DNA of 30,659 bases from positions 1-30,659 of the forward strand of contig JBFKJL010000001.1 in the NCBI GenBank assembly GCA_041631795.1, read 5' to 3'. This DNA is from Saprospiraceae bacterium (GTDB taxonomy: Bacteria; Bacteroidota; Bacteroidia; Chitinophagales; Saprospiraceae). Below, in pieces: positions 1-30,659 of the stretch. Made by a program: the position numbers and the translations under genes. Below the pieces are notes generated by a model that saw only the letters and a program-made list of their open reading frames with translations, was not told the origin of the DNA and made no database searches. Every line of letters starts with the position of its first letter. The stretch's first letter is position 1.

Positions 1-116
1 ATCATGATATTAATGAGCAATGGATAATGGATAATGATTATGAAGCAATCTGTCTCTCGACCATTGGCAGACATAGCCTTGGCGACGTCATACCGCCATC
101 AAAAAATAAAATATAA
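1..116 (+). CDS. Possible 3' end of a CDS entering from the left (unidentified)
   Basis: The frame starting at nt 3 is open to TAA at 114-116 and reads HDINEQWIMDNDYEAICLSTIGRHSLGDVIPPSKNKI*. It looks protein-like and is followed by AT-rich sequence. No family recognised. Confidence 0.3.
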   Translation, partial: HDINEQWIMDNDYEAICLSTIGRHSLGDVIPPSKNKI

Positions 117-212
117 AAACATTCATCATCCTGGCGCACCCTTATTTGGACATCTTCCCTACGTGTATAAAAGCACTCGATTTGTACCTTGTCAAAATGC
201 TTCTTGTAATTT

Positions 213-239
213 ACCCTGAAGGAGAAATCCCTTCAGGGT
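213..239. terminator. Hairpin abutting the tmRNA 3' end (possible terminator or processing stem)
   Basis: ACCCTGAAGG (213-222) pairs with CCTTCAGGGT (230-239). On the minus strand it begins immediately after the tmRNA CCA. There is no clear U-tract on either strand. Confidence 0.4.
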
Positions 240-615
240 TGGTGGAGCCGCCGGGAGTCGAACCCGGGTCCAGACAAAGCACCAATAAGCTTTCTACATG
301 CTTAGTTACCGGTTTATGTTTAGGAGGTGCCCTGGCCCAGTAACAGCCATGAACGCCTCTGATCTCCTAAAGTTTCGCGCACCGGCCGGAACACTCCGGT
401 TTGCTATCCTGAGGGTTTGATGATATGCGTCACAGGTGTGTATCAGGAGTCAACCTGGAGGCATAAAAGCTTTCTAATTCCTTGAATTAGGCAGCTAAAG
501 CGAATCTGTTATCGCCAATTATTGTTTCGATGTCCATTTGTTGACGGAGTGAGAAATCATTGCTCCGGCATGCTTACGTATCGGGAATCTCTCCTGTCGA
601 TACCATTTCAGCCCC
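240..615 (-). ncRNA. ssrA: tmRNA (transfer-messenger RNA)
   Basis: The minus strand starts GGGGCTGAAATGGTATCGACAGG and ends GACCCGGGTTCGACTCCCGGCGGCTCCACCA. The acceptor stem GGGGCTG/CGGCTCC has the G3-U alanine identity pair, the T-loop is GTTCGA and CCA is encoded. Conserved GCATG precedes a CGGAG/CTCCG helix. The tag ORF at 516-487 reads GDNRFALAA*. Confidence 0.97.
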
Positions 616-631
616 ATATTTTCAAAGAACG
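616..631 (-). promoter_or_regulatory. boxA-like element immediately upstream of ssrA
   Basis: The minus strand reads CGTTCTTTGAAAATAT directly before the mature 5' GGGG. It resembles stable-RNA boxA sequences (GTTCTTTGAAAA type). Confidence 0.4.
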
Positions 632-755
632 GTCGAATAATCATAACTCTAAATATTCTGATATTGTTCCCTGATTGAGGAAAATCTTAAGGATAATATA
701 TACGACAAACTTTGAGTAGATACTACAACTAACTTCTGCGGAAAGTAAGACCGCG

Positions 756-1448
756 CTACTCCAGCACATAATCCACCGTGCTCACCACCCTGATGATCTT
801 GTCCGGAAAGAACACTTCGTTCTCATTCGTCCTGTTGCCCGGCAGGATCTGGAAGACTCCCTGGTTTGCTCGCCGGATCACACCGACCCTGGAACTGGAA
901 TTTGCGGCAAATTCCTCGGCGGCGGCTTTGGCTTCACGTGTGGCCTCCGCCAGCATTTCTTTTTTGAGCACCTTGAACTTTGTAAAATAATACTTCGGCC
1001 CAGAAGCCCATTTATCAGACTGGATCAACAAGCCCTTGGCAATCAGCTCCGTTACAGCCTCTGACGCTGACCGAACCTTCTCGATATCATTGGTGGTGAC
1101 ACTGACGCGGACATCGGCATTGAGTCGCGTAGGTGCCCCCTGGTAGTTGTTTTGATAGATATTAATTCCCTCAATGCTGATCTCGTCTTGTGTAAACCCC
1201 TTTTCAGTAAGGAAATTTTTGATCTCGGTTTCAACCTCCCTGATACTGGATTGTATGACGGCCACCGTATTGGCGCCAAACTGGGCGTGAATACTCCACC
1301 AGGCCTTGTCCGCCATGACCTCGCGCTCGGATAATCCCTTGACTGTCACATAATTTGACGTAGGCCTGACTTGCTTCAATCCGAAGGCGAGGATAACACA
1401 TCCCAGGATAAATCCCCCGGCAAGAACAAATGCGGCTTGATTATACAT
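756..1448 (-). CDS. SIMPL domain (DUF541) protein with N-terminal membrane anchor or signal
   Basis: 230 aa with a hydrophobic N-terminus. It carries VTVKGLSEREVMAD, MLAEATREAKAAAEEFA, IRRANQGVFQI and DKIIRVVSTVDY, all typical of SIMPL-family proteins. Confidence 0.88.
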   Translation of the reverse strand: MYNQAAFVLAGGFILGCVILAFGLKQVRPTSNYVTVKGLSEREVMADKAWWSIHAQFGANTVAVIQSSIREVETEIKNFLTEKGFTQDEISIEGINIYQNNYQGAPTRLNADVRVSVTTNDIEKVRSASEAVTELIAKGLLIQSDKWASGPKYYFTKFKVLKKEMLAEATREAKAAAEEFAANSSSRVGVIRRANQGVFQILPGNRTNENEVFFPDKIIRVVSTVDYVLE

Positions 1449-2379
1449 GTCGTTTCAAAAAATTAATGACATTGTTGTAAATACGGTCTTCAATATTATC
1501 ATAAGGATTTTTAACAAAATTCCTGCTTGTCAGCTTTTCATAAAGATCGATGTATTTATGACTCACTGAGTCGATGAAGCTGTCTGGCATCTCGGGCATG
1601 GTTTGTCCCTCAAGTCCCTGGAAGCCCTGGGACATCAGCCACTCCCGGACAAATTCCTTAGACAACTGAACTTGCTGCTCGCCGCTCTCAAGACGTTCGC
1701 GGTAGCCTTCCTGCACATAATATCTTGAGCTGTCAGGCGTGTGGATCTCGTCAATCAGCATGATCTCATCCTTGTACTTTCCAAACTCGTACTTTGTATC
1801 CACGAGGATAAGCCCCCTGTCCCGGGCCATTTTAGTGCCCTGGTAAAACAAGGCCAGGGCAAATCTTTTAAGCTGTTTCCATTCATCGCGCTTGACGATT
1901 TTCTGATCAAGCAAAGCCTCTTCCGAAATATCCTCGTCATGTCCTTCCTCGGCTTTCGTGGCCGGGGTGATGATGGGATTGCTGAAACGCTCTCCTTCCC
2001 GCATCCCATCCGGCATTGTCACACCGCAAAGGGCTCTGCCACCCGCCTTGTATACCCGCCAGGCATGGCCGGCGAGATAACCTCTGACCACAACTTCCAG
2101 TTTAATGGGCCTGGCCTTGTAACCAATCGTGACATTGGGATCAGGTGTGTCAAGCAGCCAGTTGGGAACCAGCGTTTCGCACGCCCGCATGAAATGTGCG
2201 GCAATCTGGTTGAGGACCTGGCCTTTGTATGGTATCGGCTTCGGCAGAATATGATCAAATGCGGAAATACGGTCAGTGGCTATAGAAATGAACAGGTTCC
2301 CAACTGTATAGGTATCCCTGACCTTTCCGCGATAAACACCCGTTTGACCGGGAAATGTATATTGTGTGTCCTTCAACAT
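1441..2379 (-). CDS. purC: Phosphoribosylaminoimidazole-succinocarboxamide (SAICAR) synthase
   Basis: Motifs YRGKVRDTY, TDRISAFD, PIITPATKA, LVDTKYEFG, DEIHTPDSSRY and QLSKEFVR. Start refined to ATG 2379 (MLKDTQYTFPG) rather than 2439. Confidence 0.96.
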   Translation of the reverse strand: MLKDTQYTFPGQTGVYRGKVRDTYTVGNLFISIATDRISAFDHILPKPIPYKGQVLNQIAAHFMRACETLVPNWLLDTPDPNVTIGYKARPIKLEVVVRGYLAGHAWRVYKAGGRALCGVTMPDGMREGERFSNPIITPATKAEEGHDEDISEEALLDQKIVKRDEWKQLKRFALALFYQGTKMARDRGLILVDTKYEFGKYKDEIMLIDEIHTPDSSRYYVQEGYRERLESGEQQVQLSKEFVREWLMSQGFQGLEGQTMPEMPDSFIDSVSHKYIDLYEKLTSRNFVKNPYDNIEDRIYNNVINFLKRHV

Positions 2380-2503
2380 AGTGGTCTGGTTGAGAGCTTC
2401 CTGTGTTGAATACCACAGGAAACCTGAACATAAGCACATTTTACGACATTATACAATGTTACAGGGCAGGAAAACGCCCCAATTCACAAATTTCTTTATG
2501 CTT

Positions 2504-2821
2504 ATGAATTCAATATCCGTCCAAGAACTTAAGAAACGCCTTGATAAAGGTATGGATACACAAATCATAGATGTCCGGGAAGAAGATGAATATGCCTATG
2601 CCAATATTGGTGGTGAATTGATTCCCATGGGTTCTGTGCCACACAATATCGACAGGATCAGCCCCTCACGTTTCGTCGTCATGGTTTGTCATGCCGGGAT
2701 ACGAAGCGCAGCAGTCATCAATTACCTCGAAACCAACCATGACTTCGACAATCTTTACAACCTCGAAGGTGGGATCACGGCATGGGCCCAAAACGTTGAT
2801 CCGACCATGCCTACATATTAA
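2504..2821 (+). CDS. Single-domain rhodanese-like protein
   Basis: Motifs IIDVREEDEY, active-site loop CHAGIRS and YNLEGGITAW. Start refined to ATG 2504 (2498 is possible). The ORF-track extension overlaps purC. Confidence 0.9.
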   Translation: MNSISVQELKKRLDKGMDTQIIDVREEDEYAYANIGGELIPMGSVPHNIDRISPSRFVVMVCHAGIRSAAVINYLETNHDFDNLYNLEGGITAWAQNVDPTMPTY

Positions 2822-2839
2822 TAATTTATTTAATGTGTA

Positions 2840-4297
2840 TTAATTGCGTTTCCAGAAGTATGGAGAAAAGATGACCAGGAGGGTGAAAAGTTCTAGTCGC
2901 CCCAGCAACATGAGCACGATCAGGATCCACTTGCCCGTCACGGGCACCTTGGCAAAATTTTCAGCTGGTCCCAGGTCTGCAATGGCGGGGCCGACATTGC
3001 CCAGCGATGTTGCCACAGCGCCAATGGAAGAGAGGAACGGCTGGTCGAAATCCCTGAAAATGACCATCATAAAAAGGGAACCGGCCACGAAGAGCAGAAG
3101 GTAAAAAAGGAAAAACACAAGAATATGGGTCAGGACCCTGGGAGCCACAATTTCACCATCCACCTTGATCCTGATGATGGCCTTCGGATGCAGAAGCCTT
3201 TTTAATTCCAGGACAGAATTCTTGAACAGGACAAGATGCCGGATAATTTTTATACCCCCGCTCGTTGATCCTGCACAGGCACCGATAAACAGGAGCAGGA
3301 AAAACACAAAGATCAAAAGTGTGCCCCACTGGGTATAATCCGCCGTCACGTAACCCGTGGTTGTCAAAAGGGATATGGTCTGAAAGGCCGCCTCTCTGAA
3401 CGACTGTTCCCATGCTGTATTTCCCGAAATGAGAAGCACAGCTGTCACACTGAGTACAAGAAGGCCGAACAGGGCTGTATATGTTTTAAATTCATCGCTT
3501 CTTATCACACTTTTGAATCGTCCACGTACGGCAAAATACAAGACAGTATAATTGGTTCCTGCAATAAACATGTAAACGATCAGGATATAATGGATGACAG
3601 GGCTTTCAAAATAGGCGATGGATGCGTTTTTCGTTGAAAAGCCCCCTGTAGCCATTGTCGTCAAAGCGTGGTTAAGGGCATCAAAGAAATTCATCCCTGC
3701 CACTGCGAGTACAATAACAAGGGATAAGGTCAGTCCCAGGTAGATGAACCATAGACGTTTAGCCGTTTCCTTGATGCGTGGGTGGATTTTGTCTGAGGTC
3801 GGACCCGGCGCCTCCGCAACAAAGAGCTCAACGCCCCCAATCCCGAGGAGTGGAAAAATGGCTACTGTCAACACGATAATACCCATACCACCAATCCACT
3901 GCGTGAGGCTCCGCCAGAATAAAATGGCTCTGGGGACGCTTTCAATATCCAGGATGACAGTAGCCCCGGTTGTCGTCAGCCCGGAAACACTTTCAAAGAC
4001 AGCCTGGGAAACCGTAGGCAAAACACCGCTGAAATAATAGGGCAAAGCGCTGAACAAAGACACGGCAATCCATCCGCCAGCAACGATGAGGAAGCCTTCT
4101 TTCTTATGAATAGCCCTTGAGGTATTTCTGGTGAGATACCACATGCTACAGCCCGATATACCGGCAAGGAAGGCCGCCCATATAATGGCAGGACGACTGC
4201 CCTCCCCAATCGAGAACGGAAGTGCCAGGAGCATGAAACTGCCCAGGAGCATGATCAGGATGCCGATCACATTGATGACGATGCCCTTGTTTATCAC
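2840..4297 (-). CDS. trkH: Trk potassium uptake membrane subunit TrkH
   Basis: 485 aa polytopic protein with four pore-loop motifs (SGLTTTGAT, TMATGGFS, LLTTTGYV, SLGNVGP), WLGGMG-like WIGGMG and GSTSGGIK. The GTG start overlaps the trkA stop (TAGTG). Confidence 0.95.
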   Translation of the reverse strand: MINKGIVINVIGILIMLLGSFMLLALPFSIGEGSRPAIIWAAFLAGISGCSMWYLTRNTSRAIHKKEGFLIVAGGWIAVSLFSALPYYFSGVLPTVSQAVFESVSGLTTTGATVILDIESVPRAILFWRSLTQWIGGMGIIVLTVAIFPLLGIGGVELFVAEAPGPTSDKIHPRIKETAKRLWFIYLGLTLSLVIVLAVAGMNFFDALNHALTTMATGGFSTKNASIAYFESPVIHYILIVYMFIAGTNYTVLYFAVRGRFKSVIRSDEFKTYTALFGLLVLSVTAVLLISGNTAWEQSFREAAFQTISLLTTTGYVTADYTQWGTLLIFVFFLLLFIGACAGSTSGGIKIIRHLVLFKNSVLELKRLLHPKAIIRIKVDGEIVAPRVLTHILVFFLFYLLLFVAGSLFMMVIFRDFDQPFLSSIGAVATSLGNVGPAIADLGPAENFAKVPVTGKWILIVLMLLGRLELFTLLVIFSPYFWKRN

Positions 4298-5637
4298 TAT
4301 TTGAATATTTTTTCAACTTTCGTTATTGCCTCAGGCAATGCCAGGATGATCACCTTGTCGTTCTTTTCAAATTTAAAATCTTCATCGGGAAAATGGCTTT
4401 CATCGCCGCGTACCACCCCTGCAATGACCGAGGATTTTGGAAACCTGAGATCCCTGATTGAAGTATTGCAGATCCTGGTCCTTTTGTGTACGGTAAACTC
4501 GATGATCTCGGCCTCCACTCCGTGGAGGCTCGCAATAGCCTCAATCTGTCCTTTGCGCACAAAACGGAATATGTTGTTCGCGGCAATCAGTTTCTTATTG
4601 ATGATCGTATCAATGCCGATATTCTGGGAAATATGGGTATAATTGACATTCTCCACGAGGGAGATCGTTTTCATAACGCCCTGATCCTGGGCCATCAGGG
4701 AATTGATGATGTTGCTTTCTGAATTGGGCGTGAGCGCTATGAACGCATCCATTTCCGAAAGGCCTTCTTCCTTGAGGGCCTCTATGTCTCCGCTTTCCAC
4801 ATTGATCACCAGAGCATGCTTGAGCTGACGGACAAACTCCTTGGCGGCATCCTCATCCTCCACCATCACTTTGACATCGTACTTGGTTTCAAGTTCCTGG
4901 GCCGTGCGCAGGGCCAGGTTGGTATCGCCGACGATCATCACATCCCGCACAGATTTGAGTTGGGTTCCTGCAAAAGCACGGGCCGCACCTATAGACTTGC
5001 TATCGACCGAAATATAAAGGTGATCCCCTTCCCGGACCACGGTGTCTTCATCCGGGATGATTGTCGTCTGGCCGCGGAGCAGGGCGATGCCTTTGAGGTG
5101 AAAATCCCCGGTCATCCCGCCGATCTCGCTGAGGGTGCGATTCTTCACGAGACTTTGTGAGTCCACAGTGAAACCGAGTATGGAGATCTTCCCATTTTCA
5201 AACTCAAAGAGATCTGTAAAAGAAGCCCTGTGCAACAACCGGTCAATTTCCAGTGCCGCCAACTTCTGCGGAGAGATCAGGACATCGACTCCCAACTCCT
5301 TATACTTTTGCCTGTTGCTCTCCTCCAGGTGCTCAATATTTGAAATACGGGCCACCGTCCGTTTTGCACCCAACTTTTTCGCAAGGATGGCCGAAAGGAG
5401 ATTCGTATCCTCTGACGCTGTCACAGAGATAAACAACTGCGCCTTATTGATTTTGGCTTCAGACAGGGTTTCAAAATTGGCTGCATCTCCCCTCATGGTC
5501 AGCACATCCAGGTTGCGCCCTATTTGACTGATCCGTTTCTCATCCGTATCGATAACAGTGATGTCCTGATTTTCTTTAGCCAGTAAACTGGCGAGGTGAA
5601 ACCCCACGGCGCCTCCCCCTGCAATGATGATTTTCAT
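4297..5637 (-). CDS. trkA: Trk potassium transporter regulatory subunit TrkA
   Basis: 446 aa with two RCK_N/RCK_C pairs. It starts MKIIIAGGGAVG, has EDTNLLSAILAKKLGAKRTVARI and sits next to trkH. Confidence 0.95.
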   Translation of the reverse strand: MKIIIAGGGAVGFHLASLLAKENQDITVIDTDEKRISQIGRNLDVLTMRGDAANFETLSEAKINKAQLFISVTASEDTNLLSAILAKKLGAKRTVARISNIEHLEESNRQKYKELGVDVLISPQKLAALEIDRLLHRASFTDLFEFENGKISILGFTVDSQSLVKNRTLSEIGGMTGDFHLKGIALLRGQTTIIPDEDTVVREGDHLYISVDSKSIGAARAFAGTQLKSVRDVMIVGDTNLALRTAQELETKYDVKVMVEDEDAAKEFVRQLKHALVINVESGDIEALKEEGLSEMDAFIALTPNSESNIINSLMAQDQGVMKTISLVENVNYTHISQNIGIDTIINKKLIAANNIFRFVRKGQIEAIASLHGVEAEIIEFTVHKRTRICNTSIRDLRFPKSSVIAGVVRGDESHFPDEDFKFEKNDKVIILALPEAITKVEKIFK

Positions 5638-5644
5638 ATCACTT

Positions 5645-5652
5645 CAAAGATA
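5645..5652 (-). promoter_or_regulatory. Possible Bacteroidota -7 promoter element for trkAH
   Basis: TATCTTTG on the minus strand matches TAnnTTTG and ends 7 nt upstream of the trkA ATG. No clear -33 TTTG. Confidence 0.3.
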
Positions 5653-5774
5653 TTAATTTGATGTTTGGGATCTCCATTCCGGTTGGGCAAGACGGCTCTA
5701 AATAATGATCTTTCACAACCCGGAAAATACGCGTCAAATGTACGCTACTTCCCCTAATAAAGGATCAAAATGAC

Positions 5775-6791
5775 TTATTGAATGATATTGACTTCCGGCT
5801 CCAGGTCAATATCGTAGATCTCGAGAATATTTCTTCTTATGGAATTTGCCAGGGCCAGGATATCCGCCCCTGACCCGCCACCATAGTTCACCAGGACGAG
5901 CGCCTGGTTCCTGTGAACCCCGACGTGGCCTTCCCTGTACCCCTTCCATCCGGCCTTGTCGATCAGCCATCCCGCCGGGATTTTGACCTGATCATTGCCA
6001 GCCGGGTACGACGGCAACTCGGGAAACGATGTCAGAAGTTTATTAAAATGGGATTGCGGTACGATGGGGTTTTTAAAAAAACTGCCCGCATTGCCGAGCT
6101 TCGCAGGGTCTGGTAATTTGGACTGCCGCACAGCAATGACAGCATCAGCGATATCCCCGATTGACGGATCGGTAACGCCCATGTCCTCAAGTTCTTTCTC
6201 AAGCGCCCAGTAATCTGAACTGATCGCATGATGCCCGGGTTTTGTCAGTCTCAGCACCACCCCCGTTATGATATACCTGCCCTTCCAGGGTCCTTTAAAG
6301 TGGCTATACCTGTAGTCAAACCCACATTCAAGGCGGTGAAAATTCACCTGGCAGTCAGTCTTTGTATCATAGGCATATACGCAATGCAGGACATCCGAGA
6401 GTTCTTTGCCGTAAGCGCCGATATTCTGAATAGGCGCAGCACCGACAGTGCCTGGGATCAGGGCGAGGTTTTCAATGCCTCCAAAATCTTCATTTACTGC
6501 CCAGAGCACAATATCATGCCAATTCTCCCCACCACCGATATGGACAAGGACATCGCTATCATTGTCTTTGACGATGGTCCTGCCCCTGACGGCATTGATG
6601 AGGATCAATTCGTCAAGATCCCTGGTTATAAGCATGTTACTCCCCGCCCCCATGACGATATAGTCATCATTGAGCGTGTGCGCCAGATGATGAAGATCAT
6701 TCACGGATGAAAACCATACCATCGTCCTTGCTTTGTGCGCAATGTGGAAGGTATTATAAGGTGCCAGGTCAATATTGTTTTGGACGACCAT
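5775..6791 (-). CDS. murB: UDP-N-acetylenolpyruvoylglucosamine reductase
   Basis: Motifs GAGSN, IPGTVGAAPIQNIGAYG, GNAGSFFKNP, QALVLVNYG and LEPEVNII. Confidence 0.97.
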   Translation of the reverse strand: MVVQNNIDLAPYNTFHIAHKARTMVWFSSVNDLHHLAHTLNDDYIVMGAGSNMLITRDLDELILINAVRGRTIVKDNDSDVLVHIGGGENWHDIVLWAVNEDFGGIENLALIPGTVGAAPIQNIGAYGKELSDVLHCVYAYDTKTDCQVNFHRLECGFDYRYSHFKGPWKGRYIITGVVLRLTKPGHHAISSDYWALEKELEDMGVTDPSIGDIADAVIAVRQSKLPDPAKLGNAGSFFKNPIVPQSHFNKLLTSFPELPSYPAGNDQVKIPAGWLIDKAGWKGYREGHVGVHRNQALVLVNYGGGSGADILALANSIRRNILEIYDIDLEPEVNIIQ

Positions 6792-7411
6792 TATAACTCA
6801 CTCGCGGGATCGGATATACGTTTGAGCATCGGCGCATTAAAGTCATACTGCAATCCAATATGGAAATTATTGGCCTCAAGATCAGGATTAAAGCCATACC
6901 TGACAAAACCATGGACTGTAAAGCCTGAAAGACCGAAGCCATACCCGGCCTGGATCACATAGGTCTTGAAGTATTCCCGGACCACACCCTGCTCTTCATA
7001 GCTGTTCTTCAATCCAAACAGTTCAGTCCTGTTGTACTGCACACCCCCTCCAATGGACAGGCCAAAACGCCCTTCGCGGTTGAGGCCAGAAAGGCCGGCA
7101 AAATTCATTTTGGCCATGATCGGGAATGAAACGGCTCCGACACCCTTGAAATCCTTCAATGCAATACCAAGGGGGGCTATGACAGCCTGCGACTCGATGG
7201 ATAGCGAAACGTTTTCCCCACCTATCCATATTTTTGGTCCCAAACCGACATTGAGCAAAAAACTTCCGTTGCCCCCGTAGGCAATGTCATCATCTGGATT
7301 GGACAGTCGCTGGTAAAGGTCATTGGTCACTGTAGCCCCGATCCCAAACTGACCATGCCCAATCACGGAGCTCAAAAGAAAAAATATGAGAACTGTAATA
7401 TTCCGGATCAT
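6791..7411 (-). CDS. Hypothetical exported protein, probable small outer-membrane beta-barrel
   Basis: Signal peptide MIRNITVLIFFLLSSVIGHG/Q, followed by alternating Gly/aromatic amphipathic strands (LNVGLGPKIW, FGLSIGGGVQY, VIQAGYGFG, FHIGLQYDF). The stop overlaps the murB start (TAATG). Start refined from 7432 to 7411. Confidence 0.6.
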   Translation of the reverse strand: MIRNITVLIFFLLSSVIGHGQFGIGATVTNDLYQRLSNPDDDIAYGGNGSFLLNVGLGPKIWIGGENVSLSIESQAVIAPLGIALKDFKGVGAVSFPIMAKMNFAGLSGLNREGRFGLSIGGGVQYNRTELFGLKNSYEEQGVVREYFKTYVIQAGYGFGLSGFTVHGFVRYGFNPDLEANNFHIGLQYDFNAPMLKRISDPASEL

Positions 7412-7457
7412 GCTTTTATGTATTTTTTCCATTTCTTAACGGTTAAATCTTCCCATT

Positions 7458-9254
7458 TCATACTTCAAACTGGAGTTTTGCCAACTGGCTATAGACGCCA
7501 TCATCTTTCCGAGACAGAATTTCATGCGTCCCCTGTTCCACAATTTCACCATTTTCGAGGACATAGATACAATCAACTTCCTTGATGGTGGCAAGACGGT
7601 GAGCAATGATAAGGGAAGTCCTTCCTTTCATGAGGTAGTTCAATGCATCCTGGACCACTTTTTCTGATTCAGCGTCCAGGGACGAGGTCGCCTCATCGAG
7701 GATCAGAATGAGAGGGTCTTTCAGAATCGCCCTTGCAATGGCAACACGCTGTCTTTGGCCACCAGATAATTTAATGCCCCGCTCCCCAACAATCGTATTA
7801 AAACCATCCGGAAACTTTTCAATAAAATCCAGTGAATGGGAATATTCAGCGGCCTTCAGAATATCCTCTTCCGAGGCATCCGGCCGGCCATAAAGGATGT
7901 TCTCCCGGATTGTTCCTCCAAAAAGCAGAACCTCCTGGGGTACAACAGCAATCTTTTTTCTCAATTCGGTCAGGTCATATGCATCGAGATCATTGCCATC
8001 AAGGAGGATCCTCCCTTTTTGGGGATCATAAAAATGCAATAACAATTGCGCGATGGTCGACTTGCCGGCTCCACTCTGACCGACAAGAGCCACTTTTTGT
8101 CCGTTTTCAATCTCAAGTTTCACACCTTTCAATACAGCAATGTCAGGGCGTGTTGGGTAGCTAAAATGGACATTTTCGAACACAATATCCCCTTTCACAC
8201 CGTCCAGCCTCTTTCCATCTATCCTCTCTGGGTCAACCTCCACTTCATTATCGAGGATGTCCTGGATCCGTTCTGTGGCGCCGACAGCGCCAGCAATCGA
8301 TGTGTAGAGGTTTCCAAATGAAGCGATGGCGCCTCCGATCACCATTGTGTAGATGACAAAGGAAAACAGGGATCCGGCTTCCATATGGCCTTGTTGTACC
8401 AAAACAGCCCCCTGCCAGAGAATGAAGAGCAGGCCACCGAAAATCAGGGTAATGATAAAAGCAAAAAAAACACCCCTGATCCTGGCATACCGCAAAGAAA
8501 TGCCAACCACCTTCTGGATGATGTCTCCATATCTGGAGAGTTCATAAAGCTCATTGGTGAATGATTTGACGACGCTGAAATTCTGGAAGGTTTCTTCAAC
8601 CACGACATTGGCATCTGCCAGGGCCTTTTGTCTTTTTTTCGAGATCCGGCGGATATACCTCCCGAAAACTACTGCGAGAATGATCACAGCAGGAAAAGTC
8701 ATCAGCATGATGATGGACAACTTCGGCGTGAGCCATGCCAGGATGACAATGCCACTCACCAGGACAACGATCTGTCTCAGGAATTCGGCAAGAGTAATGG
8801 ATAGAGCCCCTTGCAGTTGTTCCACATCGGCAGTTATCCTGCTTGTCAGTTCACCCACCCGGTTCTCTTCGAAAAAAACAATTGGCTGCGTGATCAACTT
8901 TTTATACAGGTCCTTACGGATATCTGCCATGCCTTTCTCGCTGACAACGGCAAATAAAATGGTTCTCAATAAAGAGATCCCGGCCTGAATGATCACCAGG
9001 ACCATCAGGAAGATCCCCATCTGTGTAAGGTCCGGTTTAAAACTGAAAGGATAACTTTTTCCCTCTCCAATAGCGATATTGACCAGTTCACCGGCAACAC
9101 CGGGAATGAGCATAAAGATCAGGCTGCCTAGAATGAGAAGGACCATACCCCCAGCAAAGTACCACCTGTAAGGGCGCACATATTTCAGCACTTTTGAGGC
9201 ACGTTTGATGCCTTCAAATCCAATTTTTCCGGTCTTTTCGTTTGATGCCCTCAT
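7458..9254 (-). CDS. ABC exporter, fused permease and ATPase (MsbA-related, ABCB8/10-like)
   Basis: Six-TM N-terminal half, Walker A GQSGAGKS, Q-loop VPQE, signature LSGGQ, ILDEATSSLD and AHR. Probable start is ATG 9254 (track 9281). Confidence 0.92.
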   Translation of the reverse strand: MRASNEKTGKIGFEGIKRASKVLKYVRPYRWYFAGGMVLLILGSLIFMLIPGVAGELVNIAIGEGKSYPFSFKPDLTQMGIFLMVLVIIQAGISLLRTILFAVVSEKGMADIRKDLYKKLITQPIVFFEENRVGELTSRITADVEQLQGALSITLAEFLRQIVVLVSGIVILAWLTPKLSIIMLMTFPAVIILAVVFGRYIRRISKKRQKALADANVVVEETFQNFSVVKSFTNELYELSRYGDIIQKVVGISLRYARIRGVFFAFIITLIFGGLLFILWQGAVLVQQGHMEAGSLFSFVIYTMVIGGAIASFGNLYTSIAGAVGATERIQDILDNEVEVDPERIDGKRLDGVKGDIVFENVHFSYPTRPDIAVLKGVKLEIENGQKVALVGQSGAGKSTIAQLLLHFYDPQKGRILLDGNDLDAYDLTELRKKIAVVPQEVLLFGGTIRENILYGRPDASEEDILKAAEYSHSLDFIEKFPDGFNTIVGERGIKLSGGQRQRVAIARAILKDPLILILDEATSSLDAESEKVVQDALNYLMKGRTSLIIAHRLATIKEVDCIYVLENGEIVEQGTHEILSRKDDGVYSQLAKLQFEV

Positions 9255-9328
9255 ATTCGGTCGCCCATTTTGCACGGACAATTATTAACACAATAAACTG
9301 TAAATTGATCGATTATACCAAGGAAAAA

Positions 9329-9904
9329 ATGGAAAGAGATCAGAATAAATTCGTGCAAAGCAGCATGGCACTGCTCAAATACTACAAGACGATCACCGAC
9401 CAGTGCCTGGATCAGCTGACTGAAAATGAAATCAGGTACAGGCCAGACGACAGCCAGAACAGCATTCTTATCATTATTCAACACCTTATAGGCAATATGC
9501 GCTCAAGGTGGACAAATTTCTTAACAGAAGATGGCGAAAAACCCTGGAGACACCGGGATAAAGAATTTGAAGATTCTGGTATCCCGGTCAAAGATTTAAT
9601 GCAGGATTGGCAAAACGTATGGGCACTCGTGTTTGGTGAACTTGCCAAAATTGAAGACTCCGATCTTGAGAATTTGGTCTATATAAGGAATATGGGCCAC
9701 ACCATACGCGAGGCCATTCACAGGCAAATGACACACTGCGCTTACCATACCGGACAAATAGTTTTACTCGGTAAAATGTATAAAGGCCGGGATTGGCAGG
9801 CCCTGACGATCCCCAGGGGCAAGTCAGAATCTTTCAACGCTGCCCATTTTACCAATGAAAGATCAAGGAAACATTTTACAGATGAATTCCTCCAGGACGA
9901 TTAG
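9329..9904 (+). CDS. DUF1572 family (DinB-like) protein
   Basis: Family motifs NSILIIIQHLIGNMRSRWTNFLTEDGEKPWRHRDKEFE and HCAYHTGQIV. Start refined to ATG 9329. Confidence 0.88.
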   Translation: MERDQNKFVQSSMALLKYYKTITDQCLDQLTENEIRYRPDDSQNSILIIIQHLIGNMRSRWTNFLTEDGEKPWRHRDKEFEDSGIPVKDLMQDWQNVWALVFGELAKIEDSDLENLVYIRNMGHTIREAIHRQMTHCAYHTGQIVLLGKMYKGRDWQALTIPRGKSESFNAAHFTNERSRKHFTDEFLQDD

Positions 9905-10965
9905 GATCTGCCCGTGATCTGGAAAACTATTGTTCCACACATATCAGCTGCGGAAGACCTTTTAAACCAAAAATCATTGGATTTTCGAACTGCCAAAGAG
10001 ACCAGGCTCGGCGTATTGATACTTGAATCATTGGGATTGAAATCAGCGCTGATGACCTTTCCCCTGCTGTTAACACAAATATCCACAGCCACATGACCGG
10101 AATTTTCGGACAGGATGAGGATATTGGGTTGCTGGAGCAAACCCCGGCCACCAAGTCCATTCTTGATGAAAAGTGTCAGGTCCTCATCAACATAAATTTC
10201 ATTGACTGAGTCATCAATAAAAAAGTCATCTTCCTCCTGGATCTGAATGTCCTCAGGATCTCCAGGGTCTTTTTTCGGGTCAATATCATCTGCTGTCGCG
10301 GTATCCATCGCATCATTTTCCGGGACTTCGGGATGATAACCGCTGTGGAGAGTATCCGTTCTCGCGGGGAGATCGGTCCTGGCATCTTTGGTCACAGGGG
10401 AAGATTTCCCGGTTTTTCTCGCTTCCGCTTCTTTTGATCTGCTGATGTACTGGCTGCAGTACTTCCTGGATTGAACGAGGGCCCTGCTTGAACCCAGATC
10501 GACAGCGGCACTGATCACTTCACAAGCCTTATCTTCTTCTTCGAGCGCGAGGTAGGCTTCAGACAATGCCAGCATAGCCTCAACATCTTTATCATCGACA
10601 GCATAGTGAATACCTAATGTCTGTGATGCCGCGTCATAATCATTGAGTTTGAATTCCGCAAGTCCCAGCAGTTTTATACTTCGGGCATTGAGTCCTTTAA
10701 TGCCTATGTATTCAAGGATATCCTTCCTGACGCCTTTGTAGGCCGCCAGGGCGTATTTCGCCTCAGCTTTGAGCAATAAGACATCCTTGTATCCAGGATT
10801 CGACTCAATGATCTTATTGCACTCAGAAATGGCCTCTTCATACCTGTTTGTTTCGAGGAGATATTCAGCTTTCACATAAATAAACCCAAGCTCGGATTCC
10901 AATCCCTGCGCAGAGGCATAGAAGCTTGCAAGGATCAATACGCCTGTTGATATAATCTCTTTCAT
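9901..10965 (-). CDS. Exported TPR-repeat protein with acidic linker and C-terminal TonB-C-like domain
   Basis: Signal peptide MKEIISTGVLILASFYASA/Q. TPR-like helices (KAEYLLETNRYEEAISECNKII, LGLAEFKLNDYDAA, LSEAYLALEEEDKACE) are followed by an acidic Pro-containing linker. The C-terminal ~85 aa (GLGGRG, GHVAVDICVNSRGKVISA, GTIVFQI) resemble Bacteroidota TonB C-terminal domains. Start refined from 11028. Confidence 0.7.
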   Translation of the reverse strand: MKEIISTGVLILASFYASAQGLESELGFIYVKAEYLLETNRYEEAISECNKIIESNPGYKDVLLLKAEAKYALAAYKGVRKDILEYIGIKGLNARSIKLLGLAEFKLNDYDAASQTLGIHYAVDDKDVEAMLALSEAYLALEEEDKACEVISAAVDLGSSRALVQSRKYCSQYISRSKEAEARKTGKSSPVTKDARTDLPARTDTLHSGYHPEVPENDAMDTATADDIDPKKDPGDPEDIQIQEEDDFFIDDSVNEIYVDEDLTLFIKNGLGGRGLLQQPNILILSENSGHVAVDICVNSRGKVISADFNPNDSSINTPSLVSLAVRKSNDFWFKRSSAADMCGTIVFQITGRS

Positions 10966-10985
10966 ATTTGTTTCACAAAGTGTAC

Positions 10986-11001
10986 ATAAAATTTCGTGCC
11001 A
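10986..11001 (-). promoter_or_regulatory. Candidate sigma54-type -24/-12 promoter for the TPR/TonB-like gene
   Basis: The minus strand reads TGGCACG-AAAT-TTTAT. The -24 box is perfect but the -12 box is degenerate (consensus TTGCW). It ends about 20 nt upstream of ATG 10965. Confidence 0.4.
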
Positions 11002-11092
11002 GTCATTGATTAGACGAGCATCAGTCAAAAAAGATTGTTATCACCGATTAAATTGACTTTAATCTTTCGTTAAAGCCAAAAGTGAAATGGTC

Positions 11093-11105
11093 TGTCATTT
11101 TGTCA
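11093..11105 (-). promoter_or_regulatory. TGACA-N3-TGACA direct repeat (candidate regulator site)
   Basis: The plus strand reads TGTCATTTTGTCA, which is TGACA-AAA-TGACA on the minus strand. The same motif occurs upstream of groES at 15643-15655. Confidence 0.4.
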
Positions 11106-11125
11106 CATCTGTGATTGAAAAAGTC

Positions 11126-11133
11126 TATTTTTG
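11126..11133 (+). promoter_or_regulatory. Possible Bacteroidota -7 element for the miaB operon
   Basis: TATTTTTG matches TAnnTTTG, 31 nt before ATG 11165. A TTTG at 11099-11102 gives a rather long 23-nt spacer. Confidence 0.35.
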
Positions 11134-11164
11134 TGCTCTGTTCGATCAACCACTGAATAAAAAG

Positions 11165-12601
11165 ATGTACGATAACAATCCAACACTCGAGGGTCTGACT
11201 AAAAACCTGGATGAAAATAAGCAAGGCCAGGTTTATTCACAAGTAAATGGGCCTAAAGACGTACATAAAAAATTCTACATCGAAAGCTATGGCTGTCAAA
11301 TGAATTTCAGCGATTCTGAAATTGTCGCCTCAATCCTTGCGGAAGAAGGCTTTGGGGCCACGGATCTTTACGATGAAGCTGACCTCATTCTGATCAATAC
11401 CTGTTCGATCAGGGAAAAAGCCGAAGAAACCGTTCGCAAAAGACTCCGTTTATTCGATAAGGTCAAGGCAAACAAACCAGGCACCCTTGTGGGTGTGCTG
11501 GGTTGTATGGCAGAAAGATTAAAATCCAAATTCCTGGAAGAAGAAAAATTGGTCGATATCGTGATTGGCCCGGATGCTTACAGGGATCTTCCGACCCTGG
11601 TCGCTGATGCTGAAGAGGGCAACCGGGGGGTCAATGTCTTTTTGTCCAGGGAAGAAACGTATGCGGACATTTCACCGATGCGCCTGGGTTCGAATGGCGT
11701 CTCTGCATTTATTTCGATTATGCGAGGGTGTGACAATATGTGTTCTTTTTGTGTCGTCCCGTTTACGAGAGGCCGGGAGCGCAGCCGTGATGCATATTCG
11801 ATTATAGCGGAAGCTTCTGATCTTTTCGAAAGAGGCTACAGGGAGGTTACCCTGCTCGGTCAAAATGTCGATTCCTACAAATGGGAAAATCCTCAAACGG
11901 GAAATACTGTGTCTTTTGCTGACTTGCTGGTGATGGTCGCTTCAGTTCATCCATTATTGAGAGTACGGTTTTCGACATCCCATCCCAAGGATATCACCGA
12001 TGATGTCCTGTTTGCTATCAGGGATTATCCCAATATCTGCAAATACATCCATTTGCCTGTTCAGTCGGGGAATTCCAGGATCCTCAAGCTAATGAACCGT
12101 ACGTATGACCGCGACTGGTACAAACAAAAAGTCCGGCGGATATACGAGATCGTGGAGGATTGCGCCATTTCATCAGATATCATTACGGGGTTTTGCTCGG
12201 AAACGGAAGAGGAACACAGGGATACCTTATCCATGATCCCCTGGGCCAATTTCAGCATGTCCTACATGTTTTATTATTCAGAAAGGCCGGGCACGCTTGC
12301 AGAACGCAAATACGATGACGATGTCCCCATGGAAGTGAAGAAGCGCAGGCTGAGCGAAGTGATCCGCTTTCAGAACCAGGTCTCATACAAGCACAATCAG
12401 AATGATATTGGAAAGGTCTTTGAAGTCCTCATTGAAGGCGATTCAAAAAGATCCGATCTCGACTTTAAAGGACGTAACAGCCAGAACAAGATGGTCGTTT
12501 TTCCAAAAAAACAGGGCCTCAGGGCAGGAGATTATGTCCATGTGATGATTGAAAGTGCATCCAGTGCCACTCTCATAGGTTCAATAGTCGAAACGCCATG
12601 A
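11165..12601 (+). CDS. miaB: tRNA-2-methylthio-N6-dimethylallyladenosine synthase
   Basis: UPF0004 domain cysteines (YGCQMN, NTCSIRE, GCMA), radical-SAM [24 protein letters not shown] and a C-terminal TRAM domain. Start refined to ATG 11165. Confidence 0.97.
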
Positions 12602-13875
12602 ATGTCCAATCCGTCAAACAACGTTATGCCATCGTCGGGCGGTCCCCCCTGCTGACAAGGGCGCTTCAAACGGCATTGCGTGTGGCATTGACCGACCTGA
12701 CAGTCCTTATTGAAGGTGAAAGCGGTGTGGGGAAAGAGGTCTTTTCAAAGATTATCCATGAAAATAGCAAGAGAAAGCATAATCCGTTTATAGCGATCAA
12801 TACAGGCGCCATCCCCGAGGGCACGATCAATTCAGAGTTGTTTGGCCATGAGAAAGGCGCATTTACCGGGGCCGTCAGTGACCGCAAAGGCTATTTTGAA
12901 GCCGTCAACGGCGGGACCATCTTTCTCGATGAAATTGGTGAAATGCCCCTGGATACCCAGGCCTTTCTTTTACGTGTGTTAGAGACTGGGGAATTCATTA
13001 AGGTCGGGTCATCCAAGGTCCAGAAAACAGATGTACGGGTGATTGCCGCGACAAACGTTGACCTTCAAAAGAGGATCCAGAAAGGGAAGTTTCGCGAAGA
13101 TCTTTATTACAGGCTCAATACGGTGCCCATAAAACTCCCCGCCCTCCATGAGCGCCGTGAGGACATCCCCTTGTTTTTCAGAAAATTTGCCGGTGATTTT
13201 GCAGAAAAATACCGGACTGAACCCGTCAGGCTTGATGAGCGCAGCATGTTGCTGCTCGAAAATTACAGGTGGCCAGGCAATATTCGCGAATTGAGAAATC
13301 TTGTCGAGCAGTTGTCCGTCCTTTCGGAAGAAAATTTTATTACGGTTGAAGAACTCATCGAGGTGGCCCCTCAACTGATGAAAAGAAATTTGCCCGCATC
13401 CGCAAGTCAGCTCAAAGAAAGCAAGGATATCGAGGAGCGGGAAATCCTCTACAAATTTCTTTTCGAAATGAAAAATGATTTGAGTGACCTCAAATCGCTG
13501 GTCTTCGAACTTATCCGCAGAAACGACCTGGAAGTGCCGAATTTAAAGCAATTGACGACCCTTTCCGGAGCTTATACCAGACAGAGCATGGAAGAAAGCA
13601 CCCCGGATGAGGTCCGCAGGCATGCACCCATCATCGAAGGTGATGATGATACTATCGTGGCCATAGAAAAGCCCATTCTCATCTCCAGGGATGCCTATAA
13701 CTATGGTCAAAGTGAGGTGGTTGAAGAAAACCTTAGCCTCGAGGAGAAAACCAAGGAATTGATCCTCAAAGCATTAAAAAAACACAAAGGGAGACGCAAG
13801 GATGCGGCTGATGAACTCGGCATCTCTGAACGGACACTATACAGGAAAATCAAGGAATACGACATTGACATATGA
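12598..13875 (+). CDS. Sigma54-interacting AAA+ activator (bacterial enhancer-binding protein) with Fis-type HTH and no receiver domain
   Basis: Walker A GESGVGKE, intact [40 protein letters not shown] and C-terminal [26 protein letters not shown] overlaps with both miaB and lptE. Confidence 0.95.
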
Positions 13876-14357
13876 GGTGTTTGCTCTATATTTCATGCTT
13901 CCTTCAAGTTTCATGCTACAGCTTTAAAGGCATAACAATTCCTCCTGAAATTAAATCCTACTATGTTGAGGATTTCACAAACAACACGCTCAACGCCCCT
14001 CCCGAAATAGATCAGCTATTTTCTGAAGCCCTCCGAAAGATCATCAGGGAGCAATCCCGTTTGACTTACACAGAAACAGATCCTGACATCACATTCTCAG
14101 GCAGCATCGTCGGTTTCAGGGTCGTTGCTGTCGCCCCGGTAGAAGGCAATACCACGGCATTGAACAGGCTTGAAGTATCCGTGCAGATCAATTACAGGAA
14201 TATCCGGGATAGTGAAGAAGACTGGGATAAACGGTATTCGGACTTCGAAGATTTCAGCACGGATGTTGATCTTTCCTCGGTCCAGGATGAGTTGGTTGCA
14301 GACATCGTCGCCGATATCGCAGAACGTGTTTTCAATGACTCATTTACCAACTGGTAG
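13872..14357 (+). CDS. lptE: LptE-family lipoprotein (LPS assembly)
   Basis: Lipobox-like LQVS-C followed by YSFKGITIP, which resembles the Bacteroidota LptE N-terminus. Also has NRLEVSVQINY and C-terminal IAERVFNDSFTNW. Confidence 0.7.
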   Translation: MRCLLYISCFLQVSCYSFKGITIPPEIKSYYVEDFTNNTLNAPPEIDQLFSEALRKIIREQSRLTYTETDPDITFSGSIVGFRVVAVAPVEGNTTALNRLEVSVQINYRNIRDSEEDWDKRYSDFEDFSTDVDLSSVQDELVADIVADIAERVFNDSFTNW

Positions 14358-14417
14358 CGCCGGTTTTAGTGTATAATATTCTTTTAATATGATGATTTTC
14401 TTTAATTTTCCATCAAA

Positions 14418-15335
14418 ATGACCTTCGTGAGCCTCACCTCATTGTTAAATTCACCCGATGCGACAAAAAATATTGGTCTTGGCCAGATCAGGCGTTTATT
14501 TGAGGCTTTCCCGTTCAGTCAGCCGATCAGGAAACTATTGGAATCAAAACTGCCACAGCTCGAACAAGCCCCTTTTTCTCCTGCCTACATCTATCATTGG
14601 CCGACCCATTACAGGTATTCAGAATCAGGCAATAAGCGGGGCGAAGCCGTACGTGATGAAAGTATCTACACCGTAGATTCCATATCCATCAAGGTTAAAA
14701 AGCAGAATGAAACATCCGTTGAAGAATTTTTACCTGGACCGGCCATTGTCCCCGAGACAGTAAAACCAGGTGATAAACCTGCCAAGGTCAAGATCAAGAA
14801 GAAGAAGAAGAAGGAGAAGGAGAAGGAGAAGGAGAAGGAGAAGGAGAAAAAGAGAAAACAGAAAAAAGCCAAAAAACAAAAGAACAGGCGCCAAAAGATC
14901 ATTGCTTCCATCATCAGCAAAAAGACAAAAAAAGACAGTGTGAAAGCCTCGATCAAAAAGAAAAAATCGGCGAGGAAGAAAAAACTGCGGCGAAAAAAAA
15001 ATTGGAAATGTCTGACAGACAGCAAGCATGGGCCGCTTTCAGAATTCACGACATGGATAAATTCCATTGAAATGCAGAAAGACAGGGAGGCAAAAGGATC
15101 ACAACCTGTTGATAATGAACCTGTTCGACATCCTGAGGTATTTGATATTCAAAACGAAGCCCGTTCCAGTATAAAACTGAATGCAAATATAGTTTCAGAA
15201 CAATTGGCACTGTTGTTTGAACAGCAGGGACACTACCCAGAAGCCATTATGATGTACAAGAAACTGAGTTTGATATTTCCCGAAAAAAACACGTTCTTTG
15301 CGCAAAAAATTGAGGACCTCTCAAATTTGTTATAA
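14418..15335 (+). CDS. Hypothetical protein with Lys-rich low-complexity centre and C-terminal TPR-like helix pair
   Basis: 305 aa open frame. The N-terminal FPFSQPIRKLL and C-terminal VSEQLALLFEQQGHYPEAIMMYKKLSLIFPEKNTFFAQKIEDL resemble the conserved Bacteroidota hypothetical protein found between lptE and secG. Confidence 0.8.
   Translation: MTFVSLTSLLNSPDATKNIGLGQIRRLFEAFPFSQPIRKLLESKLPQLEQAPFSPAYIYHWPTHYRYSESGNKRGEAVRDESIYTVDSISIKVKKQNETSVEEFLPGPAIVPETVKPGDKPAKVKIKKKKKKEKEKEKEKEKEKKRKQKKAKKQKNRRQKIIASIISKKTKKDSVKASIKKKKSARKKKLRRKKNWKCLTDSKHGPLSEFTTWINSIEMQKDREAKGSQPVDNEPVRHPEVFDIQNEARSSIKLNANIVSEQLALLFEQQGHYPEAIMMYKKLSLIFPEKNTFFAQKIEDLSNLL
14796..14846 (+). repeat. In-frame simple sequence repeat: (AAG)6 overlapping (AAGGAG)6
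   Basis: AAG x6 at 14796-14813 and AAGGAG x6 at 14811-14846, encoding KKKKKK-EKEKEKEKEKE. Confidence 0.95.
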
Positions 15336-15338
15336 CAT

Positions 15339-15617
15339 ATGATTACTGCACTGACCATTCTAATTGCCCTGAACGCCTTTTTACTTATGGCTGTTGTTCT
15401 CATCCAAAACCCCAAGGGCGGTGGCGTCGACTCGACGTTCGGGGGTCAAGGGGCGAACCAAATGTTCGGTGCAGCCAGATCGACTGATTTCATTGAAAAG
15501 CTGACCTGGGGTCTGGCCACCTCAATGTTTGTCCTCGCCATTATCACAGCTATTATTGTCAGCAACGGTACTGTGGGCACAGGTGGAGAAATTCCGCTGT
15601 CATCCCAGCAAGGGTAA
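15339..15617 (+). CDS. secG: Preprotein translocase subunit SecG
   Basis: Two TM segments flanking VLIQNPKGGGVDSTFGG and TDFIEKLTW. Confidence 0.95.
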   Translation: MITALTILIALNAFLLMAVVLIQNPKGGGVDSTFGGQGANQMFGAARSTDFIEKLTWGLATSMFVLAIITAIIVSNGTVGTGGEIPLSSQQG

Positions 15618-15642
15618 GTACGTTTTGACCGTCTGATTATTA

Positions 15643-15669
15643 TGACATTTTGACAAGTTACTTTGTCAA
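15643..15669 (+). promoter_or_regulatory. TGACA-N3-TGACA direct repeat overlapping a TTGACAA-N6-TTGTCAA palindrome upstream of groES
   Basis: TGACA-TTT-TGACA at 15643-15655, plus perfect 7-bp inverted arms at 15650-15656 and 15663-15669. Confidence 0.5.
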
Positions 15670-15730
15670 CATTGACGTTGTTTTGCCCATTTCCGGGGCT
15701 TTGACTGAAATTTTGGCATGATGAGACAAA

Positions 15731-15746
15731 TGGCACATTTCCTGAT
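15731..15746 (+). promoter_or_regulatory. Candidate sigma54-type -24/-12 promoter for groES-groEL
   Basis: TGGCACA-TTTC-CTGAT compared with consensus TGGCACG-N4-TTGCW. The GG and the -13 G are correctly spaced, but -12 is A. It ends 56 nt before the groES ATG. Confidence 0.45.
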
Positions 15747-15802
15747 GTCAATCCGGTGAAGAAATAATTTTTTGACCTAATAAACATTACAATTTAATTT
15801 CT

Positions 15803-16069
15803 ATGAAACCCATAAATGATAGAGTAGTAGTGAAACCTTCTCCTGCGGACGAAAAGTCACGAGGAGGTATTATCATTCCTGACACAGCCAAAGAAAAACC
15901 CCAAAAAGGTGAAGTCATTGCGGTTGGTCCGGGAAAAGATGGAAACTTAATGACTGTAAAAGAAGGCGATATCGTGCTTTATGGCAAATACGCTGGCCAG
16001 GAAATCAATTACCTGGGACAAGATTACCTGATTATGCGTGAGGATGACATACTTGTCATTTTGGACTAA
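15803..16069 (+). CDS. groES: Co-chaperonin GroES
   Basis: Motifs [36 protein letters not shown] and IMREDDIL. Confidence 0.98.
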
Positions 16070-16089
16070 TTCAATTTCATTAATCATAA

Positions 16090-17745
<1,656 letters not shown>

Positions 17746-17765
17746 AAAAAGTATTGCTCAAAAAC

Positions 17766-17797
17766 AAAAACCCGGCAGGATCTGCCGGGTTTTTTTT
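17766..17797. terminator. Bidirectional rho-independent terminator between groEL and the convergent T9SS gene
   Basis: AAAAA-CCCGGCAG-GAT-CTGCCGGG-TTTTTTTT: an 8-bp GC-rich stem with a T8 tract on plus and a T5 tract on minus. The stop codon of the convergent gene (17796-17798) lies in the tract. Confidence 0.92.
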
Positions 17798-18902
17798 ATG
17801 GCTCTATGATGACCAGCCTTTTACTTTGTATTCTTTCACCTTGTTCATTGATCACACTGTATAGATACAATCCCTTGGGGAGACCAGATAAATTAAAGTT
17901 GACCGTGCTATTCGGGTCGCGGATTTGAATTGTCTTTTCCCAGAGTTTTTTCCCGATGATGTTTGTGACCTGGAAAACATAATTCCCCGGATCTGTGTCT
18001 TCAAATTGTAAGTATATCTTTTCAAAGGTGGGATTGGGATACAAGTAGATGGCATTCCTGGTATTCCGGCACTTTGAGATCGATTGAAAGGCCCGGGTTG
18101 TAAACAACGATATCTTTGGCACTTTGTCCAAATCGACCCTCGCCACTTCAAAAGACTTCCCCGGACTGAAGAAGCTGACAAACCTGTGTACTTTATTGGT
18201 CAGGTATTTTTGATACAATTGAGCTTCAAGTGTATAACCGACTTCCCCGCCCTGGATGTCCGTGAATCGAACTCCCTCTGGCAAAATTGTCAACTCGTAT
18301 TGGACAGCAAAGCCCGTGGACCGATCAGCATAAAACTGAAAGCTCGTTCTCGACCTGTAATTGGCCCTCCAATAAACCCCACAACGAACCTCCATTTTGG
18401 AAATATCCTTTTCCGTTAATACCGAGCGGATGTCTTCAGGCAACTGTTTCACTCCATAGGCAAAAAGAATTTCATTGCGTTCACTGATCTGAGTGGTGGA
18501 TGTGACTGGATTTTCAAGTAAGGTCAATGGGTTGAAAAACTGTACAAAAGTGCGTTTCCTGGCAAAAAAGGGATCTTCATCTTCAAATGCATTCCACAGG
18601 AGTTTTCCATTTTCCGAACTGTAATGTTCCGATCGACCTGTATTGTATATTAAGCTGACATTCGCCCCGGGAATTCTGCTTTTTGATACTGTAATCCTCC
18701 GCTGACAAGGGAAGTTACAGTAATCGCAATTGATTTGTGAAAAGTCGAAAGATTGAAGAAAATCACCCGGCAAGTCAGGAATCCTGGTTTTGACATTATA
18801 AAGAGTATCACCGATGGCGGGAAGGAAGTCCTGGCAGTCTCCCCGGGCAACCATAAGCAAACACATGGCGATCACACTACTGAATATCCTGGATAGACAC
18901 AT
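17796..18902 (-). CDS. T9SS type A sorting domain protein with unrecognised N-terminal domain
   Basis: The C-terminal ~85 aa (IYLYPNPT, QVTNIIGKKL, NLSGLPKGLYLYSV, KRLVII) match a type A CTD. Signal peptide MCLSRIFSSVIAMCLLMVARGDC/Q. Alternative start 18923; the track start 18974 is unlikely. Confidence 0.85.
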   Translation of the reverse strand: MCLSRIFSSVIAMCLLMVARGDCQDFLPAIGDTLYNVKTRIPDLPGDFLQSFDFSQINCDYCNFPCQRRITVSKSRIPGANVSLIYNTGRSEHYSSENGKLLWNAFEDEDPFFARKRTFVQFFNPLTLLENPVTSTTQISERNEILFAYGVKQLPEDIRSVLTEKDISKMEVRCGVYWRANYRSRTSFQFYADRSTGFAVQYELTILPEGVRFTDIQGGEVGYTLEAQLYQKYLTNKVHRFVSFFSPGKSFEVARVDLDKVPKISLFTTRAFQSISKCRNTRNAIYLYPNPTFEKIYLQFEDTDPGNYVFQVTNIIGKKLWEKTIQIRDPNSTVNFNLSGLPKGLYLYSVINEQGERIQSKRLVIIEP

Positions 18903-20685
18903 ATTTTTTATATAAACCTTCATTCTGAATGAGACTCTGGTGATCGCCGTCTTCGACCACCCGCCCTTTATCAATCACTAAAATACGATCAGCATTCTTT
19001 ACTGTAGAAATTCTGTGGGCAATAATAATGGCCGTTCTGTTTTTGAGAGCATGGACTATGGACTCGATGACCTTTTGCTCGGACTCCGCGTCCAGGGCAG
19101 ATGTAGGTTCGTCGAAAACCAGCAGCGAAGGGTTGTGCATCATGGCCCGTGCAATTGTAATTCTCTGCTTTTCACCTCCACTGATACGGGCCCCCTTATC
19201 ACCCAGCATCGTCTGCAGACCAGATGTATGTTTTGCAGGAATATCCGGGGCATGTGCTGCTTCAATGGCTTGCTGCAACCTTTCCACATCAAATGGCCTG
19301 TAGAACGTTATATTTTTCTCCAATGTGTCATTAAAGATAAAGGGTTCCTGGGTGACAAGCCCCAACAAGGATCTCCAGGACCCGGTGTCAATTTCCTGGA
19401 GGTCTGATCCATCTATGAGAATACGGCCTCCAGTGGGCTTAATGACCTTGAGCAGTAAAAGAATCATAGTGGTCTTGCCCGACCCGGAAGCACCAATAAG
19501 GGCTACTTTCTGGTCCTTATGCAGCTTAAAATTGATCTCTGCCAACACAGGTTTGTCTTCCCCGGGGTACATGAAGGACACATCCCTGAACTCAATGGTT
19601 GAAAATCGCTCTATTTTATCACCCTGACCATAACTCAACGGCTCCGTCTCGGCCGTGTCAAGAATTTCATCGATGCGCTCAAGGGCGGCGAGGCCTTTTT
19701 TAATATTGTAGTAGGCCATAGAAAATGACTTTGACGGTTCAATGACATTGTAGAAGGCAAAGATAAAGGCAAAGAAAACCTCGGGTTCAAGATCCCCTCC
19801 CAGAACTAGGCGGGAACCATAAAACAGGAGGACTACAACGACGGATACCCCGAGGAATTCAGATAATGGCGAGCTGAGATCCTTGCGTCTCAGTACTTTA
19901 TTGATGAGGGCTCTGTAAGTTTCATTGGATTTCTCGAATTTGGCGATCCATGGCAACCGTATGCCGAAAATGGCTATGGGAAGATGGCCATCAAGTGTCT
20001 CATCGACAATGGTGTTGAGTTTGGACAGTTCTCCCTGCAATTCCAGAGAATCCCTTTTCAATGTCCGGGACAGGGAACCTATGACTACAGCCGTAAAGAG
20101 CATTAAGACAAAGACGAAGAATGTAAGTCCCACATGTATCGTGAACATGAAAAAAACACTGCCAATAATAATTATTGGTGACTTGAAGAGTGCTTCGACA
20201 AACCTGAGAATACTCCATTCCACTTCCTGGACATCAGAACTTATGCGCGTGATCAGGTCGCCACGCCGCTGTGTTTTTAAGCCGAGGAAATCCATCCTTA
20301 CATAGGCATCATACAGGGCGGACCTGAGATTCCTCACGATACCACTGCGTACCGGCACCATGGTATACATGGCCAGATACCTGAAAAGATTTTTAAGAAG
20401 AAACACGGCTACAATGACGAGGCAGGTCAGGAAAAGGGCCCTTGAAGGACCATATGTCCCAATCATTTTGACGGAATAATAATTGAGCCAGCCTGTGATA
20501 TCCAAATGGTGAGTGGGGAGGACCGCTTCGGCGGGAGTCCTTGAAAAAAGTATCTGAAAAAAAGGTATGATCAGGGGTATGGACACAATTGTAAAAACGG
20601 CCATCAAAATATGGCATAATACGCTGAGAATAACATTTCGCCTGAATTGTGACAAGTGATCAATCAGTCTGAGAAGATCTTGCAT
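18877..20685 (-). CDS. MsbA-like ABC exporter (candidate lipid A-core flippase)
   Basis: TM domain with GDLITRISSDVQEVE resembling Bacteroidota MsbA homologues. Walker A GASGSGKT, VTQEP, ISGGEKQR, FDEPTSALD and AHR. Substrate not determinable from sequence. Confidence 0.9.
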   Translation of the reverse strand: MQDLLRLIDHLSQFRRNVILSVLCHILMAVFTIVSIPLIIPFFQILFSRTPAEAVLPTHHLDITGWLNYYSVKMIGTYGPSRALFLTCLVIVAVFLLKNLFRYLAMYTMVPVRSGIVRNLRSALYDAYVRMDFLGLKTQRRGDLITRISSDVQEVEWSILRFVEALFKSPIIIIGSVFFMFTIHVGLTFFVFVLMLFTAVVIGSLSRTLKRDSLELQGELSKLNTIVDETLDGHLPIAIFGIRLPWIAKFEKSNETYRALINKVLRRKDLSSPLSEFLGVSVVVVLLFYGSRLVLGGDLEPEVFFAFIFAFYNVIEPSKSFSMAYYNIKKGLAALERIDEILDTAETEPLSYGQGDKIERFSTIEFRDVSFMYPGEDKPVLAEINFKLHKDQKVALIGASGSGKTTMILLLLKVIKPTGGRILIDGSDLQEIDTGSWRSLLGLVTQEPFIFNDTLEKNITFYRPFDVERLQQAIEAAHAPDIPAKHTSGLQTMLGDKGARISGGEKQRITIARAMMHNPSLLVFDEPTSALDAESEQKVIESIVHALKNRTAIIIAHRISTVKNADRILVIDKGRVVEDGDHQSLIQNEGLYKKYVSIQDIQ

Positions 20686-20709
20686 AGACGGAAAGATAAC
20701 GGTTATTGA

Positions 20710-22059
20710 TCAGGATGGGTCGCCATCAAAATCAAAATCATCTAAAAACTTGGTCGTCACCCCGCCTTTTGTAAAGCGTTTGTCCTTCATAAGTTTTTGG
20801 TGGAACGGGATGGTTGTTTTGATGCCTTCCACAATAAATTCATCGAGAGCTCTTTGCATTTTCCTGATGCATTCATCCCGGGTTTTGGCCACGCATATGA
20901 GTTTGGCAATCATGGAATCATAGAACGGTGGCACCATGTAACTGGCATAGACATGGGTATCTACGCGCACACCGTGGCCTTTAGGACTGTGGAATGAAGT
21001 GATCTTTCCCGGACTGGGCCGGAATCCACGGAATGGATCCTCTGCATTGATGCGGCATTCCAGGGCATGCCATTCCGGGATCCTGTTCCCCATCTTGATC
21101 TTTTCACCTGCGGCAATCTTAATCTGATCTATGATGAGGTCAAGACCCATGATTTCTTCAGTGACCGTGTGCTCGACCTGGATGCGGGTATTCATTTCCA
21201 TGAAATAGAATTTTTGGTCTTTATCGACCAGGAATTCCACGGTCCCTGCACCTTCATATTTAATCGCTTTCCCGGCTTTTATGGCAGCCTTCCCCATCCT
21301 GTCTCTCAGTTTCTGATTGACGAAGGGAGAAGGGGCTTCCTCAACGAGCTTTTGATGCCGTCTCTGAACCGAGCAGTCGCGCTCCGAAAGATGGATCACC
21401 TTCCCGTATTGGTCTCCGAGGATCTGGATTTCTATGTGCCTGGGTTCTTCGATAAATTTTTCAATATATATCCCATCATTGCCGAAAGCTGCCTTCGCTT
21501 CACGCTGTGCAAAATTCCAGTTTTCCTCGAATTCATCTTCTTTCGAGACAATACGCATCCCTTTACCACCGCCACCTGCTGTGGCTTTCAGCATCACAGG
21601 ATAGCCGATATTACCGGCCAGTTTAATACCTTCGGCAACATTTTTAATCAGACCGGGTGAGCCCGGAACAACCGGCACCTTGGCATTGATCATGGTCTCC
21701 TTGGCCGTGATCTTGTCTCCCATTTTTCTTATCATCTCAGCAGAAGGGCCGATAAACTTCACACCGTATTCGGTGCAGACTTCAGCAAATGCCGCATTTT
21801 CTGCCAGGAACCCATACCCCGGGTGCACAGCGTCCGCATTGGTTATTTCCACTGCGGCCATGATACGCGGAATATTGAGATAAGATTCTGAAGAACTGGG
21901 AGGACCGATACATACTGCTTCATCCGCAAACCTGACATGAAGGCTATCTACATCAGCCGTGGAATACACGGCAACTGTTTTAATACCCATTTCCTTACAG
22001 GTTCTGATGACCCGTAGTGCGATCTCTCCTCTGTTGGCTATGAGTATCTTTTCAAACAT
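20710..22059 (-). CDS. accC: Acetyl-CoA carboxylase biotin carboxylase subunit
   Basis: Motifs [54 protein letters not shown] and YDSMIAKLI. Start refined to 22059. Confidence 0.97.
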
Positions 22060-22085
22060 TTCAGCGATTTTATTCAATTGTATGA

Positions 22086-22601
22086 TCAACCATTGGGATC
22101 GACAAGGAACAATGCCTGATCGTATTCAATGGGTGTGGCGTCATCAACGAGGACCTTGACAATCTTCCCTTTCACTTCACTTTCGATTTCATTAAAAAGT
22201 TTCATGGCTTCCACAATGCACACGACCGAGCCCACGTCAACACTGTCCCCAACAGTCACAAATGGATCTTTGTCAGGCGATGGCGAGCGGTAAAATGTGC
22301 CCACAATCGGGGATTTGATCTCTACATAATTGGTCTTTTCTTTTTCTTCAGATGCGCTGGATGCGGGCTCTGCTGCGGGAGCCGGAGCGGGCGGGGGTGC
22401 AACTGGAGCTTGTGCAGAATGAACGACCTGGGGGTGGTGGCTTACGGTCGGAGGTGCCGGGAGCATCATCTGTGGGTGATCTTTATCGCTTTCCTTGTGT
22501 GCCTTGATTTTGATTTCGAATTCCCCATCCTTGATTTGGACCTCGGCCAGGTTTGACTTGGCAAATGCTTTGATAAGGTCTTGAATTTCCTTGAAAGTCA
22601 T
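22086..22601 (-). CDS. accB: Acetyl-CoA carboxylase biotin carboxyl carrier protein
   Basis: Pro/Ala linker, [15 protein letters not shown] and biotinylation motif EAMKL. Confidence 0.97.
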
Positions 22602-22606
22602 AGGTT

Positions 22607-23170
22607 CTATTTTACGCGTTCTATATATGCCTTTGTCCTTGTGTCTATCTTCACCTTGTCCCCCTCATTGATAAAAATAGGTACTTTAATCTCGGCTCCT
22701 GTTTCAACTGTTGCCGGCTTTGTGACATTTGTCGCCGTATCTCCACGAACTCCTGGCTCGGTATACGTGATCTCAAGAACAATGTGAGAAGGCATTTCTA
22801 TCGTTAGTGGTTCGTTTTTCTCAGCATGGAAAAGGATCTCAATGATCATACCATCTTTAAGGAGATCAGCATTTTCAATCATTTCCTCATTGATCCTGAT
22901 TTGCACATATGTCTCGGTATTCATAAAATGGTACCCCATGTCATCCTTGTAAAGGTACTGGTACTTCCTTCTTTCGACCCGGACATCATCAATCTTGTGG
23001 CCTGCCGGGAAGGTATTGTCGATCACCTTACCTGTGGTCATACTCTTAAGTTTGGTTCTCACAAAAGCATTGCCTTTACCGGGTTTGACATGCAAAAATT
23101 CAACAACAGTATAAATGTCATTATTGAAACTGATGCACAATCCGTTCCTGATATCTGAAGTACTGGCCAT
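22607..23170 (-). CDS. efp: Elongation factor P
   Basis: Motifs [28 protein letters not shown] and VPIFINEGD. Confidence 0.97.
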
Positions 23171-23239
23171 GAAGAATTTTATTTGTGTAATGTAAAGATA
23201 ATATTTAAAAACCCTGAGTAATACAAATGTGCGAATGAA

Positions 23240-24223
23240 TTAAATTGCCCATTTTAAATAAATCGCACCCCATGTAAATCCCCCACCGAATGCTGTCAGG
23301 ATGATATTATCGCCTTTTTTGAATTTGTGTTCAAAATCCCTGAGACACAAAGGGATTGTGGCGGCCGTTGTGTTTCCATAATTTTCAATATTGATCAGGA
23401 CCTTGTCTGTTGAGACATCCAGGTAGTTGGCTACAGCATGAAGAATACGCTTATTGGCCTGGTGGGGCACGATCCACTGTACGTCTTCACTTGTGAGGCC
23501 ATTTTTTGCCATAACATCCTCGATGCAATCTGACATCCCTTTTACGGCCGCTTTAAAAACGACGCGCCCTTCCTGGTAGGCAAAGTGCTCCCGATTTTGC
23601 ACTGTCTCATGTGACGCCGGGTGCCGACTGCCCCCGGCCTTGCAATAGAGATAGTCTGCACCAGAACCATCAGCACCCAGGACAGCATCAATGATCCCGT
23701 TTTCAGTTCCAGGCTCCAATAAAACTGCCCCTCCAGCATCTCCAAATAAAATACATGTTGTCCTGTCCTCATAATCGACAATTGAAGACATCATGTCAGC
23801 CCCGATGACTATTATCTTCTTATACGTTCCTGTTTCTATAAACTTCGAAGCGGTGACCAGTGTGTAAATGAAACCCGAACACGCGGCATTGATGTCATAG
23901 CCAAAAGCTTTTTTTGCACCGATCTTGTGGCCAATGATGTTTGCCGTATCCGGAAATGGGTAATCAGCCGTCACGGTCGCCACCATGATCATATCAATTT
24001 CCTCGGGATGTGTATTTGTTTTTTTCAGTAGAGCCCTGGCCGCCTCCGCTCCAAGATCACTTGTCGCCTTATCAGGATCCTTCAGGATATGTCTTTTCTT
24101 GATGCCTGTACGGGTCGTGATCCACTCGTCACTAGTATCGACCATTTTTTCAAAATCCTTATTGGTCAGAATGTGATCAGGCACATAAGCGGCAACTCCA
24201 CTGATGATTGCTTTAGTTTTCAT
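23240..24223 (-). CDS. fabH: 3-oxoacyl-ACP synthase III
   Basis: Catalytic triad motifs AACSGF, PHQAN and GNTTAA, plus WITTRTGI and FGGGFTWG. Start refined to ATG 24223. Confidence 0.96.
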   Translation of the reverse strand: MKTKAIISGVAAYVPDHILTNKDFEKMVDTSDEWITTRTGIKKRHILKDPDKATSDLGAEAARALLKKTNTHPEEIDMIMVATVTADYPFPDTANIIGHKIGAKKAFGYDINAACSGFIYTLVTASKFIETGTYKKIIVIGADMMSSIVDYEDRTTCILFGDAGGAVLLEPGTENGIIDAVLGADGSGADYLYCKAGGSRHPASHETVQNREHFAYQEGRVVFKAAVKGMSDCIEDVMAKNGLTSEDVQWIVPHQANKRILHAVANYLDVSTDKVLINIENYGNTTAATIPLCLRDFEHKFKKGDNIILTAFGGGFTWGAIYLKWAI

Positions 24224-24533
24224 AGTAGAACACAAAGAAACAAAAAAAACACTTTTAAAGAACCCCTGTGATTGATGCCATATCGAATAACCCAGCCCGG
24301 TCATGGACACTCCGAAATTGAGGCTGGCCCGGGAAAGTAACGTGGGGGATATTTTAACATTTTATAAATAAAATATATGTATGATACTGTCTTATAATAA
24401 TTTATGTCTTTAATCGTGAGCCTAGAACCCATCTAAAAGAGCATCTCAGCTTCCGAATTATTACACTGGAATATTATTTGTAATACGTTATATGTTACTT
24501 ATCAGTGATTTACATTTTAGAATAATATTTAAT

Positions 24534-25331
24534 ATGAAAACATATCTTCTTTTTCTCGTTTTTTCCTTTTCAGGATTCTTGCACGGAATCGTTGAAGCCC
24601 CTGAAAACGGTACAAAACCGCATTCGCAGGTCCAATTTTATAAAGGTGGATTTGACTCTGCTCAATCCAAGGCTGCTGCAGAGGGGAAGCTTTTTTTCGT
24701 AGACTTCTACGCCGACTGGTGTACTCCATGTATCTGGATGGATAAAACAACATTCAGGGACAGGCTGGTTGTGAATGCCATCAACAAGGATTTTGTCGCC
24801 CTGAAAGTGGATATTGAGTCCGAAGAAGGCTATAAGTTGAAAAATCGTTTTGACGTCACAATTCTCCCCACTATCCTCATCTTCAATTCCCAGGGCCAAC
24901 TGGTGGAAAGAATTGAAAAAACTGTGAGTGCGGAAGGCATGAAAAGCCTCCTCAAATTCCATAACAACCCGCGCAACAAAATTGTCAGGACGCACAAGGT
25001 CAATACCCGCCCGGGAACAACAGTGAAAGAAAAGGAAATCCAACAGTCAGATACAGAAATCTCGGACATGTATAAACGATACCAGACTCTGGAGAAATTC
25101 AGGACGAATTACAAGCTCCAGATCGGATCCTATTACAATCACGAAAGTGCCTTTGACAAGGTCAATGACCTTAAAAAAGACTTCCTTGAACCCATTATTG
25201 TGCTGACGGACTATTTCGACAATGCCACCCAGTACAAAGTGCTCATGGGAGAATTCCAGACACTTGAAGAAGCTGAAAGTTTCAGAAAAATACTGCAGAG
25301 AGACTTTCAAATTGAATCGATAGTATATTAG
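24534..25331 (+). CDS. Exported thioredoxin-fold (CxxC) protein with C-terminal SPOR domain
   Basis: Signal-like MKTYLLFLVFSFSGFLHG. Trx fold with FYADWCTPC (CxxC at 24720-24731) and LPTILIF. SPOR-like YKLQIGSY, YKVLMGEFQTLEEAE from about 25107. Start refined from 24492. Confidence 0.8.
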   Translation: MKTYLLFLVFSFSGFLHGIVEAPENGTKPHSQVQFYKGGFDSAQSKAAAEGKLFFVDFYADWCTPCIWMDKTTFRDRLVVNAINKDFVALKVDIESEEGYKLKNRFDVTILPTILIFNSQGQLVERIEKTVSAEGMKSLLKFHNNPRNKIVRTHKVNTRPGTTVKEKEIQQSDTEISDMYKRYQTLEKFRTNYKLQIGSYYNHESAFDKVNDLKKDFLEPIIVLTDYFDNATQYKVLMGEFQTLEEAESFRKILQRDFQIESIVY

Positions 25332-25341
25332 CTGAAAAAAG

Positions 25342-26589
25342 ATGTCCCATCCCGGAAACATTCTCATCAGGCATATTAAGTCTATCAAAGGAATTTCTGA
25401 ATCGCCTTACGCTTTTAAAAAGGGTAAGGCGATGTCTGTGTGTGAAGAGATGGACAATGCATATCTCCTTGTTGCCGATGGCCGTATTGCGGATTTCGGC
25501 CCGGATGATGAGGCGCCGGACTTCAATGGTCCCACCCTAGATGCTTCAGGGCGTCATGTTCTGCCGGCATGGTGCGATTCGCATACCCATATTGTCTATG
25601 CTTCCAGTCGTGAAAAAGAATTTGTCGCCAGGATCATGGGCAAATCTTACGAGCAAATTGCCCGGGAAGGGGGTGGCATCCTCAATTCAGCGCGTAAACT
25701 CGCCCAAACTGACGAGCACACTCTTTACGAGGCCGCTGAAAAAAGACTGAATGAAGTCATAGGATTCGGCACGGGAGCCATTGAGATCAAAAGCGGCTAT
25801 GGTCTTTCTCTTGAGAGTGAATTGAAAATGCTCAGGGTCATCCAGGCCCTGAAAAACAACTCCGAAGCGACGATAAAGGCCACATTTCTCGGAGCGCATG
25901 CCATACCGGAACAATACAAATCGAACCGCCAGGGCTATATCGACCTGATCATTAACCAAATGCTGCCTGCCGTTGCCAATGAAAACCTTGCCGATTACTG
26001 CGATGTCTTCTGTGATGAAGGTTTTTTTACAGTTGAAGAAACAGACAGGATACTGAATGCGGCTTCAGCCTATGGTCTGAAACCCAAGATCCACGCCAAC
26101 GAACTCGCCAACTCTGGTGGTGTACAGGTGGGCATACAAAACAACGCCATTTCTGTAGATCACCTAGAACGCATAGAAAACAAAGAAATAATGGCGCTTT
26201 TGGACTCTGACACGATCCCTACCCTGCTGCCGACAACTTCCTTCTTCCTTAACATTCCTTTCGCACCGGCCAGACAAATGATAGAAGCCGGTCTGGGGTT
26301 TGCTTTGGCTACAGATTATAATCCAGGATCCACGCCATCGGGCAATTTTCCATTGCTCATGAGCATCGCAGCCTTAAAAATGAAATTGCTTCCCAACGAG
26401 ATTTTCAATGCCGTAACGATCAATGGCGCTGCAGCCATGGAAGTGGACAAGGAATTAGGCTCCATCACCATTGGGAAAATAGCAAATTTAATTGTCACAA
26501 AAGCTATTCCCTCCTTTGATTATTTGCTCTATGCATTTGGCAGCCAACATATTGACAAGGTCATTCTCAACGGCAAATTAGTTGGGTGA
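25342..26589 (+). CDS. hutI: Imidazolonepropionase
   Basis: Amidohydrolase motifs DSHTH, EIKSGYGL, DVFCDEGFF, IHANEL, SVDHLE and ATDYNPG. Confidence 0.96.
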   Translation: MSHPGNILIRHIKSIKGISESPYAFKKGKAMSVCEEMDNAYLLVADGRIADFGPDDEAPDFNGPTLDASGRHVLPAWCDSHTHIVYASSREKEFVARIMGKSYEQIAREGGGILNSARKLAQTDEHTLYEAAEKRLNEVIGFGTGAIEIKSGYGLSLESELKMLRVIQALKNNSEATIKATFLGAHAIPEQYKSNRQGYIDLIINQMLPAVANENLADYCDVFCDEGFFTVEETDRILNAASAYGLKPKIHANELANSGGVQVGIQNNAISVDHLERIENKEIMALLDSDTIPTLLPTTSFFLNIPFAPARQMIEAGLGFALATDYNPGSTPSGNFPLLMSIAALKMKLLPNEIFNAVTINGAAAMEVDKELGSITIGKIANLIVTKAIPSFDYLLYAFGSQHIDKVILNGKLVG

Positions 26590-26711
26590 TTCAGGCAGCA
26601 TTTTTTCTTTCTTTCCTATCTTTGTTCTTGACGACTTGATCAAAATATCCCTTTGATTCAGTCGTTCTAATATCGTCCCTGCAGAGTTAATAACATATTA
26701 CTTCTTTCATT

Positions 26712-26720
26712 TATATTTGC
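26712..26720 (+). promoter_or_regulatory. Bacteroidota -7 promoter element
   Basis: TATATTTGC matches TAnnTTTG(C), 20 nt upstream of ATG 26741. It contains the TTG that the ORF track used as a start. No clear -33 element. Confidence 0.5.
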
Positions 26721-26740
26721 GAAAATTTGCCAAATCATTT

Positions 26741-29700
26741 ATGAGAAGCCTTAGATTGGTTTTTACTGTGATTTCATTATTTCTGGCTTTTATGGTTAAA
26801 GGCCAGGATTGTGACAGCATTGCAATGGAAAGTGCTGTTACCTTTGAATTCATCACCCCTTCAAACATCAGTTCAGGAGACAATTTTTGTGTCGCAGTCA
26901 CTGTAGAGAACTTCATCGATGTCGCCGTATTTGAATTCACGATGACCTTTGACCCTTCCGTCCTGGAATTCCTACAGATCATAGATGCCGGTTCCCCGCT
27001 TATCGGGCCGATTGATGCCAACACAACCATAAACGAAAACGGCCTGCTGGTTGTCATCTGGACCAACCTCAACGCAGAGGGTCAAACACTGGATGACGGC
27101 TCCCAAATCTTTTCAATATGCTTTACTGCAGTCGGAGAACCCAATGAATGCAGTGTGCTCAGCATGACAGATGCCTTCGAACCGACCTTCCCGGGTCTCG
27201 AGGTCGGGATTTCCACTTCAATCTTCAACCCCATTTGCCCGGATACCCTGGAATTTACGCCCGCTGAAATTTGCCTGGCCTGCAATGCGCTTTCGCTTTC
27301 AGCATTTTACTGCAACTCCAACACCGGCAATGGCTCGATCACAGTATCTGCATGCGGGGGACTGCTGCCATACAACCTCACGATCACAGGCCCTTCAACC
27401 TCGGCCAGTGGCACCATTTCAAATCCCGAAGACACATATACACTGGACAATCTCGCGGCGGGTTTCTACACAGTCGTCCTCACTGACGGGACGGGAAACT
27501 CTGTTCAGGACGATATATTTATTGACAATGTCTCTCCCCTTTCGTTTGACCTTGTCACGGTCAACCCCGCCTGCAACGGAGGCAGAGGCTATATTCTTGT
27601 GGAAAACATCAACTTCCCGAATTCGGATATCAACTGGTCAACCGGCGCGTTCGGACTTGATTCTCTGAGGCTCTCCGAAGGGTCCTATTCAGTAACCGTT
27701 ACGGATGAAAACGGTTGCATGGCTGTGCAGACCACGACAATATTTACTGAGCCCCTTACTGCCCAGATCCAGATTGATTCAGCTTCCTGCCAGGGAGGCA
27801 ATGATGGCGTCATTCAAATTGCCGCTTCCGGTGGCACGCCCTTTTCCGATGGCTCCTACATATACCAGAATCAATTCCAGGTCCCCTCCTACCAGGATGT
27901 CTCGGCTGATGAAGGATTCTACCCGATCAGGATCGTTGATGCCAATGGGTGCCTTTTTGAAACTGATACTATCATTCCTTTGCAGGATTCCCTGCTCGCA
28001 TCGGTTTCTGTCATTGATGTTCCCTGTTATGGGGATAGTACGGGATCAGCTGTCATATCCATGAACCTGCCCGGGCAGTACAGTTTTTTACCAAGGGATA
28101 CCAGTGGCAATTTTTACACAGATATTTTCGGCGTCGTTTCTTCGAACTCCCTGGTCTATGACAACCGTCTGCCTGCGATCACCCTGAACATTGAGATTCG
28201 GGATCAGATCAGGGGCTGTGAAACGGACGCCACTTTCACCATTGACCAGGCACCTGAACTGTTTTTTTCGGGGACTTCTACCGACCCGACTTGCCTGGAC
28301 CAGGATGGGACCATAGAAACCACAGCCAGCGGAGGCACAGGCCCCTATACATATTCATGGTCGCATGACACAACCCTGGTGGAAGGCGCGCTCGACAGCC
28401 TGCTGTCAGGCACATTTGATGTTACAATGACCGACGCCAATGGGTGTACAGAATCCCTGCAATTCCAGTTGAATGGAGATAAAGTCATAACAGTCGATGC
28501 GCAGATCATTGATCCATTAAATTGCGATGGCACTGGCCAGGGTTTACTCCGCGCCAATGTCACAACTTCAGCGGCAAATCTCAGTTACACATGGTTAAAT
28601 GCCGCCAGCATCATTATAGGGACTGAGCAGGATCTCATCGTCACCAGCGGAGGGACCTATATCATAGAAGTGACAGACGAAGATGCAAATTGTTCTGTGA
28701 GAGATACTGTATCCATCATTCCTTCGGGCGCATTTACTTTTGAAGTATCTGCAACTGATCCCACATGTCCCGGGGGAATTGACGGTTCCATCTCTTTTGT
28801 CAACATCATGGGAGGGGTGGCGCCTTTCACTTTCAACTGGTCAGGATTTGGGGAAGTGGGCCCTGTTGTCACGAACCTTGAAGCAGGTGACTATGCCGTT
28901 CTCATATCAGATAGCGATAATTGTGCAATTGACACAACCGTCACCCTTGTGGATCCGGATCCGATCAGCCTGGTTGTCCAGGATATTGATGGGACCTCTT
29001 GTTTTAACGGGAACGACGGGCAGGCAACGGCCATCGCGGGCAACAGCCCAACCGGGGCAACTGATTTTTTCTACTTCTGGTCAAATTCAGACGACGACGA
29101 CATGGGGGAAACTGATGATGCTGCGGCATTGCCATCCGGGCAAAACTATGTCATCGCCTTTGATGGATCGTGTACGTCAGACACGGTTTATTTTAATGTC
29201 CCACAACCTGATCAAATCCAGCTTGATGCCGCAAATTCACTGGTCTCAGATCCCCTTTGCTACGATGAATGTACGGGAACTGCCGACCTGGCAGCCTCAG
29301 GGGGAATTTCAGCTACTGGCGTGTATGCATTCACCTGGGAGAACGGGGCTGACACTGAAACCAGGAACGACCTTTGCGAAGGGTTGCACTACATCAGTAT
29401 CGAGGATGACAACGGGTGCATGGAAGTGGATTCCATTTTTTTGGGTCAACCTGATTCCCTGAGTCTGGAAATAGATCCCAATCTTACCTCTGATCTGAGT
29501 TGCTTCGGTTCTAATTCCGGAAGCATTGGTGTTTTCGCAAGCGGCGGCACAGGGGATCTCAATGATTTTTCTTACATCTGGTCCGGCAATGAATCGACAT
29601 CAAACCTCGCTGAAAACCTTGGGGCAGGCATGTATAGCATCACTGTTTCAGATCAGAACGGGTGTACCGCCACCGTCACTTACGAACTTCAATCATCAAC

Positions 29701-30490
29701 ACCGATTGTCGCTGACATAGGCCAACCTCCCTTACCCGCATGTTTTGGCGGGTCTACCTGCCTTGGGGTGGATGGTGTCACAGGAGGAGTCCCCGGGAAT
29801 TACACCTTCAGCATCAATTTTGGAAACCGCTTCCCCATTGACACATGCATTGATGTCATTGCCGGCATGTACACCATTACGATTTTCGATGCTGCCGGGT
29901 GTTCATTCCAGGAAATGATCCAGGTGGAGCAACCTCCCCAACTGATTGTTGACCTGGGTACGGACATTTCGCTGGAACTTGGTGATACCAGTGCGGTTTT
30001 GACAGCGGACATCACAAGTGCGCTCGATATTTTCAGCATCGACTGGAATTCCAATGCGGGGTATTCCTGTATCGATCCCTTGTGCAGCATGATCTCCATA
30101 GCGCCCACAGGATTCTCCTCATATGCTGTTACTGTCACGGATGAAAATGGCTGTACAGCTGTGGATGACATCAATGTCGATGTCAAAGCCGAACGCAACA
30201 TTTTTGCCCCCAATGCCTTTTCTCCTAATGGCGACGGATACAACGACCGATTTATGCTCTTTACGGGAAAGGGCATAGTTCAAATCAACTTCCTCAATAT
30301 TTACGACAGGTGGGGCAACCTCGTATGGTCGGAAGAAAACATACCCGCATTCTCCGGTGACAACGCGGGTTGGGATGGTCGATATGGCGGCAGGGAAGCC
30401 CAACCAGGTGTCTATGTTTACTATGCTGAAGTATTATTCGTGGACAACCAGGTGATTGAATACAAAGGAGATATTACCCTCATCAGGTAA
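26741..30490 (+). CDS. Large T9SS type B (gliding motility-associated C-terminal domain) surface protein with cohesin-like N-terminus and SprB repeats
   Basis: Signal MRSLRLVFTVISLFLAFMVKG/Q, then a cohesin-like FCVAVTVENF, FEFTMTFDPSVLEF. About 11 SprB-like Cys-paired repeats follow (e.g. SGGTGPYTYSWS, VTMTDANGC), then one further Ig-like unit. The CTD from 30197 has PNAFSPNGDGYND, IYDRWG, WDG, PGVYVY and KGDITLIR. Confidence 0.93.
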   Translation: MRSLRLVFTVISLFLAFMVKGQDCDSIAMESAVTFEFITPSNISSGDNFCVAVTVENFIDVAVFEFTMTFDPSVLEFLQIIDAGSPLIGPIDANTTINENGLLVVIWTNLNAEGQTLDDGSQIFSICFTAVGEPNECSVLSMTDAFEPTFPGLEVGISTSIFNPICPDTLEFTPAEICLACNALSLSAFYCNSNTGNGSITVSACGGLLPYNLTITGPSTSASGTISNPEDTYTLDNLAAGFYTVVLTDGTGNSVQDDIFIDNVSPLSFDLVTVNPACNGGRGYILVENINFPNSDINWSTGAFGLDSLRLSEGSYSVTVTDENGCMAVQTTTIFTEPLTAQIQIDSASCQGGNDGVIQIAASGGTPFSDGSYIYQNQFQVPSYQDVSADEGFYPIRIVDANGCLFETDTIIPLQDSLLASVSVIDVPCYGDSTGSAVISMNLPGQYSFLPRDTSGNFYTDIFGVVSSNSLVYDNRLPAITLNIEIRDQIRGCETDATFTIDQAPELFFSGTSTDPTCLDQDGTIETTASGGTGPYTYSWSHDTTLVEGALDSLLSGTFDVTMTDANGCTESLQFQLNGDKVITVDAQIIDPLNCDGTGQGLLRANVTTSAANLSYTWLNAASIIIGTEQDLIVTSGGTYIIEVTDEDANCSVRDTVSIIPSGAFTFEVSATDPTCPGGIDGSISFVNIMGGVAPFTFNWSGFGEVGPVVTNLEAGDYAVLISDSDNCAIDTTVTLVDPDPISLVVQDIDGTSCFNGNDGQATAIAGNSPTGATDFFYFWSNSDDDDMGETDDAAALPSGQNYVIAFDGSCTSDTVYFNVPQPDQIQLDAANSLVSDPLCYDECTGTADLAASGGISATGVYAFTWENGADTETRNDLCEGLHYISIEDDNGCMEVDSIFLGQPDSLSLEIDPNLTSDLSCFGSNSGSIGVFASGGTGDLNDFSYIWSGNESTSNLAENLGAGMYSITVSDQNGCTATVTYELQSSTPIVADIGQPPLPACFGGSTCLGVDGVTGGVPGNYTFSINFGNRFPIDTCIDVIAGMYTITIFDAAGCSFQEMIQVEQPPQLIVDLGTDISLELGDTSAVLTADITSALDIFSIDWNSNAGYSCIDPLCSMISIAPTGFSSYAVTVTDENGCTAVDDINVDVKAERNIFAPNAFSPNGDGYNDRFMLFTGKGIVQINFLNIYDRWGNLVWSEENIPAFSGDNAGWDGRYGGREAQPGVYVYYAEVLFVDNQVIEYKGDITLIR

Positions 30491-30537
30491 GATCACAACC
30501 GCGTTCAGGTGAAATTTTCAAAGATTCCGTGTTTATA

Positions 30538-30659
30538 CTACCTCAAAATATTGAGGCTTCCCGATTTGAAATATTCTTCGTTGCCACAAGTATAGCTGAG
30601 GCGGTAGGCATACACCCCCGGGATCATTTTTTCACCTTTAAAATATCCATCCCATGTGG
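30538..30659 (-). CDS. 3' end of a second T9SS type B CTD protein (partial, starts beyond the window)
   Basis: The minus frame reads TWDGYFKGEKMIPGVYAYRLSYTCGNEEYFKSGSLNILR*, with the WDG, PGVY and terminal GxxxxLR pattern of type B CTDs. Not in the ORF track. Confidence 0.85.
   Translation of the reverse strand, partial: TWDGYFKGEKMIPGVYAYRLSYTCGNEEYFKSGSLNILR

Follow-up and report, generated by a model that had tools for sequence, protein, structure and literature searches.

The question raised by this locus is whether the chaperonin genes groES and groEL are transcribed from a sigma-54 promoter under the control of an activator encoded nearby, and which other genes and DNA elements would belong to the same system. 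The window, the whole 30,659-nt stretch of DNA that was analysed, comes from a marine Saprospiraceae bacterium whose assembly (2.78 Mb, 46% G+C overall) is 85% complete; the sequencing runs that contain the window are DNA metagenomes, with no RNA run among them. The initial annotation had proposed that the activator drives both groES-groEL and a TPR/TonB-like gene from upstream regions that carry a TGACA direct repeat, a 9-mer and a TGGCAC core in the same order. All of these strings are found where it placed them, and its spacings to TGGCAC (75 and 91 nt for the repeats, 22 and 19 nt for the 9-mers) are correct. The explanation favoured here, to which we give a probability of about 0.7 on the sequence evidence, retains only part of that proposal: groES-groEL and a set of further chaperone genes would be served by sigma-54 promoters, and a sensor-less activator would bind a dyad box upstream of them and regulate its own synthesis.

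Regulators encoded in the genome

The sigma factor on which such an explanation depends, whose existence had been left for confirmation, was found by a profile search of the assembly (rpoN, G000:C22:4304-5755; 388.8 bits against a cut-off of 277), and since the genome also encodes at least one GAFTGA-bearing activator, both components of a sigma-54 system are present. The components of an HrcA/CIRCE regulon, a CIRCE element before groES and an hrcA gene, were not detected: CIRCE has no match in the window with up to 3 mismatches allowed, as the initial annotation had remarked for the region before groES, and hrcA (TIGR00331) was not found in the 85%-complete assembly. No rpoH candidate in the assembly exceeds the family cut-off.

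The groES core promoter

The groES-groEL unit (15803..17745, plus strand) consists of groES (15803-16069; NCBIfam GroES, 2.2e-35) and groEL (16114-17745; NCBIfam GroEL, 2.5e-252). Upstream of it, on the same strand, lies the sigma-54-type core TGGCACATTTCCTGAT (15731..15746), composed of TGGCAC, ATTTC and CTGAT, which is recognized by its sequence, its conservation and its agreement with the groS promoter of Flavobacterium psychrophilum. The GG and the conserved G at -13 are exactly 10 bp apart, the canonical spacing of the TGGCAC-N5-TTGC frame, and this spacing is kept in relatives; the predicted start lies near 15757, 46 nt before the ATG. The core carries A instead of the consensus C at -12, so that it lacks the GC doublet. 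An A at this position is also present in the promoters of F. psychrophilum groS (TTGGCATAATTTCTGAAAAG), clpB (TTGGAATAACAATTGACGAT) and lon (ATGGCACAATCCTTGACTTA), which have TGA or TTGA at -12 and belong to the sigma-54 (motif SM4) protein-quality-control promoters for which 5'-end RNA-seq gave mapped starts (Guerin et al. 2021, ISME Commun., PMC9723704), and the substitution is therefore regarded as a feature of the lineage and not as a disqualification.

The conservation of the core was evaluated with a search in relatives anchored on TGGCAY alone, 40-160 nt before the start codon. The anchor was found before groES in 28/29 relatives and before dnaK in 28/30, and it is accompanied by G at -13 in 27/29 and 28/30, respectively. 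At the level of individual TGGCAY-anchored sites, position +13 is G in 27 of 33 groES sites and 29 of 32 dnaK sites, and position +14 is A in 22/33 and 20/32; as relatives, the genomes counted do not form independent samples. The core promoter is kept before groES, dnaK and clpB in one family and in sixteen other families of the order, and before groES it also occurs in named Sphingobacteriales, Bacteroidales, Cryomorphaceae and Lentimicrobiaceae.

If the elements were merely chance matches in AT-rich intergenic DNA, with groES transcribed by the housekeeping sigmaA and no sigma-54 system involved, a deviating -12 element would be expected, and the annotation's own caveat about AT-rich DNA would apply. 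In a footprint alignment of the groES upstream region, however, the core and the proximal box described below are the sole conserved blocks in intergenic DNA that is otherwise unalignable; the same motif stands at six further chaperone or protease operons; the orthologous promoters of F. psychrophilum have mapped sigma-54-type starts (PMC9723704); and the genome as a whole has 46% G+C. A chance origin is thus already contradicted by sequence conservation and we give it almost no credence. The site at 15731-15746, proposed from the start as the groES promoter, is by its sequence a genuine sigma-54-type promoter, and sigma-54 probably uses it in this organism.

The chaperone regulon and the TPR/TonB-like gene

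The same promoter type (GG-N10-G, mostly with TTGAT at -12) is found in this assembly at dnaK (C330:1545), hsp20 (C23:1178), lon (C113:6931), clpB (C31:6535), grpE-dnaJ (C34:3083, minus strand) and an htpG-like gene (C368:798, minus strand). The core-to-ATG distance in the accepted sites is 41-150 nt, and the clpB, lon, grpE and htpG-like sites have PWM scores of 9.2-10.6. The htpG-like gene consists only of a 214-aa N-terminal ATPase piece. Together with groES-groEL, and with htpG represented by this piece, these sites cover the gene set of the sigma-54 chaperone regulon of Bacteroidota (groESL, dnaK, grpE-dnaJ, clpB, lon and htpG); this type of regulon has already been published for the phylum, in F. 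psychrophilum (PMC9723704), and is not itself new. The genome contains three canonical TTGC sigma-54 sites as well.

Whether the TPR/TonB-like gene should be added to this set, giving a combined chaperone and envelope regulon driven from matching three-part promoters, depends on the minus-strand site TGGCACGAAATTTTAT (10986..11001; TGGCACG-N4-TTTAT). This site has a perfect -24 element, its PWM score of 11.6 does not fall short of the 9.2-10.6 reached by clpB, lon, grpE and the htpG-like gene, an exact copy of the box lies 91 nt upstream of its TGGCAC, and envelope proteins, Skp and a rhomboid protease among them, also belong to the F. psychrophilum sigma-54 set (PMC9723704). Its TTTAT nevertheless has T where the great majority of the anchored groES and dnaK sites have G (-13), it lies 36 nt from the ATG, closer than any accepted site, and it is not conserved: upstream of the TPR orthologues in three genomic contexts (G024, L188 and L192) no sigma-54 core was found, the best PWM scores being 3.6, 6.3 and 4.4. 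The site was consequently rejected as a sigma-54 promoter and is judged non-functional. The repeat that had been credited to the TPR gene is, in relatives, a conserved part of the miaB promoter, upstream of miaB and the activator gene and mostly without a TPR gene nearby. The 9-mer TTTGACTGA (15700-15708 on the plus strand, 11029-11021 on the minus strand) is attributable to chance, since 19% of shuffled region pairs share a 9-mer; at groES its last three bases (TGA, 15706-15708) overlap the start of the proximal box. With the TPR-side core lacking the G and the 9-mer shared by chance, the three-element architecture fails for the TPR gene. The sequence evidence places the TPR/TonB-like gene outside the regulon, and the two-target model in its full form is quite improbable.

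The 13-bp dyad box

The TGACA repeat at groES is one copy of a more general 13-bp dyad box, TGNCA-N3-TGNCA. In its exact form, TGNCA-W3-TGNCA, the box occurs at only 13 loci in the 2.78-Mb assembly, including groES, hsp20, the htpG-like gene and miaB, among others; five of these have a TTT or AAA spacer, and two of the five are the copies noticed originally. One-mismatch copies occur at clpB, lon and grpE. The distal box at groES, TGACATTTTGACA (15643..15655, plus strand), is one of the 13 exact loci; it starts 88 nt upstream of TGGCAC, which puts it at about -113 relative to the predicted start, a location resembling that of an enhancer (UAS). The proximal box, TGAAATTTTGGCA (15706..15718, plus strand), is of the variant form TGNMA-N3-TGNCA and lies 12 nt upstream of TGGCAC, and about 25/29 relatives likewise have a box separated from the core by 12-13 nt. 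With its centre some 45 nt before the start, this box is nearer than is usual for activator sites.

The enrichment of the exact box within 160 nt upstream of the sigma-54 core was evaluated in relatives against dinucleotide shuffles. It was found at groES in 15/26 relatives (0.14 expected), at dnaK in 9/29 (0.10 expected) and at clpB in 4/17 (about 0 expected), a roughly 100-fold enrichment over shuffles that peaks at -25 and between -80 and -100; the groES and dnaK boxes of the relatives cluster at -80 to -100 from TGGCA. Genes dnaK and clpB show the box with less regularity than groES does, and it is absent from all three canonical TTGC sites of this genome. The suggestion that the repeat behaves as a shared enhancer-like element of chaperone promoters, enriched there over background, is in this respect supported.

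The candidate activator and its operon

The activator expected between the two regions is indeed encoded there, at 12598..13875 on the plus strand (PF00158, 5e-69; PF02954, 1e-13), and is the only true PF00158 protein, and hence the only true sigma-54 activator (bEBP), in the assembly. Its AAA+ domain, which contains GAFTGA, begins at residue 12 (PF00158, 12-178) with no domain before it, and a Fis-type HTH occupies residues 381-420 (PF02954, 386-421), so that the protein belongs to the sensor-less, PspF-like class, although its sequence resembles NtrC1, NifA and FleQ more closely than PspF. The linker (264-379) has low confidence in the structure model and holds a conserved helix (279-308); the HTH is nearly invariant in an alignment across the order. 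Orthologues were found in 40/40 relatives, in 330/401 genomes of a phylum sample and, at E <= 1e-80, in every genome of a class sample.

The bEBP gene is preceded by miaB (11165..12601, plus strand; TIGR01574, 1.7e-133), the first gene of its operon, whose stop codon overlaps the bEBP start codon, and the order miaB-bEBP-lptE is kept in nearly all relatives. The promoter of this operon carries the box TGTCATTTTGTCA (11093..11105, plus strand), which is the repeat originally read on the minus strand as TGACA-AAA-TGACA (TGACAAAATGACA, 11105-11093). Counted from the predicted sigmaA start, it extends from about -47 to -35, and 20 nt downstream of it lies a sigmaA -7 element, TATTTTTG (11126..11133, plus strand), of the form TAnnTTTG, the -7 consensus of Bacteroidota sigmaA quoted in PMC9723704. 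An exact box 9-23 nt upstream of TAnnTTTG precedes miaB in 71/88 loci, a count that pools two possibly overlapping sets of loci from relatives that are not independent, and the box also occurs upstream of the bEBP gene where miaB is not its neighbour. This box is a candidate autoregulatory operator, which fits the earlier suggestion that the activator may autoregulate through a site in the miaB divergent region. Because the bEBP operon promoter retains the box in relatives and the bEBP is the sole one in the assembly, the sensor-less bEBP is likely to be both the binder of the box and its own regulator; a box located beside a regulator gene is a hint of binding, not a proof.

The boxes might instead be real and be bound by another protein, either a second activator lost from the incomplete assembly or a heat-shock repressor, with the local bEBP having other targets or acting from solution. 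Most relatives carry at least two bEBPs, and an assembly that is 85% complete may lack one of them. Two of the boxes lie where repressors typically bind, the proximal one immediately next to the -24 element and the miaB one across part of the -35 region. The three canonical TTGC sites, for their part, need some activator. Those sites have no box, however, which makes them the more likely targets of a second activator, while the box is conserved across the class at the promoter of this particular bEBP operon, follows the bEBP when miaB is elsewhere and has distal copies at enhancer distance. The orthologue, moreover, is present throughout the class sample, as are the sigma-54 chaperone promoters where they were looked for. 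Binding by another protein is for these reasons considered unlikely.

Proposed mechanism

The sigma-54 holoenzyme does not open DNA without an ATP-driven activator. According to the favoured explanation, sigma-54 (RpoN) would transcribe groES-groEL from 15731-15746, and the same type of promoter would serve dnaK, grpE-dnaJ, clpB, the htpG-like gene, hsp20 and lon, forming a Bacteroidota heat-shock regulon that stands in for control by sigma-32 or HrcA/CIRCE. The activator would be the sensor-less bEBP, whose Fis-type HTH is predicted to bind TGNCA-N3-TGNCA; at groES it would find one box at a typical enhancer distance, some 113 nt before the predicted start, and a second directly upstream of the -24 element. 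At its own operon the box covers the -35 region of the sigmaA promoter, where binding would most likely hold down production of the activator itself, in the manner of PspF. Since the bEBP has no sensor domain, its activity is probably set in trans, perhaps by chaperone titration or through the conserved linker helix.

A more far-reaching version, for which the sequence evidence leaves us evenly divided, gives the miaB-linked bEBP the role of master heat-shock activator in Bacteroidota. At sigma-54 promoters of the TTGA type it would occupy CTGNCA-N3-TGNCA both at enhancer distance and beside the -24 element, and the copy of this box at its own sigmaA promoter would let it repress that promoter. 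The folding state of the cell would switch it in trans, for example by chaperone titration via the AAA+ domain or through helix 279-308. If true, this would explain how chaperones are controlled in a phylum without sigma-32 or HrcA.

Relation to known systems

PspF, the activator of the Escherichia coli phage-shock response, is a bEBP composed of an AAA+ domain and an HTH with no N-terminal sensor domain. It has sites at its own sigma-70-type promoter, where it acts in negative autoregulation, and at its target sigma-54 promoter, and a partner protein sets its activity. The bEBP described here is likewise sensor-less and has candidate sites, the boxes, at its own operon promoter and at the presumed target sigma-54 promoters, but it has a 115-residue linker that PspF lacks, its proposed targets are cytoplasmic chaperones and not membrane-stress genes, and no PspA homologue (PF04012) was found in the 85%-complete assembly. 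By analogy, then, the bEBP is best described as working like PspF without being a member of a Psp system.

In Myxococcus xanthus, the heat-shock gene lonD, under HsfA/HsfB control, is transcribed by sigma-54 with a dedicated bEBP; HsfA is of the response-regulator type, carries a receiver domain and works with a partner kinase. The proposed arrangement is similar here, except that the activator lacks a receiver domain and no kinase is encoded next to it. Control by sigma-32 (RpoH) or by HrcA/CIRCE acts on the same target genes and presumably has the same physiological role, but the mechanism differs in that the promoters here would need an ATP-dependent activator, and neither hrcA nor CIRCE nor an rpoH above the cut-off was found within the searches described above.

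A further comparison is with F. psychrophilum, a member of the same phylum with the gene set groES-groEL, dnaK, grpE-dnaJ, clpB, lon and htpG (Table 2, PMC9723704) and with a TGTCA half-box 12 nt before the TGGCAT core of groS. Its transcription starts are mapped, whereas those here are predicted from sequence. That study lists three PF00158 proteins without naming the activator and describes no upstream box; the Saprospiraceae genome adds the box, together with a copy at the operon of the activator, and offers only one candidate for that activator. A 2025 PSSM survey (PLoS One, PMC12316311) found predicted sigma-54 promoters enriched at GroEL, GroES, IbpA, GrpE, DnaJ and DnaK genes of Bacteroidota and Planctomycetota, but this is a prediction at the COG level that assigns neither enhancer site nor activator and does not treat Saprospiraceae specifically. 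Sigma-54 control of chaperone genes is thus already known in the phylum, while no description of the 13-bp box or of its assignment to the likely activator was found in the literature searched.

Gene order and genome context

The genome assembly to which the window belongs, as contig C1, comprises 2.78 Mb in 446 contigs, has a G+C content of 46% and is 85% complete; its nearest named relatives are uncultured marine Saprospiraceae. The sequencing runs found to contain the window were all DNA metagenomes. The window carries a TPR protein gene (9901-10965, minus strand), miaB (11165-12601, plus strand, with its ATG at 11165), the gene of a sensor-less sigma-54 activator or bEBP (12598-13875, plus strand), lptE (13872-14357), the gene of a 305-aa protein of no recognised family (14418-15335, plus strand), secG (15339-15617), groES (15803-16069) and groEL (16114-17745). 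Of 39 relatives, nearly all keep the order miaB-activator-lptE, and about a dozen have groES within a few kb downstream; the TPR gene is outside this conserved neighbourhood. The 305-aa protein has no Pfam or NCBIfam match, and part of its gene (about 14780-15010) codes for a long low-complexity stretch rich in K and E. Throughout the order the protein regularly accompanies the activator operon, encoded between lptE and secG, with only its last ~55 residues conserved.

The sigma-54 reading of the initial annotation presupposes rpoN, which was found in this genome. In the 85%-complete assembly no hrcA was found, and rpoH had no match above the family cut-off. A search of the window for CIRCE found none, in agreement with the earlier statement that this element does not precede groES.

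A sigma-54-type promoter before groES

The initial annotation proposed that groES and the TPR gene share a TGACA repeat, a 9-mer and a TGGCAC box, and that one activator drives both. Every string that it quoted was recovered at its coordinates and with the correct spacing. The observation is in part confirmed and the interpretation in part supported; the TPR gene and the 9-mer are the portions that do not survive.

The groES core, the candidate -24/-12 element at 15731-15746 (plus strand), has a predicted start near 15757. In relatives, the pattern TGGCAY-N6-TGA(T/C) is found 63-150 nt before the groES start codon, within intergenic DNA that is otherwise unalignable. When sites were anchored on TGGCAY alone, 40-160 nt before the start codon, using a pattern that does not require the G, a site was present in 28 of the 29 regions upstream of groES and in 28 of the 30 upstream of dnaK, and position +13 was a G in 27/33 groES sites and 29/32 dnaK sites. 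Where this G is lacking, the site is either a second copy or a variant whose spacing differs by 1 nt; the base after the G is mostly A and sometimes C. At clpB in relatives the -24 half is weaker and TTGAT is unchanged. Named records of Mucilaginibacter, Pedobacter, Bacteroidales, Draconibacterium, Lentimicrobiaceae and Cryomorphaceae likewise have the core motif upstream of groES. Judged from this recurrence and from the conserved G, the groES -24/-12 box is real, as had been proposed. A scan for promoters and terminators yielded nothing useful, its models being of the E. coli type and the host a member of the Bacteroidota.

The 13-bp box

The TGACA repeat is an instance of a 13-bp box of the form TGNCA-N3-TGNCA. 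Since TGNCA is self-complementary at its fixed positions, the box can equally be taken for a direct repeat or for a dyad, and this suits a dimeric HTH protein. There are only 13 exact TGNCA-W3-TGNCA loci in the genome, five of them with a TTT or AAA spacer; among them are those at groES (-88 from TGGCA), at hsp20 (-56) and in the miaB/TPR intergenic region. At an htpG-like gene the core is preceded at 13 nt by an exact box, and clpB, lon and grpE have copies with one mismatch.

In relatives, the 160 nt preceding the core contain an exact box in 15/26 cases for groES, 9/29 for dnaK and 4/17 for clpB, compared with dinucleotide-shuffle expectations of 0.14, 0.10 and about 0, respectively. This enrichment bears out the claim that the TGACA repeat is a shared chaperone-promoter element. 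The boxes are concentrated around -25 and between -80 and -100 relative to TGGCA. At groES the proximal box, TGAAATTTTGGCA (15706-15718), is separated from the core by 12 nt, a gap of 12-13 nt recurs in about 25 of 29 relatives, and in a footprint alignment of the groES upstream region the proximal box and the core are the only conserved blocks. A strict composite of the two elements (box, 10-14 nt, TGGYA-N7-TKR) gave 5 matches in five complete relatives versus 4 in the reversed control. The shared 9-mer does not hold up as an element, for 19% of shuffles of the two regions give a shared 9-mer, and only its last bases at groES belong to the proximal box.

A further exact box, TGTCAAAATGGCA, is found on another contig (C31:688-700), where it separates secA from a gene for an aldehyde dehydrogenase. 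There is no sigma-54 core in its vicinity, and a TATTTTTG element lies on the minus strand at a distance of 35 nt; the box may be an additional target or have arisen by chance.

The box at the activator's own operon

The copy of the repeat that had been assigned to the TPR gene reads on the plus strand as the box TGTCATTTTGTCA (11093-11105), and lies 20 nt upstream of TATTTTTG (11126-11133), which matches the Bacteroidota sigmaA -7 element TAnnTTTG. An exact box occurs 9-23 nt (mostly 17-21 nt) before TAnnTTTG upstream of miaB at 27/36 loci of the first set of relatives, and the arrangement is present at 71 of the 88 usable loci of both locus sets, which may share genomes. The consensus of the boxes at this operon is C-TG(C/A)CA-WWW-TG(T)CA-Y. 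At loci where miaB is not the upstream neighbour, the activator gene itself is preceded by an exact box (L254, L263) or by one with a single mismatch (L249, L244, L198). As its conserved placement indicates, the "TPR" copy belongs to miaB. A motif that is found throughout a class in front of the operon encoding a regulator, and also at target promoters that form a coherent set, bears the classic mark of an operator for that regulator.

Two other readings of the box were rejected: that it is a plain -33 element of sigmaA, because conservation extends to both TGNCA halves and sigma-54 promoters carry the box too, and that it is a tandem -24 element, because it pairs with TAnnTTTG at miaB.

Membership of the TPR gene in the regulon, the other half of the initial proposal, is improbable. 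The PWM score of its site in the window (11.6) is not below those of clpB, lon, grpE and the htpG-like gene (9.2-10.6), so the score alone cannot reject it; the grounds for rejecting it are the absent G and the lack of conservation. The TPR-side site, TGGCACGAAATTTTAT, has a T at the position of the conserved G and is only 36 nt from the ATG; in addition, the three TPR orthologues found (G024 L183, and the copies in L188 and L192 that are divergent from miaB) have no sigma-54 core upstream, their best PWM scores being 3.6, 6.3 and 4.4. The TPR gene and the 9-mer are a false lead, and both should be dropped.

Other sigma-54-type sites in the genome

Promoters of the groES type were located at dnaK (C330:1545), hsp20 (C23:1178), lon (C113:6931), clpB (C31:6535), grpE-dnaJ (C34:3083, minus strand) and the htpG-like gene (C368:798, minus strand). 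A PWM scan without an intergenic filter was dominated by noise from coding regions. The htpG-like gene (C368:116-757, minus strand) encodes 214 aa with an HSP90-type N-terminal ATPase domain, and its stop is 115 nt from the contig end; PF00183, the middle and C-terminal part of HSP90, was found nowhere in the assembly, and the gene is either broken or an assembly problem. A second, divergent Hsp70 paralogue (C39:9803-11533, minus strand) scores 628 bits, below the dnaK cut-off, and many relatives also have one.

Three canonical TGGCAY-N5-TTGC sites have no box (C43:11037, minus; C189:4082, plus; C269:299, minus). The genes behind them encode a LuxR-type response regulator, a CxxCxxCC-domain protein and an 89-aa protein, and the sites imply a second activator that is absent from the 85%-complete assembly. 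Weaker TGG-N9-TTGAT-type sites, also without boxes, lie 175, 215 and 47 nt before genes for an SLT transglycosylase (C23:2896, minus), an ECF sigma factor (C29:4397, minus) and a tail-specific protease (C46:8970, plus), and may mark an envelope-side part of the sigma-54 set. A near-identical recurring string, TCGTGGCACGAGTTTT, is a CGTG-G-CACG inverted repeat, often near contig ends (C358:185, minus; C271:1332, minus; C329:61 and C329:1567, plus; C42:13246, minus); it scores falsely as a -24 element and may be a dispersed repeat or the site of another factor.

The activator and a proposed mechanism

The 85%-complete assembly contains no true PF00158 protein other than the activator. Its AAA+ domain, with GAFTGA, begins at residue 12 and is joined by a long linker to a Fis-type HTH (386-421); in the AlphaFold model both domains are confident, and residues 264-379 are poor. 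Within the poorly modelled stretch lies a conserved helix (residues 279-308; alignment consensus EREILYKxLFDMKxDLNDLKxxVxEL), a candidate regulatory or oligomerisation element. The nearest solved structures are the AAA+ domains of NtrC1, NifA, NtrC and FleQ, with PspF farther away, and no PspA was found in the 85%-complete assembly. An orthologue was found in all 40 relatives. With a threshold of E <= 1e-80, it was also found in 330 of the 401 genomes that make up a phylum sample free of reduced endosymbiont genomes, including every genome of the class sampled.

At GG-N10-GC promoters the sigma-54 holoenzyme stays in a closed complex until a bEBP hexamer, bound at sites upstream, hydrolyses ATP. 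Partner proteins control sensor-less bEBPs of the PspF type, which use their enhancer sites to keep their own sigma-70 promoters repressed. Sigma-54 control of grpE and groES is a point for which Sabree 2009 is reportedly cited. In the mechanism proposed here, the bEBP would bind the boxes and activate groESL and other chaperone operons, would repress miaB-bEBP transcription through the box over the -35 region, and would be set free or switched on by protein misfolding. For an enhancer, the proximal box lies unusually near the start (about -50 to -38), and it might serve hexamer assembly beside the closed complex or act as a brake.

Comparison with published work and significance

A sigma-54 chaperone regulon of this kind is already published. 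In Flavobacterium psychrophilum, where transcription start sites were mapped, the sigma-54 motif SM4 was found at groES-groEL, lon, dnaK, grpE-dnaJ, htpG, skp and clpB, and three PF00158 proteins were noted with no activator named (Guerin et al. 2021, PMC9723704). The promoters in the supplementary table of that study for groS (TTGGCATAATTTCTGAAAAG), clpB (TTGGAATAACAATTGACGAT) and lon (ATGGCACAATCCTTGACTTA) have the same TGA/TTGA form as the predicted sites of the present genome, and a TGTCA half lies 12 nt before the groS core, like the proximal groES box. A 2025 PSSM survey reported chaperone COGs to be enriched for sigma-54 promoters in Bacteroidota and Planctomycetota (PMC12316311). In the searchable literature no paper naming the activator of the Bacteroidota sigma-54 chaperone promoters was found, and the main text of Francke 2011 does not mention Bacteroidetes, miaB, groE, secG or lptE. 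The predicted assignment of the box and the activator is a well-supported addition to the known regulon.

Bacteroidota are without the two textbook heat-shock regulators, and what has been published for them is the sigma-54 chaperone promoters, but neither the activator nor the way in which heat or misfolding is sensed. The window brings together the whole of a candidate circuit, namely the activator gene, its putative autoregulatory box, and the groESL promoter with its candidate enhancer boxes, in a genome in which that activator is the only one assembled.
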